NCBI GenBank assembly: GCA_001643675.2
Contig: LSRY02000016.1
Coordinates: 744,001 to 808,000 of the forward strand
Reading direction: 5' to 3'
DNA: 64,000 nt
Origin: Monocercomonoides exilis PA203
Taxonomy: Eukaryota; Protista; Preaxostyla
Below are positions 1 to 64,000 of the stretch, in pieces (position 1 is the stretch's first letter; each line of letters begins with the position of its first letter). A program made the translations under genes and the position numbers. The notes below the pieces were generated by a model. The model was given only the letters and a program-made list of their open reading frames with translations. It did no database searches and was not told the origin of the DNA.

Positions 1-784
1 ATGGCTCTGGTTTATCACAACGAAGCGATGCACCAAAGAATGGTGATCCCTTTAATGATTTGAGAATAATAAAAAGAAAAAAAGAAAGAAAAACATGAAA
101 CAAACTGAAAATGGATATTTCTGACGAAGATGAAACTGTGGAACAAAATATTGAGGAACATAAAAAACATGCCCCGCAAATGTAAGACGATGACATCTAT
201 AGAATTAGTACAAAAAACAAAAAACAAAATGCCAAATGTTAATTTGAAAAATAAAATAATTAACAACTGAAATGATTTTTTTAATTGCATACGCTCTTGG
301 TGCGCGAGGCATTAAAACTGGAATTGATGCGCGTTTTCCTTCAACAATGCTCGGTGAAGAACGAAGCGGAAAATCAATTCCCATCATTGTGTCATAGCGT
401 TGTATTGTTGAATATCGAACGGCTAACTCTCGAATAAACTCTTCTCTTTCCTGAGTAAACACAACAAATGGTTGCCCGCTTGAAAATTCTAGCTTCATTG
501 CGCTTTCATCGTTCAGATCAATTGTGACTGCTCGCAGTTTTCGAAGTGAAAAAGAAACATTTCTTGGTGATGGATAAACCTGAACAAAATGAACGTTGCA
601 CCTAGAAATGCCTATATAACACTTATCGTGCAATGTCGATGCGAGAACAGCATAAACAATACGATCTTGGACAACGGCACTCACAAATCTGCTCACAGCA
701 AACATGTGTGATCTTTTAACCGCAATGAATTTTTTCTTCAAACAACAAAATATTGTATAAAACCTCTTTATCCAAATTGGACAT
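1..784 (-). CDS. Spliced protein-coding gene, 3' end beyond the left edge; unknown protein with a possible PH-like N-terminal fold
   Basis: ATG at 784. Removing introns 763-736 (28 nt, tentative), 292-197 (GTATGC...TACTAAT...TAG) and 105-50 (GTTTGT...AAG) gives one open frame: MSNLDKE-KKFIAVKRSH...PRAPRA-CHRLTFAGHVFYVPQ...KYPFS-GSPFFGASLRCDKPEP. The PH-like assignment is only a pattern impression. Confidence 0.7.
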
Positions 785-1799
785 TTTATTTGTAATAGTA
801 ATATGTAGTTGAAAAGAAATGGTTAGCTTTTTGTTTTATGTGAAAAATGAAAGTCTTGTATTTTGTTTCATTTTTATTTTTTTCTTAAAATGAAACAAAT
901 TGGTCTCATTTTTAATTGTTCTATAATTGTTCATTGATTTGTTATTGCAAAAGATGAATATATATCAAAAAAAAAAACAACAATCAGTTTTTACAACTTA
1001 TATAACACCTCATTTAAAACAAAAAAAATTCGAAATATGGGTGATTTTTTATGGGATCATTAAATTCGACACATCAAATGTGACAGATTGAATTGGAGAA
1101 AAAAAACAATTTATTTTAATAAAAACATTTATAATAAAAACAAATGGGTATTTTTCTTTGAAAAGTTACATGATTTTTATTTTATCCCTTAAAAAAATGA
1201 TTTTTAAATGTTGATCATTCCGTTCCCATCACTAATTTTTGTGAATTCCTCATTTGTATTTATTTCACATATCATCGAATATAAAGTTTCAAAAAGATCT
1301 ATTTCACAAAGTTTTTGAATTCACTTTTCATATTTTATTTAAAAAATAAACTATTTGTTGTTATTTGTTGCAAACACTTATTTCCATAAATTTTTGCCTT
1401 TTTTGTTTCATCCATTTGAAAAGACATTTTGATTTTTTGAACTTTCATAAACATTTCATTATTTCAATGAATTGAAAAAACGAAAAGGTGAAAAGTCGTA
1501 TGTCTTGTGTTATTTTTTGAAAGTTAATGATAACGAGAATTCAAACGTAATAATACTCATGAAATAAAAATTGTATTCAAGAATTAAAGCAAATTAATTG
1601 ATTACTTATGTTTTAAAAAAATCTAATATTATCTGCAATATCAACATCAAAAGACCTGAAATCAAAAACTCAAAATGATATAAATCATTTTTCGAATCGA
1701 ATGACGAATCACATCTTTTGTGGATGAAATTATCTCTTTTGCTTTTTTCTCACCTTTTTTTTCCTCTTTTAGATATTTCAAGGAGTATTTATTGTTAAA

Positions 1800-4700
1800 A
1801 AGTACTTATCACACAAAAACGGGAAAATTGGCGGATGATTAACATTTCTGATCCTGATGCGAATGCGTTGGTCCTGTTATTGGAAGAGCTACGGATAGAC
1901 GTTTTGTGGTATCTGAAAAATCTTCCAGAGGTTGATCCTTCACTGAAGTCTTCGCTTCACTCTGCGCCTTTATCATTTTCTCCATCCTCATCTTCTTCTT
2001 CAACTGGAGCATAACTCTAATTTAACTCAACAATCTAGATGTAGAGAAGAAAAGAGAAGAATGCAACAGGTTTAATAAATCATCCGTATCTTCATCAGCG
2101 CCTGCGATTTATCCATTGGATGCCTCGGCTGTGGTGACATTATAGACGTCGGCAGCGACTATGAATTACTTCAAGATACGACTGCGGATTTTGGTGCCTA
2201 AGGCGTCTGGGATATATGCACGGCACAAGCAGATGTTGCTGCAGAAATTGCTGGGTTATGTTGTTGCGCAGCGGGCGGTGCTGTTTGGAGCCGTTGCGTG
2301 CACTTCTGATGTGGTGCGTTCGGTGATGCTTTCTATTGCGCTGGGTGCTCCGCTTTCTTCAATTGATGAATAGCAGTTGATGAAGTTGGGCAGCAAGAAT
2401 GTCTTTGTTGTGCAAGTGTGGATGCGTTCCCATCGATCTTCAAATCTTTTTAGTCCGTAGCTGCTTCCGTTGGAGACAGCGTGGCTGGTTTTGCAATCAA
2501 TGAAGTCGAGGAGCGTTATGGTGACGAATAAGATGAAAGAGGAAGTGATGCGGCCAGTGGTTGCAGTGAACAAAGTGCTGGAAAAGTTTGGGAGATGGCG
2601 CTGGAGGCGGAAATGTTGAAGATGGAGGATGTCGTTCATGTGATGGAAGCGACTGTGCTGGTTGTAATTGAGGAGAGAGAAGGAGCAGAAGGAGCAGAAG
2701 AAGTGGAAGAAGAAGGAAAGGACTGAGGAGGAGTAGTAGAAGAGAAAAAAAAAACATTAAGTGGTGAAACAGGAGATGGATAAGAAGTTTATGGAGTTCA
2801 ACATGTGGACGAAATATATTTGAAATGACAAGCGGCTTTTGAAGCTGACAAATGGTTAATGGAGGAGAACAGGAGAATGGCAATCTCATTTAGATGAGTG
2901 ATTGGAAGATTCTTCAGCTGAGCGAGAAGTGCAATGAAGAGGTGAAGGAGATGCAGGTCAGCCTGTTACGATAATGAGAAGGTTGAGCTGAGTGTTGAGG
3001 GGATTTAGAATGAAAAGAAACGCAAGATGCAACAGGGCGGAGTTGTGAGTGTGGATAGCAAGTGGAAACTTGTGGATTGGGGATTAAGTATTTCATATCT
3101 TCTTCGTTGGTTTCTCTGTGCAAGAAGTGATGGTTCTGTTTTTGATTTCGTTGATTCTTCAGCCGCATCTGTTTGAAAAATTCCAGGAGAAGTTTTCAGC
3201 GAGCATAGGAGATTGAAGCGCTGTGATGTTCGACACAAACCCGAGCTGGAAGTGGGTTGATATGAAAGTGGAAGTGGAGCGAGTGTTGTGGGAGAAGCAA
3301 GCAGCGGTGGAGCAGAAAACGTTTGCGATTGTGATGGAGGATGAGTGGATACAACTGAGAAGCAGAAGACGAACCAGATAAAGAAGGAAACGAAGATTCT
3401 GATAAAGCTGCTGAAAGTGCACGCACAGATAACAAGAAAGCAGAAGGCGTTGTTCAAGGAGGTGATTGAGAATCAGAAGAAGAGTGAAGCTGTGCAGAAG
3501 GCGATGATTCACTGGGTTTAGCTGTTCCTGAAGGATTTTGCGGAGGAACAGATGTTTGGAAAGTTTGTTCATGAATTGTTCACTAAAGATGAACTGTTGT
3601 TCTTCATGCATTGTGACACATTACTGCTTGAAGGGTGTTCTGTATCAGCAGCCGACGGAAGAGAGCGAAAACTTCCTGATAGAATCGTTCCGAATGTTCC
3701 GGAAGTGCTCCAACACGTTTTTTGAAAGGGCTTCTGAGAAGAAGATCATGATATTTTTTTGTGAATCTGAGAGGATGAAGTCGGAGAAGGGAGAGACAGA
3801 TGCATTTGTGTTTCGGCGGTTTCTGCCAAACAACTGCCGCGCAGAGGCAGCGAAGCTGAAGGAGGAGATGAAGGTCCTGTATGATGTCAAATGTTCTGGA
3901 AATGCATGGACTTCTTCATTTTTACCATCAGAGGCAGCTTTCAGAGGAATTGTGTTTGGAGAACTGGAATCTCTTCTGTGTGTGCTATCCGCAGACTCCA
4001 AAGGCGCTGTCGCTGCGGATCTTCCGGGATGCGTACCGGCTATCGGATTGTGGCGAACCGTCTCTCGCATAGGCACTGATGTCCTGCCAGCCCAACAACA
4101 TCTTCGCGCGATTCCCGTGGCTGCTGAAGGTGTGCGATTTGTCCGACCGGCAGGCGCCTCTGACAGCGTCTGAGAATTGAGCAGCTGCGAAGACTGTGAG
4201 CCTGCACTTGGAGCTGCTGAAGCCGGTGCTGTACGGCTGCGTGCGGGTGCTATCGGAAGTGTCGGGAGGTGCAGGGCTGAAGCTGCGTGTGGAGGCTGTA
4301 TAGTCGGCGGTGGAGAAGAAAGAAGGCGGTGGGGGCTGTTCTGGATTGTGCGGCTGCTGGTGGAGTTTGTGGGGCTGTAGCTGAGGAGGAATGAGGTTGA
4401 AGTGGCGAACTGCTTTGTGATGCTGCTCTGATACGGGAAAGGTGTGGTGCAGTTCCACGAGGAGATTGCGTGGCAGAGGGAGGACGAAGGAGGCGATGAC
4501 TTGCCTTTATCTTCTGATGCTGTTTCTTCTTCAGCACAGCACAAGCAGGTCCCGAGCGAGAAAGAGTTAACGATCAACAACATGCTGCAATCCTTTGAGT
4601 GTGCATTGTGTGTGATCGATCCTTCGATTTCGCAGCCCAAATCGTCATCCGCGTTGTCTTCTTCTTCGAAACCTTTTTCTTTTTCTTCTTGTTTCATTTG

Positions 4701-5200
4701 AATCATCTTTAACTTATTGCCCACGTTTTCTTTTAAAGAATTTCTTGAAATGAACAAACATTTCACTAATCTTGAAAACATGTGGATTTTTTTGTATGCA
4801 TAATAGAACAATATGCATTTTTGAGAGAAGAAGAAGAACAAGATGAGGAAGATGAGGAAGAGGAGGAAGAAGATGATGATAGAGGAATTTGTCTGTTTTC
4901 TTCTTGTTGTATTGGAACAGAAGCACTGCTGCTTTGATGTTCAAAATGAGGCCAATTCTCGACATTCAATGCATGTGAAGCAGATGATGGTGAAGAAGGC
5001 GAAGAAGGAGAAGGAGAAGAAGGAGAAGAAGACGGAGAAGAAACCACATAACTCGTAAAAATGTTGCTTGAAATGGATTGTTCCTGGGAATGCCGCTCAA
5101 CAGAAAAAATGCTGTTCATTGGAATGGAAATAAAAAGACATAAAACAACAATAATTAGTTTTGCATTGATTACAAAATTCTTCAAAAGAACACGCATGCC
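1800..5200 (+). pseudogene. Decayed coding relics of lineage-specific gene family or families (many stops and frameshifts)
   Basis: Much higher GC than the flanks, a purine-rich + strand, acidic GAA/GAG runs (e.g. 4825-5045) and fragmented protein-like frames (3538-4173, 4444-4701). No recognisable domain. Confidence 0.45.
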
Positions 5201-5900
5201 TTCCCTATCGCAAATGCAGAGGATTGTCCAATCACAAATGCTTCCATTCTCCTTTTCCATTGTTTCCCTGTGCTCCTTTCTCTATCATCCTTTTTTCCCC
5301 ATAAATATCCTGCTTTCGATGTTTTCATCCACTTTCTTTTTCAGAAAAAATTATCTCTTCATTTTTTTCTTTCCAAATGCTTCCCAATTGTTGATATTCT
5401 TCTTCAATTTCCCTTCTCATCCAAATGCTTTTCAATTTTATTCATTTTCTTCCCCTGTACCAATTGAATACAAAAAATTATGCAATTCCCATCTGATGGT
5501 TGTCTCTCGTCATCCAGCCTCTTCTGATGTTTCTCTTCGAAAAGCAAAGGAATGGTAATTAATATAATTTATCAGATTCTAGAGCTCTGAGAAATCCACA
5601 GATGGAAACTTCCTCGTTATAATTGAGAACTATAAAAAATGCGTACATTAATTTTTTCATATGTTATTTTGGAAAATGAATTTCCTTCAAAGATGCTTTT
5701 CATAGAAATCATCTTGCCAAATTCCATCATCAATTCCCAACCGTCACTGACCTTGTCACTGAGTAAAATATTATCTTCTATCTTGCATAGAATGTTCATT
5801 ATCCCTTTTCTTATCCGGTCAATAAACTTTCATGGAAAAAAGATAACTGAACAATCAAATTAGCCATAACATTTTTTCCAATAAATCTTTAATTGAAAAA
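5200..5900 (-). pseudogene. Decayed coding relic, opposite orientation to the 1800-5200 relic
   Basis: Purine bias switches to the - strand; short protein-like frames (5617-5799) interrupted by stops. Confidence 0.3.
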
Positions 5901-6053
5901 CATTCGATCGATAACATGTTATTTAATTCAAAAAAAATCCCTCTTCAGATTTACAAATATTTTTTAAAATGAAAATTATTAAACAACAAAAAAAATTACT
6001 CATGAAAGATCAACGATGCAACGATTTTATGATCTCATAAAAAATCACACATA

Positions 6054-7065
6054 TGGTCAACTTTTTAATGGGACTTTTTCCTTTATTGGCACTTTTTTTA
6101 TTTTCGATCACAAAAAGCTGAGAAGTGTGAAATGGCTTTCAGCATTTGGATAACCGATTTTAACAAAGTTGATTCAATTTATTACCGGTTTGTTTTTTAA
6201 TTTTTGTTTATTATTTAACGAGATATTACGTTTTTTTGATAAATTTGAATTGGTTTTTCCCACTCAACCGAGCATTTCCAGAAAATGAAAACTACTGTTT
6301 TCAAAAGCACAAACTATAATCTTACTGCTTTTAAATTCTTTTTTTTTAACAAACATATTTTTCGTGTTATTTTTGCATTTCATTTTTTTAACAACATGCT
6401 AACATAAAACTGATTGTTTCTTTGTAAATATAATGAAATGAAAAAAATAAAAATATGATGTGCAAAACAAACACTTTAATAATGAAATATTGAAAAAATA
6501 ATTAATTAAATTTTTTTATATGTTCAGAACAACCAAATGGCTCCAACGAAAAATGATCAATGATCAAGTTTTTGTAACAAAGTTAAGTTTGAGACTAATT
6601 TAAAATGAGAATGTTTTGTTATTTCTACACTTCATTATTAAAGTGTTTGTTTTGCACATCATATTTTTATTTTTTTCATTTCATTATATTTACAAAGAAA
6701 CAATCAGTTTTATGTTAGCATGTTGTTAAAAAAATGAAATGCAAAAATAACACGAAAAATATGTTTGTTAAAAAAAAAGAATTTAAAAGCAGTAAGATTA
6801 TAGTTTGTGCTTTTGAAAACAGTAGTTTTCATTTTCTGGAAATGCTCGGTTGAGTGGGAAAAACCAATTCAAATTTATCAAAAAAACGTAATATCTCGTT
6901 AAATAATAAACAAAAATTAAAAAACAAACCGGTAATAAATTGAATCAACTTTGTTAAAATCGGTTATCCAAATGCTGAAAGCCATTTCACACTTCTCAGC
7001 TTTTTGTGATCGAAAATAAAAAAAGTGCCAATAAAGGAAAAAGTCCCATTAAAAAAAGTTGACCC
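6054..7065. mobile_element. Foldback/MITE-like element with about 432-bp near-perfect inverted arms
   Basis: Arms 6055-6486 and 6631-7064 appear identical except for a 2-nt difference in a T/A run; 144-bp spacer. Termini GGTCAACTTTTT...AAAAAGTTGACC. TA flanks at 6052-6053 and 7066-7067 if one terminal mismatch is allowed. Confidence 0.9.
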
Positions 7066-8658
7066 TACGCTTATGATGCAGATGCTTTTGATGCTGTTAA
7101 TGCAAAAGTGTCTGAAACATCATTTTAACTCAAAGATGAAAAAAAATAGTAAATTTTTAATAAACAGTGCAAAAATCTTTTTTGGAAAGCTATTTGAAGC
7201 GTTTTTCAAGTATGTGTTTTCATTTTATTCGCACAACATTGGGGGTATTCTTATATTTTAAGGCTTTTTAATATTTAATTCTTCAAAATCATAAATATGA
7301 ATAAGAATTACAAGAAAAGATATGTTTTATCATTCCTTTGTTGGAAATTGAATAATGCAAAATAGAGTTAGTGAACGAACAATAAAATAAGACGTATTTA
7401 AAAACGTATGAATTGAAATAGTTAAAAATTATTTTATTTTTTTGTTCATCATGACCTACAACTAAAAGGATACACACTAATACATATTCAACAATTAAAC
7501 AAAATGTTTATATGAATTGAATCAAATCGAAACTTGATACTTTATAATTAGTCAAATAAGTGAAAAATTGGAATAAATGACAATATAAGATGGGAACGGA
7601 ATGATCAACATTTTCTGATCATTTGTGATCTGATTTTCAGATCAATTAATATTTTGTGCCTTTTCAAAAAAAAATACCCATATGGAAAATATTTCGGTTT
7701 ATATTTTCTTGTGAATAGCATAAAACACAATAATATTAACTCCACAAAAATTCTTATTTGTTTTGTGAGTAATCACTCATTTATTTTTTTTTATTTTTAG
7801 TTTTTGATAATACATATATTTATATATATAAGTGATCATTTTCGAAATCATATTTATTCTTTCAAAATTATCTGTTTTTGAATTCTTTAGGAAAATAATT
7901 TAATAATCGCTGAAAAGATACAACTCCTTTCAAAAATAATATTTTTTTAGAAAATTATATCAAACGTCATTATTTCAAACAATTTTATGAAATTCTTTCA
8001 AACAAATGAATAATTCCTCTCAAAGGAAATAAAACATTTGAATAATCAACACACTGAAAAGAGTTATGATTTCAATAATAATCACTTACGTGATAAAATA
8101 AAATTAATTAACGGGCGAAAATACGGACTTTCAAGCTTTTTATGCAAAAAGCATAAAAAAATTGTCTCACATTCAACATTTTTGAACTTAGTCAGATTTC
8201 ATAATAATTATGATTTTCATAACTGTAAACAAACATCATTGATATGATCACAAAATGTTTTGTGACCTCACATGTATTTCAATAAATAAACCCATTTTTT
8301 TTCAATTTTTTGATCACAAAAAGTTCATCGAAAGTGAAAAAATTTTCAATGAAAATGCCTGAAGTCAAATATTTTGTCCCAGATTCTATCGACAAATCTA
8401 TTCCAAGATGCTTTTAAAAATCTCTAGAAGTTTCAGCAATTAAATGTTTAATATTATTTTTATTTAAAAAACCTCCTTTTTTTTAACAGACGAAGCATCA
8501 AGTGATTTGTTAGGTCACAGAGGTGTATTAAAAATGCTTGAACAATTTTTATCGAAAATTTTCATTTTAAGACTTTCAACAACTCATTTGAAAATTTCCA
8601 ATATTTTTTGGAAATTGGATAAAACATGGAAATACTCATTGAAAATACAACTCATTAC

Positions 8659-8931
8659 AAAAAAAAAAATAAAAAATAAAAAATAAAAAATAAAAAATAA
8701 AAAAAATAAAAAATAAAAAATAAAAAAAAATAAAAAATAAATAAAAAAAAAAAAATAAAAATAAAAAAAATAAAAAATAAAAAATAAAAAAAAATAAAAA
8801 AATAAAAATAAAAAATAAAAAATAAAAAAAATAAAAAATAAAAAATAAAAAAAAAATAAAAAATAAAAAAAAAAATAAAAAATAAAAAAAAATAAAAAAT
8901 AAAAAATAAAATAAAATAAAATAAAAATAAA
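8659..8931. repeat. Degenerate (A4-12T)n simple repeat
   Basis: About 270 bp made only of A runs punctuated by single T. Confidence 0.95.
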
Positions 8932-9544
8932 TTTGATTGAGAATATTTGATTCAATGATTTATCATATTATAGAATGAATAAAAATTGAAAAAAAGTTTG
9001 AGAACAGAAAAATATCATTATCAACGAATGAAATAATTTGCAGTGAGATAAAATCTGGTTCAGGCTGAATCTTATTTTTGAAAGAGAAATAATGAGATCT
9101 CTCTCTTTTTTTATTTTTTTAAGCCTATAAACACAGAGTGTTGTGAAGAGGATGAATCGAAAAAATACACTGATCATTGGAAGTCAAATAAAAAACAGAA
9201 AAAAATGTTATTTTTCAGAAAGATTCAAAGAAAAGTTGAAATAAAATCAATTGGGATTTACATTCTTGTTTTGAGAGTTTGTGATTTGCGCGAACTCAAA
9301 AATTCTATAAATAACAGTCATCTTTTCATCAAATGCAAAACCACAAAATTCGAAAGAATAAAAATACAATACAACACTTTATTAAACAAAAAATAAAAAC
9401 AAAATTAAAAATATTCCATTTGATAATGATTACTTGTTCACTGATTCATTTCTGTTCCAGATGAATGGAGATGAATGATAAAACTGATGAACTCAACAAC
9501 TTTGACCAATCACAGAAGATATGTATTGTCTTCTCAACAGCTTT

Positions 9545-12500
9545 TCAATGTGCTTCAAAACTCACTGCGGTCTCTTGTTTGATGTTTGGAATTTCAGTTT
9601 CTTCATCAAGATCAATTGCATCAGAAATTGTGAAAATCAAGGCATCTTTTGGAAATCTCTGGAAAAATTCTCTCTTGAGATCTGTGAGTTTTAGTCGTTT
9701 TGAGACGTCTTCTGAAACACATGATTGGATTACCTCAACCAAAGATGACGAATTGGACATCTCCATATTTGGCCTTTCTCCATTCACAATCTTCTGCCCT
9801 GCCACCTCTGCCTCGAATTCTCCAAAAGGAATATTCAATGTCAGACACTCCCACAGCATCATCCCAATAGAGAATGCCACCGACTCCTTTGTTGCACCCA
9901 TCTTCATGTTTATCTGCAGCTCGGGTGCCTTCCACCTCAGACACTCTTTTTGGAATTCATCTTCATCCTCAAAGGCTAATGAAAGCAGAGAATCTCTATC
10001 ATCATCACTTGCAGAAGTCACAATAGTTGATGAAGAGATGGAAGAAGAGTCTGAATCATCATCTGACAATAAATCAGAATGCATCACTATACAGATAACC
10101 ATGTGTTCTGAGAATAACACAATATGCGGACTCAGATTGGTCAGTGAGGGAAGTTCATCTTCTTCATCTTCAAACGAGTGCAATGCCACATTAGCCACCC
10201 AGAATAGAATCTGGGAAGCTGTCATCTCCCGTTGTTGAAGACTGCCAATCTCTATTTCTTTCTTCTCATTCCTTCCATGAAGAAGCATGAACATAGAATC
10301 CCTCAAGTCAACGATCAGCTTCTCATGAGGGGATGAACAAGCCATGGCATCCACCAGATTCGACATGGATGAGGTGGTTGGACACAGATCTTCCCCTCGA
10401 ACAAATGTTGTGTCAGTGTCTGAAGTGTCTGTGGTTGAAGTGGATGAGATGGATGGTGATGGTGTTCTTTTCCTTGTCTCTTCCTCTTTCTCATCAACCT
10501 TTTCCAATGCCCATTGAGGAATCTTGTCTGAGTCTTTTCCCAAGATATATTCAGTCGAACCACTCTCACTCAGCAAATGCTCAGATGATTCAGAGTGTCC
10601 CAAGCTATTCTCATACACCCTCTTCTTTATCCTCTCTTCATTCTTCTTCTCTGCCTCCCTCTCAGCTCTCCTCCACTGCTCCTCAGGTGACATCTCCATC
10701 GTCACCATCTCAAACGCCTTAGAATCCTTTTTCACAGTGTCATTCACAATCTCTCTCAAGTCTTTCGCTTCATTCTTTGCATTTCTCCATCGAACAGCCA
10801 GAACAATAGCAATAGCAAGAATAATTAATAATACAACAACCAATAAAACAATTACGATCAATACCCATGATGATTTTCCTTCTTTCCCTCCTTCAACAAT
10901 TCTTTCATCTCCCTTTGAACCAGATTCACTTTTGTTTTTGAGAATAATTCGATCTGTTGATGAAGGTGAGTCGATTCTTCCAAATTGTATTGCTACAGAT
11001 ACCTCGGATTCATCAGATGATTGCTCAATCATAGCTGATGAAATGTCTGCAACAACAGCCTCTTCTGATATAAATCCATCTCTTTCAAAGGAGTATGGAT
11101 CCACAGTTTCTTCTTCTCCAACAGCCACAATCACTGAGAACGATAGATTGCAGGGGAGAAGGAGCAATCCCTTGAAGTGCAGTGTTGTGAATTCTCCCTT
11201 TTGTTCTGTCTTCACACTCTCCAGCGAAGGAATGAACAGCTCCGATGGTCTGTTATCGCTCAGCCCTGACAGCTGGCATCCACTGCCCAGAATCCACAGC
11301 GATGAATTGTCCTTCCATCCATCTCCTCCCTTCAGACTGGTCAACGAAAGTGAACCATTTCCTTCACAAACAACGTTTCTTCTCACAGATGGATATCCTT
11401 CGATTCTCGGATTGTTATCAAAAAATTTTCCTTCTTCAATATTTACAACTCCACCTCTCACACCCAAAGCACCCTGCGATGCATTTCCCATTGTTGTATC
11501 CCTGATGATAGCAATACTGCCTGACAGTTCCACCAACGATTCATTCCATCGGCAGATTGCACCTGAATCCATTTCAATAGAAGCAAGTGGTTCTTGTTGT
11601 TTGCCCATGAAACTGCACAAATCAACTGTGATCTCAGAGCACGATTTGAATGATGCAACAGTGGGATTGCTGGATTGAGATGTGCTCTGTGAAAGTGAAC
11701 AGTTGCTCAAATGCACTTTGCCAGATAATTGGTCTGCACAGAAAAGAGATGCATCTGTTGCAGAGGATGTGATATTTGAGATGCACAAATCAATGAGAGA
11801 AACATTCCAATTTCCATTTGAATTTGAACCAGGATTGGTCGAGTGGATTTTGAACACGCTTCCATTTGCCTGAGTATTTGAACAGGCAAGCTTTTCCACA
11901 CTCACAATCATACAGCCATCTACTATCACACAGCTTCCATTTGCAACAACATTTTCCAGTCTCACACTTTCCATGTGCACATCTGATGCATTGTGCAGCT
12001 CCATCACATTCCCTGTGAAGAACATTTCCGAAACATCCAAATGTGACACATTCACTGCATTTGCTTCTCTGATCAAGAGGAATGGCAATGCAATTCTCAT
12101 TGAAGCAATTCTGGATTGGAGGATTGAGAGCGAGCCTTGGGCAACACGCACCATGCTCAGTTGCAGTGTTTGCTCATTTGATGCAGACGGTGTATTTAAC
12201 ATATCCTGCGCTGAAAACATTGTGCGTGAAAGAACAAGAGAACCACTCTTCACATGCAAAAGGGATGGATGAGGCGATGAGAAATGTGCTCCAAATGCAA
12301 ATGTGATCAGATCAATCTCCACTCGCAGGGTGCACACAACGATCCCCTCTTCCTCTGCTCCATTCGCTGGCTGGTCCAGATGCACTGTTGCTGTCTCAAC
12401 TCTGTCCGCTGACCGGATTGCCACATCTCTTGCTGATGCTGGGCCTGCGATGAGGGAATTGCCAAAAATGAACAGGATACTGTATGTGCTGCTGATCACA

Positions 12501-15500
12501 TGCCTCAGCCCCACATTCACAGATTCACATGGAGCTGATGAGCTGCCACAATGAATTGAATCTGATGCCTCAGGTGCTGTCGATGAAGCAAACACCACAT
12601 AATCCATGAATGGTGCAACTCTCAGCAGAAGATCTTCCTCATCTTCAAATGTCTGCATCGTGCATCCCCATATCGCAAATGTGCGGTTGAATGATGTGCC
12701 GAAGTCGAGGTCGAACTGAGTTTCATTGATCTGTGCGTCGATGTTGGTGCATCTCACATACACATCTCTCCCTCGCAATGCTGTGTTTGCTGAAAAGTCG
12801 ATGTTGCTGAAGCGAAAAGGAAGCGGTGCTTGTGTGCTCGACGAACAATCCAGGAAGATCACACCCCCTCTTCCACTCGACTTCGCAAAGCATTCACTCG
12901 CTTGACAATCTTCCCACGTAACAAACCCACCATCCCCAAGATCAAACAGCACTGCTCCTCCTCTTTCGCTTGAGGATGAGCCACAGCCTTCCAGTGTGGT
13001 GTTGTTCGCTCGCAGTGTTAATCCTGAGATTGTTGTGCCCCTCAGCAGCCCAGGTGTATTTCCGTTCTTCTGCTCCACTCTCGAAAACACACATTCATTC
13101 ACTTCAATGTTTGCTGTCGTGTTGTTGTTTGATTTGTCATGTGCCATTTTTGTACTGCTCATTCCCATTTCTGGATCTTCACTCAGAACTACCTCCACAC
13201 CCAGAGTGCTGCATCCTTCGCATTCCACATCTGACAAGTTGCAGCTGCTCATGTTGATTGTCCCGCTATTCTCCAGGCAGATGATTGGACAACTCGTTGA
13301 AACAGATTGCATGCTCAGCCTTGTGCATAGCAATGTTCCTTCATTCACTGTGATCATCACAAACTCAATCGATCCACTCTCCCCTTCATCCATCCCAAAC
13401 GAGCTCTCTTCCACCTCCAGCACCCCTTCCACACACTGCGTTGCAATCAGTCTCTTGTCTCCATTTCCAAACGAGCAAGGAATAGCAAACACAATCCCCT
13501 GAATCACACATCTCTTTGTGTTCACAATCACAGTTCCTGTATTCCCTCCAACCTCTTTCAAACACCTCACAACACAAGGAAGGCTTCCAGATGCACATCT
13601 CACATCCACTCCACTCACATCCACCTCGCTCCCCACCTCACTCTCACCACTCACAATAATCCTCTTCCCCTCTCCTCCCTCCAATCGGGTGACTGTGTGA
13701 TGAAGCGATCTGCACGGATGCCTCTCAAAGCCACACACCACTGTGTCTGCACCTCCACTCCCAACATACGCTTCTGCTCCAATCTCTTCAAAGAAATACA
13801 CCAATGGGATTGCATTCGCTCTGTCGCTCCCGTCATATCCCATGAACTGCTCTTCTATCCCTTCCTCACCCCTCATCCCATCCATGAATGGCAGTGTGGT
13901 GTTTGTGATGCTGCCTCTCAGCTCAGCCGATTGCACAAACATGTTGCTCCCATATTTCGCCTTGTTTGGCTTGCTTCCTCCATCTCCAAACACTGGATCC
14001 CTCACAGCAAACCTATCTCCTCCTTCCTCCAGTGCAATCATCATCCCTCCTCCATATCCTTCTTCTGCTCCACTTGTTGGCGCTTCACACCTCTTGAATT
14101 GGCATCCCTCAATCACAATATCAGCATCAGCATCAGCATCAGCAGCATTCCCATATTCCACACATTCCACACAAACCCCTCCTCCCATCCTCCCTTCACC
14201 TTCAACACAACACCCATTAAAAACACATCCACTCAGCTTTACCATTGGCTCGCTCTCATCATTCCAAGCTTTTGTTCCTGTCTTCTCAATCACCACCCTC
14301 ACTCCTCCCCCATTTCCTCTCTCACTCACAATCTCACTCAAGTTACACTCACTCATCTCCAGCAACCCTCCATTCATCCATTCCACTCCTGACCCAGACT
14401 CTGCCACACCATTGATGTTGATCCCTGAAATGTTACATCGAGTCATCTTCAACCATCCTCCTCCATTTCCTCCCTTGAATGAAATCACTGATACTCCACA
14501 TTCAAGCCCATTCCCACTCATCTTCACATCCTCAATCTCCACTTCCCCACCTCTCCCTGCCACAAGCCCCACACCCCTTGTCGCTTCCCTCAAGTCAACT
14601 TCGCAACTGCTCACCCTCAGAACTCCTCCAACACACATCATCAGATACTCAATCTCAGAGTGAAGGCTCTTCACATTCATCACTATCTTTTCAATCGAAA
14701 ATGAACTGCCTGAAGCAATCACTCCCTCTTGTGATATATCTGAGCTCACACTCACATCAATGCCAACTTTCAACTCCTCTCCACATCCCATTCTCCATTC
14801 TCCTTCAGGCACTGCCACCTCTTCGCTTAACACAAATGGTGCATGAAGTTGAATAACGCCTGACTCAGCCAATGAAAATCGAAGAGCCAATCCTCGGCTG
14901 ATTGAAGAGCATGGCGCCTCGGCAAATCCACACGCACTGAAGTCTGCTGCCCTGCTTCCCCCAACATGCACTGGCCCTGTGAAATTCTCCCACAGATACA
15001 CAACAAGGGGAAGCACCACATCCCCATATGCTGCTTCTGTCTCCACCCCCTCAATATCATCCAAACACCCCAACTCATCCTCGGTCAAGCTCCAATCAAG
15101 CCAATTTCTCACATCCTCTTCATCAATGTTTCCTGCTGCAATAAACACATTCTTTCCCCATTTCGCCTTGTTTCCTCCAAACATCGGCTGAGTGAGTCTG
15201 AATGCCTCTGCTGATCCTTTCAACTGCACATATATCGCTCCTCCTCTTCCACTCTCCTCACTGCACTCACATCCCTCAAACTTCGATTCACTCACAATCA
15301 TCTTCCTTCCTCCTCCCTCTCCCATTTCAACGTTTGCGCACAGCGCCCCTCCTTTTCCACCCTCGCTGCCTGCAAAACATTCAGCGAATGTGCATCCATC
15401 AATCTCCACGCTGTTTCCATTCCCTATCCTCAGCAGATGGCTTCCTCCATCAGCAGATTTGCTGCACCCACATCTCACAAACTCGCAGCTGCTCACAGAA

Positions 15501-17740
15501 AGCGAAAGATATCCATCTGAATCGGCCACAAGTGCTGCTCCCCCATCACTTCGAGTCACGTCGCTCATGCCTGTCGATGTGATGTTCACCACATCTGACA
15601 GAGTGCCAAAGTGGAACAGAGGAGCAGATGCCAGAGCAACAGAAGAGATGTCGGAGGAGGAAATAGACATTGAGCCAAACAAAACCATGAATAGAGACGA
15701 GCTGAAGATGATGGCCGAGGATGAGCCTGTGATGGTGAGATCTGAGATGGTAAGGGCAGCTGCTTGCTGAGTGAGGATGAACAGTGAAGGCGATGGCGAC
15801 TGGAACGAGTTGTGGACAATGGAGAACGAGGAGGCTGAAAGAGAGCCAAGCGAGATCGAAAACAACGAGACTGAAGCACCACTTGGAAGCATGTTTGTCT
15901 GCACTATGCAGGTGGCTTTGTCGTTCCCATTCATCTCAATCTGCTTTGTTCCAACGTCAACACACGATGAAGGAGAAAACGAGGAGGGAAGGAGAATCAC
16001 TTCCCATTCAGAATTTGCATCTGCCTGCCCAACTGCATATTCAAGTGTCTCACATGCATCTGCCTCAGTAACTCCACATTTATTTTTGTCTGTTCCATCT
16101 GATTTCACAAACTTTTCGTAATAATAAGTGATCCAATCATTCACTGTTTGATTGTCTGCTGTGTTGTTGTTCCAGATTCTCTTTTCTTTTGTTGTCGAGA
16201 AGCAATTACTGAATGGGGATTCAATTACATCTCCACCATAAAAGTGTATATCGTTTCCTCTTCCATTTGCCGCAATGTTTCCATCAAATAAACATAAAAA
16301 AATGAACTTGAAACCGCTTATCCAAGATTTTGATGGAATGAAGGCAATTGCAGCTCCACCATATAATGAAGAAGTCGAAGAAAGAGAGTTCTTTTGAAAT
16401 TTGCAGTTATTGACGCTGATTGTTCTGGGCTTCAAAGATGGTGTGTTTCCAAAAGTGATGGATCCATAAGCATTATTACCATAATTTCCATCAAATTCGC
16501 AATAGCCAAGTTCAATTTCACCTGATGACGGAAATTTGTCGAATCCACCGCAAATTGAAGTTCCAAAATTTCCATTTATTGAACAATTACGAAAGTTACA
16601 TTTTAAAAAATGAACCATTTGATTAACATATGTATTTTGATATTGATGAATGGCTCCACCATTTCCTCCAGCTTGACATCCAATAAAGTCTGTTTCTGTT
16701 ATATTTGCAACTGCAATTGGATGAAAGTATATTGCTCCACCATCGCTTTTTGAAGAACAGTTCTGGAAGAGGCAATTGTGGATTGAAACATTGGCGCTTG
16801 AAATAGAGCAGGAAATGGCCCCACCATTCCCTGCATATTTTGGCAAATCAATCCATTCACACCATTCAAACTCATGATTGCCATCCGGCAAACCAATCCT
16901 TGAACTCACATTTATTGGGTTTTCTTGAGTTCCGTGTTGGGCTTCATTTGGTCTTGGAGTGCGAGAACAGGCACGAAATGAGGAATTGAACAGATTCAGA
17001 GAGTGACGAAGTTCGTTTATTGATGGGATTATCCCTCCATCAATTGCATCACAGACTGCTTCGAATGAGCAACATCTCATTTTTGTCGATAAATGGAACA
17101 ATATGGATTCATCAGGCTTGGATGGCTCAGGCTTTGTTAAGGATGAAATATTCGAGAACGAAGAATGTCCAATGCGCACAGAAATCAGGGAAGGAGATGA
17201 GCAGAAGGGATGCGAGGAAACACAAAACGAGCCAAAATTACTTTGATCAATTTCAAGCATATTTTGGGAAAGCAAAGAAGAAGATTCCGGCAGAGAAGAA
17301 ACAAGGGATGGGAGAGCTTTCTGAGCATCGGAAGAGCACATCGAAATATTGGACAAAAGCATGCACCCAGAAACGCACATTATTGGGCTTTTCGATGCTG
17401 TTTTGCAACATACCACACAACAGCCACGAAGAGCAAGAAATGAATTTTGAGTTAATACAAATTGGGAGCAGCTTGGGGGAAAGGCACAACAAAGCGAGGA
17501 TATTTCCAACGAAGAATTGATTTCTTGGATAATTCCATTGAAGCGTGCACACTTATTATTGTGTTCAAGCTTTCTGTTTTCACTCAACAAATCGGGAAAG
17601 GAATCAAATAAAGAGGATGACATTTTGCTCATTGGAGAACGGGAATCAATGCTCGAATGATTGATTTCACATGGAGGGACAGAACAGCAGCAATATTGGA
17701 GCAGCAAGGCAACTGCAACACAAGGAAAAATCGAGTTCAT
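9545..17740 (-). CDS. 2731-aa single-pass surface protein: signal peptide, Pmp-like/right-handed beta-helix repeats, TM helix, C-terminal TK/TKL-like pseudokinase
   Basis: Uninterrupted 8.2-kb ORF. Hydrophobic N-terminus (MNSIFPCVAVALLLQYCCCS), many GGA(I/L/V) and FxxN/FxxC motifs, four xxDxxxCG...C module markers, TM SWVLIVIVLLVVVLLIILAIAIVLAV. Kinase C-lobe motifs RWKAPE, FSIGMMLWE, PF and GERP are present; HRD and DFG are absent. Confidence 0.95.
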   Translation of the reverse strand: MNSIFPCVAVALLLQYCCCSVPPCEINHSSIDSRSPMSKMSSSLFDSFPDLLSENRKLEHNNKCARFNGIIQEINSSLEISSLCCAFPPSCSQFVLTQNSFLALRGCCVVCCKTASKSPIMCVSGCMLLSNISMCSSDAQKALPSLVSSLPESSSLLSQNMLEIDQSNFGSFCVSSHPFCSSPSLISVRIGHSSFSNISSLTKPEPSKPDESILFHLSTKMRCCSFEAVCDAIDGGIIPSINELRHSLNLFNSSFRACSRTPRPNEAQHGTQENPINVSSRIGLPDGNHEFEWCEWIDLPKYAGNGGAISCSISSANVSIHNCLFQNCSSKSDGGAIYFHPIAVANITETDFIGCQAGGNGGAIHQYQNTYVNQMVHFLKCNFRNCSINGNFGTSICGGFDKFPSSGEIELGYCEFDGNYGNNAYGSITFGNTPSLKPRTISVNNCKFQKNSLSSTSSLYGGAAIAFIPSKSWISGFKFIFLCLFDGNIAANGRGNDIHFYGGDVIESPFSNCFSTTKEKRIWNNNTADNQTVNDWITYYYEKFVKSDGTDKNKCGVTEADACETLEYAVGQADANSEWEVILLPSSFSPSSCVDVGTKQIEMNGNDKATCIVQTNMLPSGASVSLFSISLGSLSASSFSIVHNSFQSPSPSLFILTQQAAALTISDLTITGSSSAIIFSSSLFMVLFGSMSISSSDISSVALASAPLFHFGTLSDVVNITSTGMSDVTRSDGGAALVADSDGYLSLSVSSCEFVRCGCSKSADGGSHLLRIGNGNSVEIDGCTFAECFAGSEGGKGGALCANVEMGEGGGRKMIVSESKFEGCECSEESGRGGAIYVQLKGSAEAFRLTQPMFGGNKAKWGKNVFIAAGNIDEEDVRNWLDWSLTEDELGCLDDIEGVETEAAYGDVVLPLVVYLWENFTGPVHVGGSRAADFSACGFAEAPCSSISRGLALRFSLAESGVIQLHAPFVLSEEVAVPEGEWRMGCGEELKVGIDVSVSSDISQEGVIASGSSFSIEKIVMNVKSLHSEIEYLMMCVGGVLRVSSCEVDLREATRGVGLVAGRGGEVEIEDVKMSGNGLECGVSVISFKGGNGGGWLKMTRCNISGININGVAESGSGVEWMNGGLLEMSECNLSEIVSERGNGGGVRVVIEKTGTKAWNDESEPMVKLSGCVFNGCCVEGEGRMGGGVCVECVEYGNAADADADADIVIEGCQFKRCEAPTSGAEEGYGGGMMIALEEGGDRFAVRDPVFGDGGSKPNKAKYGSNMFVQSAELRGSITNTTLPFMDGMRGEEGIEEQFMGYDGSDRANAIPLVYFFEEIGAEAYVGSGGADTVVCGFERHPCRSLHHTVTRLEGGEGKRIIVSGESEVGSEVDVSGVDVRCASGSLPCVVRCLKEVGGNTGTVIVNTKRCVIQGIVFAIPCSFGNGDKRLIATQCVEGVLEVEESSFGMDEGESGSIEFVMITVNEGTLLCTRLSMQSVSTSCPIICLENSGTINMSSCNLSDVECEGCSTLGVEVVLSEDPEMGMSSTKMAHDKSNNNTTANIEVNECVFSRVEQKNGNTPGLLRGTTISGLTLRANNTTLEGCGSSSSERGGAVLFDLGDGGFVTWEDCQASECFAKSSGRGGVIFLDCSSSTQAPLPFRFSNIDFSANTALRGRDVYVRCTNIDAQINETQFDLDFGTSFNRTFAIWGCTMQTFEDEEDLLLRVAPFMDYVVFASSTAPEASDSIHCGSSSAPCESVNVGLRHVISSTYSILFIFGNSLIAGPASARDVAIRSADRVETATVHLDQPANGAEEEGIVVCTLRVEIDLITFAFGAHFSSPHPSLLHVKSGSLVLSRTMFSAQDMLNTPSASNEQTLQLSMVRVAQGSLSILQSRIASMRIALPFLLIREANAVNVSHLDVSEMFFTGNVMELHNASDVHMESVRLENVVANGSCVIVDGCMIVSVEKLACSNTQANGSVFKIHSTNPGSNSNGNWNVSLIDLCISNITSSATDASLFCADQLSGKVHLSNCSLSQSTSQSSNPTVASFKSCSEITVDLCSFMGKQQEPLASIEMDSGAICRWNESLVELSGSIAIIRDTTMGNASQGALGVRGGVVNIEEGKFFDNNPRIEGYPSVRRNVVCEGNGSLSLTSLKGGDGWKDNSSLWILGSGCQLSGLSDNRPSELFIPSLESVKTEQKGEFTTLHFKGLLLLPCNLSFSVIVAVGEEETVDPYSFERDGFISEEAVVADISSAMIEQSSDESEVSVAIQFGRIDSPSSTDRIILKNKSESGSKGDERIVEGGKEGKSSWVLIVIVLLVVVLLIILAIAIVLAVRWRNAKNEAKDLREIVNDTVKKDSKAFEMVTMEMSPEEQWRRAEREAEKKNEERIKKRVYENSLGHSESSEHLLSESGSTEYILGKDSDKIPQWALEKVDEKEEETRKRTPSPSISSTSTTDTSDTDTTFVRGEDLCPTTSSMSNLVDAMACSSPHEKLIVDLRDSMFMLLHGRNEKKEIEIGSLQQREMTASQILFWVANVALHSFEDEEDELPSLTNLSPHIVLFSEHMVICIVMHSDLLSDDDSDSSSISSSTIVTSASDDDRDSLLSLAFEDEDEFQKECLRWKAPELQINMKMGATKESVAFSIGMMLWECLTLNIPFGEFEAEVAGQKIVNGERPNMEMSNSSSLVEVIQSCVSEDVSKRLKLTDLKREFFQRFPKDALIFTISDAIDLDEETEIPNIKQETAVSFEAH

Positions 17741-17949
17741 TTCTCACTCCTGCAAGCAGTTCTATTATGGGAGTTGAATCAAATTTCCCTTTGAATTATT
17801 TTTGAATTCGAAAAGGTTCGTAAAATGAGAAAAACATTGAATTAAAAGAATTCAAGTATAAATGAATGAATATCATTTGGAATTCTCACATTTATTCATC
17901 AAAAACTTGGTTCTTCAAAAATCACCTTTTTTGAAGATAATTTTGATAC

Positions 17950-20900
17950 CATGAAGACTTCACAGCAGATATCTTGTTTCCAAAACAATTTGAAAAAGCC
18001 ATTAACTCCTTTGAAACAATTGTTTCGTAGAGAATAATAATCGATCTAATGCACTATGATTGATATATTGAATCTTGATGATTCATCATCAACGAAAAGG
18101 ATGCAAATTTCTCGAAAACGAAATAGATTAACCTTAAGCTTTCGTATTGTCTCAAGGGATATACGTGGGACTTGTTCAATTCAGGGTTAGCGGCAATTGC
18201 CATTCGGTCGATGATAAGCTGGCATTTTCTGTTAGGTTTCACATTTGCAAATTATGCTCAGTTTGCTCAAAGTTGTGTTTTCTTGAGCGAATGTTCTATC
18301 CGAAAAAACATTTTTAGATATTTTCATTGAGAATCTTTTTCACTCAGGAATAACTGTATTGATCGAGTTGTCTGCCTCTTTTGGTGGGAATGTTGATTCA
18401 TCGAAGACAAGGATATGGATTATTATCTTCTCTTTGCTTTCAGGCAGGAATATAATAATTATCTTCATAGGCTATTTTGCTTCAAGATTTGAATTGAAGA
18501 AGAAAAGAACATTGAAATAACTGTAATTTATCGGTATGGCTCAGAAATTGTGAATTCGTCATTTCCATCAGCAGCACAACATCATTGTGAAGTTCACTTA
18601 ATTTTGCCTTTATTTCACCTCAAATAATCAAAAATGAAGATATTTCCCCCCTCACTAAGGATCATTCATAAAAGAAAATTAATCCCGCTCCAATAGAGCT
18701 CCATTGCAAACAAGAAGTTCTTCTGACAGTGAAAAAAAACTTTGCATTCATCAACGGAATCACATACTCGAAATTTATCTTCTTCAATGAATTGAATTTC
18801 TTTGATGTTTTGTTCATAATGAAAGGAACATTTTTTCATCTGATGTCTGAAACTCCATATTGTTGTGAGATTTCTTCTTCTTTATCGCATAATTCCACTT
18901 GAAGCTCAATATGCAGCTCAAAAAAACTGATGGACAACAATAGAGCCGAACATTCATTGAAGATTGTCTTTTTTGAACATGCAATAATGGTGTTTTCTCT
19001 TTCAATGATTTCTCAATTTCCATTGCACGAAAATAAAACTCTGCATCTATCCCTTCAGAAAAACATTGCTCGATGTGTTGTTAATTGCAATTGCAACTCT
19101 GGGATGATTAATTCAACAATTGCCAAATCCAATATGTTGGAACGAATGAACATGGTTTGCTAAATATAGTTCGAGTGATGTATAAATAACAGCAGAACCC
19201 ACAAGAGAAATCTCATTCGGAGAGATGGCTCTTTTTGAGCAGAAGATGCTGCAATGAGAAGTGAGGCTTTAGTCTCCGAAAAATTAAAAAGAATATTTCA
19301 TAAACTTGAGAAGAGAGGAAGGCGATGAAATTTCAGATGAAACATGAAAATAACAGCGGATTGAGAGTTCAGAAGTCGAAGCTGGAAAAGCTGGATCAGC
19401 AAATACAGTTGCGTCTGTGCTAATTAGGATGCTGTTGGTCAAGAGGAATCAATTCAAGGAAGACAACGATTGAAATGAACAATTCGTTCAATCATAAAGA
19501 TTTTTGATTCAAATCTCATCACCTTTGAGATGCTTCTTCCTCCCTCCCCCAAAAAAATCAAAGGACTACTAATTCTCAAATTGAAAATTCAGATGAAAAG
19601 GATGGGCAATTAATCCATCCGATCAGAACAAGCCAAAAGTGGAAGATGAATCACATGTGTTGTTAAAAAATTTATCTGCCAATATCAGAGCCATTCTAAG
19701 TTGCATTATCCGCACAGCTATCATTTTCATTCCTCTGAGCAGATATTCGTTTTATGATGAAAGAAATCGCTTCTATCCCCATCTTTCTCTGTTTCCAGCA
19801 AATAGATTTGTTATTCAATGTTTTCACTTTCTGGACACTGCTCATCAGCTCAAAAGGAAAGAAATAGATCTAAAACAGAAAATTTTGTTTGTTCTTCACG
19901 AATTGTGTATTTGATGTGTCGAACATAAAATTCGCTAAAGACGAGCAAAGTCCACAGTTTGTTTGCACAAAAGGAAATTTTCGTTTTTCAGATGGTTTCT
20001 TCTTTGAATAATCATTCAGATTATTTTTGAAGGAATTCTCTTTGAAAGAGTTTATTGTATGCCAATTAACTTGAGATATATTTCAAGAGAGCAGCATCTG
20101 AATTCCCTGTGCATTGGAGCTCATCTTTTGCATCACAACTGAGGATGAATGTTTGAATGAAACTGAAAACTCTGAGGAATCACTTAAAACGAATATGTTT
20201 CTCTTATTTGCCAGTTCAAACGAAAAGCCCTTCTTGCGCCACTCTCACAATATTTTTTAACAAATCCGTCTGCCATAATAACACAATACAATTCTTTGGT
20301 AAATTAGTCAAGATGTTGTTGTCTTCATTCACAAAGGAAAACGTTCGTTAAAAAATCATTTGTCGATTTGACTGACTCAAGCCAAGGAAATTAATCAAAC
20401 AAATGAAATGAAAATGCTTCTACAGGAAAAATGAATGAATTAAGATGGCCTTCTTCAGTCAAAGATGAAAAGAGTACACAAAATAACAAGGTGTTATTGT
20501 TCGACTATGCTTGTCGGTATTAATTCTCCGTTTGAAGATAAAATAGAAATCGTGTAAAAGGCAGCAATGAATGAAAAGTCCTTCTTTTCTTTGTTGTTGT
20601 AAAGTGCCAATATGTTCAAAGCTAGCTTCTTCATTCGCTTTCCATTTCCTGATGCTGATAAATGCGCTGCAAAAATAGCACTTTTGCGATGCAATAAGAG
20701 ATGCAATGGAAATAGAACAAATTTGTGGAAGAAGAATTGATGGTATTCGAATTGAAGTCTCAAAAAAGAGAAGAGGAGGAAGAAGAAGAGGTGAAAAGAA
20801 AATTTCCAGAAATAATTAATCTGATTTTTCTGGATATGATGGGAAATGTTTTATTTCAGGAAATGAAGAATATGACGATGAAGAAAATGAAGAAATTTAT

Positions 20901-22600
20901 CCGGAATCTTTGAATGTAATTTTTATATTAGGTATTGATGATCTAAAAAGATGCAATGAGAGATATAAGAATTGAAGAATAAAACGGAAGTGTTGAGTCG
21001 ATTGGAGAAACGAATTAAAAAAGGAAAACAATCTGTTGAAGAATAAAACTGAATTGAGGAATCAATTGAGCTGCTCTTTTGATGATTGAGCAGGTTTGTT
21101 TGATTCTTTGGTGAAGAATTGAGAAATGCGATAAAAACATTTTCTGAATGAAAAGTGGACGGAGAAGTTGAAGAAGGAATGCAAAATGAAGAAGAAGAAA
21201 TCGAAGAGGAAATAATCGCATTTGAAATTATCGTTTGATGGAAATTGTGTCGAAGTGGATGTTCTGAGAGAAAATTAACAGTAAACGATCGGAAACATTC
21301 GCCCTTTCCAGCTATAAAAATGTGATTCTTTTCAAACTATTCCAGAAGAATAGCACAATTCCCATTTTGATCATCTACACCTTGAACAACACCATAAAGA
21401 GATAGTTGCAGGATGTTGGTTTCTGTTTTTGTTTAATATTTTTCTTCAATCATTTCATGAAGCAATTTTTCCTAAAAATCCATCGCAAAAGCTTCCTTTC
21501 GATCGATGACAACATTTTCTTGTGAAAATTGATAAGCCCTGTGAAAGAAGAAATGCATCTTCAAAAAAGTGTCAAAAGCTCTCGGTTGTTGAAGGCTTTG
21601 AAATATTCATCTAATCCATTGAGAAAAGGCTATGTTTTGCGCAGATGATGAAGAAGTGAATTTAGAAATGCACGAGTGGTAATTCTCCCGTTTGGCGGAA
21701 GGTTTGTGGCATTTGTCAATTTTACAAGCAGAACGCGCGAAGACGTGTAAATTATAAAGGAGTGTAATGATGAGATAGAAACTCAAATTAAACTGAATAA
21801 ATGATAATGAATGCAAAGACAAAGCCTGTGAAAGCTAATCCCTTCCATTCATTTCATTTTGCACAAACTCGATGTTTTGCTCAATTCCTCGTAACAAGTG
21901 GCTTTGGCTCTTATTTCTTTGTATTCCTCAAAATAAAACGAGTAAAATGATATATATTTGAAGTTATTTGCAGAAGTTGAAGGAATTATAGATTTACTGG
22001 AAGAAGAATAATGCTCAACAACATATTCGCATTTGTCGCTGAATTATGTGAAAAGGCGAAATAATGCAGCGATATGACAGTTGAAGAGAGTCAGCAGATT
22101 GCTCAAAAAATGTAGCGATTGCAGCAACAAAGGCAGAACTGAATTGATTTGAAGCTGCTGGTTTTGTTTTCGTGAGAAAGAAGTATTTCTTTGTTCTGGT
22201 TGGACTGAAAACTTGAGCTCCAACATCCGTGAAAAATGGAGATGATTAAGCTTTCAAACTTTAATATGAAAAGACTCTTGTTGATGGGGAAAGGAAATAA
22301 GTAAGTTAAAACGGATATACGTTGAAAATATAATTGTTGAAAAAGATGAAGATGAAAATGGCGATGATGCTGGAGAAAATAAAGTGGAAATGACCATTTA
22401 ATTGAATTCAAAAATATGCTTCACTAAAATTCATTCTGAAAAGCTAAGAAGATTTGAAAAAGTATTCAGCAGTTGCAATTTATCCATGTTTCATTCCATG
22501 TTTTCACCTCTTCGATACCGATGAATATCGTCATTTCAACAGATGCTTGCTATGTAGAATAAAAAAGATTATGTGCATAGCCATCGTTTAAAATGAAGTT
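17950..22600. pseudogene. Mosaic of heavily decayed multigene-family fragments on both strands
   Basis: Intermediate GC and alternating purine bias. Protein-like remnants include - strand 19230-19440 SILISTDATVFADPAFPASTSELSIRCYFHVSSEISSPSSLLKF (beta-helix-family-like) and + strand E/K-rich remnants at 20700-21250. No ORF above about 100 aa. Confidence 0.35.
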
Positions 22601-23421
22601 TAGTTTTTTCTATTTCTTTTATTTTCTAGTATATTTCTTTGTCTCCTTGTTGCTCTCCATAAGTTTCCAATAATCATGTCATTTTTCAATCTGACGCATA
22701 AATTCAATTTGTTCCTGCTCCCGCATATAATTTCCCGTTAACCTCCTTTTCCATCTCGCAATCAGATAATTTTTCAATTCGCATTTTTTGATCAGATTAT
22801 TTTTAATGGGACATTCACACGAATTTTTGTGGCAAACTCAATAACTCAGTAATTCATTCAGTTGAATTCGAGCCAAAAAAAAACTTATTATAACAAACTG
22901 TTTCACGCTCATTTCACAGAAATTTTTTTGAATATTCTGAAAAAATAAGAACTTTTGATGCAATTCTTTTCCGATCCAAAGGTTCTCATCGGAAGCAAAT
23001 GGGAAATAAAAATTTTTTTCATAAAAATAAAAGAAATAAAAACCATTTATAAAAAAATATTTTTCTTTCATTTGCATTCAATCACCGAATGACGCTATGA
23101 AAAAAATAATGTTGTTGCATATTTTTACAAAAAAGAATCCTTTTTCAAAGAGTTAATTCAAACTTTTTAGATCAAAAAAATAAGAAAAGAAAAAACAAGT
23201 GCAAAAACATAAATCAATTATTCACAAAATAATACAATATCATTAACAATTGTAAAGAATGATAAATGGCCGAAGCATTCTGAAGTTGATTGGATAAAGG
23301 AAAACATTACATAAAACAATTCAAAACAAAAAATACTCTGGAAAAAAATGCAACGGTCATTCTTTATGCAATGCTGCTGAACCGGTCACGCAAAAAATAC
23401 GAATAGCGCTCTCTATAAAAT

Positions 23422-24900
23422 TTAATGTATTTTTAACTCCAAATACATGGAGTCACAAATTTTCGCCTTCTTTTTCCAAATCTTGCCATATTTTCTTCTT
23501 CTATTTTCCTCTATTCGGTTGTACTCAACATCTTCATAACAGTCATACAATCCTGCAGACAATAACTTTAGAACTACATATGGTGCAATAAACATAAAAG
23601 CTGCCAAAACAATATCAACAGGTATTAGTGCAACTGCAATTGATCTTATAATACCATCCATCCATAACGCACATAAAATTTGAACAATTTCAGCAGCCAC
23701 GTTCAAGATACATATTGCTATTCCAAAGAACGTTACATCGAGTTCGCGTCCAATGTAGAAAGAGAAAAATGCTCCAACTGCAAAATACAAATAGTTTCCA
23801 ATGGCTGCAACTGACCATGGAACGTTCCATCCAGCATCTTTCTTTAGGATGTTCATCACAAAGCCAACTAACTTTATAAAATTGCACAGATATGTTCCCA
23901 CTCGCAATTTCATCTTACCATCTTCCATTTGTTTTCCATCGATAAAAATCTTGAGTGCACATGGCACTAATATGATAAAGAGAAATTCTGGAATTCCAGC
24001 AACGCAAAGCCATCGAACGCCAAGTCCATCTGCAAATACGGAAAAACATAAAACGCTCGAAGGAATCATCAAAACGGCTGCAATTTGAAGGAAAGTGAAA
24101 TCAAAGATGTAAAACATCATCGGAAAATACAAAACAAATCCAAGAAAGAAAAATGCCCCTGCAGTTGTGAACAGATAAAAAAATCCGCTTGCACCCGATT
24201 GCGATTGATAATTATACCCAGCAATATGCAGCGTGACCAAGCCAAATATCATACATATTACTGAAGCAATACTAAACGGAATCAGAAGAACAACGCACAT
24301 TACATAACTTTTATGAAAGCATTTATCATTGCAAAGGCATTCGAATACATCTAAATATATTGGCTCGCCTTTTGGCATTTTAAGTAAATTCTTTTTATAT
24401 ATCCTATTTTCCAAAAGCAATTTAATTAGATTTATTTTTCGAATAAACAACGAAATAACAAAGAGGTCATTTGAAAAGTTCAAAAGATAAAACGGCAAAC
24501 TTATATGTTTCTTTATAACCTTTTGAAGAAAATCCATGGTCGGGCGCATTGTCCCAATCCTTTAAAAAATACTGAAGGTATATTAAATGAATTATTATAA
24601 ATCAAACTATGATTGTTTCTTTGGAAAAATCGAGCTTCGAACATTTTTTACCTTTAAATATTATATTTTTTCCATAATTATCACCAACAATTTTTTCTGC
24701 TTCTGTTTTCCAAAGGGTGTCGATATTTGATAAACGATGAAATTGATGATTCACTTTTCTTAATGCTTTCAATGTTGGAAAATCGCAATTCTGTAATATC
24801 CTATTAGTCAAATGAAATGAAACAATTTCACATTAAGGAAGCATAAAATATTAAACATCAGCGTTATTTCATCTGGTAATTCTCCTATCAAAACATGCAT
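23422..24900 (-). CDS. F-box protein fused to a multi-pass membrane domain (TMEM185/TMEM60-like)
   Basis: Introns 24856-24801, 24607-24560 and 24500-24404 join in frame: MHVLIGELPDEITLMILQNCDFPTLKALRKVNHQFHRLSNIDTLWK (canonical F-box), then about 8 hydrophobic helices with LKKDAGWNVPWSV and LWMDGIIRSIAVALIP motifs. TAA stop at 23422. Confidence 0.85.
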
Positions 24901-25370
24901 TAATAAAATGAAATTCAAGCTCCATTTCAAAAAACAAACCAAAGTAATTCATTGTTCCAAAGATTCTAGTTAAAAAAACAGTAAGGATATTTGAAAATAG
25001 CTCAATTAATTAAAAGAATTTTTCTTTAGAAATTTTTTATCCCTTAATTTTTTAATTAATTCACTTTGAGAATTTTTGAGGATGTTTGTTTTGGAGATAA
25101 TAGACCTATATTCGAATGTGTTTATCTTTTGCGAATTGTTTATTCTAATGTGAATGTTTTTTTCTTATCGCGGTTGACTCAATTTTTTTTGAAATATACT
25201 TTTCTTTTTTCTGCCGTTAAATGCATTTTTTATGATCAAAGTTTTGCTGATTACAATTTTTTATTTGAGAACTGATGATAACAAACAAGATTAAACTATA
25301 AAAAAAATGAAAAAGAAGGTTTGTTTGTTCAGTATTTTTATGTTTCTTTAAGTATTTTTTTGTTTCTGTA

Positions 25371-25766
25371 CAGATATCGCATAAAATACCGGACATCGCA
25401 CAAAATACCGGACAAGATTGATATCTCTATAACCACAAGAAGAAAAATTCTGTTAATTTTCCTCAAAATATATCTCATTGATTAAAACTCAGTTGATAAA
25501 CGAGACTTTCAGGACAGCTTCGCTTGAGCTCAGAAAAAATTATTTTTGAAATCTCGGAGAAACTCAAAATACTATTTCTCCGAGATTTCAAAAATAAATT
25601 TTTCTGAGCTCAAGCGAAGCTGTCCTGAAAGTCTCGTTTATCAACTGAGTTTTAATCAATGAGATATATTTTGAGGAAAATTAACAGAATTTTTCTTCTT
25701 GTGGTTATAGAGATATCAATCTTGTCCGGTATTTTGTGCGATGTCCGGTATTTTATGCGATATCTG
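25371..25766. mobile_element. Tc1/mariner(pogo)-type palindromic MITE with TA TSD
   Basis: TA|CAGATATCGC...GCGATATCTG|TA. 192-bp arms (25371-25562, 25575-25766) and a 12-nt loop. Tandem TCGCAYAAAATACCGGACA motif twice in each TIR. Confidence 0.95.
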
Positions 25767-26183
25767 TATGTTTGATTCGATTCTTGAAACTTTTAAAAAT
25801 TGTTCAAAAGCAAGGTGAGGATGGAATATTAATATATTTCATTTACATGAATCTAATCTATTTTTCGTTTTTTATTTTCCTCTCATATCAAATTTCACTA
25901 AATAACTTTTTTTGTCTTATTTTTTACATAATTTTGGAAATCCTTTTTATATTGTCAAACTTTTGTTAATTAGAGAAGTTTTTCATCTCAATCACACAAA
26001 ACAGTAATATAAATTAAAAAAAGGATATTTGAAGAATTTTCGAAAAATCTTTTTTTATTTGTGAGTGATGTGCAAAACAAATAACATTCGACAATTACAT
26101 AAACAATTATTGAATCAAAAACAATAAGAATAAAAAATTATAATAAAACTCTCTTATCATCATTATCTGCGATTCAAAAAATA

Positions 26184-26741
26184 TCAAAATAATTTGCTTC
26201 TTTCTGATTTCTTTTTCAAATAGATGTTTTTTAAATTTTTAGATGAAGAAGTTTTGCTTCGAGTGGAAATTGAACCTGAAGAAGCTGTGAAATTCAAAGA
26301 TGATTGTAAGTTACAATTTTGAGAAGGAAATGCACAAAAAGAAGATGGAAAAGTGAGATTTGAAGGAAAATACAAGTTTGGTTGAGGTAGAGAAGGCAGA
26401 AGCGAGACTATTGACGAAGATACAGATATAGAATGCAATTGTGTTGCTGTTAATTGAGTTGAAGAAGATTGTATCGAGGATGATTGAGATGAGCAAAATG
26501 TGATTGGAAAATCAGTTGATGATGAAACTCGATGATGACATGCAGATTTCCATTGGGAGGGAAGATGCCATAAAGATGTGTAGTCTATGGTTTCATGATC
26601 GTTGACTTCATTTTCGGATTTTCTTTGATCTTCATTTTCTTCTCCATTTCTTTCATCTCGTTCACAAACCTTTATCTTTTTTTTCTTTTCATGATCTTTT
26701 TCACGTGTTGTTGCACTTGAGTATGGGTCACAGCATTCCAT
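26184..26741 (-). pseudogene. Possible 3' fragment of a low-complexity Ser-rich host gene
   Basis: 185-aa ORF with an E/K-rich then S-rich composition, immediately downstream of a TE cluster; no domain recognised. Confidence 0.3.
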
Positions 26742-26811
26742 TAAGACTTCTCGAATTAATTAATAATGGTATATTGTTGATGAAATTGTTGTTTTTTCAA
26801 AGTTTTAAACA

Positions 26812-28402
26812 TCAATATGGGTCAAAAAATGAAAACAAGACTGAATCGTTATTAAAAAATACTGAAAAACATGAAGTTGTCGGTGATGATGAATTCAATC
26901 TATTTCTTTGTTTTTCCAAATCCTTCGAATTAACTTCTAATTTCACTTTGTGCTTTCTGACATTTTCAACTTGCAACTTAGCAAACATATATATATAAAC
27001 AGTCTAAACCGGATATAATCACATCGGTTTTTGCACGACTTATTGTGACTATATCCGATTGTGATTATGTTCGATGATGCTTTACAGAGAAAAAAATAAA
27101 AATTGATAAATAAAACAATTTATTTTGTGTCGGTTTTTTTTTTAGGAAATTCTACACAAATACACTTTTTTCATTTGCTTGAACAATTTTGATCACAAAT
27201 ACACATTATTTTGACTTATTTGAGCACATTTTTGAAAAAACAAAAAATTGAGTTTTTTGATCAAAAAATCGATTTTTCATTGAAAAAAGCGCTCATAATA
27301 ATATTAAATGTTATGAAATATATTTTGCCTTGTGATTATATGCCATGGAAAATGAATGAAAAAGAGGCTAATATGTCGGTGCATGGATAATTGTGACTAT
27401 ATACGAATGTGATTGTATTCGACGTGATTATATCCGGTTTTGACTGTATATATTATTGGCTTCAAAATCTGAAGATGCCAAAGGATTCTGTAAAATATGA
27501 AAATTTGTTAAACAAACAGTAACAATAAAAAAATCTCCAACAACTTCGATGCTTAATGACCAATGCTGTCGAAATACAGCAAAGACCGTCTTTAACCTTC
27601 CGAAAAAACGTTCAATGATCACCCTGTGCTTAGATAACTCAGGGGTACCACAAGGCTTCGTAATGTGTGCACCTAGCCATGTTTTTGCTCCAATGTGAGC
27701 TGAGTCTGCTAAGAGTTTTGCTTTTCCTAATTTATTCTCAAACGTTGGATAATGATGTTGAAAGACAATATAATCATGTGTGCTTCCAGGAAAAACATCG
27801 CTGACAGTGCTGGCAATTCCAAGTTTGGGATTGACTCCCACTTCCGCTTTAACACAATATGAATGGTGCTTTCCACTGAAAAACTTCATTCCGTCTTCAA
27901 TTTTTCCACTTGGTCGGTTTATTGGTAGAATAGTACAATCGACAATTAATCCCACATCCTGAATTTCTCTCACACGATCATTTCTAAAAGTTAATAGCAA
28001 ATCCAAAAGTGGTTGTTTCACCAAGTGGCAAATGTCATTCAATAAATGGATCACGGCAGAATGAGAATTGTAGTATGATTTTGTTATATGACTTTTCATT
28101 TTAGTCGATCCGAGATGAAGAAAATTCAATAAAATAAATAGTTGGTCTTCAAAATTGTTGATATATTTTTTTCTTCCTCGATGCGGAGTAATTTCTAGAT
28201 CGAGAAGTTGAAGAAGAATATCAAATTCATTTTTAGAAAATCCAGTGAGACGAAAAAATCCATTCAAAGGATCCTTAATAAATTCTGTTGATATTTCAAT
28301 CAATGATTTTTTCGCCGATGTGGAAACAGTTTCAACATGAGAAGGAACTGCAATTCTTTTTTCGACATTACAAAGAATGTTTTGCAATGTTGATTATTCC
28401 AT
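26812..28402 (-). pseudogene. PIF/Harbinger-ISL2EU (DDE_Tnp_4-type) transposase, inactivated
   Basis: Motifs FFRLTGF, LIVDCT, FFSGKHHSYCVK, PGSTHDY, LADSAHIG, HRVIIERFFGRLK. ATG at 28402 is followed by TAA at codon 3. The C-terminus is interrupted by the MITE at 27000-27446 and resumes as MFAKLQVENVRKHKVKLE...FDPY* to 26812. Confidence 0.85.
27000..27446. mobile_element. pogo/Tc1-mariner-type MITE inserted in a (TA)n run inside the Harbinger-like transposase
   Basis: TIRs CAGTC(T/A)AAACCGGATATAATCAC(A/G)TCG, repeated internal GTGAYTATATCCG-like motifs, TA on the right flank and a TA-rich left flank. Confidence 0.9.
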
Positions 28403-28738
28403 GATAAAAAATATATCAAAAAGAATGAACTGATCAGTTCCATTAATTAAAATGAAAATTATGTGATTGAATACCAACATTTTCACAATTGTGAATGATT
28501 CAATCTTTTTCAAATTTTCGAGATTTTTTTGAATATTTATTTTTCGTTTTATATTTTATGCAAACTTTTTGGAAATGAGATGATAATTCAAAATTAGGTC
28601 AAATGAATATTTATTTATCAATAATAAAAGTTTAGCCTCTGCGACACAAAAAATTCTCTGTCAATTTGTTGGTATAGATGGAAGGCCTTTGTCGAGAAAT
28701 AATTGGATATCCAATTTGCCAATTTTTTGATACGAAGT

Positions 28739-28994
28739 GGGTGATTATTTTTGAAATCATATTTTTTCATTCAAAAATTTCTGTGCAAAAATATTTCTAG
28801 AATATCAATAAAAAAAAGTGAAAAGTGAAAAGGCTTATTGAATGCATTTTAATCTTTGATTCTTAAAAAAACATTTGTTTTTAAAAACAATTATCAAACT
28901 TTTTCTCTTTTGAATAAAAAATTTCTAACAAAAAACAAACAATCTTTGAAAATCAACACCCCGAAAAAAGATATGATTTCAAAAATAATCACCC
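28739..28994. mobile_element. Small GGG...CCC MITE nested in the hAT MITE
   Basis: GGGTGATTATTTTTGAAATCATAT ... ATATGATTTCAAAAATAATCACCC|AT, perfect 24-bp TIRs. The terminus resembles those at 1146 and 38728. Confidence 0.75.
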
Positions 28995-29067
28995 ATATTG
29001 ATAGTTTTTTTTGCGAAACGTGAACAAAAATGTATTTATTTCTTGAAAACAAAACAAAACTATAATA

Positions 29068-29166
<99 letters not shown>

Positions 29167-29167
29167 A
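29068..29167. repeat. (TAAA)25 microsatellite
   Basis: Perfect tetranucleotide array inside the hAT MITE. Confidence 0.97.
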
Positions 29168-29619
29168 CTTGATAGAATTGTCTGTCGACTTGCCAAAAGG
29201 AACAAAAAATGAAGGTCTGTCACAGAGGCTTAAATAAAAGTTAGTCAAAGAAGGTTAGCGGGAACAAAACGCACTGTTGAAAAAAGTTTTCATTTTGAAA
29301 TATTCTAAATAAAGTTTCAATAATACGTTATTATGAAACTATTTATATGGTGAATGAATAGATTAAAAAGTGTTTGAGAAAAAAAAACTGAAATTTTTGA
29401 CATAGGTCTAAATTGAACCAGTTGCGAATTTCACTGTCTTTAATAAAATTTTACAATATTATTGATTGTTATAATTTATAATCTCTGTATTATCTCAAAA
29501 ATTCAAAAAACAATAGTATAAAATTTTTAAATATTAAATTCAAAAATTTTGATCGATAACCCACAATAAATTATAAAATTTCGAAATTTGAATTAATAAA
29601 ATAATTTGAAGACACTTTG

Positions 29620-30744
29620 ATGAGCGTTGAAACCACAGATATTGAATTACCAACTTTCACAAAATTTTTAATCGATTCAGCGGGAAGTGATGAGAAAGCA
29701 TTAGAGATATTTAAATCATTTGGGATTTTGAAAGATAAGGTTAGATGCAGAGTGTGCAAAAATGAAATGATTTTGAAACAATGGAGAAAAGTGAAAAAGA
29801 ATTACTCCTATAGATGTATGAAATGCGGATTAGAAGAATATTGGACGAACGAAACAATTTTTTGTGGAAGAAAATTATCACCATTCACCATTATATGTTT
29901 GCTGTATCATTTTTGGAGCAAACACTCTCCTGATGAAACGGTTGAAGAAACAATGACATCAAAACAAACTGTCATATGTTTCATTGAACAAATGAGAAGA
30001 ATATGTGCTTTTATTGAAATAAATAAAAAAGAAAAAATTGGAAATGAAAAAATAGTCGAAATGGATGAAACGCTTATTTCCAAAAGGAAAAATGGAAAAG
30101 GAAGAGTAAGAGAAGAGCAATGGATGTGGGGTGCGATAGAACGGAAAAATGAAACAAATGAAAGAAAAATGAAAACTGAATTTCTGCCAGACAGAACAGA
30201 AGAAACATTATTGAAATTTATAAAAAACGATATTGTGACATCAGCAACACTCTTCTCTGACATGTAGTTAGCCTACAACAATATTAAAAATGAAGGATAT
30301 AAACTAGAAAGTGTCAATCACAAAGAAAATTTTGTAAAACCAGAAAACAAATCAGTTTACACTCAAACAATTGAATCCATGTGGTCGCACATTAAACAGT
30401 GGATTCCAAAAAGAAAAAGGTCATTAACGAAAAAAAAGGAATATATTTACGAATACATTTGCAGATTTAACAATGGAAAGAAACTGAAACAATTTTTACA
30501 CGACGTTTCAAAAATCAGCGTTGAAGAATTAAAAGACTTCCTCATAACATTTGAAGACTGTGAAAAAGAAATAAATGAAACGTTAAAAAAAGAAAAACAA
30601 ATAATGAACGAAATATACAAAAAGAAAAAAAGAAATGAACATGAATCAAAAGAAGAGTATGCATTCTTCAATGAAGATGATTTTGATGCGTTGCCAAAGA
30701 AAAAGAAAAGAAAAAGAACAAAAATTATACAGAAAAGAGATTAA
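29620..30744 (+). pseudogene. Merlin/ISXO2 (IS1595-family) transposase with a nonsense mutation
   Basis: Zn ribbon CRVC...CMKC, IVEMDET, WMWGAIER, SDM*LAY (TAG at the Trp that is SDEWRAY in the 62551-63597 copy), SVNHKENF, TQTIESMW. Confidence 0.9.
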
Positions 30745-31247
30745 ACAACAAACATAAATGAAATAGAAAACGAAATATCAAACGAAGTTGTTGATAACGT
30801 TGAAGAAGACGGTGAAGAAGGTGGTGAAGAAGGTGGTGAAGAATGTGGTGTAGAAAATAGAGAAACAGACATTGACCAGAGAGATGAAAATGTATTATCA
30901 GACATATATGGTTTTTTTGAAGAAAGGAAAAAACGAAAGCGAAAAACAACAACATTCAAACAACAAATGGAAATTATGAGCAAAGGAAGTGAAACCCTTT
31001 ATGAAAACACAGAATTTTACATCAATCAGAGAATGAAAACATTCAACAAAAAATGTGAAAGAAAACTGAAGAAACTGGAAGATCAGTTTCACACCAGGTT
31101 GCTTTGAAGCAAACTGAAAACAAAAACAGCTGGTTCTGTCACCAAACCAATCTTGTTGTGGCTTTCTATAACAGGTTCGTCCAGTTGATTTATTATGGTC
31201 ATATTTATATTCATTTCCACATCAACGTATTCAATAAACATTTTTTA

Positions 31248-31855
31248 CACCAAAAATAATTCAAAGTCGAAAAAGTTTCAAACGAAATCGAAACCTTGAC
31301 AAAAAAATGAACGATTAATATAGAAAATTCAATTGAAGTGGATCTTTGTTCTTTTGTTTTTGTGAATATTATCAGCAATGTGTGTGTTGTTGATTTCTGC
31401 AAAATATGAGGATTTAGAATCAAAATAAACTCTTTTATAAACTCTAGACAAATTTTTTAACATTTGTTTTTTTCCATATAAAATGAATATTTTGATATGA
31501 AAAACTCGAAATATGAAATCCAATTTTGAGTTCATCATTCTTCATAAATTGAGAAAAAATATGAATAAAAATTTTTTTCCAATCTTTTGAAAAGCAATGC
31601 ATTTCAATTGAAATATGATAAAATTATGTCATTATATCTCTCATATTTTAAAATTTTTGTAATTGGACAAAAGAATGCAAAGAAAAACATCGGAAAAAAG
31701 ATGAAAAATCATTAAGACAACAAATATCATTGATATTTCAAAAATAAAAATGTTTTTTTGACTTTTATTGATTTTTGTCAACTCTTTGAAATTTTAAAAA
31801 ATTTCGAACTTTCGACTTTGGTTGAAAGTTTTTCGATTTTGAATAATTTTTGGTG
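31248..31855. mobile_element. MITE with about 46-bp imperfect TIRs and TA TSD
   Basis: TA|CACCAAAAATAATTCAAAGTCGAAAAAGTTTCAA ... TTGAAAGTTTTTCGATTTTGAATAATTTTTGGTG|TA. Confidence 0.8.
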
Positions 31856-31917
31856 TATTTCATATCATTCAAATAAACTTATCAACATATTTCTATTGAG
31901 AAGGAATCAGTATTCTT

Positions 31918-34900
31918 TTATTTGGAGGAATTTGCATTCAACGTTAAGAATCTCTCATTAATAATGAAAACCCATTTTACGATACAATTCATTAATTCGA
32001 ACAATGCTCTTCTCAACATTAGGCAATAACCAATTCCATTTGTACAATCCTTTTTTCTTTCAACTTTTTCATTGACTGTTTCTGCTTCTTTTTCTCCATC
32101 CTTTGCACAATTCCAAATCCCCCCATCATTGGATCTTCTAATCTGCATCATGCTTCCATTATCAACAGAATTCACACATTTTCCAAATGAGCAGTTCAGC
32201 ACACTCACCTCTTGTTCAGCATCTTCCATCCCAATCACACACCCATTCAACAACAGAGTCACATTCTCTACTCCAATCTCTTTCATCTCCACTTTCGCTT
32301 TCCCTCCAATGCTCACAACATCTCCCTCACATTCAATGTTCGACATTCTTGCTTCATCATTTGTCACATCTGATGCTTCACGAAAGGAAAGCACCGATCT
32401 TGTTGAATGAAAATCTTTAAATGCTAAATCAAATATCTTCAGCTCTCCGCTTTCCACACCAACAACCGAACTGTTCAGCTTCATATCAACCGTTGTTGCT
32501 GATGAGTAGAACTCGCATTTTTGAATCTCCATTGACCCGTTCTTCACTTTCATGATGAAACTGTGAGAAGCCTCAAACGTATCTTCAAACTCGAATGAGT
32601 ACCTCTCCACAGCGCTTTCGTTTGTAAACTCCATGATGCAATCCTTCTCTGCCGATTTCTCAATCTTAGATTTCAGCTTCACGATCGCCTGTGTCTTTTT
32701 GAATGAGTTCTCATTCAGATCTCCAATCACACATTCGCCCGAAACCACTCCTTCTCCGTCAATCAGAATCGCATTCATCACTCCTTGCTCAATGTGGTCA
32801 ATGGCACCATTGATGCTGAGGCATAAATAGCTCTGTACCACTCATCGTCTTCCATCCTCCCCTTCTGCATTCTCAAATACTTGAAGACCCTTAAAGAATG
32901 AAATCCGTGGAATAACATCAATGTCAGTATTTCCTTCCGAATCACTCCCACAGATGGAGTTGTTTGTCTGTAATAATTCCTGATTATAGTTCAAAGCAAA
33001 CAGTGTTTCGTTGACCTGGCGTTCAATCGAGTGGCATTTGATGAATATGTCATTCCCCACAAATGCCTCATTCATTTAGAATAGGATGTTCATAATCTTT
33101 AAATTAAGAGGCAGAAAGTAATATTCATCAGCATAATTGATATTCGAGTCTGCTCCATCGATTAACAGTCCTCCTCCTCGCCCTGTCTCAGTCGAGCATC
33201 TGCATGTCGAAAATGAGCTCCCATTCACCTTCAAAACCGATTCTCCACTCTTCAGCCCCAGTTTCATTCCTTCTCCTTCTGTGTTCAAATCGCTCCTGCA
33301 CGTGGACATTGTGCAGTCTTCGATCGTGCATTCCACTCCATCTTCAAATGATCCAACATCAACAACACTCGCTCCAATCCCTTCATTCGTGATGTTCGCA
33401 AATGAACACCCAATAACTCTCAGAACTGGTCTATTCCCATTTGAAAATACCTTCTTTTCTCCATTCATCTGGTTTTCCTCTTCCATCATCGAAATCACAC
33501 TTCTTTCTGTCACATCTGCAAATGAGATGTTCACATTCTGAAGTGTCACCTGGCTCACACTTGGCCTGAACGCAATCAACCCTTTCAACTCTGATATCAA
33601 ACTCAACGAACTCCTCTCAATCACAACACTCCCCCCATTCACTCTCATCACACAATATCCAAAACTTTCTTCCACCCCTCTCCCTGGGTTAAATGAACAA
33701 TCAGAGACAGACAATAATGTGTTTGTTCCGGAGGATTCAATCAACACTTCATGATGGGTTGTGATGGTTGGTTTGGTGAATGACACATCGAAAAATGACA
33801 GGTCCACATTCGATGATATTATTGAATCATTCAGATCATTCTCGTCTTCATCACTTATGATCAAAGCTGTTCCTTTCTTTGTCTCTTCAAACATCACTTG
33901 TGGCTTCTCTGAATCTGATAAAGCTTGCAATGAAGAAGAAGCGAATGAAATGGAATGGTTCAACGGCCCTGATCCCACAATGTTGATGTGCGATTCCCCT
34001 TTTCCAAGCGTTGGATATCGAAGTGATATCACGTGCTCAATCGATGAGCATGGTGCTTCAGAATACCCACACCCGCTGAAGTCTCCTCCTTCTTTTCCCG
34101 AACCAAATCCATCCTTGCTCCAATTATCCCACAAATACACAACCAATTGAATCACATATCCATTTTCTCCTGTGCTAGTTCTCTTCCATCCACACAGCTC
34201 ATCCAATGACTTCTCATCACTTGCACTCAATCCCCATTTCAGTTGTTTGTTTGACATAACCTCACTCAGGTTATTTCCAGATATAACCACTTTCTTTCCT
34301 TTCCATGCATTGCAACTTTCAAATGATATTCCCCCCAACACAAATTTTGAAATTGGATCTGGAAGCTTTATAAACGCTCATCCTCCCATTGCTCTCCCTC
34401 CTTCCTCTCTATCCTCCGTTGGCACTTCACATCCCGAAAATTTCACACTCGTCATATTCAAGCTCCCACTTTTCCCTGCTGATAATATCGTTACTCCTCC
34501 TTTCATCTTTCCTGCACCTGTGCATGTTGATAAAAAATTGAAATATTCAACAACAATAACAGTTGCACTCCCTTCGTTGCTCATCACCACATTCATGCTT
34601 CATCCACTTCCCACACTTCCTCCACTTCACATACTTCCTCCTCTCCCTCCGCTCAAACCCGACACATCCACTCCTTTTATTCTGCTGTTCGTCATCTCCA
34701 ATCTCACTCTGTTTGTTATCGTTATTGGCTACTTCCCATTCGTCGTCAGTGTTGTTGCAATTTCCATCATCAATCCATCCACAATCAGTTCTCCTCCATC
34801 AATGTTCAGGATGTTGTATCCAATCTTTTCATTAGCTTATTCATCGCTTGTAAACGATACAGAACAGCTTGTTATCGTGATTGTTGATGTCGAAGAATGG

Positions 34901-37100
34901 ACAAATGCAGTCATCCTTCCATTGATAACTTTGTTCATTACAAATTCCAAATTAGTCATTTCAAATGATTTTGTGCACTCAATAATACCATTTTGATTTA
35001 TTTCCCCTCCATCCTTCACATCAACCTTCATCTTCTTTCCCGCTGTTACTGCTTTTCCTATCAAGCTCACATCATAAGAAAGCACTTTCATTTCACTTTG
35101 TATTGATGATTCAGTAGAAACCTCAACTGCCTGCATGTTTTCCTCAACTCGACTGGTCACACAATAATCAATGGATTGACACCCAAACTTCTCAAATCCA
35201 TAGTAAGTGTGATCCAATGCCATATCTCCTTTCCCATCAACTGTTAACTTTAATGCGATTGATCGTAAGAACACAAACAGCGGAATCACTTCATCTTCAT
35301 TCCCATCCTCGCTCCCACACAACTTTGTAACATCTGAAGGAATCACACTTGAATCAAAAAATTTGAAGGAGTAAGCATTCACTTTTGTTCCAAGCAATAT
35401 CGTTGAATCGCAACAAACTAACATATCCTTCCCATATTGTGCATCATTCAGCGATGAAGATGTCGATGAAAACTTAACATTTTCCGCAATTTCCATCTTG
35501 CAGTTCGGACTCGCCATTGTCAGCATCATTCCTCCGCCTCTTCCTTTGGTTCCTCCTCCGTTGTTCTTCGCCTCGCATGAATCGATTGTGCTAGTCCCAT
35601 TCGCAACAACACTTCCATCTCCATCCAAGCTCACGCATATCCCTCCTCCTTTTCCAATCTCTTGTGATGTCCCTTGGCAGTTGCAGTTTATCACAGTGCA
35701 CGTTTCAATCACAACAATCCCAACCTTTCGCTCTCCTCCCCCAAACTGTGTTCCAACTGCTCCTTTTATTAGCCCCCCGTCTCCATTAATCTTTCTAACG
35801 TTTGCTACGTTGCATCCTTTGAAATACACAACACTCACACCCGCCACAAACTCAACAAATGAATGCCCATCAAATGTCAAACCTTCTCTGATTTCAAATT
35901 GCTCCATTCTCGGTTTTCCTGACAACGCATTTACAAAGCTGTGTCCAATAGATTGGCCAACAATATTGTCTGGTGAATTTACTAACGAGTTGTCTGTGAT
36001 ATTGAACGATAAGGAATGTACCGAAATCATCGTCGATGCACTGGATAGAGCAAATGGAATGCTAAATTTGATATTTTTAATATAACATCTGCTTTGCACA
36101 TCGATCAAGAATTCTGCAGATTCAAAATTTTCTGGTGCTTTCACCCCAACTTCCATCCCTTTTGTCTCACATGAAATCTCCCATTCATGTCCATCTGTCA
36201 TTCCAACCTCTTCAGCAAGCTCATATCCTGAATCCAATTCGATCTTCTTGTTTGTGTCTGCATATCTCACCTGCGCTGCATGAGTGATGGTGGCACACGG
36301 ATAATAGTCAAATCCACAAAACCAAGAGTCGTATCCACCCAGCCCATCCTTCCCTTTCCCCACATGTGCTGCATCTGGATATGAATCCAAATACGCATTC
36401 AGTGGGAACAGCCCCATTGTCGTGTCACTCCGGTCATATCCCACCAGCTCATTGTATTTTTAATTGTCATGCTGGACATTCAGCGTTGAGGTTGTTATAC
36501 CCCAGTTCTCAGAATCACCCCCATTCACAAACACATTATTTCCCCCAGATTTCGCGGTGCAGCCTGTAAAGTCCACAGATACGATCAAGGAGTTAATCGA
36601 GTTATCAGCCAGATCTGGCATTATCCCGCCACCATATCCGCTGCACTTGCATCTGTTGAATTTTGTTGCTTCGTTTGCTGGAGCTGATGAAGTCCCCACC
36701 CGCAACTTGCTTGATGATTCCAACTCGACCTTGATCCCACCACCACTTCCAGCCTTGCACTTGCAATCTTAGATTGTTTCATTCTTGACCACAAACGTCT
36801 CTCCTGCCTTCACACTTTAGTGCCATAACCACCCCATCTCCTTTTGTCAACTTCACATTCATCACCTTCAAGTTCGCAATCATGCTCTCTCCAGATGCTG
36901 TGGCTGTCAGATACAATGCAGATGAAAACAATGACAGCGATGATGAAGAAGAAGGAGAAGATCGATTCAGCTCAGAGAACAATGATTTTGAAACATTCAT
37001 ATTTATGATCTTGACATCAACCATCGACAACAGTGACAGCTGCACCACAAACATTGAAGACGATATCTCATTTTCTGAAGAAACTCTCTTAGTTTTTTCA
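31918..37100 (-). pseudogene. Pseudogene of the beta-helix/Pmp-like surface receptor family (paralog of 9545-17740), truncated at both ends
   Basis: Consecutive ORF pieces (36779-37054, 36460-36723, 34837-36444, 33076-34341, 31918-33075) separated by stops and frameshifts. Motifs DSWFCGFDYYPC, DFSGCGYSEAPCSSI, IPLFVF and GRGGG match the intact gene. Confidence 0.9.
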
Positions 37101-37658
37101 ATAAGCTTTTGTTAAAAAGAGATCCACTCCAATCAAAAACTTCCTGTCAATTTATTCTTTGTTCAAGAATTCACAATGAGACGATTCTAAAATCTGTTGT
37201 TTATCTTTTTATCATTCCAGTCTCCTGTTCTGATGATTAAGGTTGTAATATGTGCATAATTCTTAGAACATCAATATTCGCGTAGAAGTTATAAATCGAA
37301 TTAAGTTGCATTCCAATAATTCATGATTATATGTGAAACATGCTGATGGCTAAATAACTCATAATTTCATAAATCGATAAAAATGAAGCTCTCCATTTTT
37401 CCAGCTATTTTGTGTGTGAGTGTGGCAAAAGGTTACTCTTTTTTTTGTATTGATTTAACTTCAAAATTTTCGTCTGTCATTATTGCTGGATATTAATTTT
37501 GATATATTCTAAACTTCAATTCCATAAAAAGAAAAGGAAAAAAAGAACAATACACACGGTAGAACATATGCAAAACACATTCTCAGAAGGTTTGATCAGT
37601 AAAAACGATCGCGTCAATGAAAAAATTTGAAATTTGAAAAATTCGTCTTCTTTAAAAT

Positions 37659-37852
37659 GGGTATGGTCATAATAATTTTTTATTTATGTGTTATCGATCA
37701 AAATTTTTGAATTTAATATTTAAAAGTTTTATACTATTGTTTTTTGAATTTTTGAGATTATACAGAGATAATAAATTATAACAATCAATAATATTGTAAA
37801 ATTTTATTAAAGACAGTGAAATTCGCAACTGGTTCAATTTAGACCTATGCCC
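37659..37852 (-). mobile_element. 194-bp mini element with GGG...CCC termini and AT TSD; shares about 165 bp with the region upstream of the 29620 transposase
   Basis: AT|GGGTATGGTC...GACCTATGCCC|AT. The reverse complement of about 37685-37849 aligns closely with 29401-29565. Confidence 0.75.
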
Positions 37853-37975
37853 ATTTTTTTTAACAACATGCTAACATTAAACTGATTGTTTCTTTGTAAA
37901 TATAATGAAATGAAAAAAATAAAAATGTGATATGAAAAACATATACATTAATAATGAAATGTTGAAAAAAAAATA
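37853..37975 (+). repeat. Diverged partial copy of the foldback arm (about 6382-6500)
   Basis: TTAACAACATGCTAACAT(T/A)AAACTGATTGTTTCTTTGTAAATATAATGAAATGAAAAAAATAAAAAT is shared. Confidence 0.85.
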
Positions 37976-38150
37976 ACACATTTATTTTCCACATTTGCCA
38001 AGAACTTAACAATGTCACAAATGTTTGATCGAAGATCTAATATTGTTGGGACCATTTGGCTGTTCTAGACATATCGAAAATAAATGTAAGTCTTTGCGAC
38101 AATTATATTTTTTGTGTTTTGTGTCGGTCGAAATATCAACTTTTGTCGAG

Positions 38151-38190
<40 letters not shown>

Positions 38191-38727
38191 CGCAAATGAA
38201 CAAAGAGTAAAATAACAGTGAATTAAATTTATCTATTTTTGGTTTTATTGTTTCTATAAAAACTTTTCGAAAATTTTCATAACAATATTATTATTAATAA
38301 ATTGATCATGTTGATATGGGATTGATCAATGTTGTTTTTTATTTCAACTATGACCTATCAATTAACAGATGTTGTTAACCGCAGTTCTCACTTATATTTG
38401 AAAGAAGTTTCAGCCATCATAGTTTGTTTTTTGTTAAATGGAGAAGTTATTTTTTAACAAATCCTTGTTTATTATTGTATCTATTTTTTGTATCATTTTG
38501 GTTTTGTCATTATTAATGTTGTTTTCAACTTTCATTATTTCTATTGATTTCAAACTATAAAAGGTGAAATTTCTGATTTGATTTACACTTGTCAACAATG
38601 AGAAAAAAATTGAAGAATCAAAGTTGATTGATTTATTTCGCAAGCTCAACTTTCCTCACGTTCTTATGATGTTATATTGAAGGAAAAAATACAGAAAAGA
38701 GCGATTGAAGAAATTTAATGGATAAAT

Positions 38728-38967
38728 GGGTAATTATTTTTGAAAAGTCGCAAATGTTTAATTTTCATAAAAATCAAAAATTTCATATCTTGATCAAATT
38801 TCGGTTCCCGCTCATGTTACTTCACAGGAATGTGTTAAATATTATTGTCAAATTATATCCTCCGCTTTGGTAAAGTTACATGAGCGGGAACCGAAATTTG
38901 ATCAAGATATGAAATTTTTGATTTTTATGAAAATTAAACATTTGCGACTTTTCAAAAATTATTACCC
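38728..38967. mobile_element. Palindromic MITE of the GGGT...TTTTTGAAAAG family
   Basis: Near-perfect arms of about 95 bp and a spacer of about 50 bp. The terminus GGGTAATTATTTTTGAAAAG and internal TTGATCA...CGGTTCCC resemble the 1146/7679 ends. Confidence 0.85.
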
Positions 38968-38999
38968 AAATAATCATTTCATGAATTTAATAATAGAAA

Positions 39000-40010
39000 T
39001 TGTTTGTGTTATTGTTCATTATCATATTTTTGTCATAATGAAATCGATTCATCTTTAAGATTTTAAAAGAGAAATGGAAAAAAGAAGAGCGTCGAAGGAA
39101 ATTGAAAAGCATTTGTTTTTTAAAATGAATAATTTTTGGATTAAATGAAAGTTATTTCCGATTTTTCTGATAGCTTGTTGGCAAAGAGCAGAAATTCAGA
39201 AGTCAAAATTTTCACGATTTAGATAATATTTCAAGCTGGTTGCATGAAAAAGCAGAAGAAAAATGAAATAATGAAATGGTGTGACTTGATTATTTTTCTC
39301 CAAGTGTCTTCTTCATTTTTCTTAATTCAAAACAAATTTTAATTTCTATCAAGAATAAATATTATCAATTGTTTCATTAAAAAGCCTAGTCAATGTTGTG
39401 CCTTTTTTAATTGAACAAGCTGGTTGTTCATTCGAGTTATTTGCAACATTCTCTTCCGGATTTAGAACATTTCAAAAGATATGGAAATGAGGTCACACAA
39501 AAAGCAAAAAGTTACAGATGAACAGATCATGATCTGAATGATTTTAAGAACGCTTCACTCGTTTGATCAGAAAATGGAATGGCCAAAGCTCAACAATTTG
39601 GATTTTCGCACAATTTTCTTTTCAGAAAATGGTTATACGCATTTTCAAGCATTCTTGTTGTTCTTTGGACTGGGATTTATCATCGATCTCTTCATTGACA
39701 ATTGTTTTTTTTTCCTCCGATATCTTACTGATGAGCGAGAGATTCACAGATTCGCCAACTCCTTATATCAGCGTTTGAGGAGGATGATGATTTCAAAAAG
39801 GAGTGTTTGATGTGGAAGGCACACGAGCTGCTGATCAACAAGAAGATGTGTGCAAAGAAGGAGTCAGTTGTGTTCCTGATTGGGATGATGCTGTGGGAGG
39901 GCCTGACTCTTTAAGCACCGTTTGGGGAGCATGAGGTGAACCTGATGGAGATAAAGATTACTACAAGAAAAAGGCAGAAAATATCAGAAACTTGTCTGAA
40001 GCTTTTTTAG
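39000..40010 (+). pseudogene. Relic of the cytoplasmic pseudokinase part of the beta-helix receptor family
   Basis: SAFEEDDDFKKECLMWKAHELLINKKMCAKKESVVFLIGMMLWEGLTL*APFGEHE aligns with LAFEDEDEFQKECLRWKAPELQINMKMGATKESVAFSIGMMLWECLTLNIPFGEFE of the 2731-aa protein. LHSFDQKMEWPKLNNL aligns with LHSFEDEEDELPSLTNL. Confidence 0.88.
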
Positions 40011-40952
40011 GTCGTTTGCAGATTTGAGATGGTGTGGTTATTTTAAAATAATGCAAAATGTTAAATGAGTTTTGTCATTTTTTAACTGCAATTAAGATAA
40101 TATTTCAACATTATCTTGCTTTCTTATTTATTTGATAATTAATTAATTAATTAATATAAAAAACAATACTCACTTCACATAAACATAATATATCTTGTGA
40201 ATTATCTTTTTAAGTGAGAGTTATCGAATAATAGAGATAAATTTCATTATTTCTTTTGAACTTATCTATATTCAATATTTTTTATTTGTTATTTCCAATA
40301 AAAATCTTTATTTAATTGCATTCACATATAAAAACAATTATTTCACAAATGTTGATTCTATAATAAACCATTGAAGCATTATTTCAAAGTTGAATCCACT
40401 TGAACTATTAAACTGGATGAACAAAAGGGTCTTTTGTTGCAAACAAACTATCTTTTGATTGGCGATATGAAAAAATACAATTACTCAGAAAATATTAGAT
40501 GAATTGTAATTAAAATCAGTTATGAAAATCGCTTTTCATTCTGAAGAATGAAAAACGTCCGAACACAATATAAAAGTTCAACAAACGTTGTTTAATGGAT
40601 TTCAGTGTATAACAAGCATCTGAAAACGGAGTTGATAAATAAATTAATGAGAGCAAACATATTTACACACTGAAATAAAGTTTTTGATTGGAAGTTTGAA
40701 AGAATATTTAACATTCCTCGTATTTGTAACTCACAATTCCACTTATTCACAATAAGATTCTTCTTTAAATGACAAATATCGAAAGTTTGTGTCAAAAACA
40801 GTTCAGAAAAATAATAATTGCAAACTTTGTTAAACAAACCTCATTGTTTGGCAAGAAATTTCATATGAATTCAAATATATTCAAAATTCTTCACTGAAAT
40901 GAAAAAAGATAGCTATAGCAGTCGAATGTTTTATTTTCAAAAATATAGACAT

Positions 40953-43936
40953 CTACAATAAAAGCAATGCGTTGAGCGTTTCTGGTGCAAGCGAGTACCT
41001 TCTATCTCCAACAATTCGTCTCAGGCCAGAGAAAATTCTTTCACAAGATGCTTCGCTGCACGGAAACATCGTCAACGAATAACAAATGTTTGCAAAAATT
41101 GTGGATATTGTTCCTTGCTTTGAAATTTCAGAATAGAAAATTTGAGTATTAGTATGTTCCACGTTTTGAGTATAATCCAGTAACATTGATGAAAATAAAG
41201 CTCTAATGCTCTCAATTTGACTAGAATCTTTCAAACAAGAAATTTTGGATAAATAATCATTGAATGCTGACTTCAATCGAAGAAACCAGTCCATGCAAAT
41301 AGATTGTTGGATTTTTGAAAGTGCTTTCTTTATGTGTTCTGTTGTCTTCGTGCAGTCTGTAATAATAAATTCATTCACACCGAGTTCTTCAACATCATTA
41401 TCATCTTTTGAAATGCTTTTTTCATTTTCTGAACATTCATCTTCTTTTTTTTGTTTGAATTTAATTGTGAATCACTTTCTTCGATATGTGAGTGTTTATT
41501 TCTTGTTTCATAAATTGATAATTCATGTTTGCTTCGTTCACAAATGTTTGATCCTTCCTCATATTCATCATCCGCCGAATCGTTTTCTGCTTGAATAATG
41601 CCTGTTTCATCAAAATCAATTTCATCAAAAATATTATCTTCATTAGTAATAACTTCTTTTTCGATAAGTGTGTTTTCTTTCAAAAGAGCTAATAAATGGA
41701 GCAAACTGTTATTTGGTGAGTTGGTTGGTGAAGTTGATGATATAGAGTGCAAATCTTTTGGAGGCGGCTGAAGTTGAACTTGCGTTTCGGTAATTGCTTC
41801 TGCTATTCTGTCTTTTTCTGGGCATATATACTGTAGAGCAGAATAAAAAGTCTCAACTGATAATGGAGAAGAGAATATTGTGTGAGGAAAATTTGTTGGA
41901 AAATTAATTCTTTCATTCTTCGAAAAAAATGAAAGCGCATATTGTTTGTCTGTAAAAAATACATTTTCGCTGGTTTTATCTTCCATTACATGAGAAAGTG
42001 TTCGTAACTTTTTCTGTTGACTCTTTGAAGATGCAGTATTTGGAACTTTAGAAGGACAAAGAAAGACCGAGTCACTTGGAATTATATCTTTTGTGGATTG
42101 AATAGATGAATCGCAACGCATCCTTTGAATTTAAGTTTGATCCAAATCCTTTGAAAACACTGATGAACATTTTATTAACATGCATTTTTCTTTCTATATC
42201 ACAAACTCTGTTGAATAAGACTTTGAAAACAAACCGTTTCTATAGTCAAGAATACCAAGTGGAGTTAAGGAATGAGCCAAAGAAATTTGATCTCCTCGTT
42301 CTTTCCCTAAAAATGAATTGAACAGTTGGATTGCAATAAAGCAAACTCCATATTGCCAATCGGGGGAAGAATATTCCTCAAGATCTTGTAACCACATGTA
42401 TTGCGCAATTGATTTAAGGATAATTGGAAACACATCTCCAAGCTTTGTGTCGTCTTTTTCAAAGAACAATTGCAGTTGTTTCAGAGGTATTAGTAATAAT
42501 TCACATCGGATCACGTCATCTATTTTGACTTTGCAGAAATAGTCTGTAAATGAGATATTGTGTATATTTTTTGTAATAAAAAAACAGATTTCAAAAAGAC
42601 ATATCCATCTTGTTTCAATGAATGAAGGGCATTTCGGAAAAAATGGATTTTTTGTGGACTCGTTTCTGGAAATTTTAGAAAATGACGTTATTTCTTCCTT
42701 TAATTGAACGAAAAATGAATTATCCTTAAATAGGCGTGCGACAATTAAATTAATCAAATGGTTGCAGCAGTAAACAAATAGAGGAGAAATTTTTTTCCGT
42801 GTTTCTATGATTGAGGTCGACTTTGTTTGATCTGTAAAGCTTTGAATTGCAAGTTTTTGTGGCAGCAAGCCATCCGCGCAAAAGCAGCAAACCTCTCCTT
42901 TCAAATCGGCTATTTCTGAAATAATTTCATTTGCAATATGAAAATAATCGGAAGTTGGAAAGCAAGCCTTTTCAATTTTCCAGAAAATTGGAGATGCCTT
43001 TGTCTGCAACGGAACAATAGTGATGACAGTGTATTTTTTTCCTGCTACAACACCTCCATCCACAATGACGCCAACCATTGAATTATAAATCTTTGTATTT
43101 CAATTGGCAATTCATTTCTCACCTTCTTCATAAATAAGTGCTGTTAGCTTACGATATGTGAGAGTAGGAAATATGGTTGTCGGTGAAAGAGTTGGATTTT
43201 GTTGGGAAGTGATAATTAAAGAAGAAATAAATTTGTTGAATTCATTGGAGAAAGCAGAAAGAAACGCAATATTGCAATGACCAATTAAATGCAAAAAATG
43301 TTCAATTAATGAATCAAATTGAAAATGAGTTGGAACTATTTTCTTTGAAGGAACTTCAGAAAATCTTGTTGAAGATGGATGAAACTTGAAATATGGCAAA
43401 ATCGAAGATGTAGTCGTCAATGCGCATCGATGATTCACAACTTTATCGCATCCTTTTCGTCCGGAAATGGCACAATTTATACCGTGTTTACTGTTTGGAC
43501 ACAAGAAATAAATGTGTCCATCTTTTTTTAATGATCCATCCATCTTGACAGGAGTATATGCCAACCAAAGCTTTCCATCGAAAGTTTCAAAGTGAATTTT
43601 ACCAATTTCTTCTCCAGTATTGTTTGGGTGCTTGTAGACTTGTTTTAAGCAGAAAAATGCAAATTAATCTTTGTGATAATTAATTTGAAACATACAATTT
43701 CCACCATTGAAAGATTTTGTTCTTATTAATTCCACGAATGTGCATTCATTGTTTTTTAATTCCTCAACTTTTCTTTCAAACGCTTCAAGCTGCAAAGATG
43801 AATAATATTTAAAAAAATAAATAATTATGCACGCTGTGATAAAATAAGATTGCCAAACAATATTTTTCGCTGACAAGCATCGTTGTAATTCCAATGGCAA
43901 TTCTTTTATTAAATCATTTTTCGTCATTTCACTCAT
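40953..43936 (-). pseudogene. hAT transposase pseudogene (intron-containing, with stops and frameshifts)
   Basis: VIVDGG (first D), FCADG (second D), CCNHLINL (CxxH), ETRW, and the dimerisation domain PCSEASCERIFSGLRRIVGDRRYSL. Two in-frame TGA near 43100-43114 and further disruptions near 42190 and 41377. Confidence 0.9.
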
Positions 43937-44399
43937 TATTCAAATGATCTCGACAAACCGACTGATCTCAACAGACAGACTGATCTAGACATGATCAAGT
44001 CGAAAAGATCTGTCGATTTGACAACAAAAAAATTCTTTTTGCATTTTCATGTTTTATTATTCATTTTTATAATTCTCAAAATAAATTGAGAAAAAAAAAT
44101 ATTAGAAATTAAATGTTATCCAATTTTTAAAATTTTTCTAATGGAAAAGTCTTAAAAGTGTTTTTAACGTCCATGTCGGTCGGATTGTCGTTTCCGTTTG
44201 ACAAAGTCAGTATGTCGCAAAGGCTTGCCTGAGCTATTCTTCACTCTGTCGAGCCTGCCAATAAACATTGAATTTAAAAAAAAATATCATTAAAATTATT
44301 CAACTTTCATTGTTTTTCTTTTCAATTAGTTAAAATCTGTTTTCAATCTCTTTTTTCACATTCTTCCGAATTTTCCTTTTTTCACAATATAAATATCAT

Positions 44400-44621
44400 T
44401 CAAATGATATTCTTTTCTTTTGAAAATCTTTCTAATTCTTTAATCTTCCACCATTTTTTCTTTATACATCATTTTATCCATTTCTTTTTCATCAAAGGTG
44501 CTAAGAGCAGCCGAACAAAGTTTACCATCATTATTTGAGAAATGCAAATAATTATTCATTCCATTGAGAGTTAGCTTTCCCCATATAGTATTTTCCATCT
44601 GTGTGTGTCAGAAATTTTTAA

Positions 44622-44658
<37 letters not shown>

Positions 44659-45090
44659 AATTAATTAAATAAAAAATTTAGTTAAATACTTTAAAAAGAA
44701 ATGTTCCGTTTTACATTTTGTTTCAATTGCTTTTGTTAATTGCGAAGAAGAAGAAGCCGACGCTGATGAAGAAGAAGCTGATTCAAAAGAAGAAATATCA
44801 CTTTCAGACAAAAAAATAGTTGAATTGTCGGAATCGATATTAAATAAATAAGTGTGAAAATAACAACAATAAAAATCAATTAAATCATAAATAGTGTTAA
44901 TTTCTTTGTTTCTTAAATAATGATTTAAAATGTTTGTTAACAATCCAAACTCACTGTCAAAGTCGTTTTTACCGTGATGTTCAGAAAAAACGACAATGAA
45001 CAGTGTTTGTTTTTAAACAAAATTGAATTTGGAGCAAACAATGAATTCAAAAAATGCGAATTACGGAAATGTGGACCGTTATCGTAAAAA
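44400..45090 (-). pseudogene. Sola2-like DDD transposase relic
   Basis: YDNGPHFRN...SLSFF, then a 1-nt frameshift, then EHHGKNDFDSEFGLL, matching the D-x-G-x-HF ... HGK-x3-D-x2-FG signature. A probable intron containing (TTTA)n lies at about 44690-44600. Confidence 0.55.
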
Positions 45091-45117
45091 ATAAAATAAA
45101 ATAAAATAAATAAATGA

Positions 45118-45158
<41 letters not shown>

Positions 45159-45443
45159 AGAGAGAGAGAGAGAAAGCAGTAAATTATGTAACCTAAGTTT
45201 GGTAAAACCGAAATTATGATCCACTCACATGTTGACTTATCTTACTGGGAAAAAAAAATTTAAATACACTTTAAAACATATAGAACTTTTTCAAAACAAT
45301 ATCAATAAAAATATATAACAATAAGAATTTGATTTCAAAAGAAATATTTTTCTTAAAACTAACTTGTGAAGTCAGCGGAACATTAAGCGTGCTCTAGCGC
45401 ACGTGCAATAATAATTGAACAATCACGATTAAAGAAATAATTT

Positions 45444-48218
45444 TCATCTTTCTCCAAAGCCAGTTAAGCCTAATTCGACTGCTTTCATCAACTTTTCGGC
45501 TAATTCATCTTGCGATGCATACACAGGCAAATCAAGTTGATTGAAACAGGTATGTGCGGATGGTAAATGATCTGGTGATTGCGGTATTTTATTGATGGTA
45601 AATCGTCGAGGCCCGCTACTTCCAACAAGATTTGAAAAACCTAAAAAAAAAATGAACACAAACAAATAGTAAGCAAATTAATAAAGTCGAATAACATTTC
45701 ATCAAAAGCAACTTTCCAACTTGTTCAATTATTTAAAATGCATTTTACAACTTTAATTATCAAAACATTCACTCACTCACTGGCTTTTCTTTTTCTTTCA
45801 TTCCAGACAAAAGGAAAGAAATCAATCGATTTTATTTCTCAAACCTCCTTGGGGAACTTTTGTTGTTCCAGTAACAAATTGGAAAACGCTTGTTCTCTGC
45901 TCGTTGTCCATTGCCTCCAGTATGCGCCAGAACCACACAATCATCGGTGTCTGCTCCGTGTAGTTCACATACATCGTATTTTTCTTCCAGTCATTAACAT
46001 CAATCTCCACGCTACCACACAACAGCTTTTCCATTTCTTCCATCGAGAAGTCCTTCACAAGCGCCTGTGGAATGATTTCATTGAAGCCAAAGCGCAGCAT
46101 CTCCAGCTGTGGTGCCACTCGTCCTTCCACAAGATGCAGCGCTTTCAGTTGCACAAAAGCATTCTTGTTCTCTTCAGTCACATCGATTGAAGAACCATCT
46201 TTAACCAGATCCACCTCTTTGATTTCGCCAAATGTCATTGACGTCTCGCTGAATGTGAGACACAGGTCTTCGATGCTTGTTCCATCAGTTTCCAATATCC
46301 CATTCAGCGACTGGTACTGTTCAGGATCAACAAGCTGCAGATCTTCATAGCAAGGAGGCTTTCCTTGCAGAGCTTTGTACACAATCGGAGAAAAATATGC
46401 ACTCATCAGAAATCGATCGAACAGAGCTTTTCCCATAACACGCCCCACAAATCTGAAGTATTCCAGATGTAATGGATTGACACCAGACGCAGGATTGATC
46501 TCAAACACTCCTGGATTTCCTTCCATTGGACGGAATAGCCCATATTCTGGCTTCACAAGCTCCACAGAAATGAGCTGGAACCATTCTCTGGTCAGTCCAC
46601 CATAATCCAACCCAGATTCTCCGTAATAAGTCACATTCAACCTCAGCTTCAGTCGATTCTTGTCTGCTCGCATAACATCTCTAAAGGAGTCCTGCAGCAA
46701 CCTGTCGCGCCTCAGGGTAATTTTCAGCCGGGGCTTATCGCGCCACACTTCCGGCTCCGGCTGGTGCATACCTGCCAATTGCTTCCACAGCGTCGTTGTT
46801 CGGAGTGTAAACTCTGTGCGCTTTCTCCGCTGCTTCCACTGAGCAAATAGCTTTTGGTGTATACCGCAGCCCATTGTAGCCACTGAAGCGTAACTCATCC
46901 CAGAACCAGAACCTCGCGTGAAGTGCATGGCCGCAGCAGACGCTTCATATGACATAAGACAGCAGCGTATGCATTGATGCCTCTCGCATCCAGGTGCAGC
47001 ATTATTAGTGCAGCGAAGGTTTCTGCATAGAGACGAAGACAGACGATTAAGAACGTCTGGCAAAGTCGGGAGGCAAGATGGAATGGATGCTACATACTCT
47101 TTCATCAGAAACTCGGCAATTCGAGAAGGCGTTTGTGTATTTGAAGAAAGAGATGAAGTGTTATTGCATTTGACATGTTGTGATGAAGAAGAGGCTTCTG
47201 ATTGTGAAGGAAAAATGAAATGATCGGGCGAAATGAATACAGGTGAAAGTGTTGAATGATCATCAGCTAATTCGAATGGTCTTTCCACAGTTACAATATC
47301 CACAGAATCCAACAATGATGGCTCTCCAACAAACGAAAACATCTTTCTTTGTTCAATCCTCAACTCTCGAAGGTACAGAAAATATCTTGGATCAATCCAT
47401 GATGTGCGCTTTTCGAATGTGTCAACATAAAAGAGTGCATTCTTCTCGACATTTTTGCAGATTTTAAATCTCGAAGGAAGTGGATGATCTCTGCGATATT
47501 TAATGAAATTTTGAAAATGTTCCAAAAACAATGCAGGCTCTCCATCATACAACCTCTGAAGTGCTGGACACAAACGATAGTTTTCATGTATTGAGAATTT
47601 TTTGAGTTGAAGATCAGAAAAGCTGGCTGGAAGATCATAGAGAGAGTTATGATCACAAAAAAAAGAGTGAAGAGTTTTCAATTTTCCAATATTTTCTGGT
47701 AGAATCTCCAATTGATTGAAGCTGACATCAAGGTATTCCAGATTAGGTAAATTGCACAGCTCAGAATTCAAAGAATGCAATTTATTATGCGCCAAACACA
47801 AACTGCATTTAATCACAAAAAATTCCAAACATCATAAAATATAAAGCAATAATAAAAAAATATACAGAAGAAGGCACATAAAATACCATTTTAAGTTGCG
47901 AAAATTTCCAATCTCAGACGGTAAAGATGAAACAAGATTATGAGTCAGTATGAGAGAAGTAAGGTAAGAAAGATTTTCAAGTCCCGGCGGAATTGATGTT
48001 ATAATATTTCCAGAAAAGTCTAACGTCATTATATTGAAGCTTGGAATGTAATCAGCTGGAATCTGCTTCAATCCTGATTTCACCCACACAACTGCCTCTG
48101 ATGATGTATACAAGTTCTCATTTGAAGCAGATTGCTCTGCTCCCTATGTTTTATGGAATTATTAAAATAAAAACAATCAAAACTTTTTCTTTATGAAGAA
48201 ACAATAATCTCAAACCAT
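45444..48218 (-). CDS. Nedd4-like HECT E3 ubiquitin ligase with N-terminal LRRs, a WW domain and a Cys/His zinc finger
   Basis: Exons 48218-48216 (ATG only), 48143-47887, 47802-45845 and 45640-45444. Product starts MGAEQS, then LRRs (LDFSGNII, LILTHNLV, LDVSFNQL), WW (FYVDTFEKRTSWIDPR) and HECT (GESGLDYGGLTREWF, FVTGT, AHTCFNQLDLP with catalytic Cys). Confidence 0.95.
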
Positions 48219-48327
48219 TTCGGTTTCAAAAAATTATGTTGGGCTCCAAAAATCAAAATTTTCAATTCTTCGTTCAAAAAACAGTCCAGTTATCCACAAA
48301 TATTTTTATTTCGCACCATGCAAATTG

Positions 48328-48391
<64 letters not shown>
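48328..48391. repeat. poly(A)64 tract between the ZNHIT2-like stop and the HECT start
   Basis: Uninterrupted A run. Confidence 0.95.
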
Positions 48392-48396
<5 letters not shown>

Positions 48397-48443
48397 TTTT
48401 ACAATGATTATTATTGTACAAAAAATGAAAATAAAACGAAATA

Positions 48444-50262
48444 TCAAATTGATAAATCTATCATATCAGATGAAATTACTGAATGAAGAGCAGATTGCAT
48501 ATTGTGAAAAGTAGTTGATCCTTCGTCTCCTTTTAAATCAGGCTTTGCTTTGAAAAGAGTATCCTTTGCCCAAAAACAAAAGAAATAGATCTTTCTTTCT
48601 GCAAACTGGAGCTGAGAAAGAGATAATTTTCCATAAGAAGAAAAAATATATTTGGAACTTTTCTCCTTTTTTGAGCGTGATGATATTGAAATCTGAAGTT
48701 GAAGACTTTTACAAAATAGAGAATGAAGCAAAAGAAGAGACAAAAGAACATTAGATGGCGACTCTGCCAACAGAAGCAAATCATCGAGACACTTTTTCAC
48801 GAATTGAGGAGAAGAAAGCGACGGAAGTGGAAAATCTTTTGCACTTTCGTTTGTTTTGCGCTCATCTTCAGTGAATTTCTCAAATGAATTCATTGAAGTT
48901 GACTCGCCATGTGAAGAACTTAAAGATGGACGAAGAATTCTTTCAATTGATGTTGATAAGGCATCCAGTACAGTTGACGGAAATGGAAGCTCTGTTGACT
49001 CAGCTGATGAGACAACAATTGGAGTATCTTTGCTCTTACTGATTAAAGAAGAAGACGACTGATGAGAATGACTTTGAGAAGATTTAGCTTTTTTTGGCTT
49101 ATGAAGCACTGAAGATAGAGAAACAGCAATACAGCATGATTCCAACTCCATGGCTGTCTGCTCGTCATCGCATTGTTTTTCAGCCGTTTCTTCTTTCTTT
49201 TCAGCTTGTTCGTGAATTTCCCCCTTTCCGTCAGCATCTTCATCTTCGGAATATATTTCTTCTGATTTTTCCAATTTAAACAGCTCCCCGTTCCATAAGC
49301 GAGAAATGTAGCAGAAAAGAAACAGAATTTCAGTGCAATGAACATACAGTTTCGAATGATAAGATGGAATTGCTTGTGCAGGGAATCCTGTTGAATGATA
49401 TTTAAGTAACGGAGTGGTGAGAGAAGGAGCACATCGAAAGGCCGGATGAATAAATTGATAAAATAAACAGTCTGGTGATTCAGCCTTTCTCTGGCGCAGT
49501 TCTTCTATCCATGCAAGTTTCTATATTTATGGAAATGAATTCCATTTTTTTTTAAAATCAAAATGATATAAATAAACATATAGAATGATAAAGGGGTTTT
49601 AAAAAATAGAATAGATATAACTTTAAAAATTATTTTCAAAAAAATCTTTAAAAAAATTTCGCAAACGTGGTCCCACCATGGGTTATATGGAGGAATAAGT
49701 TTATCCAATTTTCCCGATATAAGATCGTTTTCAAATTGTGCTCTCTGTATAATACATAAACATGAATAAAACATAATGTTTACGATTTGAACCAAACAAT
49801 TTGCGCATCATTCATCAGTTCATCAACAGTTTTTCCAGAAAATAAGTCTGAATCTTCGTCAAATTGCTTTTCACCTTGATCCTCAAAAGAACGAAGTAAC
49901 CTTAAAAATTATATATAGGATTGAGAGACATAGTAATTATACATACTCTACAGTTTTACTTTTCACTTCTTCATCTGCAACTTGTGAATGAAGTTGATCT
50001 TCAATTTGCGTCCGATAAAAATTTTCGCAACAATAATTACTGTGATTCTATAAAATAAAAAGCAGTTATATCGATGAGATATGACGAAATATCTTTAGCA
50101 AAACTTTGTAGCAATTCACCGAACAATATTGCAAATGACATCTTGGACAAGTATATTTAGCTTCTTGCTGATGACATCTAAGCGGACATTTTTTAGAAAA
50201 AATCTTTTTTATTTTTAACTCGTAATAAACCCTGAAACATACACTCTACATTGAGAAATCAT
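48444..50262 (-). CDS. ZNHIT2: HIT-type zinc finger protein, ZNHIT2-like (multi-exon)
   Basis: Spliced N-terminus MISQCRVCHQQEAKYTCPRCHLQYCSVNCYKNHSNYCCENFYRTQIEDQL, internal PYNPWW and C-terminal AERKIYFFCFW. Internal exon boundaries are only partly resolved. Confidence 0.85.
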
Positions 50263-50413
50263 CAATTTTAAATCGGTGCATTAACCATTAAATAATATTT
50301 AGTGATTATTGATCTTGATGATCAATATTTTTTGGATTCTTGCTCTTTATTTCATTCACTTTCACTCAAATACCTTTTTAATACATTTTATTTTCTAAAT
50401 TGAATTTTTGTCA
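50263..50413. promoter_or_regulatory. Putative bidirectional promoter (151 bp between divergent ATGs)
   Basis: Head-to-head starts at 50262 (-) and 50414 (+). The T-rich spacer contains TTCATTCACTTTCACT (Inr-like). Confidence 0.5.
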
Positions 50414-53400
50414 ATGGCTTCACGTGGATATCGGCGTTATTTTGTGTTAATTTCTGCTTATATAGCTCTTGGATTTTTGTTGCTTTTAAGAGTGTATTTC
50501 ACAAGTAAAAATGCAGTCATACCACCTCACATTATTGTATTTGGAGGTGCTCCTTTTAATTTTTTGAATATCGATGACAATTTCTAAATTCCATTTTTAC
50601 AACAGGAGCTGCAATGGACATATTCGGGCGCTCTCCTACAGAATATAAAAGCGGTGGATTTTCGAGTGGAACAGTAGAGGCTCATGTAGGTTTGCTGCAA
50701 TGCAATTTGATACAATAAAAACTCGATAATTTAATGATCTATTGAATATTTTGCAATTATTCTTTCAAGGTGGTGTTGGACGAAACATCGCTGAAATGGT
50801 TATGCTATTAGCTAAAGAAATGCTTCCCCCATCAAAAATGCCAAAAATTTCGCTCGTTACACCATTGGCCGATGATTATACCGGAGCTGCAATTATGAAG
50901 CATAATAAGAAATTAGGTTTGTAATCTGTACTTTTTTACCGAATTTTTAATGCAGCTTGTTGTTATGTTTGCTCTATGACATAAAAAAGGCATTGATATG
51001 TCGCACATCATGTCAGTTCCAGGATATCCTACGCCAACTTGCATGGTGTTTTCAGATTCGGCTGGTGAGATATCGCAGGGCGTATGCGATTTTCGAATCC
51101 TGCGCGAAGGCTTGAAGCCATCTCACTTCAAAACAGCATTTCTTCAAAATGACACACATCAAAATTCAAATCCATCAACACTTCAGAAAGTGAAAAAGCA
51201 TATTGCTGACAGTAATGTTACAGCATTTTTGCATCGCTCTGGAACGCCTCCATATGTTCCTGAATCTGTTGCTGCCTCTCTCTCACCTCCCATGCTTTCT
51301 CTGCTCCTTTCTGCGTCGCTTATTGTTCTCGACAACAATCTGTCCCCCGAAACCACAGTATTTATTGCTCAAGTGTGCTTTTAATTCCATTATCTTCCAT
51401 TTGCGATTTCATACATATACTGCAATACGTTATCAATTAACGCTCTTTATTTATTTGGTTTTTCAATTGATCATATTCTCTTATGCCACGTTTCCACAAA
51501 AGACTGCAAAGGCTTTGAAGATCCCGCTTTTCATGGTTCCTTCGACTTATGAAGGATTTGAGAAGACCCGAGAAGCAGTTCATTATGCTACCGTTGTTCA
51601 TCTTAACCGATTTGAGCTTAATGTGTTTACTCATCCAAATGTGTGGTTGATGATTTCTTTTTTCCAAATTCATCGTTGATTGCGCTGTTGAGAAAAAGAA
51701 GAAAAGGAAAGAAACTTTTGCGAAAAGATTTTTGAATAATTTACTATGTTCTTTTATTTTTTATTCGATTTATTAAAAGTTATGCCTTTTTTTTGCCAAA
51801 ATAATTATTTTTATTGTTTGAAATCAACTTTTTTATGTTGTGGTACTTTTTTAGGATCCAATTCCACCTCCTTCTTATTACAGCAATCGCGGCCTGAATA
51901 GAACTGAGGTGTATCTTAACAGCATTGTGCTGCTTGACCAAGGAGTTGAGCTAGTTGTCACAACAGCAGACAAAAATGGAATATGCTATTGCACAAAGGA
52001 AAGAGTGTGCTTCTTTTTTTATTTGTAAAAAATGATGAAGTGGTGCATTTACTGTTTAAATGAACATATTTTCATTTATCTTTAAAAACGATAAATATCT
52101 GAAATAAATTACTTTTATCAATAATAATAATAACCAAAAAACATTAGCACTCCACGCCTCATCCAATTGGCATTGCAGCTCCTGCAACACATACTGCCAC
52201 ACTGCCACACCAAGAACGAGTTGCAAATGTGCATGCCACAGCGACAATTGGCCATGCAGCAAGTGGCGAAGGCGCAACCAAACATTCAGAAGAAGACATT
52301 TCAAGTGTGAATCTCATTGAAAACAGAGGAGAGGAGATTGTGGAGCGAATTGCCATCATTGACGAGGTGAAAAGAGACAGCCCGATTGGAAGCGTGGTTG
52401 ATGCACTTGCACCACAGGAGGTGACAATAACACAGTCATCAACATCATCTTACTCCCCAGCAACTGGAAAATCTTCCACAACAACACAAGTATCAGCTGC
52501 AACAACAGCAGATTCACAATCTGCTTCCACTTCTTCTGAGCAGAAACCTGAAGAGGCAACGAGTCTTTCTCCTGCTTCTCTTCCATCTGGATATATTTTC
52601 ATGTGCGAGCCAGCGATTCCTGCGCGTGTGAAGAGTGTTGTGGGCGCAGGCGATACGGCAGCCTCGACACTGATTGTGCAGCTGCTCAAAGAAGGATTTG
52701 TGACGAAGAGGAATGTTAGGCAGTTGAGCGCTGCAGATTCAGCACAGAAACAGAGGAAAGACAAGAAGGCGCTTTCTCCATGGAGCAAAGATGGAGTGAA
52801 TAGTGTTGGACGCAGAAGCAATAGAAATAAGAAGATTGTAGATGAGATGGAGTCGAAAGAAGCTTTTATTTCATCATCCTCATCGACTTCTTCTTTACCA
52901 CCTCCTCAGAAGAAGATCATTGAGGCCGATGCAAACACCCACTATTCAGAAAGTTCAGACAATGAAAGCGACACTTCATTTGATGAAAAGACGGAAGATA
53001 ACGAAGGCCACATCCAATCTGAGCAGCGGAAGGATGCTTCCAAGAAGAAGAAGAGAAGCCACGCACATCCTGTGCAGCACAAGGCAGACGGCTCGACTTC
53101 GAGTGTCCATCCTATTCAGCGTGTGATGAATGCCATCTCACCATCTACACAGTCGTCACGCAGGCAGCGTTCGCTGCACGGGAAGAAAGAGATGCAGCGG
53201 AGGGAGAAAAGCCGAAAGGCAGTGAAAGACGGAATATCGAGTGCTGTGAAAGGAGTGAAAGACTGGATAGAGAAAGGGAACGGTGAAAGCAGCTTGCTCG
53301 ATGGCGAGAAAAAGGAAGGAGCAAACGCTGAAGGCAGACCGTTGAATTTGAACGAGATGGACATGATGGAATTAGCAGCACAAAGGAATCTGAAGTTTAA

Positions 53401-54526
53401 GACGGAGGAAGAGAAAAATGAAGAAAGCAAAGACAAAATTGATATGGACGCAAGTGCAAATGCAAATGATGACGAGAAAGAGGCAGAACACAAGAAAAGA
53501 GAAGAAGAAATCCAGGCAGAGAAAGGTGGCGAGAAAGGAAAGGAAGATGAGGAAGATGAGGAAGATGAGGAGGAAGAAATGAACGAAGATTCAATTGAAA
53601 AAAGCAACAATCAGAACGAACAGGAACAACAAAATGACAATTCTGATGAATCAAACGAAGGCAAAGGAATGCAAACGAGTTCAGACAGCGATGCACAAGA
53701 AGAAGAATGTGATTTGACATTGAATAAATCCGAAAAAGATGCTATTTCAACGGAAGGAGAAGGACAAAAAGCTTCTTCTGAAAACGAGGACTCTTCAAAG
53801 AATGTCGAACCTACAACTGAAGAAGCACAACAGAATCTGCAAGAGGATTCAGACAAAACGCAAACAGAACGAGAAGAAGCAGAGAAGCAAGAGCAAGAGC
53901 AAGAGCAAGAACGTGAAGCTGAAAGTGACGCAGGGTCAGCTTCGAGTGACGTTCAGCCACCAGAAGAAGTTTTGGCAGACATGTCACTTTTGTCTCCAGC
54001 ATTCCATTCGCTTTCGCCGATTGAGCGGCGTAGGAGTCTGCAGCGTATGTTGCAGTGGGAGCTGGCTGCAGCGAAGCTGACGGTGGAAGGGCGCAATCCG
54101 GAAGAAGGCACGTGGCTGAAGAAGGAGATGCTGGAGAGAGAGTGGGAGAGCGCGTTTGGAAGCGAAGTGCATGAGAAAAAGGAGAATGAAGAGAGTAAAG
54201 AGAGTAAAGAGGGAAATGAGAACAAAGACAACAAAGAGAACGAAGAAACAGCTGAGAAAAGCGAGAAAGATGAAGAGACGGAAGGAAAGGATGATACAAA
54301 GGAGACAAAAGAAGAACGAGAAGAGCCAAAGAATGAAGATTCAACCGAAACAGAACAAAAAAGTGATGAAACAGACAGAGATTTGACTGTTGATAGCACT
54401 TCCTCAAAAAACACGTCAGATGAGATGGAACAAAAAGAAAATTCAGACGTTGCCCAAAATGAACAGAAAGAGGTGGAAGAAAACTCTGAACAAAAAGAAA
54501 CAGAAGTTGGAAAGACAGAGCTTTAA
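50414..54526 (+). CDS. PfkB/ribokinase-family (pseudouridine-kinase-like) protein with an N-terminal membrane anchor and long acidic insertions and tail
   Basis: Spliced: MASRGYRRYFVLISAYIALGFLLLLRVYF...IIVFG-GAAMD...HV-GGVGRNIAE...LADDYTG...LIVLDNNL...HLNRFEL...VVTTADKNGI...VKSVVGAGDTAAS. About six introns; TAA at 54524-54526. Confidence 0.85.
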
Positions 54527-55180
54527 AAAGGCACTTTAAACATTTTATAATATTTTTTTTTATTCACTGTATAATAATATTATTATTTTAAACTTGTTCA
54601 AGCAGTCAGTTGTAATGTTTATTACTTTCGTTTTTATGATGTCATTCGTTGGAAATGTGGATGTTTTTTATCTTTTTTATTCAAAATGGAAGAATTTTTT
54701 TACCCCCAAAATTCTCCATTTGTTTTTCAAACCTTACACTGTGAACTTTTTTTTTCTTTATGCTTGTTGTGATGTCTATACTGACCTCGACATCTCTATC
54801 ATTGCTTACACTCTTATTATTCAATTAATTTCTTTCTTTCTCTTTTTTTTCACATTTTAATAACAATAACAATTTATTAATTTATTTAATAAATGAATTT
54901 TTATTACTGTTAATCGATAATAAATGATAAACTGTGTAGTGTATCTTTTTCGAATGGATCGAAAACGAATAAAAACAGCACTCAGAACTACAAAAAAAAT
55001 CAATTCAATAAACTACAACATTAAGAAAACCGCTGCCATTCGAAATACAGGTGTTTCTCTTCTCATGTACTCTTCTTTCCTTCCTTCTTTCCATCCTTCT
55101 CCCTCTTCCACCTTCACAAAACAGAAACAGATAAAACTATGAAAGAATAGAATGACCAAATTACCAGAGCTTTGAAGAAG

Positions 55181-56790
55181 TTATGCAAATGGATTAAATC
55201 CTCCCGCACCACTTGGCTTTCCCAGATCTTTGAAAGGATCAACTGCCTGAGTGGTTGGAGCAGCGCCGTGGGCATACGGCGAAGGTGCAGCAGCTCCAGT
55301 CGATGAAGGTGCTCCCCACGGGTTAGCTGCTCCGCCAGCGCCAGCGCCAGCTCCTCCAGCACTCGCAGGATTGCCCCAAGGGTTAGCAGGGCCAGGCCCT
55401 CCTGCAGGTTGGGCAGCTCCCCACGGATTTGGTGCAGGAGCAGGATAACCTGCAGGTCCTGGAGTGGGCCCTCCCCATGGATTCGATGCTGCAGCGGGAG
55501 GAGCACCCCACGGGTTTGCGGCAGCTCCTGGGGCCTGTGCTTGTGGACCCCAAGGATTGCCTGGCTGAGGAGCCTGCGATGCAGCTGGTCCTCCCCACGG
55601 GTTGCTTGGTCCAGTTGGAGCTGGTGCCCCCCACGGATTGGCTGCACCTGCAGCAGGACCAGGAGCGCCCCACGGGTTTGCAGCGGGTGCAGGAGCAGGA
55701 GGAGCACCCCAAGGAGCAGCTTGGGCAGGTGGATAAGACGAAGGTGCACCCCATCCTCCTGGTCCTCCCATACCACCATATGGATTTTGTGGGTTTGAAG
55801 GGTACGGAGCGGGTGCCCCAAATCCTGGTTGCCCCATTGGTGCAGTAGATGCCCCAGGACCGCTGAAGAGTTTTAGGATGTCAGAACTATCAGTTTCTGT
55901 TTTTGTGGTTTCTTCAATCAGAGGAGGTGCCGAGGGTTGTGAATGATGTGTTGGTTGCGTAGGAGCTGAAGAAGATGGTGTTGAAGTTCCAAAAAATCCT
56001 TCATTGAATGCAGTCGGAGCTGAATTTTGCACTTGAGTTGTTTGTGTTGTGCTTGGAACAGACCCTGTAGCTTGTGCACCAAAGTTAAAAAAACTTGGGG
56101 CATCGTTAGATGCTGAAGGAGCCTGAGCAGTTGAAGCAGCTTTTTGAGTTGGTGGAGGAATTGATGGCGATTTTGGTGCTTTAATATCTGGAGTGCGAGA
56201 TGGTTTTGGTCCAGGTGAAGTTGTTGCTCTTGGTACTGGTGTTGGATCCTTTCTACCACTTCCTGACGGTTTTTGAGCGTCTAGCGGACGAAACCATCTT
56301 TTTTCGTTATATTTCAATTTCATGAACCTTTCAACTTTCGGGCGATCTTGTCCATCTGGTTTTTCAAAGGCAGATGGAGTCCATGTCGCCAGCCAGACCT
56401 TTGCTGCACCCTAAAGAATATTTCAACAAGTATTGAACTCTACCATCTTTAATCAAATATGTTATACCTCGTTTCCAATAGATCTAATTTTTTCAACTTC
56501 TTCATCAGTAAAGTCTCCCATTCCAATTCCTTTCACCTTTCGGTTTTGCGATCTATGTGTTCCAGCGCAATTTTGGCAAACAAAAGTTCCCAACTCCAAA
56601 CATATGTACATTGGCCTCTGCAATGATGCAATCATATTGAAGATAATAAAGAAAAATGAATTAAATGATTTTTAAGAACGAATGAAAAGACCTTCTCTGT
56701 GCAATCGAAGCACGTTCTATTTGCTTCAAGCTTCATAAGTTCTCTAACCGCCTTTTCATTTAATTCAGCTTGCTTTGCTTTTAGACTCAT
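55181..56790 (-). CDS. ArfGAP, AGFG (Hrb/RIP)-like, with a Pro/Gly/Ala-rich tail carrying nine NPW motifs plus DPF and terminal NPF
   Basis: Spliced: MSLKAKQAELNEKAVRELMKLEANRTCFDCTEK-RPMYICLELGTFVCQNCAGTHR...IGNE-GAAKVWLA...FMKLKYNEKRWF. The CxxC-x16-CxxC-x4-R ArfGAP zinc finger is present; two introns. Confidence 0.93.
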
Positions 56791-56941
56791 TGCAATCCCA
56801 CAGCAAACCAAAGTGATATGAAATTGTGAAAAATATAATTAGATCAATATGATCAAGAAAATATTTTAATAAATTTGAGAAATTATTGCTTTTATGTTTT
56901 CGTTTTATTTTTTTAAATTGAGCGTTTGAGCTAAAGATAAA

Positions 56942-59900
56942 TAGGCCTTTGCGACAAGCCGACATTTCACGGAGGACCTCGACAAGTCGACCGACAAGAC
57001 AGTCACTAATTTTTGAATTTATATTTTTAAATTTTTAATTGAAAAACTCTTTTTTTTAATTCTATTAATTTTTTTTCAATCAAAATAACAAACGATATTT
57101 GATATTTAACTATTTTTTATATCTATTATTATAATCATACAAAATATCCAAAAATGCTATAAAAATGAGTTATCGACAGATCTTTGAAGAGATCAGTCGA
57201 ACGACAAAGATCAGTCGGTCGAAAGATCAGTCGGTCGTACAGATCAATCTGTCGAATAGATGTGCTTTTTTGAGAACGTTTCTTTTTTTTCAGAAATAGA
57301 CTTTGAAAACAATTTTGTTAAATAAAATCATTCATAACTTGATGAATTGTAAGAGTATTAAACAAATGGAGAGTTTTGTTTGTCTGGCATTTTTGAAACG
57401 TTTGCCAAAAACGGTATATTGCGAAACACTTCGTCAACTTTTATTTATTTTTATGACAATTGATTTTATCCAACAAATGTGATAATAGTATCCATAATTT
57501 TTATTTTCTTTGAATATTGAGAACAAACACGATATTTGAGTTAATAACAGTGTGACATTAGTGAAAGATTAACTGTAGTACGAACTTTTAATTTTTAATA
57601 TAATGAATAGGACTAGAAACTGCTTTTATTTGTCTATGTTTCCACTGAAGAATATTCATTATAATCAGTGATGATTTGGACATTACAATTGTTTTTGTGA
57701 AAAGAAAAGTCACTTGAACAAATATATAATGAAAGCAGCTGCAACATTGTTGAATAATATTGAATTTTGTAATTTTCCGGATGATTTGAAAAGAAAAAGT
57801 TGAAGCTCAAGATTTTGAAAAAGAAAAAAGAATTGACGTTGTGACCGAGGAAGAAAAGTGAAGATTGAATTTTTTTTATAGAGAATTTTATTGAAGAAAT
57901 CATTTGTGAATCATTCTTGACGACTCATTGCTAAATCTTCGAATGGTTTTCAGGAAGAAAGGATATAACTACGGGATGCATATTATATCAGTGAGAGGAC
58001 ACGAAAACAATTTTGTATTATTCCATTCGCACGTGCACAGAAAGGGTTTTCAACATGTGGATGTGAAACCTAATGATATATTGATGCTACACGCGAAAAT
58101 ATATCAGGCTCTGTCTCATTCAGCACAAATTCATAAATTTTCTTCCTCAATTTCTTCTTGCTATTCAGAATCAATCCCAGGATTTTCACAAGTCGTGCTA
58201 TGAACTGAGATCTCACCGTCCGTTTGAAAGCGCGACAAGAATCAGCTGCCTAAATCTCAAAAGAAAATGAGATACAAGGGCCATTTCAAGCATCTCGGTG
58301 CAATTGGTTCATGGAAGCAACACCGAGCAATACGATATTGTGAAAGGCATTCGTCATGGAGATGGAGCAAATAACGTTTGAGCTAGAAACATGGCAGATT
58401 CTGAACAGCAAAAGACTAACAATCAGATGCTGAAGCTTTTTTTTTGGAGGCAAAAATGGCACTGCGGAATAAGCTGAGTTGCAAAGGGAGCAAAAAGGCG
58501 AGTTTTCACTTTGGCGAAGCAGGGAAGTATTTTGAACATATATTTGATCCAGTTTTGAAATCCAAAACCGAAAAGGTGATTGTCTATTTGTTCCATTAAT
58601 ATGATATTTTCAAGACGCTGTTCGAAGAAGTGTATCATTCTCTTCCATCTTAATTGCCAACAGCGAGAGACTCTTTTTCGGGCAGCGATCCGACAAGAGA
58701 ATACAAGCTGCTTCTAAGCGACGTTGCGTCATTCATCGGTTTTTGCTTGGCACCCAACATATAGAGGGACATGACAGCTTTAGCATCGGTTCACCACCTA
58801 TTTCTGAACCAAATCATTGCACAACAGAAGAATCAGAAGCAGATAGAAGGAAAAACTGCTTCTGGATTAATTTATTCTCTTCTTCTTTCCCATTTCGAAT
58901 TAGTTAGCATTCTTTTGAAGATGCTAGTCCAAACAAAGAAAGTTGTAAACGCATGCAAATCATTAAGCAATTACCACGATGAACTGAATAGAAGAGATAC
59001 AATATTTGAACATAGCGTCATCCAACTCTATTGAGAATTATCCTTCAATCTTCACATTGGAAGTGGTTTGGCAAATCAAACGTATAGCAGGCGAAAGAGA
59101 CTGAACGGCCAATGAATTTAAAGATGAAAATAAGATTGTGTAAAGAGCAGAAGAAACATCTTTGCAAATACAGCAAATGCATCTTACACAAGAAAATATT
59201 GAAGACGGAAATTAGACTAAAGTTTTTGGAATAAAAATAGAATTAGAGAAAGGGAGAAAAAGATAGAAAGAAAAGGTTGAAAAGATGAAAAAACTTGAAT
59301 GCAATGAAGAAGCTGAAGAAGAAAGGGAATGCAATCGCAACGTGAAACAAGAAGTTGTATGAGTTACGAACTATCGATCTTCAACCACGAAACAAAAAAG
59401 ACCACCTTGCACCTGTCGCATCTATTGTCAATAAATCCGTCATTAACGAGCTCATCAGAATGACTCCAGCTATGTGATGAATGAGTTGAACGCAGCAGAA
59501 TGAAAGATAGTGTTCAGTTTTTTTCTCTTTCTTCAATTCTCTTCTCTGAGCATATCTCGAGCAGAGCGAGAGAAGATTCAAAAATTATTTTAACAACGAT
59601 AAAAAGCACTTCACAAACATCAACACAGAGATCGCCTTTGAGAACACATATCCACTTTCTTGTCCAATGAAAAATACTTATGAAATGATAATTGCGATCA
59701 TCCATTTGAACTTGTAGCTCCTCTTCAGTCGGTTGAAGGCATAAAGAGCACTGAAAGAAAAGATTCCACTGCCTCTCGAATTGAAGATCAGCGTTTCGTT
59801 TCACTCTCCGGAGGGGTTTGTTCCATCCGCAAACTGCATTCCAGACTTGATAATTTCTCAGATGAGCTATAAGGAGGAGTTGAAAAAATAATGGAAACTC

Positions 59901-62051
59901 GTGTTAAACTTGAGAGCAAGCAGAGAGAGAAATATCGGAAGGACGTCTTAACTTTTGGAAAGGTGAAGAATGGCTTGGAGTAATTGCAATAAGCTATTTC
60001 TTTTTCTTCCAAGTGATATTAGTCATCGTTGAACAAACACTCGCACAAACTGAGTCACAAAGTTCATATTCTCTTCACCATATTCCATTTCGCGGGTTAT
60101 TGAAATGATTTTGTCCTCAAAATCAGCACTCCGTCTCCTCCGATAATTCCATCGACAAATTGAGTTGTCGTGCTGCAGAACACATATATCTGCCAGGGGA
60201 AGAAGAGCTTTATGGATTTTTGGAAGAATCTGGAGAAGAAGGTGGATGCGAGGAGAGAGAAAGAAAAAGAACAGTAAAGAAGACGGAAATGGAAATTCAA
60301 GATATTTAAGGGTAGCTGTATGCAGAAGGAGGAGCGGAAGAAGATGAAACAGATGAAGAGAGAGGTAACAAGAACAGCACATGCGATCCATTGCTCAGCG
60401 GAAAAGGTCAAGAACATTCTTCTATTTGAATGGACGAATCAGGCAGAAAGATGATCCATATCGATTCTTCTTGCTCAATAAACAGTATTTTTCCATATTC
60501 CTCTCTTCGACTGTTTCATCATTCTGGACAGTTTCTGATTCACCTTTTCACAGATTCAAATACACATTCAAACACCTTTTGAATAATTTCAGGTTGATCT
60601 TCATAAATTTTTGAGCTATCATCCTCGCTGTTTGCACATGATTCATTTCTTTCATTAGCTCAATCTTCGAAGCAAACAGTGAACAAATAGAACACACTGA
60701 AACAGAAAAATCTGCAGACGAAAAAGGAACAAGAGGCTTCACGACATGCCTCTTCCTGTCTTCCTCTATCTCTAAAAATGCCATATTCACGCACTGAATT
60801 GAAGGCCTCCAAAGATATTGCAAAACTTTTCAGTCACACTTTCAGACAGGCATCAACGCTTGAATGGGAGTGAATTGTTTCTTTTATTTGTTCAATATGC
60901 CTGCCATGAAATAAGAAAGAAGATGTAACCTTACTGAAGAAAGGAATATTTTGAATGTCAAAGAAAGAAGTACCAACAAGATAACCGTTGTTTTCCTTCA
61001 AAAGAGCTTTCAACACTGGTCTTCATCTCATGTTTACAAAAACCCAGTTCTTCGCTTTATCTTCGTTTCAAAGAAAGCTCACATTTCCCATCTTCAAATG
61101 AATCATCGAATCAGATATCTTCCTTTCCATTCACTGTTCAACATTATCTCAAATAATCTTCACTTTTGCTAATTATCCACACAACAAATGGAAATATGAT
61201 GTAATTTGAAGCAGTTGAGCTGCAGAACACAATTCTATTATCCCAATCGAACCGCAGAAGTCCTGCTAGGCTTCTCTCCTTGTCACTCGAATCCCTTTCA
61301 GTTTCACATCTTTTGAAACTTCATTTGTTTCAAGCAGGAACAAATCGTCGAAACAATAACTTCCGTTTGTTGTTTAAACGCTTTTCATGTAACTTATGCA
61401 AATATGGCTGTTTAACCTTCTTCATCTTTTTATAATTTTCAAGGAAATAGTATTATCATCAATCCAACAAAAGCTGCCCAACTTCAGATTTCTTTTATCA
61501 CACATTAATTATGTTTCATTGTTGGAATCTTATTTCAGTTGATTTTCAGTGAAAAAGATAGGTCATTAAACTTTGCTGAAGGTCAAAAAAGACAACATGA
61601 AATGAATAGAAAAGGAATTGCTTTATATGGCTTTATTAAATATATAAAAGCAAACCTATGCAGTATTTGAATGTTATCATAAAATCAGAATATATTTATT
61701 GAATTTGATTTTTGTTTTTGTTTTTGGTTTGACTGTGATTTTAATGTATTATCGTATTAGCAAGCAATGATCATATCTGTGTTTCTTTTTTGAATTTTGA
61801 TAGTAAAAAAAATATTTTGAGGGTATTTCTCTCAAAAAGAAAAGAACCTGATCTTTTGTTCATAAAAAACGTTTTTTAATAATTTGCTAAAGTCAAAATA
61901 AGCGTCTTGATAAGTCAAAAGTGCAAACGGAAACATTCATTGTTAATCCCCAATTCTTAATTATCAAAAAAAAAAAAAAAAAACCACTCGACACAGGTTT
62001 TTTCTTTCGACCGACACGATTCGTCAAAAATTTCCTTGTCGCAAAGGCCTA
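56942..62051. mobile_element. 5.1-kb non-autonomous hAT element with host-like cargo (Pack-type)
   Basis: Perfect 17-bp TIRs TAGGCCTTTGCGACAAG / CTTGTCGCAAAGGCCTA. Exact 8-bp TSD AAGATAAA at 56934-56941 and 62052-62059. Subterminal GATCAGTCG repeats at 57190-57255. No transposase motifs recognised inside. Confidence 0.92.
57900..61400. pseudogene. Decayed coding fragments carried inside the hAT element
   Basis: Higher GC than the AT-rich subterminal arms; fragmented protein-like frames on both strands (57928-58203 +, 58771-59034 +, 60548-61016 -). Confidence 0.45.
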
Positions 62052-62372
62052 AAGATAAATATATGAATGTTGAAACACAAACGAATTATGAAATTTTTAA
62101 AAATTTTGTAACGTATTAAATTTTTATTTTTATTTGTATTTTCCTCAATTGATTTTTTCTTTCTCTAATTCATTGAATAGAAATTATTGAGAAATTGAAT
62201 TTTGTTTACAAATTGAAATATTATAAAAAATTTTCTTGCTGCTTTTTCATTAGATTCAAAAATTTTTATTATCGTTCAATGTCAATTTACAATTTCGAAT
62301 GAAAGTTAAATAGAAATCTTCTCAGAGCAGAGGATGAATATTTTTGAAAATGAATTAAAGCTGAGCATCTCC

Positions 62373-63856
62373 GGTAAGTGGGCAGATAGCGACCGGTAAA
62401 AAGTGAGTGTTTTTCGTTTGTTTTTTCATGGATAAAAAACACAGACAAATGAAGAACATGATTAAACTTTGTTTTTTTGAAAATAAAGTGCAAAAAAAAT
62501 TGATTGAATTCAATGTTTCAAAAAAAATTATTGCTAAGATCAGTTATTTTTCATGAAAATTCTGCATATTCCGATGCAGATTCACCATCGCCAGCTCCAT
62601 ATATGTCACTTTCAGTTGATGAAACAAGATCATCAACTAATGGAGTCAATGATTCGTCTTCACTTTCTGATTCATTTGAATCACTATCATCGCTTTCTTC
62701 TTCTTTTGGTACAGTAAATATAATTTTTTTGACAAAATCAATAGAAGAGTATTTTCGTGAGGAATGGAACATGTAACTTGCAATGTGGACATCAATAAAC
62801 TTATTGTTAACTCCTGTTTTTGGTAAATATTGGCGAAATCTGGACCATAATCCTCCTATTCCGTTCGTGCAGACCCCAGAAAGAGGATTCTTGAAATTAT
62901 ATTTATGGCAAACCGATAAATGTGAATAATTGTATTCTGATAAGCAATTATACGCACGCCATTCGTCACTGTAAATCATTGTCTTGGGTTTTATATTTGC
63001 TTGGATGATGGGAAGCAAGGTGTCTTTTTTTCTATTTTTGACCCTAACAATAAAGAATCTTCCTCCACATTTTTCGCTTTTTCTTTCAATACCTCCGAAA
63101 AGCCATATTTTTGATTTTTTTCGACCCTTGTGGAATTTTCTCCTTCTCAGGATAGCCTCGTCAATTTCTACGATTTCACCATCACCTCCAATTGGTTGAA
63201 AATTCTGAAATGTGATTGTCGAAGAAATTGAACGACATTGAGAATACCAGAAACTGACGGTTTTTCTGTTGATGTCAAGGAGAATACTTGTTTGAGTGAT
63301 ATTCAATTTCAAACAATAATACAAAATGATTCTGAGCAGCTTGTTCAATGGTATTTTCGTGTTAAAGAATGACGTATTTTCAAATAAACTGATCGATTTA
63401 TCGCATTTTGCACATCTGTATTGTTTTCTTGTTTCTGATCTTGAATAAATGTACATTTTATTAAAACATCTCGGGCATTTTTTTTTGACGACGTTCAGCA
63501 CATTCTTGATGAGCCAATCAAATGAACATGAAACACAAGAAAATTTATCATTCAAATCTGCAATATCCTTTCTCGAATCGTTGATACTTGTTGACATTGA
63601 ACAGAAATCAATCAATTAATCATTTATTTAATTTTGTTATATATTATATTCAAATTTAATTGTTAACAATTTGTGCACAAATTTATTATTTTATTAATGG
63701 GAAAATTGAGTTTTTATTGATTTTTATCATTTATTTTCAACAATTAAATATCAAAAAAACTCATTGAACGAAATCATTATATCATATTGTGTTCAAATAT
63801 ATTATTTAATTTGGCAAAATAACAAAAAAATACCGGTCGCTATGTACCCTCTTACC
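62373..63856 (-). mobile_element. Complete Merlin DNA transposon (1484 bp)
   Basis: 26-bp TIRs GGTAAG(T/A)GGG(C/T)A(G/C)ATAGCGACCGGTA. 8-bp TSD GCATCTCC at 62365-62372 and 63857-63864. Confidence 0.95.
62551..63597 (-). CDS. Merlin/ISXO2-like transposase; open frame but catalytic Glu replaced by Gly
   Basis: CPRC...CAKC Zn ribbon, HTH, IVEIDEA, WLFGGIER, YSDEWRAY, SVCHKYNF, TNGIGGLW (family pattern TxxIExxW), acidic tail. Confidence 0.92.
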   Translation of the reverse strand: MSTSINDSRKDIADLNDKFSCVSCSFDWLIKNVLNVVKKKCPRCFNKMYIYSRSETRKQYRCAKCDKSISLFENTSFFNTKIPLNKLLRIILYYCLKLNITQTSILLDINRKTVSFWYSQCRSISSTITFQNFQPIGGDGEIVEIDEAILRRRKFHKGRKKSKIWLFGGIERKSEKCGGRFFIVRVKNRKKDTLLPIIQANIKPKTMIYSDEWRAYNCLSEYNYSHLSVCHKYNFKNPLSGVCTNGIGGLWSRFRQYLPKTGVNNKFIDVHIASYMFHSSRKYSSIDFVKKIIFTVPKEEESDDSDSNESESEDESLTPLVDDLVSSTESDIYGAGDGESASEYAEFS

Positions 63857-64000
63857 GCATCTCCTTGTCTGGACTGACAATCGAGTTGGATCATCTGATT
63901 CATATTTTTTATGCACAGGACGAAGGAATTACTTAGGATCTTTGAGATGTTGTTTTTTCAACGAAAAACAAGCTGTTTTGATGGACGATGAGAATGAAAT

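Follow-up and report, generated by a model that had tools for sequence, protein, structure and literature searches.

Gene-carrying transposons with terminal inverted repeats (TIRs) are well documented in plants, where the Pack-TYPE transposons comprise Pack-MULE, Pack-CACTA and Pack-hAT elements (Gisby and Catoni, 2022, PMC8903248; Catoni et al., 2018, PMC6379663). These are non-autonomous class II elements with the TIRs and target site duplications (TSDs) typical of their superfamily, which carry pieces of coding genes flanked by the TIRs and can combine cargo from more than one gene. In animals such elements are sparser and multicopy cases are rare, with multicopy Pack-TIRs amounting to only ~1.4%; an example of an animal Pack-hAT is Pack-hAT-N8_XT from Xenopus tropicalis, which carries 291 bp (Tan et al., 2021, PMC8277862). 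The animal Pack-hATs are non-autonomous as well, with TIRs, an 8-bp TSD and duplicated host sequence, and are present at several sites with distinct TSDs. Closely related in their mobility are the Ds-type internally deleted hATs and the hAT MITEs, which lack a transposase and are mobilized in trans through common TIRs and subterminal repeats.

Here, an element of 5.1 kb (positions 56942–62051) was analyzed, which lies in a window of 64,000 nucleotides, the whole stretch of DNA under study, from the oxymonad Monocercomonoides exilis. Very probably, this element is an old copy of a multi-copy, non-autonomous Pack-type hAT family, which carries a two-part cargo of host sequence and is mobilized in trans as a unit. 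It shares the traits listed above with the plant and animal systems and with the Ds-type elements and MITEs. In contrast to the plant Pack-TYPE transposons, however, the host is not a plant, and the cargo is heavily decayed and shows no sign in the sequence of exon shuffling or of fusion to the gene beside it. Unlike in animal Pack-TIRs, ~3.4 kb originate from two genes, the copies number at least 12 and belong to several subfamilies, the capture is old (63–71% nucleotide identity to the parents) and the host is a metamonad protist. The interior is furthermore not a deletion derivative of a transposase gene as in Ds-type hATs, and the element is far larger than a hAT MITE. Pack-type elements are a known kind, and no record of them in oxymonads was found in the literature searched, in agreement with the original prediction, which knew of no such description.

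The features of the element and its surroundings are as follows (window positions).

38087–44227, minus strand: decayed autonomous hAT copy with a broken transposase and mutated TIRs (ORFs at 40953–43564 on the minus strand, Dimer_Tnp_hAT, E 7e-7)
56788–56790, minus strand: ArfGAP start codon, 151 nt from the element
56934–56941, no strand: left TSD copy, 8 bp, AAGATAAA, read directly and identical to 62052–62059
56942–56958, plus strand: left TIR, 17 bp, TAGGCCTTTGCGACAAG, read directly
56942–57400, plus strand: 5' subterminal region with short repeats, 70–87% identity with many other elements of the genome
57851–58866, plus strand: decayed piece from a single exon of a PRP4-type protein kinase gene of the host (parent at contig 58:1470077–1471064)
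58937–61269, plus strand: decayed piece of a very large putative host ORF (parent at contig 32, ~721943–725040, minus strand there)
61270–61965, no strand: AT-rich interior of ~700 bp, common to other family copies
61966–62051, minus strand: 3' subterminal region with the right TIR (62035–62051), TIR exact
62052–62059, no strand: right TSD copy, 8 bp, AAGATAAA, read directly

The ends of the element agree fully with the original prediction of perfect 17-bp TIRs and an exact 8-bp TSD, as 62035–62051 is the exact reverse complement of the left TIR and AAGATAAA is present on both sides. From this, the empty site before insertion is predicted to read CTAAAGATAAATATATG. With up to 3 mismatches allowed, the TIR occurs 3 times in the window. 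The expected number is 0.04, and in 100 shuffles a count of 3 was never attained. Within the 5' subterminal region the motifs CGACA/GTCGA lie close to the element end and AGATCAGTCG repeats are found at ~57165–57250. Here, positions 1–450 of the element represent the part matching many other elements of the genome, and positions 223–358 are the best-conserved stretch between subfamilies (86–91%); the 3' subterminal region displays 86–87% identity to subfamily B. The G+C content rises to 0.33–0.42 at ~58000–61400, compared to 0.20–0.30 in the flanks.

Two features place the element in the hAT superfamily. The TSD is 8 bp long here as well as in four other copies, each of which has a different one, and the 15-bp TIR TAGGCCTTTGCGACA, the first 15 bases of the 17-bp repeat, is identical to the TIRs of the autonomous copies L037–L039 and L041, which lie beside intact ORFs of 919–924 aa with the Pfam domain Dimer_Tnp_hAT. 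The classical hAT terminal consensus is 5'-YARNG. The element ends in TAGGC, with C instead of G as fifth base, and because the autonomous hATs of the M. exilis genome depart from the consensus likewise, this is treated as a probable lineage trait. Over 130 matches to hAT transposases were found in the genome, and many of them have an intact frame of 900–1000 aa. The 5' end of the element resembles the 5' ends of the autonomous copies L050, L051 and L055. The autonomous copies with an identical TIR have no subterminal similarity to the element family, and those with common subterminal motifs differ from it in the TIR at one or two positions. For the copy at 38–44 kb, the original prediction had assumed a transposase and subterminal repeats in common with the element. 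The former is correct, as a hAT transposase is encoded, although broken, and its protein shares 89–92% identity with several copies in other parts of the genome, of which three have intact 923–924-aa frames. Of the latter only a slight likeness was seen, with 14 matching bases in the 17-bp TIR at 38087 and 78% identity over 81 bp to the 3' end of the element; a TSD was not seen at the ends of this copy. A MITE-sized relative lies in the same window at 28631–29232.

The family to which the element belongs is multi-copy, with members of 5.1–5.4 kb. Subfamily A consists of three copies including the present one, with ~85% identity and very few indels among them; in one of the further copies the ends are complete and the TSD reads ATAATCAA. 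Subfamily B contains at least nine full or near-full-length copies, which are collinear with the element from end to end and whose TSDs include ATTGTGAA, GCATATAT and ATTTATTT, and older family fragments are also present in the genome. Thus, five copies with five different 8-bp TSDs are known, and the same cargo between different TSDs shows that the package transposes as a unit, with the additional copies that the original prediction called for. One could also imagine that the cargo entered a small MITE afterwards, by separate insertions or rearrangements confined to this copy, and that the package never moved as such. This is extremely improbable, since at least 12 copies, flanked by differing TSDs, contain this cargo with its order and junctions unchanged.

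How recently the transposition of the Pack-type element took place is a separate question. Two copies of subfamily B on contig 36 share over 99.5% identity but differ in their flanks and TSDs, which indicates a recent transposition of the whole package, and subfamily B is the recently active lineage. The original prediction that the package moved recently as a unit is therefore supported as far as the unit is concerned, but not in its timing for the present copy, which has ~6% private substitutions and for which a recent jump is not demonstrable from the alignments because its nearest relative is only ~85% identical. The pristine ends around old cargo, which had been taken as a sign of recency, do not serve as such. 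Between subfamilies the termini are 76–88% identical and the interior 64–69%, and since the termini appear constrained family-wide, pristine ends need not mean a recent jump.

Concerning the interior, ~3.4 kb were traced to two unlinked loci on contig 58 and contig 32, which bears out the claim of decayed host coding DNA and provides the parent genes that were asked for. The first fragment is 65% identical to its parent DNA over 993 nt, and the 596-aa open frame of the parent aligned by tblastn with 40% identity over 343 positions in a single frame (E 4e-51, pairwise), interrupted in the element by ~12 in-frame stops. The parent on contig 58, searched through its large exon only, contains a Pkinase domain (E 2.5e-31), and its best relatives of solved structure are PRP4 kinases (E 1e-47). 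This parent gene is intact and spliced, and its upstream exon and intron are missing from the element. The kinase pieces in the window itself, decayed as they are, escape detection by Pfam. All four lineages tested (A, B, C42/C80 and L059) carry the kinase fragment, which argues for one capture.

For the second fragment, two stop-free pieces of subfamily B match one open frame of 2987 codons on contig 32 in the same reading frame, with 50% (E 6e-14) and 40% (E 4e-11) amino acid identity. On DNA level, the cargo is 63% identical to this parent over 1.6 kb, and window positions 59446–59580 are 70% identical to contig 32:723741–723878; the limits 58937–61269 were mapped from copy L035 onto the window by global alignment. 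The parent is defined by its coordinates, identity and open-frame length, which do not discriminate a host gene from a part of a repeat, and it is termed a putative host gene here. A HMMER search with one contig-32-derived cargo piece against 1.84 billion protein representatives gave 0 matches. A search for parents of the ~700 bp at 61270–61965 and the ~450 bp at 57400–57850 found no source. Both traced fragments lie in tandem, head to tail, on the plus strand of the element, which is contrary to the mixed orientation originally described.

A decayed transposase, or another transposon gene of a once-autonomous element, would be another conceivable source of such an interior, as 5.1–5.4 kb is a typical length for an autonomous hAT, every subfamily shares the entire interior and ~1.1 kb of it is without a traced parent. 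However, no ORF longer than 129 aa was found inside the element, 13 intact hAT transposases from the M. exilis genome gave a best E of 0.25 as tblastn queries and tblastx of the interior against the copy at 38–44 kb revealed no transposase remnant. Furthermore, a profile HMM of the hAT transposases of the genome, searched against the six-frame translations of the element, its relatives and the majority consensus sequences of the subfamilies, gave a best E of 1.5, while all broken hAT copies used as controls were recovered with E values of 1e-9 to 1e-190. Together with the 3.4 kb that match other loci, namely the spliced gene of a PRP4-type kinase and the frame of 2987 codons, this makes a transposase origin very improbable, and judged by these searches it would already be largely refuted. 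The original claim that no transposase is present between the TIRs was upheld, and none of the findings that had been named as speaking against a Pack-hAT (a decayed transposase, late insertions into a MITE or the lack of a second copy) was encountered.

The cargo of the Pack-type family itself displays no sign of coding constraint. Pfam searches with 10 ORFs gave no match and neither did those with 58 stop-free pieces, where the best E of 0.007 is at chance level among 58 queries. Between subfamilies tblastx showed no favored frame, and the substitutions between copies lack a three-base, codon-position periodicity. The substitution spectrum looks neutral, with ~50% transitions and many A/T transversions; a RIP-like or deaminase-type mutation bias was looked for and not seen in this ordinary spectrum. 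By these patterns, the cargo is neutrally decayed and would code for nothing.

Based on these data, the following sequence of events is proposed. Of an autonomous hAT, the family retains no more than the cis-acting ends, i.e., a TIR of 15–17 bp and ~450 bp of 5' and ~90 bp of 3' subterminal sequence, and in place of the transposase gene it carries two head-to-tail host coding pieces, a kinase exon of ~1 kb and ~2.3–2.5 kb of the contig-32 frame. Because every subfamily carries the cargo, its capture appears to be single and old, and most likely it was copied in after an excision, through template switching or an error of gap repair. The chimera has since moved as a unit, with the transposase presumably supplied in trans by autonomous hATs with the same TIR, as suggested by near-identical copies at different sites and many intact transposase genes, and the family later split into subfamilies. 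Upon its insertion 151 nt ahead of the ArfGAP start codon, the present copy generated the AAGATAAA duplication, and it has probably been resident there for some time.

It has also to be considered that the shared interior is kept for a function, either as a transcribed RNA, for example as a source of antisense or small RNAs directed at either parent (the PRP4 kinase or the gene on contig 32), or as a spacer required for efficient transposition. The full length is kept in all subfamilies despite ~35% divergence, the copies of subfamily A differ by few indels, and plant Pack-type elements are reported to give rise to small RNAs against their parent genes (10.1101/777037). Nevertheless, divergence is faster in the interior than at the termini, no conserved block stands out and no frame is preserved, which renders such a function unlikely. 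It is equally doubtful that the chimeric kinase and giant-gene cargo, intact in length through the subfamily splits and still mobilized, is more than mere ballast, be it through an RNA-level role for the element or the host, for example as a source of small or antisense RNAs acting on the spliceosomal PRP4 kinase, or through a length or sequence need for transposition. If this were true, gene-carrying transposons would have accompanied the evolution of oxymonad genomes repeatedly and since ancient times.

The Pack-type family represents a clear, multi-copy and, by subfamily B, recently mobile example in a metamonad protist, which widens the range of hosts known for gene shuffling by transposons. 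In M. exilis, ~35% of the genome is listed as "unclassified repeat" without a fine transposon annotation (PMC8767320). The present family suggests that a part of this fraction, as well as some of the broken gene-like sequence, is transduplicated host DNA. For gene prediction in M. exilis this means that kinase-like pseudo-exons could be miscalled as genes.

The neighboring ArfGAP gene reads MSLKAKQAELNEKAVRELMKLEANRTCFDCTEK on the minus strand, followed by an intron and then RPMYICLELGTFVCQNCAG. Its ATG is located at 56790–56788, and the insertion 151 bp upstream of the start is as originally described. At this distance from the start codon, the insertion should lie in the promoter or the 5' UTR of the gene.

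Direct reading of the window places aagataaa immediately before TAGGCCTTTGCGACAAG at the left boundary of the Pack-hAT and immediately after CTTGTCGCAAAGGCCTA at the right boundary. These sequences establish exact 17-bp terminal inverted repeats (TIRs), flanked on both sides by the exact 8-bp duplication aagataaa. The features at this end of the window are:

56942-56958 and 62035-62051: terminal inverted repeats, 17 bp, perfect (direct reading)
56790-56788, minus strand: start codon ATG of the adjoining ArfGAP gene

Here, the ArfGAP gene reads on the minus strand from MSLKAKQAELNEKAVRELMKLEANRTCFDCTEK through an intron into the remainder of the zinc finger, and exactly 151 nt separate its ATG from the element. 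The 8-bp duplication is the target site duplication (TSD), and every observation reported for the element in the original prediction is present. A long series of degenerate NPWG(A/G)P repeats makes up the C-terminal half of ArfGAP (55181-56323, minus strand; repeat families D3 and D6).

When the whole genome (assembly of 82.3 Mb in 101 contigs, where the window is contig 10:744001-808000) was queried with the element, two further copies emerged that are ~85% identical to it over the full length and form subfamily A together with it. Both TIRs are retained in L002 on contig 1, whose TSD is ATAATCAA; the other copy, L003 on contig 48, lacks the first ~368 bp. Furthermore, a 5.4-kb subfamily B is collinear with the element over its entire length, as shown below.

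Identity of the element to subfamily B
Element positions 1-87: 76-82%
Element positions 223-358: 86-88%
Last 86 bp of the element: 86-87%
Interior blocks: 64-69%

In subfamily B, at least nine copies are full-length or nearly so (84-100% identity), and those with complete ends carry the TSDs ATTGTGAA, GCATATAT and ATTTATTT. Cargo-bearing relatives with differing TSDs therefore exist, and the concern that no second copy would share TIRs and cargo does not apply. Two 5.4-kb copies of this subfamily lie ~10 kb apart in opposite orientation:

L032: contig 36:1141273-1146656
L035: contig 36:1152782-1158196

Despite an identity of more than 99.5%, these copies have different flanks and different TSDs, so the 5.4-kb subfamily B package has transposed very recently. 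Such an inverted pair could also allow the intervening DNA to be inverted or deleted. The family includes further lineages, C42/C80 (~70% identity) and, on contig 1, L059. The former is found as one copy with identical flanks on two contigs (L005, contig 42:9127-13170; L006, contig 80:1899775-1903784), which is either a segmental duplication or a pair of uncollapsed haplotigs of the assembly. The latter lineage has two copies ~50 kb apart (L059 itself, contig 1:1847444-1850989, and contig 1:1798256-1799566), and the portion of their sequence examined showed no clear TIRs.

The interior could in principle be a decayed transposase. The element contains no ORF longer than 129 aa, and tblastx against the decayed autonomous hAT at 38-44 kb matched the termini only. 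Tblastn of 13 intact hAT transposases of the genome (859-1016 aa) against eight family members gave a best E of 0.25. A profile HMM built from these 13 transposases, run against six-frame translations of the family and of the majority consensus of both subfamilies, reached at best E 1.5, while every broken transposase copy used as positive control was detected (E 1e-9 to 1e-190). A decayed transposase is thereby largely rejected, and the noted lack of a transposase is confirmed.

Instead, the cargo was traced to two parents. For the first, a protein-level genome search matched a stop-free piece of a subfamily B copy to contig 58, within an open frame of 596 codons; the DNA search also found this locus (65% identity over 993 nt). 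It is a spliced gene (L063), in which an upstream exon with the kinase motifs GKGSFG and VAIK is followed by an intron and a large exon with a Pkinase domain (E 2.5e-31), whose top relatives among solved structures are PRP4 kinases (E 1e-47). The upstream exon and intron are absent from every copy, so the copied segment is part of one exon. In the element, the fragment shares 40% identity with the parent frame in a single frame with ~12 in-frame stops (pairwise E 4e-51), and motifs such as HxKGFxHxDVKPxxIL and EHIFDPV are still readable. It is present in all four lineages tested and least decayed in L059 (60% aa and 71% nt identity to the parent; three stops in 173 codons).

The second parent is an open frame on contig 32, matched by two stop-free pieces of L035:

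L035 5797-6270: contig 32:722224-722463, minus strand, 50% aa, E 6e-14
L035 3832-4239: contig 32:724687-725040, minus strand, 40% aa, E 4e-11

Since the two matches are 2577 nt, i.e., 859 codons, apart, they share a frame, and both fall within one stop-free open frame of 2987 codons, whose length marks it as a putative host gene. At the DNA level, identity is 63% between L035 4754-6316 and contig 32:721943-723587, and 70% between window 59446-59580 and contig 32:723741-723878. An opposite-strand query from the element also matched this region with seven in-frame TGA codons, the pattern that a TCA-rich coding frame would give when read in antisense. One cargo piece of this origin had no match among 1.84 billion proteins. 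In the element, the two fragments are located as follows:

Window 57850-58866 (element 909-1925), plus strand: kinase fragment, aligning to residues 25-361 of the 596-codon frame
Window ~58937-61269, plus strand: contig-32-derived block, mapped by global alignment

They are adjacent and span ~3.4 kb together, close to the ~3.5 kb proposed originally, and coincide with a G+C plateau (0.33-0.42 at ~58.0-61.4 kb; low in the flanks). Both have the same orientation, so the mixed orientation described originally is not supported.

Between the subfamilies no frame is favoured, all six being equally similar. Substitutions show no codon periodicity in subfamily A (minimum p 0.12, 33 windows) or in subfamily B, where a single window of 31 reaches a nominal p of 0.009 and belongs to the non-coding 5' region. 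The spectrum of substitutions is unremarkable, and 58 stop-free pieces gave nothing above chance in Pfam. By these measures, the interior has been free of coding constraint throughout the family's existence.

The element itself carries 307 private substitutions in ~5 kb (6%), polarised on the three subfamily A copies. If all had arisen after insertion, the chance of 50 unchanged TIR and TSD bases would be ~0.94^50, or 5%; part of the divergence is probably older than the insertion. The pristine ends, formerly taken as a sign of recent movement, are explained by the better conservation of termini across the whole family, and nothing in the sequence points to a recent jump of this copy.

With regard to the enzyme, more than 130 hAT transposase matches are present in the genome, and the open frame is 900-1000 aa long in many of them. 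In L037-L039 and L041, a TIR that is exactly TAGGCCTTTGCGACA adjoins a transposase gene, which is intact in L037-L039 (919-924 aa; Dimer_Tnp_hAT domain in L037) and has two in-frame stops in L041. L050, L051 and L055 have intact frames (953-1016 aa), share the subterminal motif region of the element and differ by 1-2 mismatches in their TIRs. Both the identical-TIR and the shared-subterminal lineages are candidate suppliers in trans. Within the window, the 17-mer TIR with up to three mismatches occurs at three sites (0.04 expected), the third being 38087, the terminus of the transposase-bearing copy. The likeness to that copy is slighter than originally proposed.

Taken together, the reading as a gene-carrying non-autonomous hAT is supported, with corrections to copy age, cargo orientation and likeness to the 38-44 kb copy. 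The element fits the published definition of Pack-type TIR transposons (PMC8903248) and is a further example of this known type. It resembles the multicopy Pack-hATs of animals (PMC8277862), although in animals such cases are uncommon and their cargo is far smaller. For the ONT assembly of M. exilis PA203, 4.5% DNA transposons and 35% unclassified repeats were reported, with hAT unmentioned (PMC8767320). No description of Pack-type hAT elements in oxymonads or other metamonads was found in the literature searched.

Other mobile DNA is also present in the window. The decayed autonomous hAT (38087-44227) has a transposase that is broken up over four or more ORFs; its two TIRs carry mutations (TAAGTC..., CAAGCC...), and a TSD is not recognisable. 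At 38704-38991, two 122-nt sequences form an inverted repeat, and long poly-T/poly-A runs are found at 38153 and 48325. A MITE-sized hAT-type element (~600 bp, 28631-29232) has the TIRs TTAGCCTCTGCGACA and TAAGCCTCTGTGACA and apparently the 8-bp TSD AATAAAAG. Finally, a Merlin-type transposon 500 bp beyond the right end of the Pack-hAT is represented by an intact 354-aa ORF (62551-63615, minus strand), whose DDE transposase domain is of the ISXO2-like/IS1595 kind (Pfam DDE_Tnp_IS1595, E 4.6e-18).
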